In this document: one piece after another, positions 1 through 64,000 of the stretch
How the letters are laid out: every line of letters starts with the position of its first letter
Position numbering within the stretch: position 1 is the stretch's first letter
NCBI GenBank assembly: GCA_025786725.1
Contig: JAHLTZ010000029.1
Coordinates: 186,001-250,000, forward strand
Length of the DNA stretch: 64,000 nucleotides
Source of the DNA: Syncephalis fuscata S228
Taxonomy: Eukaryota > Fungi > Zoopagomycota
Direction: 5' to 3'
The notes under the pieces: generated by a model
The model's input: only the letters and a program-made list of their open reading frames with translations
Told to the model about the DNA's origin: nothing
The model's database searches: none
Made by a program: the position numbers and the translations under genes

Positions 1-575
1 AGACTTTGACATATTGCTTGGCAGTAGCATCCATGGGTACTTCAAACATAGTTACATTAAAGACTCCGAGGTGTTTTATTTATAAGTAATGCTAGACTAT
101 TCTGCACTCAATATGCGGGTCTATCTTCTAGATGCTTGAGAATACATAGCTTATCTCTTCCAGCTTCACTTATTCGCTCACTTCCATTCACACGCACTCA
201 CTTTCTCGCCTTTCTTCACTTACTCCTCTCCACTAAGACTTAAATTGTGTCCTACCATCACGCACTAGCACATCACACCATCGCATTATCATCATAGGGA
301 AAGTTCATGTGGTCGATTTACAAACACGCACACAGGCACTCACTTTCTTGCACTCCACAAACTTGAACTTATTCATCTCGTCTTTTTTGTTATTCGGCTG
401 GCTGAAGCTTGCTTTTTCGCATTTCTCATTACTTGCGTTCGATTATCCTTCTATCTACATTCATTATATTTAGTAGACATTCCATAGTTATTATTCGACC
501 AGTTTAATATTGGGTTGACCGAGACGGCACCTACTTCAATAGTGCAATTCTCTTCTAATAATTGTAACAAGCGCC

Positions 576-2999
576 ATGGCACTATCGAAAAAGCAAGATG
601 AGCACCATCTAAAGTAATTGCTATTGAATATATAAAGAATTGCTATACTAAACTATGCTATTAGAGTGCTACGAGAGCTGTTGAAACTACCGGAGAATCG
701 TCAATGTTTCGACTGTCCACAACGTGTAAGTGTGCTCAAGACGGAACAAAGACAAGGTGAATCGTTTGTTAACAGTGTACTTTATTAGGGACCTATCTAT
801 GCCAATATGCTTAATAATACCTTTGTATGCGAGCAATGTTCGGGTTTACAGTAAGTAGGAGGGGGACAGTTTATGTTAAATTAGACCGGTTTAATTGATG
901 TTTGTATCACATTAGTCGAGAATTGACTCATCGAATTAAATCCATTTCTGCATCACGATTTACGTTTCAAGAAATTCAAGCGTTACGCAATGGTGGAAAT
1001 CAGGTATGATAGCGACAATGGCTATTTAATGCTTTAGTGTGTGTGTGTGTGTTTATTGATTGTGTTTATAATAAATAGAAAGCAGCAGCTATTTGGATGG
1101 CTAAATGGGATGACAAAAAGGACCGTGTACCGGCTGTAAGTGATGCCATTCTTATGCGAAAGTATCTACGGCATAAATACGTGGAACGACGATGGATATC
1201 AGATGCACATGAACATTTGTATGAGCCAGCACCTACTGCTCGCTTTTTGGAAAAGACATCTTCATCGTCGTCATCTTTAACTAAATATTATTCTAAAGAT
1301 GATGTTGCTATGCGTCGGATTGGATCTAATCCAAGCGATCTTTCAATTGGCAAACTGGCATCTAGTCCACCCAGTAGCCATGGCAATGTAAGCGATTCAG
1401 GCTCACGAGCCATTGCTATTCGCCAACCTGGCACGCCAACTAGTAAAAATGGGCCATTAAAGAAGATTGGTATTATTAACGTAAATAGTCCACATTCAGT
1501 TACGGTATTTGATCGCTATAATCCAGTAGAGCCAAATAAAGTGGATCAACAACGAGAACGTAGCCATTCCAATGCATCTACTCGGCAATCAGGCTATAGT
1601 GGTAGCAGTCTAGTGGATGATGATGATGATGATGTTAGATACAGATCGGCAGGCGGAAAAGGTCAACGGCCCACTGATTTGACTGTAGTAACACGGCAAT
1701 ACTTGCGAGACACACGGCCAGCCAATACAGCATCTAATTTACCTGAAAATGATCGTGATGGTCTAGCACGTCGTGGTGGTCGGAAAGAACTTGAATACAA
1801 TGGCTATGGTCTAGAGTATAGCGACGAACCAGTCGATGAGTTTTTTGAGATTATGCGTGAACGTGTATCGGGTACACGAAGACCATCCTCGGAAGCCTCA
1901 TCGATTCGTAGTGGTGGCAATAATGGCAATAGTCTAAATAATCCCTTTTCAAAACGATCACAAGGTAAGTAATAGCAATAATAATAATAATAATAACAGT
2001 ATATATATATAACTATATCGCTGATACTATATAGGCTATGATGGATCAAACCTACCATCCGCTTCTAGTAGTGATACTTATCCATCCACAGCGATATCTA
2101 CACCAGATGGTCAACTTATTACATTTGCTGAGTCCCCTCGATCAAATCGACCGGAATTGGTTAGAAATATGAATGCGGCATCAGTCCATTCAAAATCATC
2201 ACTTGACAGTCTACACACTCAAGTTGTTCGACCCAATATTGCCGCATTACAAAATAGTAATGCAGCATTTCAACGATCTGCATCAATGCCTGTTGTACCA
2301 CAAATTGCTTTTAATAATGCGAATATCAATAATGGACAACATTCACCATCTTTCTATCCATCTAATAACTGCCCTCCGGTCAATACAATGACACCGAATG
2401 ACTCGTCATCTATTGGTCAACACGGTCTTCAGCCATTGACGATTATGACCTCAGGTGCTAATCCTCATGGTATGAGACCGGGCATGGCTGGTAATTCATG
2501 GCATGGTTCACTATCAACAATGGGCGGGCCCATTAATGGTAGTAACAATCCATTTATATCCGTATCGCCGGTAAGCAACTCAAGATTTAATATGGCTTCA
2601 GCACCGGTGACACCTACACTCGACTACAATACAAATGGCAATCCTAATGTTACCAATAGTATATATGGCTATCCGCAACTCTCACCTCAGACAGTACAGT
2701 CACATACCCAGCCAGCATCTCCTATTGCTTATCCACCACGGGCAGCTACTCTACCATATGCCAGTGGTAATGGTGGCGGTGCTAATAGTAACACAACACC
2801 TACAAATGCTGGTCAACCTAACAATAACCCATTTATATTTAGTAAGTAGTTTATTAATATTATTACCAGCGTTGTCTAACTAGCTATTATAGATCATATG
2901 CGAGACGCACTATCAGGCCCAACGATACCTTCAAATGATTCTAAAATATACGCCGCTTCACCATCATCTCAACCTATTTATGGTCAGCCATGGTCGTAA
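576..2999 (+). CDS. ArfGAP-domain protein (AGFG1/Gts1-like) with NPF motifs, multi-exon
   Basis: Spliced exons from ATG 576 give MALSKKQDEHHL..RELLKLPENRQCFDCPQRGPIYANMLNNTFVCEQCSGLHRELTHRIKSIS (CxxC-x16-CxxC ArfGAP zinc finger). They continue into ORFs 1097-1972 and 2157-2849 with three NNPF motifs. The last exon ends GQPWS* at 2999. Confidence 0.9.
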
Positions 3000-3228
3000 T
3001 TCTTTCTGTTTTCTTGTATGCCTCTTATCACTAGCCTATATATATACACACACATAACAATACCAATAATAATGCTAACAATATCATTTATATTTATATA
3101 CTAAAGTTAAAATTTATTCTAATGATGAAAACAGTGCTTTAATGAATAGAAGGATAAATAGTATGTATTTTATCGCTCTAGATTCATTACTATTGTTGTT
3201 GTTGTTGTTTTTATTGCTGTTATTGTTA

Positions 3229-4305
3229 TTATACTGAAGAAATAGACTCGTTTAGTGCAGGCTTTTTACCATAATGACAGTAAAAGTCGCAGCAATATTG
3301 ATTCATATTGGCCTCCTCTCGAAGTGCTTCAATAAGTACACGGATATCATCGAGTGTAATGTTATTGACTGCGGCAAGATGTGGCAGTATTCCACCGAGA
3401 GCATGGTAATAATTAGCCCATGCAAATTTGCCCAACTGTCCTCCCCATTCGCCTACGGGTATTTGATAGACTTCACATTGAACTTCGTCAAGCCCGGCTT
3501 CTGTCATCAAATGACCAAGTTCATCGTTGATTTGAACATGAATGCCGCGCGCTTTTGCAAATGTCTCGACTAGTTTGTGGACTTGTTGACCGACAGGGCC
3601 TGAATTCGTAAAAAGAATATTTAGTTCACTGATTTCGACCCATCCACCTGGTGCAGTAACTCGGGCACAATCAGCAACGTAGCTCTTCCATTTTGACTGG
3701 GGGATGGCCATTGCTAATTGACGATGGTGTACAAAGTCGAAACTATTATTAGAAAATGGGATTTGTGCTATTAATATAATAGTCAATAATATTAGATATT
3801 GCTAACCAATAAGCGGGGCGGTTGTAACTTACGATCAATGATATTGGCCAATTCAAACTGGCAATTATCTGGTAGAGTCACTTCTGGGGAAAGTGGTAAA
3901 ATATCAACACTCATCAAATTACTATTTGAAAACTGTGAGGCCATTTTCTAATTATGGATATCAGGATATCAGGATAACAGGAATCACAGTGGGATTAGAA
4001 CAATGAAATACACCAATAGAACAGTCTATTAACCACCTACCAGCATCCAGCTACAATTACCAGATCCAAGATCTAGTATAGATTGCGGATACCTTATGGG
4101 TGCTGTGTATAACGAACCAGTTGCCATATCAAATAAAATATCTTGTAACACTTGTCTAATGCTATTGTTAGCTACTTTCCATCTTGATTACAGCACTTTA
4201 CCTGTCCATTTCTTTGAAATCGACTGGCAATGCATAGGGCGCGTTATGGGTATTTATGTAGCGTCTACCGCTAACATATGTATATTCGACTAATGAATCC
4301 CGCAT
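3229..4305 (-). CDS. SAM-dependent methyltransferase, LaeA-like family, multi-exon
   Basis: Exon 1 reads MRDSLVEYTYVSGRRYINTHNAPYALPVDFKEMDR. Motif I is ILDLGSGNCSW. The last exon has IPFSNNSFDFVHHR..PGGWVEISE..IPVGEWGG. Confidence 0.88.
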
Positions 4306-4802
4306 TATTGATGCTTAAACAACGAATAACAGTAATATATGTTACTAGAATGCTATAAATAACTAAAATGCTTGATTTGATGAGTTGCACTGAAAATGAT
4401 TTAAATGGTAGAACGAGACACAGCAACACAATATAAGATGTTTGACGACTAGAACAAGAAGGGAAAAGGTTTTATAACCAGGTCTAGAATGCTGCCTGTT
4501 TGCTATTAAACAGGCATCTGTTGAGGTGGCTTCTCTTCATTCAAGTCATTAGGATAAGCCGTTTATGCTTCATACCGGTTCTTGCTTTCATCCACATGTA
4601 CGCATGCCCATTAAACGAGTCGGCACAAGTACTACCATAACAGCTAAAACTCTCCTTGCCTCATGCAGCTTTAGCTGTTATGTTCGTATCGTTGCATGTC
4701 CCATTAGTAAACAGTCAGTAGATACTGGCAAATCTGAAACGACGTAGCATTGTAGTTAGTTTAGGGCACCACATATTAGCGAGAATACCAACAAGTCTTT
4801 AT

Positions 4803-6617
4803 TCAATCTGATACATTTTTAACATCATTAAGGCAAAAGTCTTTATAAGCTGTAGGACAAACAATCCAATCTTTAAATGAGTCAGTGGTAATTAATAGGC
4901 CTTTCACGTCCTGGTAAGCTGTTGCTTTCGTCTTGGCTTGTAAATAGGTTTCATTTGGACTGTTATTAAACAATGTAAGTATGTTTAAAGTTTTTACCAA
5001 TACTCATTGTAACCTACTTATCTAAAGGCACTATGGCGGTAAATGCCCGATAAAGCTGCTCTTTGCAAATGAGTGATCTATTTTTAGTAAAAGCACGAAA
5101 ATCAATTTACATAGACAATAGCACATTAGCAATGACGACATTACCGACTAGTAACGGAAAATTGTCCCATTTTATCGCGTGTAGCACCTTGCTTACGACC
5201 TTTAGCAAGAACTTCGGGCCGTACCATGCCTGCACACCAACCAATCGCTAGTCAATCTGCAGTTAGCCGGACAATAGCAGTATGCAGTCCATTACCGATA
5301 ATTACCATTAGCAGAGGAGAGTCGCTGCAAAGTTGGATATCGTACGGTCACCGCCGACTGACTCCATTCAAATGCTGTGTCACAGCTATGGCGCTGTAGC
5401 TGTGTATTCACTTGATAGCCAACCTTTCTTGCTCGATCATTCACTACGGATAGACAAGGATGAGTGGTTGGTTAGAATAGGTGGGTTGATGGTTTACGTT
5501 CGATAGAGGCAACGCGGTCTGTTAGTGCACGTTCCAATGCTCCCGAGTCAAATAGATCTCCGACAATAAGTGAAGTAAGATAGATGGGGGCTATTACGCG
5601 AGAGAGTAATGCGCCTTGTAGACCAAGTACTTGCCAACGAGCAATCTTATCACTAATCAGCAGTATTTGGATGTTAATACCAATAAAGGTTGTACAAACA
5701 ACTATTTAGAAGGTAGTTACCTACAAGACATGCATAGTGTCGGTTCAGCATCCACCCGACCAGGCTTTGTGCGTAACACGCCCAACTGTTCATATCCATA
5801 CCGGCCTCGTTGTAAATTTGATGTAGTTGGTGTATTTATTAATTCATTATTACTATTATTATTGGTATCATCAATTCGACGACGTTTACCAGTTTCAAAT
5901 GCCAATTGACTATCATTTGTTTGTATTGCGGCTAATGCTTCCATTGATGCATCCCACCTAATGATGTTTATTATTTAATTATGAATTATTTGCATATCAT
6001 TATAATACTTACATGGTGCTTGACTGATATACATATGAAATGTAGTATTTAGAGGATCTACCAGTGTAAATGACGGTACATTGTTATCATCTTTAATCTC
6101 GTTCTGTTTAAATAAAGATGGCTTTTGTTCAATAGCTTTTTAATCTCGTCTAGTAAATAGCTAATATGCATATACATCTACAGTTAAATAAAACAATATT
6201 ATAAACGCTCTTCTAGTAAACTTACCGTACAAAATAACGACGTGCCATAATCTCTGCATGTCCATCAAACACAACACTGCCATCCACTGGTAACTGACTC
6301 TCTGCCAAGCATTTTAAGCCAGTTCTATATTAGTAGCATAGTTAGTCGACGGATACTCGTTTTGTTATATAGTATCGACTTTACCCAAGAGCAACACATG
6401 TTATATTAGTATCCGGGCTAGGCTGACAACGATCACGACGACATACAACTATTCCGGCTAATACCGTCCACTCCACCTTTTGTCCGCGTACTACTGGTTT
6501 ACCCGATTTCGGCAATTGTTTCCAGCGATTCAATACTGTGTCAGCCACTTGCTGGGCAAACGGTGTGGACTCGATAGTCGCACTGGTGACGGTGCGTTTT
6601 TTATTTTCTTTTTCCAT
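4803..6617 (-). CDS. TAD1: tRNA-specific adenosine deaminase 1 (A37 deaminase), multi-exon
   Basis: Motifs [23 protein letters not shown] (Zn/catalytic), [33 protein letters not shown], and a C-terminal YLQAK..YQ..K..W. No dsRBD is seen. Confidence 0.9.
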
Positions 6618-6765
6618 TAGATTGACGAAAGAAAAGTAATGTGGCCTCGCTCTATGAATCCACAAGTTATTAAACGTGGCTTATGGCCACTTGTCAAACC
6701 AGACGGTAAGAAGCGACAGCTAATAGTAATAATAAACGATAATAGCCATCGATAATAGTAGTTAA

Positions 6766-7739
6766 ATGCAAGTCTTTATTGAATCAACAATCGCGATATT
6801 ATACAAGGCCAGCCACTTGTTGGATTCATCAAACGTCTTTATCGCGGCCCATAGCTATTGGACGGCCAAGTATAGCTAGTTATTCATTCAATTATCAGAG
6901 GCTACAACAACAACAACAACGTATTCTAGTGCGTGCCTATCACCATCGTGGTCCTTCTTTTTGGAAACAATTAACACCACTTTCCAAAGTTGCTGTTGTT
7001 GTAGGCGTCGGAGGAGTTACACTATTTGTATTTCCACCACTTTTGTTTATTGGTGGTCTAGGTTATGGCGTTTATCATCTAGCTAAACGTGTTAATGGCA
7101 TATCATCCTCTTCTTCTGCTAGACATGAAAAGAAACGGCCACCTGATGCGGAGGATATAATACGTAATTGGTTCCATCGACGTCCGCCTACTGCTGCATC
7201 CACCTCAGGAAGCGGTATGCATCCTTTAATGCCATTTGGTCCAATAGGACTGTTCATAACGGGTATAGCTCGTCTAGTACAAGGTTTAGCAGGATCGATA
7301 GGCCAGGTGAAGATACATGCTGATAAGACACACCGTGCTTCAATAGAACAAATTGAACACGTTCTATCAAGTAATTCGAATCGATCTGCTGAAAAAGCAT
7401 TATCGATCTTTTAGAAAACAACTCAATTAGTCATTACGATATGATTTACCGTATAGTATGGCGATGCAGCAAGAGACAGCCAATAGTTCAAATGGTCGAC
7501 CTATTTCTTTTATGGCTGTGGAAATTCGATTTGTTATTAGATCGCACCGTGGTGATTTATTAGCAGATGTAACGGCGATCGGTCAACCACGGCATAATAA
7601 TGATATTCATTTACAGCGACTCTATCTACAATCGTTACGTACAGGTCAACGACTCGAATTACCGTTAAATAACCGACATCGAGGCGGTGGTGGTGGTGGC
7701 AATGATAAAATCATTGATGCTGATTATCGTGTTTTATAA
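6766..7739 (+). CDS. Hypothetical membrane protein, probably mitochondrial (frame-disrupted)
   Basis: ORFs 6779-7414 and 7458-7739. The N-terminus is R/S-rich and acid-poor, there is a hydrophobic segment VAVVVGVGGVTLFVFPPLLFIGGLGYGVY, and the C-terminus is IIDADYRVL. The join between ORFs and the start need frameshifts. Confidence 0.55.
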
Positions 7740-8066
7740 GTGTCATTTTATTCGTTTAATAAATCAATTAACTAAATAGTTGTAAATAACCAAATTAAAT
7801 GGTTTATAAATATACTAGTACTAGTAATAGCCAATTAAATATTACGATGTATTTGCTAACAAAGTAAGCAAGTAAACAAATCAATTTAATATTTAATTAA
7901 ACAGTTCGTAAATCAATAACTATCACTTTTATGCCAATCAGTGCCTTATGTTTTGTTTTGTTTTTCCATCTACACAGAACGCGTCAATAGACACACACAC
8001 ACACACGGTCACTGCTTGTTTTTACTTGCCACGTCTACGATTCTTTCTATTTCTTTATGATTCAAT

Positions 8067-11000
8067 ATGGAAAAGACTAGGCTACAGTCTGTGGGTCATC
8101 ACTTTGATGCATCGGTACTTACCACGCATAGCGGTACCTTTGGCGGTGGTTTTGCCACAGGCCATCGACGACCACAATGGATTTATCGATACGATGCACA
8201 ACAGATCGAGGTGCGAACTATGAATAAATTGGCAGAGCATATATTTGCACGTATAACTACAAGCCAACTAGCGTGCGATCTAGCAGATGAAGTAAGTATT
8301 TATGCCACAATATGATATAGTTTTCTTATGTATGACGTCACAGTTAGAAATTGAATATGTGTGCAGTGCTACGCTCTGCAACCTTGACGTGTTGCTTATT
8401 TGCACGGCCGATCGCTTCTCTAATGAAAGTCGTCTATTTGTATACGATCCTTGTCTAGGACGTCAACGACAACTACCGTTACCAAAAGGCCGATCCATCA
8501 CCTGTGCTGCAGTGTCTGCACCCTTTCAGATTCAAGTAAGATACATGTAGCGATTAGATGCATACATTCACTTATATTCAAATAGACACCGTATGAAATG
8601 GAAGAAGAGAACCAGAATGAGGATTGTACAAAGACAATACAATTGCTACTGCTAGGCACTGGTACATCTGAAATGTATATTAATCATTTACTATTATCGG
8701 ATGATCCATTTGGTATAGATCCACTGCTGGATGCAAATGTAAGCTAATTCAATATTTATTATAATATAGTATTTAATATAATGTTATTTATATTAGCACT
8801 ATAAACGTCTTCCAGAATCGCATAGTGGTCCAATTACCTCGATTGCTTGTTGGACCGATGTGCTAACTGAACAGAAACCCTCCAATATTATATGCATTGC
8901 ATGGGGTACAAGCCGTGGTAAAGTGTTGCTAGTTGAGTATCATTTTAATCAAGTAATGTCCAATGGCAGTATTGAAGATCAATTTTACTATATTGAAGCG
9001 ATTGAAATAGCCGATCATGGTAAGTAACATATATATTATTAATTAATCATTGTTAATAAGCAACAATAGGCCAAATCACCCAGATTATTATTCAACCATT
9101 AGAAAATGGCGATACTATATCGGATAGTGCAGAAGAAGCATCAGATGATGGACAAAGTGATGTGGCCAAAGGATGGTATTGTATTGTGGCACAGGATGGC
9201 ACTCAGACACGTGGTAAACCGTATGTAATCTATTGTTGTCATAGACCGGCGATTAACGTATCAATATTAAATCTATAGATCTATAGTACCATTGGTCAGT
9301 GTATGTAAAACGATACCACAAAAGAAGAAATGGATGGCGGTGGGACATGTCACGCCATTTAGTGATAGTGCTCGAACCGGCATTTATGGACGAACACTTT
9401 CTATGGCTTAGTTAAAAGTAATAGAATTGAGCAGTAATAGAATGTAGTATAACTATCGAGTATAGAACAAGATGCTTTATTGCTCTATTCCGTCTATTAT
9501 GCCAAGCATGATCACCATATTGAAGGAAGTACAAGAATGGCTGTTTCGTTACTCGCGTCCAACGGTGAAGGTGTTCAGGCACATGTTAAACGATACAATC
9601 TTAGTAATTTGAATTCAGAACATTTTCTTGTTAGTAATACGTCAAATATAGCTTATTAATCTACACTTACTAAGTATAGCTATTTATTTAGACTATTTAT
9701 CCCGTAGAAACATCTGAAGAGTGTTTCCTCTTGTGTGCTGATCAAATGATATCAATGCCGGCCTCACCAGCACTCTCGTTAGAAATAGAAGATGAAGAAG
9801 AAACAAATCAACGTAAATTAGAACAAGCCAAGGTAAGTCATTATATTGACAGTATTGACATAAACACTAACAGCAATAATATTAATAAATTATTTACGTT
9901 CTAGATGGATTCTGATCATGCAATCGCTCTATTTAAACTATTTCCATACGATAACAAAACAAAAAAGAATATTACAGCAGCACGCAAACTATTTGGTGGC
10001 CATTTATGTATTGACCGTCTATTAACATTTGCCGGTGTTGAAATAGGCAGTCTATATCCACCAAGTAATGAAGGCCAATTAAAAAAGTTGATCTGTGCCA
10101 TTTACGAGTGTGATTTGGATCAAATTAAGAAAGATAGTATTGTAAGTAGTAACTGACAGTATAGATATGTAATTTAATTAATATCTATTTAGGTATATTA
10201 TTTGATACGTGAATGTCAAGATAATACAATTATCAATAGCTTTATACAAAGTCGGTCTATTCCACTGCCATATCAACAAGCTATCACTGGTTATTGGTTA
10301 CTGGACCACGAACGGTATAAGGTATAGATATGCATAATATACTATGTGTATTATAACTAATTATTATTATGATAATAATGGATATATATAATAGGAAAGT
10401 ATTACTTGGCTGTGTATGCCAACAGTTAGTGTTGATTGGCCCGATGACGTATTGGCCATTTTATGTCAATCTCAACTGTACAATTTGGCTGAACAATTTA
10501 TACAAATGAGACAATGGAAACCAAGCTGTTTGACTGGTGTACAGCGCTTATTTGATACATTATTACATACCGATTTATTACAAGCTTTATTGTTACAGGT
10601 AATATATGATGGATATAATATGAATTAATAGAATCTAATATTGTTATACTATATTATTGTTAGCGCCAATATAGTGGACATGAGGTTAATGAACACGGTC
10701 AACTATTTACACAATTACTCGACTATTGCTTTAATGGTAATTACACTATTTGTTTAATTAAATACTTTGATACCAATATTACTATAATGACAATTAGGTG
10801 AAGATATGAAAACAAAGTTAAATCAACTAATGCGTGCAACATTGAACAAAGAAGAAGAAAAACAACTGGCCGAATATTGTGAAGATTTCGAAGCACCTTA
10901 CCGTCTAGATTTTCTTATCATGTATCATGTTCATCATATCAACTATGTAGAGGCTATACAGCTGAACGAACGAGCACGACAACGGGAGGATCCACGACGT

Positions 11001-12843
11001 GCTGTTAGTAGACAAGTAATGAGAAGAAACGCCATTATTGAGAATCTACGTTCTTTACTACCGCGTGTACAGCGCAATGCCATGGAGGTGGGCATGTCTT
11101 TAAATCAAACACTAGGCCAATCATCTCAAAACCAACATTTTCCACTAGTTACACCGCTGTTATCTTCAGTATCAAACGCACGTCATTTGCCACCAACGGC
11201 ACTATCTTCATTGATGCAGTCACCACATGGATCCTATGGACCAGGTATGGGATTGATTCGACATAGTATAGTTGTATATACTTACTAACTAAACTAACAC
11301 TTGATAATATTAACATGAATAGTTGTAGCGAGTGGTTTACCGCCTTTATCAACATCCAAAGATATCAACCAAATTGAAGGTCAATCAGCCGAGGAAAGTG
11401 AAATCAGTTTGTTACGAGTTATAGCCTTGCACCAAGCACGACAGCAGTCACCTCATTTAGCATTGAGTCAACTACTAGAACAAGAACAGCAACAGCAACA
11501 ATCTACGACGTCAGTAAATAAGTTTTCTTCTTCCAATACTGCTAGTGCAGAAACAGCTAACGTATCAGCACATAAGCGTAATCAATCTAATACAAGCAAT
11601 AGTGCTGCAAAACGTGTTCAATCGCCTGAATGGTGAGTCAATATCATTAAATCAACACTGTATCTAATTATCATTTATTAAACAATAGGGCCAAGAGAAT
11701 GGATGCATCATTATCGCCAGTCATGATAGGACATGAAAATGAAGACTCATATAGTAATGATACAGCAAGTAATTATCAACGACGTAAATCCACGCCATTG
11801 CCACCACTACGACGCAATTCACCATTTCCACCTCGTACACCACAATCACCACACCAAGACTCATCGAATGGATCTCGTAAGTATATTGTTATAGCTGTTA
11901 TATATCAATGATACTGAGTCTTTGAATAATTAGCCCATCCTTCTGGTCTAGCATCTAGACAACTACGTGCATCACAAAGGTAAGCATTTATAATTAACTA
12001 GTTAATTATATAACCAATAATATAATATTATATAGACGTGGAAAGGTTAATACAGCCACTTCTTCGGCAACCATTACAAAACATCAATTAATCATGTCAG
12101 AGGATGAAGAGGAAGTGACAGAAACACCAACTCGCAGATCACGCGCTACAAAACACACAACCACCGCTAGTTCAGCTATTACACGATCTGCAAGAAGACG
12201 GCCTAATATAAGACAGCGTGGGGATACTGATGATATAACCCGTACACCTGGTGCTTTTCCAACTGAACAGTCCACCACCAACATGACACCAGCCAAGAAT
12301 TCACGCCCACGCGCCCATTCGCCAAGAAAGAAGACGAAGACTGCAGCGGAACAAGAAGAACTTGTGAGCAGTCGTCGTACTACAAGGGCACGCAATTTAC
12401 CAGCTGTAGAGGATGAGTCCGAAGCATTGAAAAAAATGCCAAGAAATCCATCGTCTCACTTGATACGAAATGGCGATACGCCATGGCCGCCTCGTATTCA
12501 ACCACATACACGTCCACGTAATAATAATAATAATAGCAATAATAATAGCAATCAGCATCGTGGTCGGTCTGGCACATCAAAAAAAGAGATGGAAATGTCC
12601 ACCATGACGCCTAAGACAACACGGCGTACACGGACCAAAGAGTCTGTTGACATAACGGCAGATAACAATAATAACAACAACGGTCAAACATCGTCGCTTT
12701 ATCGCACTCCATCGAAAAAACCGGCTTCTTCTATGACAGAGATTGCCACTGATAATAACAGTACGCCTCAAAGACAAGTCAGGATGCTTACGCGAAGTAT
12801 GCGACGCGCCAATAATGCACATGGTTCAGGAAGCGATGATTAG
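8067..12843 (+). CDS. ELYS-like nuclear pore assembly protein, multi-exon
   Basis: LCIDRLLTFAGVEIGSLYPPSNEGQLKKLICAIYECDLDQIKKDSI-VYYLIRE and GYWLLDHERY match the fungal ELYS domain. The N-terminus is beta-rich and the C-terminal tail is long, basic and disordered. Confidence 0.8.
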
Positions 12844-13301
12844 TTTTAACTTTTTATTAAATTTCATTTATTGATTCAGTATAACTTAAAGTGTTTTAAC
12901 TTAATATAAATTATTATTATTATTATTGTATATTTATATATTCAATGTATAGATTTGTGTACCTGATCTTGGCCAAGACGTTATTGCATTGTTTTATGCT
13001 TAATAAATACTATATTTAACGCCAAGAATTGACATTCCTATTTCATTTATTGCCAAGTGATTTATGCATGTCCCATTTGGTCGCTCTATTAATACCTTTT
13101 ACAGTCATAGATTGTTTTGCAAATAATGTTGGTATGGTCTTTTCGAATGGCATGCATAAGTATATAAAGAGTTGTTTAAACGGAATTATCACAATGTTAT
13201 TTATTAACTAAAACACTTCTATTCTATCATTGCTACACACGCCTACACGCCTAATTTCTTATAATTGATTAACCATTTAGTCACTACCATTACCGCTTAT
13301 C

Positions 13302-14502
13302 ATGTCCCCAAATATCGTGTCGAAAGGTATCTATCAAGCCACTTCTGGATGTCGCCATCAACCATCACATATTGCATATCAATTGCATGGCACCGGTACA
13401 AAATGTATTCTATTAACACTAGGTAATAACATTAGTGTACTATATGAGCAATACTAACCACTATTATTATTATTGCTGTTATTATAAAGGTCATAGTGGC
13501 TTTCTTGGCTTTCTATTACCACAGGCTAGTTTCTTTGCACAACATGGCTATCAAGTGTGTATTTTTGAACATCGTTCCATTGGACATTCAAGTAAGTAAT
13601 TGATGGATATGATAGTATATACTATACTAATAGTTATATTTAGATGAATCGGATAAATCGTTTACGTAAGTATTGAATGTTAATTGTTTAATTAATTACT
13701 TATTAAACTATATTTTATTATTTAGTGTGATGGATATGGTACTGGATACTATAGAATTCCTGGATCACATCGGCTGGAAATCAAATATTCATTTAGTTGG
13801 TATAAGTTTAGGTGGCGTAATAGCTCAGCTTATGGCAAGCTATGATTCACAACGGTTCTCGTCCCTTTGTCTAACCAGTACTTTAATGAACATTGATTCA
13901 TCAACAGTGGGTTATTAAGATATACTTAACAACTAACTAGTATTGACGATGGTTGATTTAGTGCAATCTTAATTATAACTATTTTAGTACGCCTGATTAT
14001 TTTAATATGAATATTTATGTCATGTTTCCCAAGGTAAAGAAGTGATATGAAATATGGAATAATGATGCTGAACAAAATGGTATATAGCCTTGGCTTAATG
14101 CCCCATCAAATAGTGATTCAAATCAGACTAATTTAGAAGTTTTGGCTATGGTAAGTTATTACGCAGCTATATAAATTCATTATACTAATAGCCCATTAGT
14201 CCTTCATTGCTATGATTTATGGCGAAACAAATGGCCAGGAATATCAACCAGAAGCTAAATTAAAAAAATTCTTTATTAAAAAGGAGCTAGAGCAAATCCG
14301 TGATAGTAAATTACCCGTACTTGTTTGTACTGGCGATGAGGATATTTTAATAACACCAAATAATTCAAAGTTAATTGCCAAAACGTTAAATGTACCACTT
14401 AAAGTATTTAAAGAATGTGGTCATTTTATTGGTGTTCAAGAGGCCGATTTGTATAACAAAACATTACTCGACCACTTTCGTACTAACACATGTGAATTCT
14501 AA
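13302..14502 (+). CDS. Alpha/beta-hydrolase fold protein, multi-exon
   Basis: ATG 13302 (MSPNIVSKG..IAYQLHGTG), FEHRSIGHS, nucleophile elbow HLVGISLGG, acid VCTGDEDILI and catalytic His ECGHF. Confidence 0.88.
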
Positions 14503-15525
14503 ACATTCTGTGATTTATCTACTAATTCAAGCATGATAATATTCATTTATAATAAAAACTTATTTAAAATGAGTAAAAGGTTATATTGTTCTAAACTAAT
14601 GGAATACACTAATCCAACTTTTTTTTACATAACATTACTATTTGTTTTATATTGCCGCGGAGATGCATTGATGACAGGTTCCCACAGGTTGAAACCTCGT
14701 TACAGTACTTATATGCTCATATCATTTTACTTTAATTAAATTTACAGCTTTTGTCACCATTTCTTTCTTTCATTACATTAAACCAATATAAACATTTTAT
14801 CGTTAGTGTGCAATAGTTATTACCATTTTAAAATTTATATTATTTATTACTTTTAATGCGTACAATTATATTAAAAATATTACATTTTTACAATGGACGT
14901 ATTGTTAAAACTCGAATACTGTGGTTACGACGTTATGATGGCATAACTAAGAAATACAGTATGTGATTAAGAAATCTATTAATATTACATGTAAACAGAC
15001 AATAATACGTATATCAAATATCAGCACTAATTACTAGTAACAAATATGTTGTAGTTTGAATATATTGATAGCCGAATTTCACAAATTGTAGCTCCTCTAC
15101 ACTTTATATGGTTATACCATTTACATTTAAAAAGCTATAGAGTTATTATTATTTTCCTCATTCATATAATTTGACACCATATTATGCATAAATATCATGG
15201 TAAATAATTGTAATTAATAATTAAATTGGTAATGTAATTTGCTAATATTTTTGTAAATCATTAATAGTAAAACTAATTTGAACCTTTAAACTTTCAATAA
15301 TATTATGATTAATGCAATGAATTTATTTAAATAAAACTAAACGGATTAATGCTTCAAATCTATATAGCTTCATTATTATTTAACAGTTCCATTATTATAA
15401 GGCTAAAAGGTTTACAAGAGTAAAGCAAAAACTGGTATTAACAGACTAATATAAATAATCATTAATGATCCGTTAGGTACAGATTAAGCTATATTCTAAT
15501 AACAATAGCAATACCAACTTGAGTT

Positions 15526-15879
15526 TTATGCTTCCTCATATCCTTTCTTTGGTGGAGTCTTTTTTGGTGGCGTATTCCTTGGTTTTGGTTTTGATTTTGG
15601 CTTTTGCTCTTTCTTTGGAGGATACGCTGGCGTATTTGGCTTTTTCTTTTCCTCTGGAAGAGGTGATGCTGGTAGAGGACCAGGACAAACTGCACAGCTG
15701 ATGCCAACACTGCAAATCTTCATGCAAATTTTACCACTTTCTTTGCAGATTTGAACTTCCTCAGGACTACAGCTCCGGTCTCCATGCTGAGGATTTGGTA
15801 TTGGTTCGGCGTCTACCGTAGCAACACTAGCCACGTAGATGAGAGCAACGGTACAAATGGTAACCAGTGAGAGCTTCAT
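15526..15879 (-). CDS. Small secreted Cys-rich protein with P/K-rich tail (candidate effector)
   Basis: Single exon with signal peptide MKLSLVTICTVALIYVASVATVDA, a compact 6-Cys domain, then a PPKK/KPK-rich tail. It sits isolated in AT-rich DNA. Confidence 0.8.
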   Translation of the reverse strand: MKLSLVTICTVALIYVASVATVDAEPIPNPQHGDRSCSPEEVQICKESGKICMKICSVGISCAVCPGPLPASPLPEEKKKPNTPAYPPKKEQKPKSKPKPRNTPPKKTPPKKGYEEA

Positions 15880-17672
15880 GATATTCTGGACCAGCAGGAT
15901 ATGCAAGTAAAAGTTTATAAAAGGTGAGGATGATTGTAGAAAGCTGAAGACGAAGTGAAGCGTGTTATAATGTTGCTCAATTCTACGTCTTAAACATGCG
16001 CTATTTAAAGCTTTGGATATTGTAAATAATTCTATGACATAACATTCCTTGGTATGAGATATGAATGGATATCTAGTTTTACGATTGTACAGCGATGTTT
16101 GCTACTATGTTTCAACCGTTTATTAGGCTAAAAGTGCGTGGATCTACTGTGTATAGTCAATTGGCATTGCTATGTTTATTTCATACGTTTAATTCTAATG
16201 ATACGCATATACTGACAAAACGTTAATAAACACTAATTGCATCTATATAATTTACAGCATATGTTTATTTATTGTCTAATATATCTACAACTATCATCGA
16301 CGAATATATTGAATGCCAAACATTTATTAGCATATGTCAATAGGTTGGAACATAGTAATACGTTGTTTCAATGCGTGCAATGGCAGTTCTTTCTATTCAA
16401 GTGCAACCCAAAACTAACCAACTCTTCTAAAGTCGCATCATACCAGTACCTATTGCTTTAGCAGACACTTTTAGCTACATGAAACGTCAAACTGACATGC
16501 TTGTCGTTACTTTCATAGGCCTATATGTTAAATACAATGTTGCTATTTGTTAGTTTAGTAAATACTAAATGTTGATTTACCAACTAGTTATTAATTAAAA
16601 GTTATATTTATTAATTGTTATTGATTTATTCAATCGATCGATATAATAGTAGACTAAATTATGTAATTAGATTGTAATGTTAAACATAGAAAATTACAAT
16701 TTACGATTTACTAATAAAAAAGACAAATGTTATAATGCTGACATATACAGTAAACAATTAAAATTTAGCTACAATGCCAATTAAACACTTACAGTTATAA
16801 CATAATACCATAACTATAATGACTTTATTATTTAATGTTATAGTTAATTAACTATTAATAACATGGATAATTAGTATTATGTGATGAATACACAAGTATA
16901 TGGCTGTTATTATCAAGTCGCACATTGTATATACTATTGTACACGCTGCACTATTGTCGCCATGTCAAATGATATGGCATGTAACATGATTTTAATAAAA
17001 ATATTTGTATATGCGTTATTAAATTATTAAAGACTTGTTTAGTTGCTCATTTAGTATATATAAACCACTGTTATATTTAACGAGTATATTTATATTTTTA
17101 CATATTATAATACATAATATAAAACATTGGAATTGCCTATAATTGTAGGCTATAGTAACAAGCAGTCGAGTGAGTAAGCAAAATAATAATATAAAAAGTT
17201 AAATATAATGATTGTGTAATCCGTAAGAGTAGTTTATATAATGTTATTTTACAATACAATATTGTCAGAATAATTGAGAATGAAATAAAAAAACTTTGGA
17301 ATTCGTGTTCAATATTGTTTTTTTCATTCTACATCCTGAGCTCTATTATACTTAAAGTAGAGCAATATCCACGCAATTGAATTACATATTTAATTATAAA
17401 GGCAGTTCGCTTTGATAAAGACCATGAATGCATAATAGAACTAAACGATAATACGAATCACTGGAAAACAAGTTTAGTGATTTCTAATGTTCTTATTAAT
17501 TATTAGAAGAATGGTTTGGGTTAAACACTGCATTGCGTACAGGCTATGATATACAACGAAATAAATTGATGCATAGAATAAATCACATAATATTATGCTT
17601 ACTAATTAATTATAATAAAAATTTTATTTAAAAACGGTAAAAAAATTACATTATTTTAAGCCATAAAATTCA

Positions 17673-19600
17673 CTAGATTTCCAAATCTTCTTCACCAAGA
17701 TGATGGTCATAGGTATCGCTATCGTGGTAATAGCCTGATTTGGCCATTTCTTCTGTGCCAGTTGTAGATGCAGAATGTAATGGGTTAGTCGTTTCATAGT
17801 CTTCAATAGGATCGGTATAGGAGATATCCATGCCTGTTACATGGCTTGCTCCATCGTCATCTTCTTCATCGTCGACTGCATCAGCAAACTCTTCCTCTTC
17901 CTCTCTTCTCCATCAATATCTTTCTTCTTCTCCATCGATGTCTTCCTCGTCATCGTCATCGTCATCTTCTTCATCCTCATGCGCTTCATCTTCACCATCA
18001 GTCTTGGCCGGTGTCTTTGCTCTACGTGTCTTGGGCGTGTAGCGTTGGTTGGCGGCCTTTGAACGTGCAGCCCGGCGTGGCTTCATTTCCTCAAACTTCT
18101 GGAATACATAATGCTTGCATTTCTCGGCTTCCGGCAATTCTTGAATAAGCATGGCAATGGTAGGATGTGAGAAACCAAAATAGTCTGGCCTGAAGCCGAG
18201 TTTGAGTGTTCTCGCTGGCGTACACGGTTAGCTAAACGAACAGCCGTGGTCCATGCGCCAGTGGCGGTATTTGCCTCAATAACACCATCAGGCTGATCTT
18301 CTGGCTCTAGATAAAACTAAATGCATGGCCATTAATGTATGTAATTGTGTAAATAAACTATTTTACATACCTTGGGCCCATCAACCCCATCTCGAACAGA
18401 GCAGGTATAAATAGTTTGTTTGTCCGGATATTTCATACTGGCATAGGGACGCTGTACAGTGTAGCCTACAGGCCAGATATAACGCTCATTATGAAATGCT
18501 TCTCGGTCATATTCCACTTTGCCAAGGCTTATAATTGTAAGAATGCCTACTTGTACTGGTAAAATGGCCCGGCCATTCTCATCTCGTGGAATTGGCTGTA
18601 CCTTACGTGTATGCGTAATAATTCGACGATTACGTCGAGGGCGGCTACCACCACTACTTGCTGCCTTTGCCATAGGTATCGACTGAACACCAGACATAGC
18701 ACTGGCATTCGGTGTATTTAATCCTCCCATATGGCTTAATGCAGCGGTATTTGTTGCTGATGTATATGCCATGTTAGACATATCATGACTACCTGGTGTT
18801 AATGTACCATGCAGCATGCCAGCGTGGCCCATCTGCGATATATGTGCTGCGACATGCTTCGACAATGCTTGACGTGTCGCTGCTTTTTGTTCTGCTTCAG
18901 CGATCATAGAAGAGTTTACTGCGCGTATTTAGCCAATGTTATACATTTATAAAAGCTACTTACCGGATATAATCGGCGCACCTGTAGCACTTGGCTTTAG
19001 CATCTCAATCTCCTCATCACTTGCCGAGTCATCGTCCATATGCTTATCGGTTGCCTTGACCAGTCGATCGAGCAAAAGACTATAAAGTATTAGATATAAC
19101 ATACTATTAAACCCCACTACTTACGACTTCTCTCTACGTAGTCGTGTAATTCGTGTATTTGCTTGATCAAGCTGGTTAGCAATACGTTCATTTTCCTATT
19201 ATTCATAATATAAGTTAGCCTGCCAGTGGAAGGAGGAAAGAATAGGCATAATACTTGCATCTAAAACAAGCTGCAGCTTTCGTTTCATGCGTTGATATCG
19301 CGCCTCTGGGGACATGCCCAGTTTATCCGAGCTATCCTGACTATGGCCATTGGCAATAGCCAGCTTGTCAAGGTTGTCGTCGCGTGCCGATCCGTTACTA
19401 ACGTAGCTATTCGCGTCCGACGCGGTTGCACCACTCGGTGATGCCATATTCATAGTTACTGTAACGTTATTGGAACTGATCGCGCTGGGTATTTCGCTTT
19501 GATTGACAACCGGTATATCTGTCAGACCGCTGTTGTGGCCACTACCATTGCCGACATACGTCTTCGTTGCCGTGGTTGTTGAATCGGCCATTGGTATCAT
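17673..19600 (-). CDS. FYRN/FYRC domain protein (TBRG1-like) with N-terminal coiled coil and acidic tail
   Basis: Coiled coil RYQRMKRKLQ..ENERIANQLDQANTRITRLRREK, FYRN LTIISLGKVEYDREAFHNERYIWPVGY, FYRC DYFGFSHPTIAMLIQELPEAEKC, and a D/E-rich tail. Single-base frameshifts occur near 18188 and 17915. Confidence 0.85.
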
Positions 19601-20812
19601 ACTAGACTAGGATACACGATACCGACAGCAGGCAACAAACTATGATTGGTAGGATTAAAAAGACGACTGTAATACAATTGGCAGTAGAAGAAAAAGAAAT
19701 AGGTAAAAGTTATTGCACCTATTGACCCCAACTGTATATAAGGCACGTTTGGTGGTTGGTTGGCTATGCAATTGATGAATTAGAGGAAAAAAGATAAAAC
19801 AGAACTGTCGTAATAATATGACTATAGCCGTGGTGGTGGGGAAAGTGAGCGAGCGAGCGAGTTAGTAGAAAGTGTAGAATGTAAGGAAGTGTTTAAAGAT
19901 CAAGTAAAAGAAAGTGTTCACACACTTACAAAATAGACACTATCGACAAACAGAATAGTAAAAAAACTACAAGTAATAATCCTGGTCGGTTGTGAGGGTA
20001 TTGGCAAAGTCGTTAAAGCCGTATGGACCTTGGTAAAGGAGAACAGTGTAATGTTATGGCTATAGTGTACTAGTAGTAGTTGTAATAGAATAGTGCTAGT
20101 GTATTAATAAAACACAGACACCATAGCACATAGAAACACAAGTGTGTTATGGTAGTCACCGTGGACACTAGCGAGTCTTAAGCAGTAGTAGTTACTAGAT
20201 CGCAGTATCTCTACCAATATCAGGCAAGCACAGACACTAATAGACGATAGAGCTCAAAGCGTTGACCAGGTAACAGGCCAATCGATCAATCGAGTAATGA
20301 TCGCGTTAGAACGGTGGCAGCAACAACGTAGCAATGGCTGCACAGCTCCAGTGATTTAGCCGTGAAAAGCACGGCAGCAGTCAGAAATGATTGCAATAAG
20401 CAGTGGGAAGTAGGAAGTGGGAACAAGGAAAGGAGTCACTTATGCCATCTGCTGCCGAAAGGCCACCGCGGACAATAGAACACCGCGCGGAGACTCGCCC
20501 AAAGTGGGAGGGAATAAGGCGCGTGGCATGTTTGGAAAAGGGATTACAAGTACAAGTGCGTAAGTGCGCGCGCGGAGCAAGGAAGCTAAGCTAAGAAGTA
20601 GTAAGCCGTAATTAGACAAGGTTTGTAATCAATACTACAGCTGGTCAGTGAGTAGTTGTAATTAATAAATAATAGGTATCAAACTACGTAAAACAAATAG
20701 ACAGTAATTCGTTTAGCATATAGCGTTCATGACATTAGTACAGTATGTATAGAATGCAAATCGTAAAGTGGAGAAAAGCTTTCTTATTAAAATAGATTGT
20801 GTGTGTGTGTGT

Positions 20813-22111
20813 CTACATTTTTGCTTTAAGTCGACGTGCTTTGCCAGGTCGTTGTTGTGATTTAGTACCACTTGATCCTTTCTTTGCCTATAATTAGTAA
20901 GTAATAAGTAAATATGTTAGTATATAATAAAATAATAATAGATCAATAATGATAGATTGCTAATAATCACTTGTATTATAAATAATACGTACTTTACTAC
21001 CAGAGAATCCTTGTTTCATCGTACGGCTATTAAATCCACTGATATCATCGGTACTTTTTGCAGTATTTGACTTGCTATTGCGCTTCTTGCCACCAAAACC
21101 GAATCTAGCATCCTATAAACAAATATTAATATATACCACATATCTATTAATGATTAATTACCTTTTTCTGTCGTTTGACATTTCGTGCGCCTTTACTAGC
21201 AGCAGTAGATGATGAAGAAACTGCTTTGTCTACAGCAACATCAAATCTTCTTCGTGGTCATCTGTTAAATCGGATCCCTTGCGTTCTAATATTAATAAAT
21301 AACTGGTTAATAATCTATTCAATATATTAATATTAATACTTGTACTTACTCTTCTTCAATGCTTTAATCTTGTCTAATTCGGCACTCTTTGTCTTTTGAC
21401 GTTCTATAGTCTTTTCTTGTTGCACTTTCTTGCCGAATTTCTTTAATTCACGTTGACGGCGTGCATCTTCTGAAGCAATAACCTTGGTGCGCTCATCCAT
21501 TAGTTTACGACGAATCTTTTCCATGTGAGCATCGGTCTTGACCATTTCGGCAAAATAATCAGCTGGGCGGTCCACAGGAACCTTTGCCTTGCGCAGTGTC
21601 TTTAATCCAAGCTCTGCCGCTTCAAGTGCTTGTGTATAGAAGGCCAATTCTCGTTTAAGATCATCGTGCACATCATCTGGCACTACTGGCTCGCTACTGG
21701 TTATTGTTTGAAGCTCGACCCAGGGTAGATGTTTTAACGATAACTCTCCTTCTAGACGACATAATGCTTCCTATTTGCCAATAGCATTAGTTGGTTATAA
21801 ACTGGTAACTACTGACAAATACTTACATGGTTATCAATTACTGGGCGCTGTTCTTCTTCTTGTTCACGTTGTACTTGTAAAGCAGCCAGCATTTCAAGTT
21901 CTGCCTCGTCGTTATCCTCTCCATCTTCTTCGTCTTCAGAATTTTGATCACTGCCATTGCCTATCGACTGTTCATAATCATTTGGATCGAAAACACGGCT
22001 ATCAGGATCGGCGTCACCGTCTGAAATTTCATCTAGCGAAATATCCTCAGAGATATCGCTTGCTGGTGCTTCTTGCCGTTCTGGCACTCGTCGAGTCTGC
22101 TTACGAGCCAT
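20813..22111 (-). CDS. EBP2: rRNA-processing protein EBP2, multi-exon
   Basis: DVHDDLKRELAFYTQAL..RPADYFAEMVKTDAHMEKIR..RELKKFGKKVQ, and C-terminal DARFGFGGKKR..KSNT..RPGKARR. Confidence 0.95.
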
Positions 22112-22351
22112 AAATAAATCTACACTGCAATCAGAATAGATTATAATATATATATGTAATAGAAATGAATCTACGACTCAAATAATAGCGCAAACAGTAA
22201 ATTGTGATGTCGTGATTAGAAAGAGAGCACAGCCGACCAATTCGTAAAAAAGAAAAAAGAAAAAACACTAAACTATCCAATTTCTTATTAATAGTATTCA
22301 ATTGTTATTTGACTACATTGCGTAGTAATTGCAACAAAGGTGCTTTTTGCC

Positions 22352-23829
22352 ATGTTTAAGTTTAATTTCGTAGGTTATTGCTATGTTTAGTGATATAACA
22401 TTGATGTTGTTAGTTTTAAATAGGCATTAGACGAAACTAATGAGGTGATTCCATCTCAGGACACCTCTACAATAACCAATACGGTCGCTGAAGATATACA
22501 AAATCTATCTTTAAATACGGAACAGAATGTTAGAAATGCCGAGAAGGTCGATATAGATTGTTTGGTAAGCGTGTTTATTTATTAATAATGTAGACTATTT
22601 ATACAATTTAAAGATACCAACATTACCGGAAGGTATTCTAACACAAGTAGTTATAGCAAGTAAAGAGCAAAATGGTGAAATTTATCCAGCCATGAAACGA
22701 CGTGAGCTGGCCGATATCAAGTTTCAAATTGCCAAGAAGATATGGGCGCTTCATCAGATGATATAAAAGAGAGTAAAAAGGCTCAAGAAAGGGATTGGCT
22801 ACGGGTCGATGGTAGTGATTTAATTAACGGTATCTATGAAGGTAATAGCTTTATTATACAGCAATGATATAAATGTAATATATTGATTAATATTTAGGTG
22901 GATTTAAAACATGGGAATGTGCATTTGATTTGATGAATTACTTGATGAACTCTACCCGGCCGGTCAATTGAATAATAAACGTGTACTTGAGGTAAGTCAA
23001 TAATAATTCGTTATAGTAATATTGCCAATCAGTAACAATGAATAGCTTGGCTGTGGAGCTGCTTTGCCAAGTATCCGGCTATTACAACGCCATGCGAATG
23101 TTACGTGGATATGCAGGATTATAACGTAGATGTACTACGTTTAACTACATTACCAAATGTTTTGGTAAATACTACTGCTCCAGCTTCGTTAGAAGAATCA
23201 TTGGCGCCTCTTGAGCATATTATTGGTGAGAATCCATCGGATGCACATAGTGAAAAGGAGTCGGAGTCGGAATTAGAAGATGTAGAGGAGGAGGATGGAG
23301 AAGATGATGAAGAAAAGCCGATCATGGATTATAATTCACCAGATTGGCATCCATTACCTTTATCTTCAGCACGTGCAGCGTTAGCTCATATAATTGCTCA
23401 AAGATCACAATTTTATGCCGGAGATTGGTCTACGCTATCGGTAAGTAATTGCAATTAATTAATTAACTATTATGAACTAATAATATAATAGACGGTGGTA
23501 GATGGGCTTCACAGTTATGACATTATTTTAACTGCTGAAACACTGTATCATGCCGATAATCATGGCCGACTTTATACAGCCATTCGAAATACTATGCGTC
23601 GCCCTAATGGCAAAGCGTAAGTAAACTTGGCTATTGTTTCATATTGCTAACCTGCATGGACGCATAACTCAGATATGTAGCTGCCAAGACCGTTTATTTT
23701 GGCTGCACTGGTAGTACACTTAGTTTCATCGATTATGTCAATTCAGTTGGTGAATTGACTGTAGCGCGATGCCATCAGGTTGATAGTAGTGTAAAGCGTG
23801 AAATACTTTGTCTTACATGGATCCAATAA
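22352..23829 (+). CDS. HPM1: Histidine protein methyltransferase (Rpl3 His; METTL18/Hpm1), multi-exon
   Basis: MFKFNF start, DLINGIYEG-GFKTWECAFDL, VLE-LGCGAALP, QDYN, FYAGDW, YDIILTAETLY, YVAAKTVYFGCTGS, VKREIL. Confidence 0.88.
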
Positions 23830-24080
23830 TTATTTCTTTATTGTTGCTACTCATAATCATTAAGTAACAATTAAATATTCGCTATGTTACATCGATATGA
23901 ACCAAACGATTAAACACATGTCTTTTGTGTGTCTGTGTGTAACAAGTCTTAACATTTTCCATTTATATACACACATTTCATATTTGGTGCCTGTCCTTTA
24001 TTTTACTTATACGTTTCATCTCAGTTATTGTTCCTACTTGGCCACGTTTAGTCTACATCTTTAGTTAACTTAAAAATAGC

Positions 24081-27000
24081 ATGCCATTGGTAAGTAGTAA
24101 TTAGTACAATTACTAGCGGTTTTATTAATAATGCGTATAGAACTCGGATTCCGACCAGTATGATTCTTTTGATGATTCCGATAGTATGACGGTAAGTAGC
24201 TAGATAGACTATGGCTGCTAATGCTTATTAATAATTTATTGGCTTATACGACTTACTAACTGCTATTAGCTGGAATTGCCAGCTGCCAATGTACATCGTA
24301 GCGGTACTTTTGCTTCAGACGATGAACACGATGTTAGCAGTAATCATCTGCATGGTACAGGTCGTGAACCTGTATACTCCAGCGTGGAATCTGATACACC
24401 GCTTGGACGCCACCGATACCGCAGCAATAGCCAGGACTCACTTGATCAGAAATACACGAAAGACGCACGTCTGCCGAACAATGCAGCGCAATGGAAAGAC
24501 AGTAAAACCAATTCGGGGTCTCGTAATAAATATAAAAGCGATGATACAACTATGGTCAGTGAAATACGGATCGAGGTGGATACTACAATGTACAATGCAT
24601 TAAATGACAGCCCAGTCACACCCGGATTTGGAGCAGATGCTATCAGTAATATGTCATTTGCGCATTTTAAAGGATTTAAGCCAGATAAGCTGCGTTCAGG
24701 TTCAGTTTCTAGTGAAGATATAACTATGACTGATCGAGAGCGCCAAGATAGTCAAGCATCGACGCGTGGAGCTATGCCAATGCTAGAGGAAGAATATACG
24801 GATGATGAAAATGGCAAGGCATGGAAGTCAGAAACAGATGAGTCTAAGAAAAGTCAAAAGGACGGATATGTTGCCGAAATGGCACGTAGACTTATGAACA
24901 AAGATAGCGATTCATCACTTTCAGTTACTATGGAACGGCATCAAAGAAGCGTTAGTGAAGGGCGTAATGGATTGCGGGATAAAAACAGCTTTAGTCCAAG
25001 TAAGAATCATTTGAAAACTGGATCAGAAGATAGATCTCGATCACCAAATGGACAATCTCGTTCAAATTGCAGCGATCAGAGCGATGACAGCACAAGCACA
25101 GTGGCACAACTTGCCGCTAGATTTGGAAAACGCCAAACACCAAATCGACCTGCACCAGTAAAGACTGGCCAGTCACCATCCGACGTAGTTACAACGTTAG
25201 CATCGCCTACTCGCGCAGCAGCAATGGCCGATGTACATGCAAGTTTAAGTATATTTAAAGGAAGGCGCAAGTCGAAGGAATTTGCAGCCATGCAACGTAG
25301 CGTGATGGCCAATGCAACTGCAAGCGTTGCAGCAACTTTAGAAACTAATGAACCAGAAGTTGTTAAATCACCCAAAAAATCAAAACTACCATTTTTTGGA
25401 CACAAAAAAGCCGGCAGCAGCGATGTGACAAGTAGTAATGACCATGCCAAAAGTACAAAAACGTCACGTAGATTAAGTGACTCGAATACAAGCTTGGTGG
25501 CCTTACCCAATTTACCACCGGGTAATGATCTTAGTGATATACCGTCATATATTTCTGATGAGCCAAGAGCAAGCTCAATATCAATTGCTGATGAGATTGC
25601 CAAGTTACTTCCTGATGCCGGCTGGACAGCATTAACTACAGGCGGTGGTACATGGGCCACACACCCAAATGCCGTGGCACCGTCCTTAAACGAGCCATCT
25701 TTGATGTCACAATCAAGTCAAATATGGAATATTGAAACTAAGCTGCAATCAGAAGAAACAGACGATTTATTAGTACAGCTATTAGTATCGCAGGCAATAA
25801 TCGATGCAAAGGATTTTGAAGTACTTGGTCTGGAAGAAGTAGATGAAGTAAAGAATACACATCGTTTATTACAGTCTCGTGTACAGTCACAGGGTGCAAG
25901 GCTAGCGTTGGAGACAAAGATCCGTGAAGCAGCACGTAATCTAAGTCGGCTCCATGCAGGTAACCGCGAATTGGCACGTCAAGCAAACGATCAACTACAA
26001 GCATCAAATCGCAAGGTCGACCAAGTAGCTACAGAGTTGTGGAAACTAACGCAAAGAGCTGCCGATGTACAACGGTCATGGCTTCAACATACAGCCGGTG
26101 CATTAGTACGTGGTATTAAGTCATTAGAAATGCAACTAGATACTGTTCGTTCGCAAGTACACACGACAGCAACTACGGTGGCCGATACTCAAGTATCTGA
26201 CAGAGTTTCACGCGCCACTGTTGAACTGCGCATGGAGGCTGATTCATATAAAAAGGACCTTGAATCACGACAACGAGAAGTACAATCGCTACGCGGTGAA
26301 TTGGAAGCAGTTTATCTTAAGCTAGAAACAATATCAATGGTTGGACATGCAGGCGAAGAAGCGGCAAGAAATGCTGAAGATCGACTAACATCAATTGAAA
26401 GCGAATTAGAATCAGCACGCAATCGATTGTATAATATGCAAACGGAACTGAATAAAGCACGTGAACAACTGGCACGCCATGAAGCAGAACCGCCGACCGA
26501 TTTACGTGCTGCTGTTCAAGCAACGTTGCGTGAAGCGATGTTAAGTAAGGAAAAGAGTCGTACTGAGGCAGAAGGAGAACGGCGACGACGTGAAGACGCT
26601 GAACGACATATTGAAGGACTAACGCAAGAGCTTGAAGAGCTACGTGCTGCCTCTTCAACAAAAACAAGCAAAGATGATACAGAAGCTATTCAGGAACGTG
26701 ATAAACGCATTACAATTCTTCAGCGCCAAATCAAAGAGGCTACTGAAGACATTGATTTACTACGCGCTGAGTCACAAGAAACGAACGAAATACTCCGTGA
26801 GCTGTTTTCAGGCTTGCCTGAACTAACGCCCATGTCATCAGGCCCGGATATGCCGCCGCCATCGCCACGTCTTTCAGCACAAACACGATATTCACTCGAT
26901 GCATTTGTGCTACGTATACAAAATCTAATAGCACATTATCGTCGTCTTACCGATAAGGTGCTTGTATTACAATCACGCACAGAAGAATTAAATGAAACAA

Positions 27001-27917
27001 TTGAGCAGAATAAAGAAACAACTGCAGAGGCTGAAGAACGTGTTGACAAAGCTTTATTACAGGTTAAACGAGCTGAAGAACGGGCCGAGAAAGAAAAAGA
27101 ACGAGCTGATCTTGCAATAGCCAGTGCAGAGGATAAAGCAAGTAATCAGATCAAGGTATTAGAACAGGAACTGGGGTTGTTACGTGAAAGAGAAGTAGAT
27201 GTACAAACGGCTGTTGCAAGATTAACCAAAGATCTTGAGGCCGCTGAAGAGGCAACATCGTTTTCTGATGAAACGATAAGTGTACGTGTTGCACAAGCTG
27301 AAGCACAAGCTGAAGAACGTATTATAAAAATCAGATACGAGGCAAAGGAACAAATCCAGGCGGCTGAAACGCGCGTAGCGGACGTTATAAAGCAGTTAGA
27401 ACAAGCCGAGTCTTGTGCAACAAATGCAGCAAATAAGCTAGAAGAGGAAAAGACACGGGCGGAGCGCGCAGAAGCTGCTTTAGCAAAAGCAACAGCATCA
27501 GCATCAGCAGCGGCACTTGCTGCTAAAGAAGATGATAGATTTAAGACATGTTGTCTTCAACTGCAGGAACGTTTGGCGGCCATTGCTTACAAGGAAATGG
27601 ACTTGGATGCCACCGCTAATTCACTCCGGTCACAGCTACGCCATATACAACACACGGCTGTCGATCTTCATCATATTGTAACGTCTAAACTTGGTAATAC
27701 AAATGAAATTGAAAACAATGATAAATTGTCGCCAATACGTGGTCGTTTGGATTCAGTAGGCATACTGGAATATCGAAGCGAACTCGAAATGGCCAATCGT
27801 GAAATTGAACGGCTACAGCGAATGGCTGCCGAATGGCAAGATGAGCGTCTAATGCTTGAAATGAACGTAGAAGCATACCGCACTCGTGTTGTTGATTTAG
27901 AAAAGCATTCCGAATAA
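24081..27917 (+). CDS. Uds1 (up-regulated during septation) domain coiled-coil protein
   Basis: Two short 5' exons from ATG 24081 precede a 1213-aa ORF. LLVSQAIIDAKDFEVLGLEEVDEVK..RLALETKIREAARNLSRL..SNRKVDQVATELWKL..LQHTAGAL is the Uds1 signature, followed by a long coiled coil. Confidence 0.85.
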
Positions 27918-28474
27918 GCACGACCAATAGTATTAATCGCTAACCTTCTACGTGTCGTTTATTTGTTTTTTATCAATTATCTACTAAGTGATAATTATTT
28001 TTATTTAAAAATAAAAGTATTGTATTAATTAATAAGTTAATCAATAGTTGCACAATGACTATTACACAAATAAAAATAATGATAAAAATAAATATTTTAT
28101 AGTAACTTTAAACCATTTATGGTAATAAAGATCTAAACATTTACTATTTTTATAAATAAGTAGTTGTTATTTTTAAATGTATTGAATGTAATCATAAAGG
28201 AACTATTTGGTTAAATTCAATGCAAGTGCTATTTATTTGCTGCAGTGTGACGATCCATTAAACTACATAATGCATACTTTGTCGATCAATCAGTGGATTT
28301 ATATTGCTACTAAACTTGGCTATGTTTAGTAGTAAATAGTTTTAAATTATCATTGCTCCATTTTTTGGTTTTTGTTGGTTTCAGCAATATTCTTTGCAAT
28401 TATTGCGCACAATCAACAATTATATTTGTACTAGCTGCTTCTTGTGCGTTAAACGATAGTGGAATTATCGCATT

Positions 28475-31445
28475 ATGTCCTCCAAACAATCTGCTTTGTT
28501 TTCCGGCAATAGAAAGAGCCAAAGCAACGCTATTAAGCAAGATAATAATTATTTGTTTGAAAAACAAGGTACCAGTAAAAATTATACTAGCGAACCATCG
28601 ACATCCAAAGAGTCAATTCAAAGTAAAATAAACAACATAGAACAGTCGCCAAAAAATCAAAATGATTATGAGGGTGAACAGAAAGATAGTTTAGGCGACC
28701 TTCCTACACCCACCACAATAAACAGTGTAATACGGCATCAAAGTTCAAAAAATCGTCGAGTTCCTGTCCCTCGCCGTAGTTTGACTGTGCGAAGTACTGA
28801 TAGTTCCCATCGAGCTCGTAGTCGTAGCAATGGCAGTGTATCCACCAGCACTGCTACTTACCCGGCAACAAACAACCACCGAAAGATAGTCACACAACAG
28901 CGTACATCTTCAAAAAATCCATCTCGTTCTACATCTACTAGAAGAAGTCTTAATAAAGGACTGGCCGACACACTAATTTCATCGGTGGAATTTTCTGAAT
29001 GGGATACTTCACGTAGTAAATTAAATGACAGTCGATTATCAAAAAACAGCTTCAGTAATAATAAAACAAAAAAGCCATCAATTAATTCAATAAGACATAG
29101 CTTTTCTAGTCAGTCATCGAGTCGATTGCCAAAGAATAAAGGTAAGCAACCGGTTGATAGTGAAGATTATAATTTTGAGCAAAAAATCGACGCGTATTTC
29201 TCACCAACACCAGTAAGTTCGCCAGTACAACAAAGAAATAGCGAACGTTCAGAAAATAGCCAATTTTCAATGGCGCCAGATAGTAACGATGGTGCTGTTA
29301 AACATCATGTTTATCTTGGCTTACTGGCAACAAGCAACAAGAAATCTTGGATGGTTCAATTTACGTAGTAATTTAGAAGCACAATATGATGGGCAAACAA
29401 AAATAACAAGAAATCGACGGCCAGCCTGGTCAGCCACTCGCGGTTTAGAAAATATCTATCAGTTTACTCAAAATCAACCTCACATGACAGCTTTAATGGT
29501 CGGTAAAGAATACGCTGAGCGCGAAAAACACATACGCACATCTCGAAAGTATCAAGACGATGAACTGACTAATCAAGAAAGTACATCTCAGTCGCTTAGT
29601 ACAGAAAAGCTTAAAAACACTACTAATGAAACTACTACGTCACGTTCATTACAAAAAACTCATAGCTCAGTCGAGAGTTTTAACAGTGGCGACACCGTTA
29701 ATTATTTTAATCTTACACCCGATGAAATTGGACGTTTGTACGCCAAAATAGCTGAGGATAGTGCTCAGTATCGATTATTTCGATTAGAAGAACACGATCA
29801 ATTATGTCGGCAGATCAAGAATTTAGAATCTCGTGTTGAGAAGCTAGCCAATCGTTTGGCTTTAGAAACGCGTCTTCGTGATGGGCATTAGAACTTTATC
29901 ATCTTCATAGTAGAAACAAAAAAGTGGCTGCGCAAATAGAAGAGCAATATCGACTGATTAATCGTCGTATGGATCAGCTGTGCCTAAATTTATGGAGACA
30001 AACACGGCGTGCTTGGTGTGCCAGACGTTCACTTTTAGAGCATCAGGTTCATATATCTGTACGAGTAGCTGACGAATTGGAATCTGCCTGGCACACGCTA
30101 CAGCAAACTAAAAATTCTACCTTGACTGAAGATGAGGTAATTGAATTGACCGCCATGTTAGAAGAGCAGAAAATACAATTGGATCATGCAAATTTATTAG
30201 TTATATCTAAAACACAGCGTATTCGAGAACTTGAAGAACAATTAGCCTGAACAGAAATATCAACAAACCTCGGCGTCTGATACAACCAATGCACAAATAA
30301 TAGCAATAGAAGAGCCGATAAATCATAGTATATCGTTGTCATGTAAGTTTTAAATGTTTTATTTAATTAAAATTAATTATAAATGTATCCAAATAGCTGA
30401 AAAAAGCTTAAATCATTATTCTTTGGTACAAATTCAAGAGTTGCAACAAGAATTAAATGGTATGAGACAGCGTGAAGTTCATTACATTGAGATTATACAG
30501 CAACAGGCAAAAAAGCTGCACTCTACCAATGTTGGTAGTTCGGGTTTTAGTAATGAAAGTATTCGCGACAATAACGAGATTTCCGATAAACTACTTGACG
30601 ATCTTGTAACTGATTCTAAAATGTCTGCAAACAATGCTCTTATTGTACAAAATTTAGAGGAAAATTTACTACAGGCCAACTCTAATACTGATTTTTATCA
30701 TTTACGTGTAAACGAGTACGAATCAACCATGCAAAACCTATACGTTCAATTGCAGGCCGCATTTGCTATTTCAAATGTTCCTAGTTATTCTAAATATTCT
30801 AATGAAAATAGCCAAGAAAAAGCAGCTATATACAAAACAGAAAATGATGACCTGTTACATTTGAAATTTCAACAGACTGAGCCGCTATTTATGGATGGTC
30901 GAGCGCTAAGCGTAGTTAACAATGCACCATATAGTCTCGAAGCATTTTCACGTGGGATCATTCAGCTATTGGATCGCTATCGCCGTTTGGTCATACACCA
31001 GCAACTAGTGGCCAGTGGACAAGCAGAGAATGCCGAGGGACATGCTTGGTCGGCCAGTGTATCCAACTTTCCAATACCCGGCACAAATGTTTTATCGGCA
31101 CAATATCCAACTAATAACACTAAACGTGCTGATTCCTCTATAGCCATACCTTCAACTATATTTAACCCACCGGTATCAAGCTTCGAAACTCAGAATGAAT
31201 CAAAAGCTGCATGGGATCAAGCTAGAGCTCAAACGGTATACCAACATTTAAATCAATTTCCGTCGCCACGTACGTCGGAAGACCACCCAACAGCCTCACG
31301 AGGATCGGATAATAACGAGCGAATTCGTCTCTTAGAAGACGAGATTGAATTATTACGCGAAAGAGATACCCAAGCACGTATGTTTATTGCACGTCTTGGT
31401 CGTAAAAACAATCAAGATCAAACGTCTAGTTCCAGTTTGAATTAG
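28475..31445 (+). CDS. Second, divergent Uds1-domain paralog (frame-disrupted in this assembly)
   Basis: ORFs 28475-29368, 29289-29891, 29924-30250 and 30354-31445 chain together. AEDSAQYRLFRLEEHDQL..RLALETRLRD..RRMDQLCLNLW..LLEH matches Uds1. YSLEAFSRGIIQLLDRYRRL resembles YSLDAFVLRIQNLIAHYRRL of the upstream gene. Confidence 0.75.
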
Positions 31446-31618
31446 ATCATTTACACAAATAAACACGATACCAATTTGTATAAAAAATATGCAATTACAT
31501 ACAATACAATAAAGTTTATATTCAAATCAGTTATTAATATAGCATAGTTTAGTGTTATAATCATTCAGCCTGATTACTAGCAATTTATTAATATGTAAAA
31601 AGCGATAGCACTGCTGTA

Positions 31619-33465
31619 TTATTGGGTCAATAATTGCTTATCAGATACTGCAGCAAATGCTATATCAAGCCACTCGATTATCTGAGCAGGCTCTTCAAGA
31701 CCTATGCTTATACGAATTAAATCCATTGGAAGATTATATTTTTGTGCCCGCTCTGGTTCTTTGTAGTGATTCAAGGTTGTATATGCACAAACCATAGTGA
31801 AATTTGTACCAAATGTTGTGCCTTTAGCGCAGAGTAGTGCATCGTAGAATGCACGGGATGCTTCGGAGTGTGTAGATTTAGCGAAAGTAAACAGCCATAG
31901 CCTCCATTTGGTTTTTTGTATGAATCATATATTTCCCGGTCTACATACTTTGGATAATAAAACTTTGCAACTATTGCACTATTAGTATCGTATTAATTAT
32001 TGCCAACTCGGTTTACCTTTAGGATGATTATAAAGATAATCGCAAACAATCTCTGCCGTATGGTTGATGCGTGCATCTCTCTCCATAAATGTACGGCTGT
32101 TTCGCTCAAGTACCAATACATCTTGCCACCACATTGTATCTTCATAACCTGGACGACCAGTGCCATCGTCCACATTTAATGCATGCTGTAAACGAGCACC
32201 GTGTGGCCGAGTAGTATTTACAATTAAACTATACTACAGGTCATTAAACGTAATTAGATTGGTGTAATCACTTACCTGCCAGCCAGAAGATCGCATTCAC
32301 CACTAAAAAGTTTCGATAAACTGACGATCATTACATCTACAAATGGCAACAGCTGGCTATTCGAAAAACCACCTACAGTGGCGTCTATTAACAATGGTAT
32401 GTTAAATTTATCGGCCAATGCGCTTAATCTTCTGACATTTGGACTCATTAACAATGGATTAGTAGGAAGTTCACAAAAAATAGAAATAATTGGATCTTGT
32501 GTTGGATCATTCAGTATTTTTTCCAATTCATCAATTTCTTCTTCGGAACCATAGCCAAAAAATAGACAGTCAGTTCCAACCAATTCTAGTATCTTATGCG
32601 AATCTGTAAAAACAAAGCTATTTGTTGTTAATAAAGAGCTGTCTTTTATAATTTACCTACCCAAAACAAACAGTCCTGCACTTTGGTTTCATAAATCCAC
32701 TAAACGATTTAAATGAAAAATTGCATTCATACCACATGGATACAAGTATACATTGTTTTCATTTAATGCCAATGCACTAGGATGTTGTCGTGTAAATTCG
32801 GTATTTCCATCATCAGCATCGCTGTAGGTTGCATGTAGAACATTGACAAGGCGCTGCTGAATAAGCTGTTTGGCCTTGTCTACCTGATCAGCAGGTAAAT
32901 GATCAGTGGGTGGGGTCTGAAGCGATATGGCCTCTAGATCTACGTTGTGCTCAAGGGATACATCTGGCTTGTAAATGCCTACTTCGTTTAAGCAGAAATC
33001 AGCAAATCGTGTACTAATGCCAACGCCAGTATATGTCCAGTATTTTCTAACAAACTCAGCATCTTCCATAGGGTAAACTATGATATGCACATCGTACTTT
33101 CCAAATTTGAGCGTATCAACAATTACATCATCTCGAATTGAATTATTGCTTTTGATTGCCCTCTGTTTATATATAGCATTACGACATAATTCGCATGCTT
33201 CGCGCGTCAGTAACAGCATAAAATTATTATTGCTAGTATCAATCTCTAACTGTTTCAGACACTCTTTCGCTAGCTGTTTTACTCGATAATGGACTACATA
33301 GCGTGGATAACCAATGTTTAATATCGAGAAAAGATATGAGTTGTCTTCATAAAAATCTATGTAGTTTTTCCATGCAGGAAAAGATACAGATATAGCATGC
33401 AAATTATTGATTGGAGTAGTTTTTGCAAAGGATAGTTTGCCGAGAGGCAATACTTTTGTCGACAT
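31619..33465 (-). CDS. Cystathionine gamma-synthase-like PLP enzyme (STR2/Met-7 family), copy A
   Basis: HAISVSFPAW, GYPRYVVH, TGVGISTRFAD, VYLYPCGMNAIF, FCELPTNPLL, PLP lysine SLSKLFSGECDLLAG, GYGCLLS, KGTTFGTNFT, LIRISIGLE. Confidence 0.88.
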
Positions 33466-34402
33466 TTGGTTAAAAGTACTGTTAAATAAAGTAGAACTGA
33501 ACTAAACTGAAGAATAAAAGCGAAATACCAAATGTCCCAAACATGTGCTATTTATTGAATACGTCATTCAGCCTTTGTTGTTTAAATATACGTAATGCGT
33601 TGCACAAGCAAATATAGCATTGCCTTTAGATACATAGCAGTATTTAATGATGTGCAAGATGTATAGAGTAAACAAGCAATAGTAAATACATTGTATTATT
33701 TATTGTAAGTTAATATACTAAAAAATGTCTTAATGGTAAATTGATTATTTATTTACTGTATATGTCTACGGACTCATCAATTACTAAAACGTAAATTTAT
33801 TTGCTAGTGCTACGTGGACTATTTGATGGCAGACTGTAATTTGTATAGCATAGCATAGGCAAAGTAATTGAAAATAATACATAGCTATGTAAGCAAATAA
33901 TAAATAAATGATAATGAAAATAGATAGTAATAATATAACGCAATTATTTTAACAATAACGTAGCTATTATGCTTTGACCAGCGTAGCAGGAAACGTTCGA
34001 TGGGAGGAAGAACGGACGAGGAGGATTGAGTCAGTATCGAATAAAACTGTTGTGTAAAAATCTACTCATGAATGTTTTGGGCAGTTGAAACGGAACATTT
34101 GTGTATGTATACCATAAACTAATTTTTATTCCAAGTTCTATGTTAATAAATAGGGGAAATAAATCCTTGATTATCAGATCGTAATACATGTTTTGAATCA
34201 TTTATGTTGTCCATTTGTTTCCACCTGGTTAAATCGTGGCACAGCAACATTGATCAAATATTTAATAAAGCTAATAAAAATGTTATTTAAATTAGTTGTT
34301 AATATAATATAATTTGATAGATATATACTAATGTAGTATAGCGACCATTCAGCCTGATTACTAGCAGTTTATTAATATGTAAAAAGCGATAGCACTGCTG
34401 TA

Positions 34403-36247
34403 TTATTGGGTCAATAATTGCTTATCAGATACTGCAGCAAATGCTACATCAAGCCACTCGATTATCTGAGCAGGCTCTTCAAGACCTATGCTTATACGCA
34501 GCAAATCCACTGGAAGATTATATTTTTGTGCCCGCTCTGGTTCTTTGTAGTGATTCAAAATTGTATGTGCACAAACCATAGTGAAATTTGTACCAAATGT
34601 TGTGCCTTTAGCGCAGAGTAGTGCGTCGTAGAATGCACGGGATGCTTCGGGAGTGTGTAGATTTAGCGAAAGTAAACAGCCATAGCCTCCATTTGGTTTT
34701 TTGTATGAATCATACATTTCCCGGTCTACATACTTTGGATAATAAAACTTTGCAACTATTGCACTATTAGTATCGTATTAATTATTGCCAACTCGGTTTA
34801 CCTTTAGGATGATTATAAAGATAATCGCAAACAATCTCTGCCGTATGGTTGATGCGTGCATCTCTCTCCATAAATGTACGGCTGTTTCGCTCAAGTACCA
34901 ATACATCTTGCCACCACATTGTATCTTCATAACCTGGACGACCAGTGCCATCGTCCACATTTAATGCATGCTGTAAACGAGCACCGTGTGGCCGAGTAGT
35001 ATTTACAATTAAACTATACTACAGGTCATTAAACGTAATTAGATTGGTGTAATCACTTACCTGCCAGCCAGAAGATCGCATTCACCACTAAAAAGTTTCG
35101 ATAAACTGACGATCATTACATCTATAAATGGCAACAGCTGGCTATTCGAAAAACCACCTACAGTGGCGTCTATTAACAATGGTATGTTAAATTTATCGGC
35201 CAATGCGCTTAATCTTCTGACATTTGGACTCATTAACAATGGATTAGTAGGAAGTTCACAAAAAATAGAAATAATTGGATCTTGTGTTGGATCATTCAGT
35301 ATTTTTTCCAATTCATCAATTTCTTCTTCGGAACCATAGCCAAAAAATAGACAGTCAGTTCCAACCAATTCTAGTATCTTATGCGAAGCTGTAAAAACAA
35401 AGCTATTTGTTGTTAATAAAGAGCTGTCTTTTATAATTTACCTACCCAAAACAAACAGTCCTGCACTTTGGTTTCATAAATCCCACTAAACGATTTAAAT
35501 GAAAAATTGCATTCATACCACATGGATACAAGTATACATTGTTTTCATTTAATGCCAATGCACTAGGATGTTGTCGTGTAAATTCGGTATTTCCATCATC
35601 AGCATCGCTGTAGGTTGCATGTAGAACATTGACAAGGCGCTGCTGAATAAGCTGTTTGGCCTTGTCTACCTGATCAGCAGGTAAATGATCAGTGGGTGGG
35701 GTCTGAAGCGATATGGCCTCTAGATCTACGTTGTGCTCAAGGGATACATCTGGCTTGTAAATGCCTACTTCGTTTAAGCAGAAATCAGCAAATCGTGTAC
35801 TGATGCCAACACCAGTATATATCCAGTAGTTTTTAACAAAGTCGGCATCTTCCTTAGAATGAACTAAAATATGCACATCGTACTTTCCAAATTTGAACGT
35901 ATCAACAATTACATCATCTCGAATTGAATTATTGCTTTTGATTGCCCTCTGTTTATATATAGCATTACGCATAATTCGCATGCTTGCGCGTTAACAATAG
36001 CAAAAATTATTATTGCTAGTATCAATCTCTAACTGCTTCAAACACTCTTTCGCTAGCTGTTTTACTCGATAATGGACTATATAACGTGGATAACCAATGT
36101 TTGATATCAACCAAACATTTGGATTGCCTTCACCAATATCTATATAATCCTTCCATGTGGGAACAGATGCAGATATAGCGTGCAAATTATTGATTGGAGT
36201 AGTTTTTGCAAAGGATATTTGCCGAGAGGCAATACTTTTGTCGACAT
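34403..36247 (-). CDS. Cystathionine gamma-synthase-like PLP enzyme, copy B (tandem duplicate)
   Basis: Same motifs and intron positions as copy A, with near-identical nucleotide sequence over most of its length. Confidence 0.88.
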
Positions 36248-37089
36248 TTGGTTAAAAGTACTGTTAAATAAAGTAGAACTGAACTAAACTGAAGAATAAA
36301 AGCGAAATACCAAATGTCCAAACATGTGCTATTTATTGAATACGTCATTCAGCCTTTGTTGTTTAAATATACGTAATGCGTTGCACAAGCAAATATAGCA
36401 TTGCCTTTAGATACATAGCAGTATTTAATGATGTGCAAGATGTATAGAGTAAACAAGCAATAGTAAATACATTGTATTATTTATTGTAAGTTAATATACT
36501 AAAAAATGTCTTAATGGTAAATTGATTATTTATTTACTGTATATGTCTACGGACTCATCAATTACTAAAACGTAAATTTATTTGCTAGTGCTACGTGGAC
36601 TATTTGATGGCAGACTGTAATTTGTATAGCATAGCATAGGCAAAGTAATTGAAAACAATATACAGCCATGTAAGCAAATAATAAATAATGATAATGAAAA
36701 TAGATAATAATAATATAATGCAATTATTTTAACAATAATATTAATGGTATAGTTAGCCATCTTATTTCTTTCCTTCATTGCCATTCTACTAATGTTATAC
36801 AATTTATTAATCAGTTAGTATAATTTTGTAATTAAATTTTTACATTTAATAGCATTCATTTATTGAGGATAAAGTTGGATGGTGAATAATATCAGCTATC
36901 AAATCAACATCATCATCGTTTTTACGTGTATGTCCTCTATTTATTCATTTTATTTTCGTTGCTCATTAATTTCACTATATCATTTTATCACATACTGCAC
37001 TCACTATCATTAAAAAACAATACTAAGATTTTTACGCATTATTGAAGAATTGCGCAAAAAAAATTTTATAAGCATTGTTGCTTTGATTT

Positions 37090-38449
37090 TTATTGGATAT
37101 TAACTGTAGATTGTTTAAATATGTTTAATGGCCGTTTTGCTAGCTGCTTTATTTTTCCAATAGTAGAAGTAGGCGTTGGCATTTAAGTCGGAATTAAGCA
37201 GCCTAGGCTATTACCGCTATTTACCGCCACCATAAATCAAGAAGACTAATTAGTTTTTCTGCTGCTGCTCCGCCGGATTTAGTTGGTAGTTTTAAGACTC
37301 TACCTTCAGAATCTGGATAGCTTTTAATGAGCTTTATCTTTATTTGTTCCAGCATTGCTAATTAACTTTTGCTGTTCACCATGATATTTGTGCTGTTACC
37401 TGGAAGATTTCTAATAGCATTGTGGATAAATACAAATTGCTGACTGAGACTGAGTGCAAAAAACCGGTAATAAATCAAGGTATCTTTTGGACAAACTTAT
37501 GTTTTCATAATTGCATAGAGGATAGGCAATATTTTTATCCAGCTTTTCTAGCGGTACCAGTTTTCTAGTAAATAGAACATTATTTTCAACAAGTTGCTTG
37601 CAAGCATCATAAGCAATTATTATTGCTTTTACGCTTTTTGAATTTGGTATTTGCCTGACTATGATATTTATTCAAATAATCAGATACTAATACAAACGCA
37701 TATTATTAGCATACTTTTGTTTTCCAAGTTGTAATGAACCAAGTTAGCATAGTGGAAATACATAACATCTAATTATTTTTAGTGACTATATACAATCCAT
37801 AGAATTGTTGCATATTGTGTGTCATTTGAAAAAACACTTATGGAAAAAACACAGCTTTTCTGCCCATAACTTTGTGTTGCTAAACTGATCCAATTCAGTG
37901 CCTTCAGCAAACGAATAGATATAACAAAAAGCATAATCACGACTAGTGGGTGATTCTGGTATTACAAATTTATGTACTGATAGCTGCATATAATTTCTGC
38001 CTTTTGTCATATCATCTTGCATCAATTTTTGTCTTCTACTTCTTTTAATATCTATTTTTTGAGTTCAGTCAATTATCAATAAACAAACAGAGTCCTTATG
38101 TTGGACGCTACAGCTTCTTCCGACTCTATACTAATCCATACACACTTTAAAATCTACATTGGTCTTTCCATACGACATCGCCAAAACTTATTCCACCTGC
38201 TCTGCCAATCCACGTAATTGAGTCAAAACCATGCTCTTTAAGTTTGCTGCTATTTTTAAAATATCTATAACCAAGATTATTATTACCAAGATTTGCTAAA
38301 ATAAATGCTGTTTAATAAACAGTGCATTCTCAGCGGATTTACATGCGCTTACCACCGAGTTTTGCGCCAACAGCATCTACTAGTGATACACTGCAAAGAG
38401 CCATCAAAGCACAAATAGTTGTAACGTTAAACAAAGTAAATCTTGACAT
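37090..38449 (-). pseudogene. Secreted kinase-like (pseudokinase) gene, frame-disrupted
   Basis: Signal peptide MSRFTLFNVTTICALMALCSVSLVDA followed by a GTAAG donor. Later segments FCYIYSFAEGTELDQF and VMYFHYANLVHYNLENK-NIIVRQ..VKAIIIAYD align by eye to kinase subdomains IV-VII, with HRD replaced by HYN and DFG by AYD. There are several frameshifts/stops and one acceptor lacks AG. Confidence 0.5.
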
Positions 38450-38853
38450 ACCAAATTGATGCTTCGATAAGTCTTTTAGCATTTACTCTTGGATAGAGTT
38501 ATTAAATAAGCATATAAAAATGAATAAAATGTTTATATTGAGCGCTGCAGTAATAACATTAAATGCTGACTTATTGAAGCCATGACATTCACTGTGCTCA
38601 ATAACTTTAGGATTTAAATAAAATATTGTTGTAATTAAGCCAATATGTACTTTTTATATTGCATATGTATACAAGCCTTATGTTACATGTTTATGTCATT
38701 CATTTTTTGTCAACCATTAAACGCAAATAAGACATGAGTATAAATACAATAGTCTGATTACGTAAAATTAAAATGGGGTCATGTTTATTGCTATAATTTT
38801 GCATAGCTGAATAGACACGGTTGACAGCAGACTTTTTGATACTAATAGTATCA

Positions 38854-41000
38854 TCAATTAAAAGTCGAATAAATTGAGGCATGACTAGAACTTGACATAT
38901 GGATAGAATCAATGGCAGCCGTTGAATGGTCTTGTTCTTTGCGGAATATGCCTGAAACGTACCAAACTAGTAGTCCAATTACAATGCCAATGCTAATTTT
39001 TTGGAAACACCGATATTCTATATTGTAAATAGATAAGGTGCATATCATGTAATTAGCGCATACTCCATTAGTACAAAATGCTACCTACATACCATTAGTA
39101 TTAATTTGTTGATACACATAGTGAATAGTATGTGGTTAGCGTATAAATGATCAATATAAAATTACACCTACCTTATATTAATATTAAGTTATCGATATGC
39201 ACATAGTACATAGCACATAATTAATATATAGATAATTGGCATTCAATACACTTACTTGCTATCGATATTAAGTTGCCGATACACATACAGTAAATAACAT
39301 GTAATTAGTATGTAGTCGATTGATATGCAATGCCACTTACCACCTATTGATATTAAGTTATTCGTACACATAATAAATACCATGTAATTAGTTGATGGCT
39401 AATTGGCATGCAATGCTACTTACGAACTATTAATATCCAGTCGTTAATAAACATATTAAATAATATGCAATTAGCACATAATCAATTAATATATAATGCG
39501 GCTTACTATATGGTACTATTAAGTTGTTGGTACACGCAATGTCCATTATGCAATTAGTGTATAGTTAATTAATATAAAACTACACCTACCTTCTATTAAT
39601 ATTAATTTGTTAATAAACACATTACATAGCATGTAGTTAGTATATAGTCAATTAATGTACAGTACTACTTACCTTCTATTGATATTAAGTTTTTAATTAG
39701 CACAGTACACAGTATGTAATTAGCTTATAGCTAATTGGCATACACTACTGCTTACCACCTATTAATATAAAGTTTTTAATCCAGAAAGATGCATAGCATT
39801 TAATTAGTACATTGCTAACCAGTATGCAATACCACTTACCGGCTATTATATTAAGTTGTTGAAATGCGTATTACATAACATGTAATTAGAGTATAATCAA
39901 ATAATATAAATTGGCACTTACTTCCTATTGATATCAATTTATTTATACACGAAATGCATAGCATGTAATTAGTGTATAGCAGATTAATATGAAATTTTAC
40001 TTGCTGGCTGTTAATATTAAATTGTTGCATAAAAAATTGTATATAACATGCTTAGCACATAACTATCCACTATATAATGCCACTTACTATCTATTTTAAT
40101 AGTTTTTTGATACACACAGTGCGTAGCATGTAATTAGTGTATAACTAGTTAGCCTAAAATAACACCTACCGTCTATTAATATTGCATTTTTAATTTACAG
40201 TACATAGAATGTAGTTAGTATATAGCTGATTTTTATATAATGCTACTTACACTCTAATAATATTTAAAAAAATTATATAAATAGTACGTAGAATATAATT
40301 AGCTTACAGTCAATTGACATAAAATATCACTTACCGGCTATTAATATTAAGTTATTAGACATACAAAACACGCGGCGTGTAATCAGTATATATTTGCCTA
40401 ATATAAATTTTGCTTACGAACTATTAATATAAGTTATCAAATACACACAGTGTATATATTTTAATTAATATTTAGTTACTTAACATGTAATATTACTTAC
40501 GAGCTATTGATATAAGTTGTTAACAATACAACGCGTGTAACATAATTAGTACATAAACGGCTGATACAAACTATAACTTACGATCTATTGATGTTGGTTT
40601 ATTAATTAATTAATTAATTAATTAACTAGCCATTTACAATATCATTTACCTTTTGTTAATTTAAATCCAAAATATTAGTATCATCGATGTAGTATTTAAT
40701 TTGCTATTTCACGCTAAACCTACCTGTATCTGACAATGCTAATTTAGATTAAAATTGGCATTTATCGTTTTTATTAAATAGACAGTAGAATACAGTAAGT
40801 ATTGGAGCAGCATTTAGAATCACGACTTACGTTCTAATAATACAAGTAGTTAAGCATAGTGTGGTAAGCATAAAACAATTGTATATTTCTTCTAATCGCA
40901 ACATACCACGACGAATTAAGGCTGGCTTAGCATCCACTATAACCATATTGGCTATCAAAGCCACGAAAATGGTGCAGATGACGGCAATAGAAAGCTTCAT
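38854..41000 (-). CDS. Micro-exon gene encoding a predicted 110-aa type-I membrane protein (signal peptide, RR, micro-exon-encoded ectodomain, TM, tail)
   Basis: Exon 1 is 41000-40907 (MKLSIAVICTIFVALIANMVIVDAKPALIRR+G). Micro-exons by first base: AAC 40833, 15 nt 40738-40724, ATC 40584, CTC 40503, TTC 40420, CCG 40337, AGT 40253, ACG 40172, ATA 40090, CCA 40007, GAA 39924, CCG 39842, GTG 39758, AAG 39675, AAG 39592, 9 nt 39515-39507, TTC 39426, GTG 39343, CAA 39258. The last exon is 39017-38854. The total is 333 nt and stop-free: ..RR-EPLSDTDPLPEYDTRTGEEVPYIRAK-YRCFQKISIGIVIGLLVWYVSGIFRKEQ..STFN*. Confidence 0.8.
39018..40655 (-). repeat. Degenerate ~83-bp tandem repeat of ~20 units, each an ~80-nt intron plus a 3-nt exon
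   Basis: The plus-strand motif c(t/c)tac-NNN-ctattaatattaagtt..catgtaattag recurs every 81-85 bp. On the minus strand it reads GTA(A/G)G..CTAAT..AATAG|NNN|GTA(A/G)G. Confidence 0.93.
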
Positions 41001-42987
41001 GGTGCTATTAATCTGTTGAAACAAAAAAGTAGAATGGATGATAGGGTGCGATCAATAAAAACTAGGTAGATGTGCTTATTTGGTAGAAAGTGGAGCGTGT
41101 TGATGATACCGACAGCTATTTGCGTGGATTATTCAGTCTATTTAAGTCCATGGTTATGCTAAAATAACAAAAGAATGTATTGTAAAGGCTATAACGCTGA
41201 AATACAATGTAAATCAATAACAATATATCCACAGGGTGATTTGAAACGCGTATATTAATAGGTAAATGGTGTGAAAATATGCAGCTTGGTTCTTTGTTAT
41301 AACCTGTTTAGAATTTACACATGTGGTGCAACAATATCAATTATATAGCACATATGTTGTATAAATAGCATTAATCTGCATTGTACTATCACTCATTTCA
41401 ACAATGTTATGTTAAATGAACGTATTGATTCTATAGAACCAATAAAGGTAATATTGCTACATCTTTGTTCTTCTAAAAAAAACTTTCAATGGCAACACTT
41501 CCATGCGTTCAAACAAAGTATATTGACTATATTGTGACAATGCTAATACCTTGAAATTGTATTTTTGTGCAAGTATATACTGCTGTACATAAACCAGCCA
41601 TTGTTCCTTAGGCTATAAAATATACTGATTGTCCACAGGTTCTCTCAACTTTGTTGTAGCTATTTTTATAGAAATAATAAGCACTGTTTGTAGCGTAAGT
41701 CAATATGGTATTTGAATAATAAAATACTTTATTTCTACAGATGTCATGGAGCACTTAGTTTTAACTTGGCCTTAATTTATAAAATTACATGCAAATCAAT
41801 CCACAAACTGAAAAGCGTATTTATCGGGCAATTTCAGCCATATAATATTGATTTTGGGTGCACAGTGACAGTGGACTGCACATTAGCCAGTGGTCATTTA
41901 AAGTATAGTTAATTCTCAATGCCTTTGAGAAACAATCATAATAGCGTATTAAATAGCATTGTTCGCAAAAGAACAAGTCAAAACAGGAATTAATAGAAAG
42001 ACAGTTAAACATTGTATGAAAATACACAAACAACGACATTAGAACAGGTATATTGATATACAAAACCCTCTACTAATATAACTAATTCAGTAAACCCGTT
42101 AGTTTAGATAAGCATGGTATACCGTATATAAACAGCACAGTACATACAACAAATAAATAATATGATTGACTAAATGGGAAATAATAACTGCTACGCATGG
42201 CGGTTTGTCTGCATTGCTTAGCACTTGGAATATTTGTTAAAAGAATAACTAAATAGCGTATGATTTTGTGTGTGCGCAATAAATTATTCTTACAAAACCA
42301 ATGAATATAAATACAGATTATTCGATCTACAATCAATTGATGCTAAACTTTGCCAGATAACAGGAAAGGCCAATAGCAACTTTAACTTAATATTATATAT
42401 ATGCCACAATTAAGGTGCGTATAACCAATACCATACCATGTAACTATAGCGCTTTTTGATAATCCACAATGTGCACAATCTAAAAGTGTCATTTTTTATT
42501 ATAGCCTATTTCTCAATCGGCATTGCCTTCCGTATCGATACAGCAGTAAACCAGTTTTCCGCGTGTCGCCTTGATCATGCATCAATAGCTCAATGAGCCA
42601 TTGTTTTTTGCCAGCGCCTCTCTTTCCAACACCTAGCTAGCCTACATAATCTTTGATTCTCTATTTATCACTCATTACCTTATGTCTTGTTAATAGTCGA
42701 GATCAAAGTTTGTGTTTAAGCAACTAGTCGTATTTTCGTATATACCATCACTTTTAGTCTAATTATTGTAATTAAAAGTCGGACCTTTAGATAAATATCA
42801 CCGCCTGACAACACTTGTGGCACAATAGCAAAGCTGAATTTAAGCACTTTATATTTACTAAACTAATAGCCAGCTAGCTTTGCCACATTCGCCTCTATCA
42901 ATAGAACAGTCGCAGTCAAGCTATTACATACATACATACATATACTACTGTCAACATCGTTTATTCAATATTCTCTAAATTAGTGCC

Positions 42988-44312
42988 ATGTCTTTTCTTG
43001 AGCCGTATCAGGCATTAACAATTCTAATAACTCTACTTGCTTATATCACCTTAACTACTATAGTGGCTATTGTTATCCACATTTATTGGCAGCAAAAGCC
43101 ACCAGTATTGCGTCTACGCTCAATTGCATTTGCCTCTATCCCGGCAGTAACTGGTGCTTTACTTGTAGCCGCACAGCTGGTGCGCGAGTATATGCCACGA
43201 CAATTTCCATGCACTGCTATTTACTGGTCTTACTCGGTAATTGCACCGGCCTGGCTACTTGGATTGGTTATCAGTGTGCTACGCATGTGCTGGTTAATGC
43301 GTGATGAGGCAGTAAAGCGTGAAGCAGACGAAGCCATTAATGGCATGCGAATGAATACTGGTAAACAATTTCTAGATTGGATGCACAAATGGGATGCGCC
43401 AGATATCGAAGAGGATATCATCGAGATAGATCCAGAAACTTGTACCATTGCCGAAGAAACTGTGCCAGAGCCACCAGAGCCACCGGCACCATCTCCGTCA
43501 GCGGGTGTAAGAAGCCATCAACGCCAAGTCACATCACTATCGATTACCATTCCTACGCAGCGTGAATTACAGCGAACTAGAACGCAAACGTCAAGACCGT
43601 CACCTTACTGACGGGAAATACCATCGTGTCGCAAGGACCATCTCGTTCCATTCTATCGCGTATGGTGGATTCGCGACAATTATGGCTAGACTCAGATGCG
43701 CCACAGTCGGCCAGTCGCGTTACGTCCGATCATCTTGTTCAAGCAGATTGGTCGTTCCAGCGAAGCCACTGGTTTACCAAGCACTATCTGTTTCGTCTTT
43801 GGCTTTATGCAGCCTTGGCTCATTTCTGTCCAGCGTTTGGTATTCAGATCATTACAAGACGCTACTCAGTCTTTCCGGTTGTATATGGTAATTGTAGCGG
43901 CGGTACCGAATTGGCACCCTTTTTCGTTTTTGGCATGTTCTACTTTTTAATAGCCATCATTGTTACATGGCGACTGGCCTACGGAAACGCAAGCTCTGGG
44001 TCCGACATGACCAATGCAGCAATACGTGCCCATATGCCAAAATTCATTCACTGGGAAGTGACGACACTCTCGCTTGCTCTGGCATTCTGTTTAGGCGGCT
44101 TTGCCATTGGATTTCTATGGGATGGACCACCCTTCTCGCCCGATCTATTTCTTACGGTAGCAGTGGTGGCAGTACATACCATTCATTTGGTGATTCCCAC
44201 TATATTTGCAATTACTACAGGGAAGCACTCTATTGCATCGACATCATCTAAAGAGTGTGGTTCGCCATCTGCAAATAACGCACGTGCCTCTATGGCAACG
44301 ATTACATTTTAA
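42988..44312 (+). CDS. Multi-pass (about 7 TM) GPCR-like membrane protein, intronless, one frameshift near 43600
   Basis: ORF 42988-43611 has three hydrophobic helices with LRLRS and FPC motifs. ORF 43626-44312 has four helices with a loop Cys (GNCSGGTELAPF). A long intracellular loop lies between TM3 and TM4. Confidence 0.65.
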
Positions 44313-44465
44313 CATATTACATACATTATCATAGTATAGCTTTATTATATTCTCGTGTATGATCCTAACCTTTTACATAACGAATACAACTGTAAATTTA
44401 ATACCACATTGATTTGATTTAAACAATATTACAATGACTGCATAACATGTTTATTATATACGACA

Positions 44466-45742
44466 TTAACCTGTCTGCTCATCTTCTGGAAATATGAATG
44501 CTTGTGGCTCTTCTCCGTGACGGGCATAGCCTCTGTACATTCCGGGCGTATTAAACGCATAGTAACTAAAATAGTGCGTTATTTACAGCCTGATACAAAT
44601 ACAAATTTAAAAACTTACAATTGCCTTCACTATCGATGGCAATTAAGCCACCGGCACCATCAACTTTAAATAGTTCGTCCACTACTGTCTTTGCTGCTAC
44701 TTGTATATTTTCATTGCAGTATTTCATACGAGCAAACACATCATGCCCAACCGCATACTTTATAAAATACTAAAACACAGTTAACAACACTAATCTACTC
44801 TATAGGCTATAAATTTACCTCTCCATTTCCTGTACAGCTTATCCCGCATTGATTACCGATAGGCGCATAGCTTCCTGCGCCCAAGATAGGTGTATCGCCA
44901 ATTCGTCCATCCCATTTATTATTTCGTCCGCCTGTTGATGTGGCTGCAGCAATATTGCCTAGTCCATCTAGCGCAACTGCACCTACTGTTCCTTGAGGGG
45001 CTGCTTCATAGTCAGCGCGACCATTCTTATTCCAATCTACGACGACAAAATCATCATCAGCATCATCATTACTATCAATAATATTGATTTCATTGGAATA
45101 ATCAATGGCTGTTTTTCCATTCACTGATTGCTGGCTGCTATTTAACTCTTTGTCGTGGTCTTCAACATGCTGACGCCAACGCAATGGTGTCCAGAAATAG
45201 TTAGGTTTAACCAGTGGTAGTTTCTGCTTTGCCGCAAATTCCTCGGCTGCATCGCCACCAAGGAAAAGTGAGGTGAATTCAGTAGAACTTCTCGAGCCAG
45301 ACTAATTGGATTGCGTACACGATGGATTAATGTCGCCGAACCTGCCATTCCTGTCCTTCCATCCGCAATACATGCCTCCATTTCGTTCTATTGTTGTGAC
45401 AAATGGTTAGAACCAATATCGATGTATACACCATCGCTTACCTTACCACCAATAGTAAATACAGAACCTTTACCACAATTAAATAACGGGCAATCTGGTA
45501 TTTAATACTGTTTATTATTAAAGTGTATTATTTCCAGTAAACTAACCTTCCATAGACATAACTGCCGCTTCTACCGCAGACAGTGCCGAACCTCCCGACG
45601 ACAATACAGCCATCCCAGCTTGTAACGAAGCCAAGAGTGCATTTTTAAACTCGGCCTGTCGTTCTGGTGGGAAGCGTTTACGTAGAATGGTGCCTGCACC
45701 TCCATGAATAACCAATACTGGTTTAGTGGTCCAAGACTCCAT
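44466..45742 (-). CDS. Isoaspartyl peptidase/L-asparaginase (Ntn-hydrolase, ASRGL1/IaaA family)
   Basis: [38 protein letters not shown] and [34 protein letters not shown] with the nucleophile Thr. Confidence 0.93.
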
Positions 45743-45997
45743 GTTATTTAACAGAAAAAACTTATAAACAGCAATAAATAGAATAAATAGTTGGTAAAGT
45801 CGTAGGAATAATGCTAATAGACAGTAACTTGAACAAAAAGACTACGTATTTCATTGGTTAACAAAAGTCCGTTTTCAATTAGTGTAACTTGATTGGATGC
45901 GTACTGCATTATAATGAATTTACTAAAATGTTCATTATTCGTTATTTTTTGTTGAATTTGGTATTTGCTTTATTGGACAATAATAATACTAATCAAT

Positions 45998-48214
45998 ATG
46001 GCAAATAGAGGTGGTGCTGTTTTGTCTTGTGCTTTTAGTCGACTTCACCGGCAATTCATACAAGTACACAGCCGACGTGGTAAGATCACGAACAATATAT
46101 ATATATACGTGTGTAGAGATAGTAATATAGCTATCAATGTCATATTTAGCATACTCCGTTGCTATTAATAATGTTTTAGCACGGCACAGCTCAAATATCC
46201 GACTTGTAAATGGGATTATGAAATTAAGCGATATAGCGAATTTAAGACGTATGTCAACGACAAAAGCCGGTCAACCACTACCAGAAACACATCCACATTT
46301 AATGCATGTTGGAGAAAGTAAGATGTAGGTTATGTTTGATCTATCATCTAAACGATTATATATAGTCACTCCTGGGATTACTAAAGAAGAGTATGAGGAT
46401 AGAAGAGCACGATTATTTGCCAAATTACCAGTAAATTCAGCTGTTATTATTCCTGGCTATCGTACACGCTATGCTAGTTGTAATGTTTTGTAAGATTAGA
46501 TTCATTACAATGTTACGATTATTTATAGCACTAATACCTACAATTGATTTAGTTATCCATTCCGACAAAGCAGTGATTTATTCTATCTTACGGGTAATGT
46601 TAAGTAGCTACTGTTGGAATATAGTCTTATATAGTGTGGCATAGGTTTTAATGAGCCCGATGCAGTGGCTGTGTTGGGTAATTTAATAAAATACAACGGC
46701 AATTATATACTAATTGATGGCGATTTAGAAAAGATTGGAGTACATCAGCATAATCCGATAGAGCGGTTTCGAATGTTTGTTCGACCGCGCGATGAACATG
46801 CCGAGCTATGGGATGGACCTCGTACAGGACTTGAAGGAGCACGACAAATATTTGGTGCCGATGAAGTAGGTTGCGTAAATAATAGCAATTAGTACTAATT
46901 TTTGGCAGGCGATAGATTCTAGTTTATTTGCCTTAGAGTTTCCTAAGATTTTAGCACAATTTAATTCGGTTTATTATGATCTACCGAAAGATACTAATTT
47001 GTTTGGAGACAATGTATTTCGTCAACGGCACAAAGCATCAGGTAAATGTGGAAAGCGTAGTAAATACGTATTAATTGTATTTGGATAGCAAAACAATATC
47101 CATTAGCATCCATTTTACATCAAATGCGACAGATCAAATCACCAGCAGAAATCAGTTTAATGCAACGGGCAGGTGATATTACAGGCGAGGCATTTCGACA
47201 AGTAAGTCATCATTAATGGGATGCTACATTTAGACTTAAGAAACATTAGGTGATTCGATCGACACAACCTGGTATGCTGGAACGTGAGCTTGATGCACGT
47301 ATGGATTTCGAATGTCGACGGCGCGGTGCAGAACGTCAAGCCTACGTGCCAGTAGTAGCAGGTGGACGGAATGCTTTAACGATGCACTATGTCCAAAATG
47401 ACATGTTACTTCGGTAAGTGGTATAGCATGCAATAACTATAGACAACTAATAATTTAATGAATAGATCGGGAGACTTGGTATTGATGGACGCAGGCAGTG
47501 TAATTTATTTTGTAGTAAAATATTTAGTATTTACTAGTAATTATAGGAATATCATGGCTATGCTAGCGATGTAACGCGTACCTGGCCAGTCAATGGTAAA
47601 TTTACTGAGTCACAACGACAACTCTATCAAGCTATTTTAAATGTACAAAAAGTTTGCATTGAGGTTAGTATTCTTTAATTACTTAAAATGAATGCTAATA
47701 AGTAGCATTAGATGTGCACTGAGGAGAATAACATATCACTTAATGCAATTCATCGTCAGTCAGTCATGACATTAAAAGAGGAATTGGCTAAACTTGGATG
47801 GTCGCCAAATATTTATGTATGTGTATGTTGAAATTCATCCAACTGCTGTATTCACCCACTTAATAGGATATTGAAAATATACTCTATCCACATCATGTGG
47901 GACATTATCTTGGGCTGGACGTTCATGATACATTTGTGATGAGTCGATCTGTACCTCTAAAGGCTGGCACTGTAGTAACAATAGGTAATTAATTATAATT
48001 TATAACATAGTATAACAAACCATGTGTAGAACCGGGAATCTACGTACCTGATTCACAAAAATATCCCGAACCATACCGCGGTATTGGTATCCGTATCGAG
48101 GACGATATTCTAGTCGGTCAACATAGTCCTATCGTGCTATCCGAACGAGTACCAAAACAAATTGATGAACTTGAACAGATTTTATCCGAAAAGGACACAT
48201 TTCAAGACGATTAA
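45998..48214 (+). CDS. ICP55: Mitochondrial Xaa-Pro aminopeptidase / intermediate cleaving peptidase 55
   Basis: [108 protein letters not shown]. The exact start is uncertain. Confidence 0.92.
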
Positions 48215-49161
48215 ATAATAAATAAACATTATTTTGGCTAAATAACTGTTTTATTATCTATAATAAAGATGTATAATACTTGGATGAGTATTGCAAAATA
48301 CAACCTGGCTGAGCTGTACTTTGTCTCCTACATCTGAAATCCCCAAAGCAGCAATTCATTTTACGCAATCAATTGTAGTGATTTAAATAGTTGACGAGTT
48401 GATTAATTAATTTGTGTTTAAATAATCATTCACAATAAATATTAATATAATATAATATCATTATTATTTCCATAAAGTAGAATTGAATGTAATAGAACAT
48501 TGTATTAGTAGCTGCTATTTTAAACATTTAAATAAATAATGTAACATACTATTTGATTTCATTAAGATATTTGAGGTCAATTATTATTGTTGGCCATGTG
48601 TAGAAAAATTGATCAAATATTAATAGAAGCCATATGATTGTAATTCCATGTCATTACGCATTAATTGTTGTTACATCTATGTACAACATGGATTATTGCA
48701 TCTGAATGGTATATTATATTTTGGGCATATTTGTGATGTAAGATCAATATTAATATAATTATTATAAATATTGTTTATTAAATTGCCACTTCTTACTATA
48801 GTCAATCTGATTAAATAAATGGCATTTTGAACAATCAATATCTAAATGACAATGTATATATTAAAGCAATAATAAAGATAACTAATTAATTACACTATTG
48901 TATCGATAATTACACATGAATTAAATAATATTGGATGCAATATTATACATGTTATGGTGATGAATGAATGTTTAACTGTATTTAAAAGTGTTGAAGGGTG
49001 AAATGGATAAATAAAAATACAGGAGCAAAAGTATAATAGCTCCTACAGTCCAGTCGAATTACGGCTAAACCACGATGAAACAAAAATGAAATAAAATACC
49101 TTTACCATTTTCTTTTTTTCTCTTGTCGTACATACTCGTTTCGGCCTCAATAGCTATCACC

Positions 49162-50154
49162 ATGAATTACAACAGTGACGACGAGCCCGTTCAACTATCT
49201 TCGCATGCCTTGGCCGCTTTGAAGGAATTTCTCGTCGAGGAACAAGAGCATGAAGAGAGATTTACCTTGTTGAAAGAAGCAGCGACCAAACGTTTTGACG
49301 AAGTTACTACGGAAGGTGGCGAAGGTAACACCGGTGATGACCCTTTATTTTCAATAGAGCTATTTAAAGAGGATTGGCAGGTAGGCGGGCCACACGATGG
49401 TGTATTTTTAATAATAAATAATTTTGTATTAATATGCTTGACAGCTTAGTCAGTTCTGGGTAAGTAATATCATGAATCAATCTAACGGTGCATAGACAAA
49501 GACACTTACGGACATGGTAGTATGACGATGATACAGCACGGAAACTAGCCCAGGAAGCAGTTAAACAAGCAGGAGATGGCCAGTTGATTGTTTGCATTAG
49601 TGCACCTAGTGTATTTATTATGCTTAAAGTAAGTATTGGTGTACAACAATGTATATCTAAAATATCAACCGGTGTACACAAACGCACCTGCACACAAATG
49701 GGCAGAAACTACGTGTTTCCAACCCCTTATTGTTATTAGAGTATGATGAGCGATTTGCCGTCTTTAAAAATGAATTTTGCTACTATGATTATAATGAACC
49801 GTTGGCGCCATTTACAGAGAATGAACACTTGCGTGGTAGTGCCGCCGTTGTTGTCGTTGATCCGCCCTTTTTGAACGAGAGCTGTTTTACCAAGATAGGT
49901 TTAACCGCCCGTACACTTGCCAATGAACAAACAAAATACATTGTTAATACAGGCAAGTTTAGCCAATATTCTTGTTCATGGCTAATGCTCACGGTTATTC
50001 GCTACTAGGCTGGAAGATACAAGAGATTGTGCTACGCGAATTACCGGTTTTCTTAACCGCCTTTGAGCCTCGACACCGCAATGGATTGGCCAACGATTTC
50101 CGGTGTTTTATAAACTATAATAGCGATGTGCTCGGATTCGCCTCATCTATTTAG
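49162..50154 (+). CDS. EFM5: eEF1A lysine N-methyltransferase (EFM5/N6AMT2)
   Basis: DDEPVQLSSHALAALKEFL, EDWQ-LSQFW-YDDDTA, LLEYDERFAVF..YDYNEPL, VVDPPFL, FEPRHRNGLANDFRCFINY. Confidence 0.93.
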
Positions 50155-51538
50155 CGAGTTATATGTGATTGAAACCTATAACAATATAGTGGATTCAGTA
50201 TGTTACAAAATAATATACAATGGTATAGAAATACATTGTTGATATAGGTGGATAGAGTATAGATGCATACTGGATAATAAATCTATAATAATAAATAGTT
50301 TAAGCGCCGATGTCATTTACCACTCACCATCATGTTCAATAAATTGAATGCTATTAAACGTAGTCATTTGATCACTAAATCATACTGAATGTTTAATAAT
50401 GTTTAATGCTTACAAAAAAGGTTATTTTTATTTAATTAGTAAATGAAATGATATATACAAGCCATAAATCGAATGGCATTGTACATATAAAGATTATGAA
50501 CAAATTGAAATACAAATGAGAGAATTGTTCAAGTGATAGAACAAAACAAAGAATAAAAACAGTCGCGTAAAATGAAATACAACTATAGAACAATGTCATC
50601 AGTAAAACAATGGTGTAATAAGAAGCAGATAATTGCATGTGTAAAATATTACGACTTCATAAATGATGCATTACATTTGTCGATAATCAAGTTAATATTT
50701 TTGAATTCAATTGTCATTGCAGTACATTATTTTACCTCTGAATTTATTTACATTTCCATCTCTTATATGTTGTATTTTCCTATCTATATATATATTGGAT
50801 ACTTGGCTGTAAGCTAGAACTCAACAAGTCCTTCTTTCTTATATTATGCTAATTATTGTGTTATTATAGAATGAGATACTTTTGCCATATGTTATGATCT
50901 TTATGAGCAGTGTAGTGCCTATAGTTTACACTGTATCGATCATAAATTATATATGATGTAACAACTTGCCAATCCTTGTCTCTATCAATGTCATAAAATG
51001 TTCAGTTGTTCAATGTCATAGAAATCTGTGATATTTGATTTGTCTAACACTGTTATTTATTACAAGTGCACACACCAAAATTGCCAAGATCCGATGCAAG
51101 TTACATCAGGGCAAACATTCACCGCAGGTGATTGCTGATAAACCATAGATGCAAGTAGGTTTATAAAAGCCATAGTCATAGAACTTGTTACACGAACTAC
51201 AATAGTAGTAAATGTTCGGGTTTACGAGATGGGATAATGCCGAGGATTGATGTGTGATTAGTTCGGATATTATTACAAAACGCCGAGGATTAATGCATGA
51301 TTAGTCAAATATTCACCACAAACTTGGTTGTTTGCTATAACGCAGAATTGTCTAGCTGACTGGGCTCCTCCGTTTCGTAGACTGGCACTTACTAATCAAA
51401 TATTTAGATTCTCTCACGTTCCACATTGTTCCTTGGATTGTTTAAATAAATAAACTGCTCACGTCTAAAACAGTTTGCAATTATCATCGTCTTGTTTTCT
51501 ATTTGGTTCTACTACCATTCTTCACAGCTATCGTCGTC

Positions 51539-52169
51539 ATGACTATTGTCATTCCAAAGGAATTTGCCTATGTAATGACCAAATGAAATAATAGCACTTT
51601 GATAAACTAACGCTTGTGTTTCTGCCACTGCTATTAGGTTGCCTTGGCAGCAGCTTCTACCATCTTTGTCTATGTAGGACTAGGATTTTCGGTAGGCATT
51701 GCTCGCAAGAAGTATAAGGTACAATATCCAGATATGGGCTCAGGCATTTATGCTCAGAAACTAAGGTATTGCTTTATTCTACGTTGCAGTGACTGTGACT
51801 AACGCTTCAATGCCACTGTGACTATTAGCGAAAAAGATTGGATCGCGTTTAACAATGTAATGCGCAGTCATTTGAATTTGAGCGAACAAATCCCTGCCTA
51901 CTTGGTATTGTTACTTCTAAGTGGTATCTTCTATCCAACGGTCGCTGCATCCATTGGCTTCCTTTATACAGTAAGCAATACATACAGCGTAAAGTATTAC
52001 ATTAATTAATCTTGATATTTAATAATAGGGCGGCCGTGTTGTTTACGCCAAAGGCTACCAGTCTAAAGGTCCTCAGGGCAGATTTATTGGTGCCGGTATC
52101 TCTGCTCTTTCTATGATTTCATTGTTGACCCTAACGGTCGTTGGATCTGTTAAAACTATTACCGGTTAA
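51539..52169 (+). CDS. MAPEG family microsomal glutathione S-transferase 3-like
   Basis: MTIVIPKEFAY, VGIARKKYKVQYPDMG, FNNVMRSHLNLSEQIP, GRVVYAKGY..GPQGR. Confidence 0.9.
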
Positions 52170-52252
52170 TTTGAAGTAAATAAAGCAAAATCGCATGTAT
52201 TACTGCCTATATATGATGGATAGCCGATAGATAGCTGTTAAATGTCAATGTT

Positions 52253-55200
52253 TTATTCATGTGCAAGAACGCTGTAGAAAGACGATCCGCAGTAAATACA
52301 AGCGGGTGCCAACTGTTCTATAATACCATCAATAAGTAAAGAAGACGACTTATTTGTATTGTTTGTATTGTTTGTATTGTTTGCATTGCTATTTAAAGAT
52401 AGCCAGCTAGGCGCTATAGTTTTAGCTTGACAAGTTACGCATGTACGCAAAGAATGAGAAAGCTGTGGTATCTGTAAAGTGACCGTACAACGATCTGTTA
52501 AATAAAACATTAATTAGCATAATGATTGTAAGTATGCATCATCTTACTCCATCGATGGCCTCGTGGACACTCCCAACGGATAAAGATTGGATAGAATTGT
52601 ATCTTTGCAAACGGGACAACACTCTACAGTGTTTTCTATGGCTGCCCATAGCTTTAGAGAAATTAAACGAGTTTTTAGTGCATTGGCTAGCGCAGTGAAT
52701 AATGATTGATGGGCACTTGATATGAATTTGGCTGATGCTAAAAGTAAATGGCAAACCAGCATTGATTCTAATAAAATAGATTAGAAGTGTTTATACTGTA
52801 TTTTGGCATATTACCATTTGACAATAAAAGAGTGTCTAGCTGGGATGGTGTGTAATAAACTGGAGTAAATTGTATAGATGTTGTGAAAAAAGATGTGCTT
52901 GCATAGCCTCATAATTGTTTTAGTATCCTTTAATATGGATAAAGTCCAGTTGTGATGTTGTGTTTGAGACTATATATATATGTTGTATGTATATTATAAG
53001 TATTATAATAGTAAATAATATCTATAAACAAATACTTGCCATGATACAATGAATCAAATAATACAAATCACGCTGGGCTATTGATGATTGACACCAAAAG
53101 TCATTTGCATTCTTATTATTATTACTAAATAGATGGACAATTGTGTTAAACAATACTAATATCGTAAAATGGTAAATTACCTTTTTGCATTAGATTGACC
53201 AATTTGTTGTTTTAATAAAACAAAAGCTTTTAATATTGGAGCCAGTGTTAATGATGGATCTTGCGGTTCTTCATCCACTCCATAAATACACTGATCTAAT
53301 AGATCCCAATAACGCATTGATGGTGATATATCTAATGTCGATAAATTATATTAATTAAATAACCACAATATTAATACTATTACATACCGATGGGCAAGTG
53401 TTGTATCGCTTGAGCTTGCAAGTCGGCAAATTCAGATGACCAAGGAGAATTAGATAGAAACAATCCTACATGCAATAGCTCTTCATTAAGTAGGCCATAA
53501 TTAAGCCTCATGGGCCGCACCCCACTACAGTAACCATTAAATGTTAATAGCATTATTTACAGCATTTACAATGCTTACAAATAAATTACGGTAGTATATA
53601 TACTATGATATGTAGTAACTAGTCCATGGACACGTGGCTCAATTATATTGAATCGATTACTAAGAGCAGCTGTATTGGTCTGACCGGCATCACCAATGCC
53701 TCCACGACTATTCTGCGCACTATCCTCTTCTTCTTCACGAAATGTATTAATATGATGAGATAGCAGCTTCATTATTCGCTGCGTCAATTGACTAGAAGCC
53801 TGTGTATCTACCATAATAGTTGATGGTTGTAGCTGAATGACCTCGATGCATTCAAGATCCATTGAAATAACCTTTAACATTGTATCTGACATCCATGTAA
53901 TTGCTATAACAATTCAATGACGTAAATATCATTATGGATAGTTAGATAATTACAGCCTACTCTATTACACATATGATTATTTACCAGTAATAGGCATGGT
54001 GCCTTCAATTAAATGAGATAGTAGCGATGATGATGATGACGATGACGATGATGATTGATCTGATTGCCATACATAAAGCATCGTACTTTTAGCAATAGCC
54101 AGTTGTTGATAAGTGCGAGTAGCACGAGTGGCTAGTCTACTGCACCATTTCAATACTGTACATGGACGTCCATCAGCGGTTAATATTTTTTCAACAAGTT
54201 CTACCTTAATTTCTGGAATATCATCCAGTGTTTTTAATAAAGAGATTGTCACTTTCCAAATTGTAACACTGCCCATGGCACAGGCTGTCGCCAAATAGGC
54301 CATCTCTATCGATGCAGCTTAGCTTGCTATATTAATAAGGTGATGTAATGCTTGTACAATACCTTGTTGGTCCGTATGGATCCACGGTGACCAAGCCATT
54401 AATGATACCCATGTAGTATGGGCCTGTTCGATCATTACAGATACAGCCAACTGCTGGGTTCTCTTAAACCAACTGCATAGATTAATTAGCTAGTAGATTA
54501 AATACAATTCATAACCTACGCCCATAGCTCTATCTGTCCTGTTTGATATCCAACAGCCAGACAAGCAGGTATTTTATTATTTCTAACAATTTGTTCTGAC
54601 CAGGCCAAAGCTAATAATAGTTTAAATAAATTGACCAACTACTAGCCATGTGCTCATTATTACCTGTAGCTTGTAAATGAGCCAGTTTAGTATTTATAGG
54701 AAATACCAATAACTAGCCATTATAAGTAGTTGTCTACTTGTATTATTTAACATAGCTCACCTCATACCATGAAAAGGTAGCTGGATGTTGCTGTGGTGCG
54801 TAAATAATAATCTTTCTTCCTGTATCGGCAATTGCCGTAATCAAACATCTAATATTTAATTAATACAACAACAATATCACTATTAATAGTAAACTACCCT
54901 TCATAAGATGAACATCCTATGGGTGACCATTGAACTTGATGAAATCCACGCGGTCTTAATATCATTTCTACACATTGATTAATACTAACGTAACATTTAA
55001 ACATGTATACCTTCTGATATCATAATTTCCATCTTTCTCTGTTCTTCAACAGCTACACCTGTCACTTCCGTAATATCTCTACGTATGATTGTTTGATGGA
55101 AAGACGGCCTTCCCATTTGTTGACGGCCTTCATTAGGTGTCTAATCATATCCGTTTATTGATAAATTGAAGCGATATCCAACTGGACAACACCCACCAGA

Positions 55201-55319
55201 ATAAACAATGTACTCCTAGTAACTACAAGTAGTTGGTGGTCGTTTGACCAGTGAAGCGCATCCGGTCCAAAAGGATGTTCGTTTAGTATAATATTTTCTG
55301 GTATATCTGTATCCATCAT
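52253..55319 (-). CDS. TFIIIC beta-propeller subunit (GTF3C4/Tfc8-Sfc9-like) with C-terminal Cys/His zinc region
   Basis: N-terminal DALHWSNDHQLLVVT..LFIL-TP, WD-like VQWSPIGCS, LAWS, LMAWSPW and VLKWC segments, and C-terminal ECCPVCKD..RCTVTLQI..LRTCVTC..CIYCGS. Confidence 0.72.
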
Positions 55320-55548
55320 ATAGACATTAGTGGGACAAAAAGAATAAAAAGACGAGAAAACAAAAGACACGTTGTCAATAACAATAGTTGGCAATATCCA
55401 TAATAGTGACAATAGCGTTAGAATCTGTAGTTACAGCATTTCTTTCTAATAGTATTCTTGTTTCTATTCATTCGCCTTATTCACATACGGTAAGTACTTT
55501 GATACTTAATAATGTTGAAGTAGATTTATAACTGAGTGCTAGATTGCT

Positions 55549-57021
55549 ATGAATCCGTATTCTTCAGCTCATGGCGGCGGTGGTCATTATCCTGCGTCAT
55601 CGTCGGGTGGCGACCCTGACCGACACAATGACTATCGACAAACGCCACCACCGCTACAACATCCACATCCAACGCATCCACCAGTATCACTACCAGAATC
55701 AAGTGTATCGCCACCTATAGGCTATGGCCAACCACCATTACCGTCACAGCAACAACAACAACAGCCGGGCTATGGACAACCGTCGCAACTACCTTATGGT
55801 CAGCCACCACACCAACACCAGCAGCAACACCAACAGCAGCATGGGCAGTATGGTGCGCCTTCTAACGGATTTCCATATAATGCAAGTCAATCTGGTGGTT
55901 TTACTGATCAATTTGGCAATATGATGTCTGTTAATGATTTGGGCATGGCCGGACAACTAGGCATGCAATTTGGTCGATCAGCCGTGTTAGCTGGTAACGA
56001 CTACGTACAAAAAAATGTAAGTAATAAGTGCAGATATAGTATAATAATTAAATATAATGTATTAATAACACCCATGCTATTATTATAGTTTGATCGATTT
56101 ATTCCAGTATCTAGTTTAAAATACTATTTTGCCGTTAGTAATACGTATGTTATCTATAAGTTGGCTATTTTATTATTCCCCTTCCGGCATAAGGTAGGTT
56201 GTAAGACATTAAATAAATAACTACTAACGGATGGAATAGCCGTGGTCAAGAATGGCGCGTAGATCCGAAGAAAATGGCCAGATGGAGGGATACAAACTGC
56301 CACGGGAAGATATTAACGCACCTGATATGTATATTCCAGGTAAGTAGTCTATTATTGATATAATTAATAGACGTTTTATTTATAAATAATGGCATCTAGT
56401 TATGGCATTTGTTACGTATGTTCTATTGGTCGGTATTGTTGTAGGCCGTGAGGATAAGTAAGTATTGGATAGCAGTGTTATAACTAGTCTAATCTAATTA
56501 TGTATTAATTATTAGATTCGACCCAAGTATATTGGGGTTGACGGCAACAACGGCTATTGGATTGGTAGCACTTGAAGTGGGATTACTTAAACTTGGCTGT
56601 TATCTTTTGAACATTACAACGGATATTCAGTTTTTGGATTTGGTTGCTTATTGTGGTTATAAATTTGTTGGGTAAGTAGTAATGTAGATTGTCACTTATT
56701 ATTGACTTATTCGAGAATAGTGTGATATTTACGGTTTTGATCCAATTTATCTTTCCCGGTCGTGGTATGTGGATTGCCTTTGCTTATACGTGTATGGCAA
56801 TTGGGTTCTTTTTATTACGGTCATTGCGATACATTGTACTGCCTGACTCGTCAAATACACCATCAACCGTGTTGAATCCACAACGTAAACGACGTGTGCA
56901 CTTTCTATTTGCCATGGCTACCTTGCAGCTTGTTTCTATGTGGTTCCTGTCCATAACTGTTAATCCAATTGAGACTGTTCCAACCAAACCCATAGGCGGC
57001 ACTGCTCCGACGTCAACATAA
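55549..57021 (+). CDS. YIF1: YIF1/Hrf1 ER-Golgi membrane protein
   Basis: [75 protein letters not shown]. The N-terminus is P/Q-rich. Confidence 0.93.
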
Positions 57022-57630
57022 GAGTATTGTTAATAAAAGTAATAGTGCTAAGAAAGATATAGAATGGTACTGAATGGCTATTACTATAATTGGTATAACA
57101 AAATAAATAATACTATTTTGTGTTATATTTTGATATAACTAATGTAACTAACATGTATAATACTATTTAATTGTTTATATTTTATGGATACTGAAACTGT
57201 AACTATGAGCTATATTTTAAAGCACTTTTTATATATTGTCTATTATATATTTGTTGTTGTAGAGTGAATTATTTTAAATATATAGTATAATTTCTATAAA
57301 CAGTACAATTAGTCTTGTTATCCTTTTATTTGAACATAGGCTAGTATATTGATGCAACTATTGTAACGTACAATAAGGGCGTTGTAATAGCTCTTAAACA
57401 GTCGCTTATTTCTTTTAATAGCTTGAATTCGCATACTAATAAGTATTTCATCTTATAATTCAAACTATATACGGCAAACTATACTTTTCTCTTTATTTGG
57501 TTATTCTGAACAACTTACTAGTTATATTCTGTACAAAAGAAACAACTATAGCTGCTTTACCATTACTTTAACGATAGCTCATTGTTAGCTTTCAATTCTA
57601 AAGTGGTTCACGCCTGATTGCTGGCACAGT

Positions 57631-59827
57631 ATGGATGAAGATTTCGACCAGGAATTGCTTTATCCTGTAGGACCGTATGAAGGGTATACACTGGATAGCG
57701 CAGAAGAAGAGTCAACGGAAGATGAAGAGGATACTTTGGATGATATGGAAGAGCATATGATGGATAATGAAGAAGAATACGGTAAGTGTTATGGCTGTCA
57801 CTATATAAAATAGTAGTTTATCTTAAATAATTGCTCAAGATTCAGATTCAAATGGTATACCACGTAACAAAGTAATTATTTATCTATTTATACGTATACT
57901 GGTGTTGATATATTGTTGAAAATTAGAAATTCAGAGTGACGCAAGATGATGTAGCACGTGGTATTGACATTGTAAATAGACTGAATAAATGACATATTCA
58001 ACGGCTAATACATGAATTGATACTCTAGCAAGGTATTGATTGGTCCAGTTTGCCAATGGGTCGCCAGGATTTCCGTGATAATCGGTAATTAGTTGTAATA
58101 GGAAACGGTTAGACTTGGTCATTTATTGGTGAATCATTAGAGTGGCTACATTTGAAAACTTTAGAGGTTTACACATACCCGATAGTACAATCAAAGATGT
58201 AGGTGGTGTATAAATAGATTGGTAGACAGAAGAATGTTATTAAGCATAAAAATCAAATAGGAGATTTCTACAGTAGAAACCGATGGTGAATTTTATAAAT
58301 TTCGATATTCAGACTTGACAGAAAGATGTATGGCTCCACACTTTCAGTTGCGTAACCATTTATGGGCTACGAGTAAAAATGATGTATTTTATAGCGGTAA
58401 GTTGCTTTATCTACTTACTTGTTTATTAATAAGTATTGTGGACAATTAGCTGTTAACAAGGTATGTCGTTGGAATCCATTGGGCTCGCCCCGTCAACCAC
58501 CTCCACAGCCAAATACCCATCGAATGGGCGATTTATATCTACCCATGACATTACATCACTGTGCTGCAAGTATGGCTTTATGTTTGTAGGCGGTAATTAT
58601 CTTTATTTATTATTACATGGCCAGTTGACCCATTTATGTATTTATAGGATGGAGCGGTGACTACTATTGGGAGCCATTGGATATGGATAGCGATAATATG
58701 GATAGTCAAAAGCGTTACAATGCTATCGTTCCGGCAGAGAATAGCATCACCAACTATGTTGATATTATACGACAAAGATCGGGCAGTGGGTTACTAAACA
58801 AGTGTAAATATTCGTGTTAATCTGTTTTATTGTTAAATATTGCAGCATTAGTGGCAAGTAATGATAAGAATGTACGTATAATCGATATGGCAACTCGAAA
58901 TATTTTATCAACATTTACATTTTCATGGGATGCCAATGTAATTATTAATTTATATGTATTTTAAATGATTTGAATACTTATTGTAAATGATTGAATTTAT
59001 CAATTAGTGTATTGCTCAAAGTCCCGATACTCGTTTATTTTGTGTAGTTGGTGATGATTTGGATGGTTTAATTATTGATGCAAAATCCGGTCAACGTAAA
59101 TAACCGTAATGACAATTGAGTTAAGCATTGTTACTAACGGGTAGATTACTAGGTGTCAGCAAATTAATAGGACATATAGACTATTCATTTGCATGTAGTT
59201 GGAGTCCAAATGGACTAGTGATTGCGACTGGAAATCAAGGTAAGTGGCTATAATTACAAATATATTTGCAAATATATAATACTAACAACAACAACAACAA
59301 TAATAATAATAGATAAAACTACTCGGTAATTAATATATACATAATTATAATAGTTGCTAGTTCTAATTCATACTTTAGATTATATGATGTGCGTAAATTG
59401 TCGGATTCCTTTGCCGTGCTAAGCGGATACATGGGTGCTATTCGATCTCTTCGATTTTCAGATGATGGCGCATTTCTAGCTATGGCAGGTAAGTATGGTA
59501 TTGTAATGTTAATACATCGCTTTCTAGTTTATTATAATCTAATTTATAATGTTAGAACCGGCTGATTTTGTACATATCATTGAAACAAGAACATGGAATC
59601 GATCGCAAGTTATCGATATGTTTGGTGAAATTGGAGGCATTTCTTTTACGCCAGATGATGCCACTAGTTTATTTATCGGTAATGCCGACTCTGGATTGGG
59701 GTAAGCAATGAAACAAAGAGATAAATTATTGGATGGTAATATTAATAATGACAACAAAAAATATAGTGCTATAATGGAATATGAACGAAACTGGGCATCC
59801 TACGATGCTACAGAATGGTTACCGTAA
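57631..59827 (+). CDS. WD40-repeat protein (SPBC2A9.03/DUF2415-type), many exons
   Basis: HFQLRNHLWATSKNDVFY, ASNDKNVRIID, GHIDYSFACSWSPNG..ATGNQ-DKTT-RLYDVR, MGAIRSLRFSDDG..LAMA-EPADFVHI, FGEIGGISFTPD. Confidence 0.85.
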
Positions 59828-61237
59828 CGTGTTAGCTATAGTAAAATGTTAATACAACAAAAATTATGATGTATGGAAAGAGTAATTGATATTTCTAGAC
59901 CAACAACCATTGATTTGTTGCATTGTGAGAGGTTACAGCATGAACTACTTTCACATAGCTTTGTATTACGATTTAAAGTACTTCTATACCATGTAGATTG
60001 ACAAAATAAAATAAAGACGTTATATTTGTTAGAATCATTGATGTCCAATATATAATGACTAAAAGGAAGAGAAGAGGATATACAAGCTGTATTTATTGAT
60101 TATTTAATGAATGTATACTATATACAAACCAGGAAAATTACAGCTTATAACATTAGCCATTTTTGATTTTGTTTTAATGTCTTTAATTTTATTAATATTG
60201 TGCAATTTAGCCAGCATGTTTTACAATTATTACTTTATGGTCAATTTCTAAAAATAAAATAAAAACTGATCAATCAATCGCTAAAGTGGAATATACTAAT
60301 CATTATTCTGTTTGTACTAAAATCATTGTTTAATTTATTTACTTAAACCGCAAGCTGGTAATGACAGTGACATCGTAATCGGTACATAACATAACGTAGC
60401 ATTTTTTAGAAAATGGAATCACGTGCTTATTGCAGTAAACTTGCGTAGACAAGTTTGTATAGTTGGATAGACCCAATTACATTCACGTGGGTCAGTAGTA
60501 TAATAGCTTATTAGCCAAATAGCTAAATAGCCCAAGACTGCTACCAAAACTTGGTGTATACAAAGCCAAATGGTGCGGCATCAAACAACTTTATTTCTCT
60601 ATTAATACGCATTTAATTTATGCTTGATTAAAAGTTTAACCAATAGCTCAACTATACTACAATATTCATTTATAGATTTATTGTTTATTTTGTCTAAAAA
60701 GCTGTCAATATCTTTCATTGGTTTACTGTTCAGATTTAGTAAATTTATGATAGTGGAGTTTAATTTTTTGTTCTCCTTGTTCTTTATTAGCCCCAACTTT
60801 AATAGCACGACATATTTAATATGGCTTTGCATCCACTTTAGCTATATCAATCACAAAAGTCACAGCACTGAAATAGATAACATTGGTAAAAAAAACCTTA
60901 TAATAATATAAATAAATAAATATAAATAGAATAAACAATAAAACAAACAACATCTAATAGTCAGTAGTGGTTGTTTGGTACAAAAAAGTTTGGTAACAAT
61001 AAGTACTAAATTACAAAGGAGGATTGTATATCTATTTGTATGGGTGGATAGGTATCCTTCATCATTGGCCGTAATTGACACCTTACACTGTTTGATTGGC
61101 TAATATCTTCTAGACACCGATTCCCTTTGATCTGTCTGTGAATTAAATAGAACAAGACTCGGCTGATACGTTGGTAGTTGTTACTTCTCGCAGTTGTTTC
61201 TTTATTGATTGATACACACACATTAACTATTTCCATC

Positions 61238-62235
61238 ATGGAACAGATTAAAGATTATACCTCTGCATTTGAAGATGTGCTTGACAAAATTGCTTCTCCA
61301 TTGAAGCCACATATTCCAGTTATTGGTCGATTCCTACTGGTGGTGACCTTTTTCGAAGATGCGCTCCGTCTTGTATTCCAGTGGACAAGTCAGCTAAACT
61401 ATCTTATCTATACTCAGGGTATGCCTAGTTTCATTGCCTACCTGTTCCTTATCTACAACATTCTTGTAAGTAATAGTTGTAGGAATAGTAATCTATAGTG
61501 TGTGTGTGTGCACATACATATATATAGATGCAGTGTTGTAAACGTAAAATATTAATTGACGCGCACGTACACGAGCTTTATATTTTGTATTAGCTATTTA
61601 TTAACTACTTGATAATAACATTTTGACAATAATGATATAATTTATAGGCTATGACAATTGCCGGTGGTATGGCCATCGGAAAGAAGCGTACCGAAGTTGC
61701 TGTGGGCGTTCTATTTTCCACAGTCATTATCCAGGCACTCGGCTATGGTCTAGTATTTGAATGGCACTTTTTGCTACGTAGCGTTTCGATTATTGGTGGC
61801 TTGCTTATGTTGCTGGCCGATTCGCTTGCTCGTCGCAAGACACTATTTGCCGGTCTACCTTCCGTCAGCGAGACCGACAAAGCAACCTACTTGCAACTTG
61901 CCGGCCGTATTCTCCTTGTCTTCTTGTTCCTTTCTTTCATTCTGTCGGAGGACACGTCAGCACTTCGTATTGCCTTTTCGGTTATCGGTTTTGTTGCTTG
62001 TGTCATGGTCGTTGTAGGCTTTAAGGCCAAGTGGTCAGCCTTTTTCCTTGTTATCTTCTTATCCATCTTCAACATTATCATCAACAACTGGTGGAGTTTC
62101 GACAACGACCATCCACACTACGACTTTGTCAAATACGACTTTTTCCAAATCCTAAGCATTGTTGGCGGTCTTATATTGTTGGTCAACCAAGGACCAGGCA
62201 GTCTATCGGTAGACGAGAAGAAGAAGCAGTTCTAA
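61238..62235 (+). CDS. ERV29: ER cargo receptor Erv29/SURF4
   Basis: PLKPHIPVIGRFLLVVTFFEDALR, YLQLAGRILLVFLF, VVVGFKAKWSA, KYDFFQILSIVGGL..GPGSLSVDEKKKQF with a di-lysine end. One intron. Confidence 0.96.
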
Positions 62236-62610
62236 GTCTTTTTTCATACTAATTTCAATGCATTATTGAAATCGCATGATTTTGAGTTAATAAAAAGTGC
62301 GTGTGTGTATGTGCGTATGGCTAATAATAACAATAATAGCAATAATACTTGATAGTAATTGGTACTAGTAATATTGTAATAGTATTTAATAATAATATTA
62401 ATAATAATGGTAATAATGTAATAGTAGTTGTTGTAATTTATAACAACAGGGGTCTATAAACTGTATAGTTTTTGTTAAAATTTTATTTTATTTTTTCATA
62501 CTACAAAATTGGCGCGTTGTTTGACGAACTGCCGCTGGTACCTTCTCTTTCTTATTCACTCCTGCTGCCACCGCTTGTTGTTGCGCAAGATTGACAGGAC
62601 ATTTGTCGAC

Positions 62611-64000
62611 ATGACTTCGTAAGTATACAGTTGTATGGTTGATTAACAGTTGTATAGCAAGAGAGGACACTTTCGTCTCTGCTATAGGTGCGCGGCTCGT
62701 CCGGCCAGTGAACAGTGTCCGTCATACTATATCTACAATTGTGTAGCAATAGTATGCGCAAACACTGTTTCCACCGCCTACTGCTTTGTAAAACAAAGCA
62801 AGTAGTGAATCTCCATCGATCTGGTCAGATCATTGACAGTACCAATTGTCTATTGACTGATCGGGATTTGAGAATAGGATAGCAACGGCTAACGCCAAAT
62901 GCATCCTTTTCTTTAAATAAATGCTTTTTGATCATCACTGTTGCAATTATAGTCTACTGGCTGTATGTTATGATTGCAACTAGTGGTGCATCTAAACTCC
63001 CGGATGCGCTGTATTAATTGCATGCGTGTATCTGGGGATATGTTGGTGCAAATTAGAGACAGCATGTACTGTCATCTTTTGCTTCAATGAAATGCATTCG
63101 TTCGGAAGGCCTACATCAATCTGTGGTGTTTATTTGCATATAAAGCAAATGATATACATCCAGCATACATGATTGTATGGCTACCGCCGACGTATTTGCC
63201 GCCACCAGCATTATGCTGCTGTGTGTGTGCGTTACCTGGCTTGCGTGTCTACCGTGTACTGAACTGTTATCTTTCTTTCTTATAGCACCACCACTGCTAC
63301 CATCAAGCAGGTCCTCGCCCCAGAGACCTTGCTCAAGAAGCGTCAGGTCAACGAGAAGACCCGCGCTGCCAAGGTTGCCGCCGCCGCTAAGAAGCGCATT
63401 GTAAGTAGTAATATCATGGATGATTTGTTGTATATTAGTAGAAGCATATAGCATATATAGCATTCAAACACATTGCAATGATGACATTCTTTTTCAGGAC
63501 GGCTAGCTACGGCGATGTTGCTCTGTTAACCATCTTTCGGGACTGAAGCAATGTGTTTATATGCTATATACTATATGCTATATACTTTACAACTATTAAT
63601 GCATAGCATTTATACTTGTTTAACACTCACTAACCAACTATAATTGCTTTTATAGGCTGCCCGCAAGGTCCGCAGCGATATCTTCAAGCGTGCCCAGCAA
63701 TACGTCAAGGAGTACCGCCAGAAGGAGCGTGAAGTCATCCGCCTTAAGCGTGTTGCTCGCACTGACTCCAACTACTATGTCCCAGCTGAGGCCAAGGTTG
63801 TCTTTGTCGTCCGCATCAAGGGTATCATGAAGATGGCCCCCAAGCCACGCAAGGTTCTCCAGCTTTTGCGTTTGCGCCAAATCAACAACGGTGTCTTCCT
63901 TCGCATGACCAAGGCCACCGCCAACATGCTCAAGTTGGTCGAGCCATACGTCACCTATGGCGAGCCAAACCTTAAGTCCGTTCGCGAATTGATCTACAAG
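62611..64000 (+). CDS. RPL7: 60S ribosomal protein L7 (uL30), truncated by the window end
   Basis: Exons 62611-62618, 63286-63400 and 63656 onward give [98 protein letters not shown], with strong codon bias. Confidence 0.97.
63471..63553 (+). ncRNA. Intronic box C/D snoRNA (snR39/snR39B-like) in RPL7 intron 2
   Basis: Box C ATGATGA at 63478-63484 and box D CTGA at 63543-63546. A terminal stem aaacacattgc/gcaatgtgttt closes it. The guide CCATCTTTCGGG is complementary to the conserved LSU rRNA CCCGAAAGAUGG, and the D+5 rule points to its G (yeast Gm805 equivalent). Confidence 0.88.

Follow-up and report, generated by a model that had tools for sequence, protein, structure and literature searches.

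On the minus strand of the window, the whole 64-kb stretch of Syncephalis fuscata DNA that was analysed, lies a predicted gene in which a leader exon is followed by exons that are mostly one codon long and by a last exon (Table 1). The 21 minus-strand exons proposed by the first-pass annotation were all found in place. Exon 1 encodes a signal peptide plus a short pro-segment with Arg-Arg at its end, and the micro-exons encode an acidic, Pro-rich peptide devoid of Cys. Between 40833 and 39256 the minus strand contains 16 YAG-N3-GTRRG sites, spaced mostly 81-84 nt apart, and a seventeenth 3-nt unit (40007-40005) has a GC donor; elsewhere in the 64 kb the pattern occurs 3 times on the minus strand and at 10 scattered places on the plus strand. 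A branch-like motif lies 43-47 nt upstream of the acceptor in nearly all introns of the thirteen-exon block. Ancestrally the 15-nt exon probably measured 6 nt, judging from paralog L017, which has the 6-nt form only; scanning to the first AG would favour the longer form.

The neighbourhood of the micro-exon gene includes a SURF4 gene, 100% identical to an S. fuscata protein. The segment 31537-36617 is duplicated in tandem at a period of about 2.78 kb and is in parts 100% identical; each duplicate holds a minus-strand ORF (32689-33465, without Pfam match, and 35442-35981). Two GC-rich plus-strand ORFs with several hydrophobic segments, divergently oriented from the micro-exon gene, are found at 42988-44312, and Pfam gave no match for either.

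Table 1. Features of the micro-exon gene of the window, in the direction of its reading
Feature	Position	Strand	Remarks
TATA-like element (putative)	41138..41146	-	position matches TATAAATA element of paralog L040
Probable 5' UTR, from ATCATCA motif	41001..41107	-	intronless paralog L039 starts at the homologous motif, ~108 nt before ATG
Exon 1, 94 nt, ends in phase 1	40907..41000	-	conserved in paralogs
First 3-nt micro-exon	40831..40833	-	TAG/GTAAG flanks; array of paralog L017 begins with the same triplet
15-nt exon, or 6-nt exon from internal CAG	40724..40738; 40729-40724	-	both in frame
Eroded unit 1, acceptor now CAA	40650..40652	-	L017 has an intact CAG acceptor and a 3-nt exon here
Thirteen consecutive 3-nt exons	39590..40584	-	introns 78-81 nt; starts 40584, 40503, 40420, 40337, 40253, 40172, 40090, 40007 (GC donor), 39924, 39842, 39758, 39675, 39592
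9-nt exon	39507..39515	-	flanked by TAG and GTAAG; keeps the repeat's register
Three more 3-nt exons	39256..39426	-	starts 39426, 39343, 39258; splice flanks
Eroded unit 2, acceptor now TAT	39172..39174	-	common to copy L016 on contig C196
Eroded unit 3 (39091-39089), acceptor now TGG	39085..39091	-	cryptic TAG acceptor ends at 39085
Last exon to the stop of the first-pass annotation, 54 open codons	38854..39017	-	homologous to the paralogs' 3' UTR
18-codon hydrophobic stretch, possible membrane anchor	38944..38997	-	window copy and L016 only
AATAAA polyadenylation signal	38784..38789	-	L039 ends ~18 nt past the homologous signal, then A-run

The joined model of 333 nt contains no internal stop, which reproduces the earlier concatenation, and it stays open after the skipping of any single exon. 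Nevertheless, 73% of exon-order shuffles of this gene are likewise open; the open frame is therefore weak evidence when taken alone, and the stop-free status of the single gene was dropped as an argument for coding. Tandem Repeats Finder, for its part, describes the array as an 83-84-bp repeat.

S. fuscata is a member of the Zoopagomycota that parasitizes Mucorales. A scan of its genome for arrays of 3-nt exons, as suggested by the first-pass annotation, gave 2,302 matches to a generic pattern for two adjacent 3-nt exons and none to a reversed-pattern control. The leader peptide of exon 1 is matched at no fewer than 150 places, some on duplicate contigs, and the segment from the exon-1 donor to the first micro-exon has an exact match at 55 loci; of 373 candidates for the window region 40 were scored, and these gave about 40 distinct matching loci. 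The array and the conserved last exon were present in 20 of 20 paralogs examined, and the conserved exon 1 in 19 of them, the exception being truncated by a contig end. Twenty-one micro-exon loci and five intronless ones were read, and the family counts are lower bounds in which duplicate contigs are included; the family probably exceeds 100 loci. Exon 1 has a mean column identity of 85% among paralogs, and its hydrophobic leader of 24 residues, as judged from the sequence, is conserved in 16 aligned loci. The window copy is divergent, differing from L019 at 17% of exon 1 and 33% of the last exon.

Homology searches used exon 1, the last exon and the intronless proteins as queries. Every named protein with the leader comes from S. 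fuscata, and the additional matches of the deep search bear the same leader, save two marginal ones. No relatives were found in Pfam, in the ESM Atlas, in viral contigs or, by a profile of the mature peptide, in other species. Five proteins (P0132, P0135, P0136, P0137 and P0139; 111-308 aa) fuse the leader to longer, unrelated-looking mature regions, and hence the leader exon is used beyond the Cys peptides. P0134 matches the genome over its first 33 residues only.

The contribution of the arrays to coding was analyzed by a frame-blind parse of 21 loci, in which donors were picked and the nearest upstream YAG was taken as the acceptor; the units are homologous repeats, so that motif counts are not independent and the invariance of the splice sites is partly built into the parse. 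Among 582 parsed exons, 576 are multiples of 3 (551 of 3 nt, 23 of 6 and 2 of 9), and three of the six that are not resolve to 6 nt through an alternative acceptor. In the same parse no acceptor was called for 11 units, the majority of which belong to the window copy and L016. There are 14-49 micro-exons per gene. Stops were then counted at the 17 loci with exons of 3n length only, leaving out L018, L019 and L035, which have a frameshifting exon and are likely pseudogenes, and L016 as a near-duplicate. In the phase-1 frame none of the 480 junction-spanning codons is a stop, against a mean of 27.5 after shuffling of exon order, and none of 5,000 shuffles reached zero; the other two frames contain 4 and 45 stops. 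Cys is enriched in the phase-1 frame of these loci (87 against 39 after shuffling). Most products display CX2CX3C or CX3C, a variable loop, and then CX3CX3C or CX3C; the arrangement CX3C-Xn-CX3C occurs in many paralogs, such as L020 and L023, but not in the window copy. The family very probably splices its 3-nt exons, and the earlier reading of the 83-bp repeat as spliceosomal introns around codon-length phase-1 exons that follow a signal-peptide exon, a layout like that of micro-exon genes (MEGs), would hold.

The window copy itself departs from the family in several respects. Three of its repeat units, on which the first-pass annotation was silent, kept the donor and lost the AG acceptor. 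In eroded unit 1 the first AG abuts the donor, which leaves a zero-length exon. Paralogs L018, L021, L022 and L030 terminate on a split TAA stop, and in the window copy eroded unit 3 would formerly have given its T. In addition, a 1-nt deletion in the window copy removed the backup stop. The last exon, 68-73% identical to about 38 other loci, stops within 0-5 codons in all 19 paralogs other than L016, and the segment that the first-pass annotation took as a transmembrane part of the gene's design aligns to the 3' UTR of these 19. A membrane tail as a family trait is thus rejected, and the tail of the window copy is a recently opened UTR, since two terminal acceptors were lost, that of the split-stop unit among them, and the backup stop was deleted. 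The 18-codon stretch within it has a mean hydropathy of 1.9, compared with 0.2-0.9 in paralogs and 0.49 +/- 0.54 in a neutral simulation from the family UTR (P=0.003 for a segment chosen post hoc). Whether the tail is made depends on the 3' acceptor used, 39017 giving the tail and the cryptic 39085 an early stop; the latter is the first AG past the branch motif of the last eroded unit, and its use leads to a stop after 5 codons. That the window copy carries a read-through membrane tail is accordingly put forward as a tentative reading, with the odds slightly against it.

A second copy, L016 on contig C196, is 98% identical to the window copy over 6 kb and is either an allele or a recent duplicate. 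The two differ at 1 of 408 exonic positions compared with 2.2% in introns (P=0.006), a contrast to be read with the caution that UTRs are often conserved across the family. At splice positions 5 of 80 differ, all of them lost in L016 (P=0.04, or 0.07 if only G sites are counted). L016, with five further functional splice sites lost relative to the window copy, stays open if the exons of the lost sites are skipped; this suggests deletion of codons by splice-site mutation, although relaxed selection explains it too.

The window copy could be a decaying pseudogene within a real family, its 54-codon tail an accident of the lost splice sites. Three of its 22 acceptors are lost and almost none in the main family, its micro-exons are devoid of Cys, the splice positions that differ in L016 are not below the intron rate, and leader searches found no annotated protein with its exon 1. 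This reading is nonetheless rather unlikely in view of the near-identity of the exons with L016, the retention of frame by all remaining exons, the hydrophobicity of the tail above neutral expectation (with the post hoc reservation already given) and the presence of Cys-less members among the annotated proteins. The window copy probably belongs instead to a divergent subfamily, poor in Cys and in the process of losing splice sites; it would still make an acidic, Pro-rich peptide, and its expression seems likely.

The introns of the parsed loci measure 72-86 nt, typically about 80 nt, and their signals are uniformly strong, with GTAAGT at the donor (94% at +6) and TAG at the acceptor. The last 25 nt of 540 introns contain no AG, against a comparison figure of 332, and the last 45 nt contain 15, against 715. 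Counted from the acceptor, a CTAAY motif is most frequent 43-45 nt upstream. This arrangement is consistent with a branch point near mid-intron followed by scanning to the first AG. Array introns of L018 and L027 share the same insert of about 420 bp just past a donor; it is accompanied by a short target duplication and one end resembles a tRNA, although ARAGORN detected no tRNA in it; L027 has a second insert, of 810 bp, at an equivalent site.

Almost all exons being multiples of 3 in one phase, the arrays might diversify chiefly at the RNA level if symmetric exons are skipped in varying combinations, a mode reported for schistosome MEGs and Tuber nank and thus with precedent in the literature, and the tolerance of the window gene to every single-exon skip is in line with this. 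However, the strength of the splice signals is uniform, skipping would disrupt the Cys spacing and, judging from the shuffles, often introduce stops, and the intronless copies described below hold complete Cys patterns. Skipping as the chief source of diversity is therefore improbable, though it is compatible with diversification at the DNA level, and both can hold.

Comparison of paralogs indicates how the arrays change. In three close paralog pairs the micro-exons are 18.5% divergent and the intron bodies 4.9%, while the splice dinucleotides differ at 0 of 259 positions; micro-exons thus diverge about 4 times faster than introns between close paralogs. Across 70 positionally orthologous codons, in overlapping codon pairs, there are 15 nonsynonymous changes, two of them shared between pairs and counted twice, and 0 synonymous-only ones. 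A conserved leader joined to a hypervariable mature peptide is, at this level of comparison, the pattern of diversifying selection, and the constancy of the splice sites is indicative of purifying selection on them. L029 has a block of 8 units missing in L031, from which it shows otherwise no exon difference. The nearest match of an inner intron lies in the same gene in 137 of 540 cases, and similarity decays with distance. The same-gene best matches, the distance decay and the 8-unit block argue for tandem duplication of units; between paralogs, arrays evidently grow and shrink by whole units of intron plus exon.

Members without introns provide a further view of the family. Annotated Cys-rich proteins were considered as transcript-derived proof of splicing, and this failed: P0123, P0129 and P0126 each correspond to one uninterrupted reading frame in the genome and are single-exon genes. 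P0126 and P0130, both annotated, look like translations of one intronless sequence that part into different frames past residue 27. Of the 150 leader matches that were scored, about 40 continue with no stop codon. The intronless copies consist of exon 1, a Cys-rich segment and the family last exon, joined at the predicted junctions, and have leader, Cys spacing and 3' UTR in common with the arrays. In L039 the homology to intron-bearing genes extends from about 108 nt before the ATG to about 18 nt past AATAAA, where a short A-run follows, and the 3' UTR is 87-89% identical to intron-bearing loci; L041 also loses upstream homology, at about -110. L039 has the anatomy of a retrocopy, which is indirect evidence that a fully spliced mRNA existed. 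L036-L038 are intronless and yet retain 600 nt of upstream flank plus downstream flank, as would follow if cDNA had mediated loss of introns in place or if the intronless state were ancestral. None of the 21 loci proved to be the exact micro-exon parent of an intronless copy; relative to shuffled exon order, the best alignments scored z 4.4 and 5.1.

The reverse history, in which intronless genes are ancestral and an intron-generating mobile element was inserted repeatedly into every codon, would explain the homology of all introns and the flanks retained by L036-L038. It is a poor fit to the rest and quite improbable: L039 spans an interval from the putative transcript start to past AATAAA like a retrocopy, with L041 losing homology near the same start and the 3' UTR of L039 so close to that of intron-bearing paralogs, the same-gene intron matches, their distance decay and the L029/L031 block point to tandem duplication, and random insertion would not yield a single phase throughout. 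Weakest of all is the reading of the array as a non-coding 83-bp minisatellite with splice-like words by chance, which has the repeat call and the non-significant open frame of the window gene in its favour and is rejected as a satellite-only account, its probability being very small, on the frame-specific absence of stops, the patterning of Cys, the exclusion of AG, the concentration of the fastest change in precisely the three nucleotides that separate AG from GT, flanking exons that stay constant and the existence of intronless copies.

The window very probably contains a real spliceosomal gene that belongs to a large S. fuscata family of small secreted peptides spelled by micro-exons. In its predicted layout, a conserved exon encodes the signal peptide together with a dibasic site for cleavage, 14-49 phase-1 exons of 3 nt with a few of 6 or 9 spell the mature peptide, and a conserved last exon supplies the stop and the 3' UTR. 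The phase implies that every codon is split across an intron of about 80 nt. In the mechanism proposed here, introns would be recognised singly, by intron definition, with branching some 45 nt ahead of the acceptor and use of the first AG. The layout would act as a generator of diversity mainly at the DNA level, through duplication and deletion of units and point mutation of splice sites, and exon skipping perhaps adds to it.

Family products measure 50-110 aa. The model of the mature part of P0123 is a helix-loop-helix of mediocre confidence (pLDDT 69), whose fold matches are weak (best Z 3.6; BWI-2c, 2lqx, Z 3.3; 6wqj, Z 3.0), the alpha-hairpinin matches being no better than those to unrelated helical pairs. 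The peptides may fold as helical hairpins held by disulfides and serve as effectors or antimicrobials, directed at the Mucorales host or at competitors. Leader, dibasic site, disulfide pattern and fast evolution, taken by analogy, moderately favour a role of the family as secreted effectors or antimicrobial peptides in mycoparasitism. Of the surface peptide claimed by the first-pass annotation, the secreted leader appears to stand, and the membrane anchor is not a family trait; the typical product would be a soluble Cys-rich peptide, of which the window copy is an atypical, Cys-less version.

A more ambitious version of this scheme is conceivable, with somewhat less than an even chance of being right as a whole. 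More than 100 effectors would be written one codon-length exon at a time by a generator working at codon resolution, in which residues are added by duplication of intron plus exon and removed by splice-site mutation or skipping, and versions that succeed would become fixed in the form of intronless retrogenes; the disappearance of two terminal micro-exons would have turned 3' UTR of the window copy into a new membrane anchor.

Such a family would bring exon size to its lower limit across a whole mature peptide, with up to 49 micro-exons in a row and about 80 nt of intron per residue, and thousands of such exons in one genome. It would offer a natural test system for how the spliceosome joins runs of 3-nt exons, including the order of splicing, the distant branch point and first-AG scanning. 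It also constitutes a candidate repertoire of mycoparasite effectors that annotation largely misses, given that the full-length annotated members checked are the intronless ones. The layout would let single amino acids be added, dropped or changed quickly, and gene finders miss it.

Arrays of similar layout were found in other DNA. A metagenome scan gave 13 contigs with varied 3-nt units at a period of 80-100 nt, most other matches being simple repeats; from their domain content these contigs are probably fungal. One array follows a hydrolase-NACHT-ankyrin gene, several precede protein kinases and one comes after a GTPase. In the first (L060:2507-8168, Ga0307512_10011798) about 32 three-nt units follow the gene at an 83-nt period, and the array looks like the Tuber nank type. 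L047, L096, L134 and L149 (WNGF/WNFZ contigs, GC 15-20%) have 11-17 three-nt exons at a period of 90-100 nt, with 0 stops in phase 1; the L096 array is directly before a protein kinase, a similar N-terminal stretch is seen in L047 and L134, and the kinases of this group presumably resemble those of Glomeromycotina. In L144:76-2361 (Ga0307512_10049463) a protein kinase domain is preceded by sixteen three-nt units with a period of 81 nt. L127, L074, L050, L070 and L105 carry 10-36 three-nt units at an 80-nt period; in L127 a small GTPase-like domain precedes the array, and the flanking coding stretches of L074 and L050 are alike. That such arrays sit beside NLR, kinase and GTPase sequences, in contigs of probable fungal origin, suggests a route to protein diversity that is recurrent and under-annotated.

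Literature searches found no paper on a Syncephalis micro-exon family or on secreted peptides wholly encoded by codon-sized exons. Single-codon exon arrays as such, which the first-pass annotation believed undescribed, do have a precedent in Tuber melanosporum nank, for which tens of alternatively spliced codon-sized exons are reported (Iotti 2012, PMID 22289772, as cited in PMC4986451, PMC10197012 and PMC13449251). Exons of 1-3 nt are also spliced in Coprinopsis cinerea, where long reads revealed 27 of 3 nt in 26 genes (bioRxiv 10.1101/2024.05.10.593147), about one per gene in contrast with the S. fuscata arrays. At the level of the product, the Cys spacing of many paralogs and the helix-loop-helix predicted for P0123 resemble those of alpha-hairpinins (BWI-2c, 2lqx; vicilin-buried peptide, 6wqj); however, many paralogs have an extra CX2C, the window copy lacks such Cys, and the plant peptides derive from repeat precursors.

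The closest parallels are MEGs and nank. Schistosome MEGs comprise 35 genes with 10-20 exons of 6-81 bp (3-81 bp according to the abstract), mostly 15 bp, and introns of 0.1-5 kb (bioRxiv 10.1101/2023.06.21.545858). Like them, the S. fuscata genes form a multigene family of a parasite in which a signal peptide is followed by short, mostly symmetric exons, with secreted, fast-evolving products that automatic annotation misses. They differ in that about 95% of the exons are of 3 nt, the introns of about 80 nt are homologous and intronless copies exist; MEGs, moreover, are specific to Schistosomatidae, the family here resides in a fungus, and the leader-search matches included no MEG-like protein. 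With nank, as reported, the family shares a fungal origin and the use of tens of codon-sized exons for diversification in interactions between organisms. The nank micro-exons reportedly belong to a large intracellular NLR-type receptor and are varied by alternative splicing, whereas in S. fuscata they make up the whole mature secreted peptide, with diversification at the DNA level and loss of introns evident, and the products of 50-110 aa are without NACHT or ankyrin, Pfam being empty for two intronless members and the window's last exon. The gene appears to work like a MEG, yet it is a member of neither the MEG nor the nank family.
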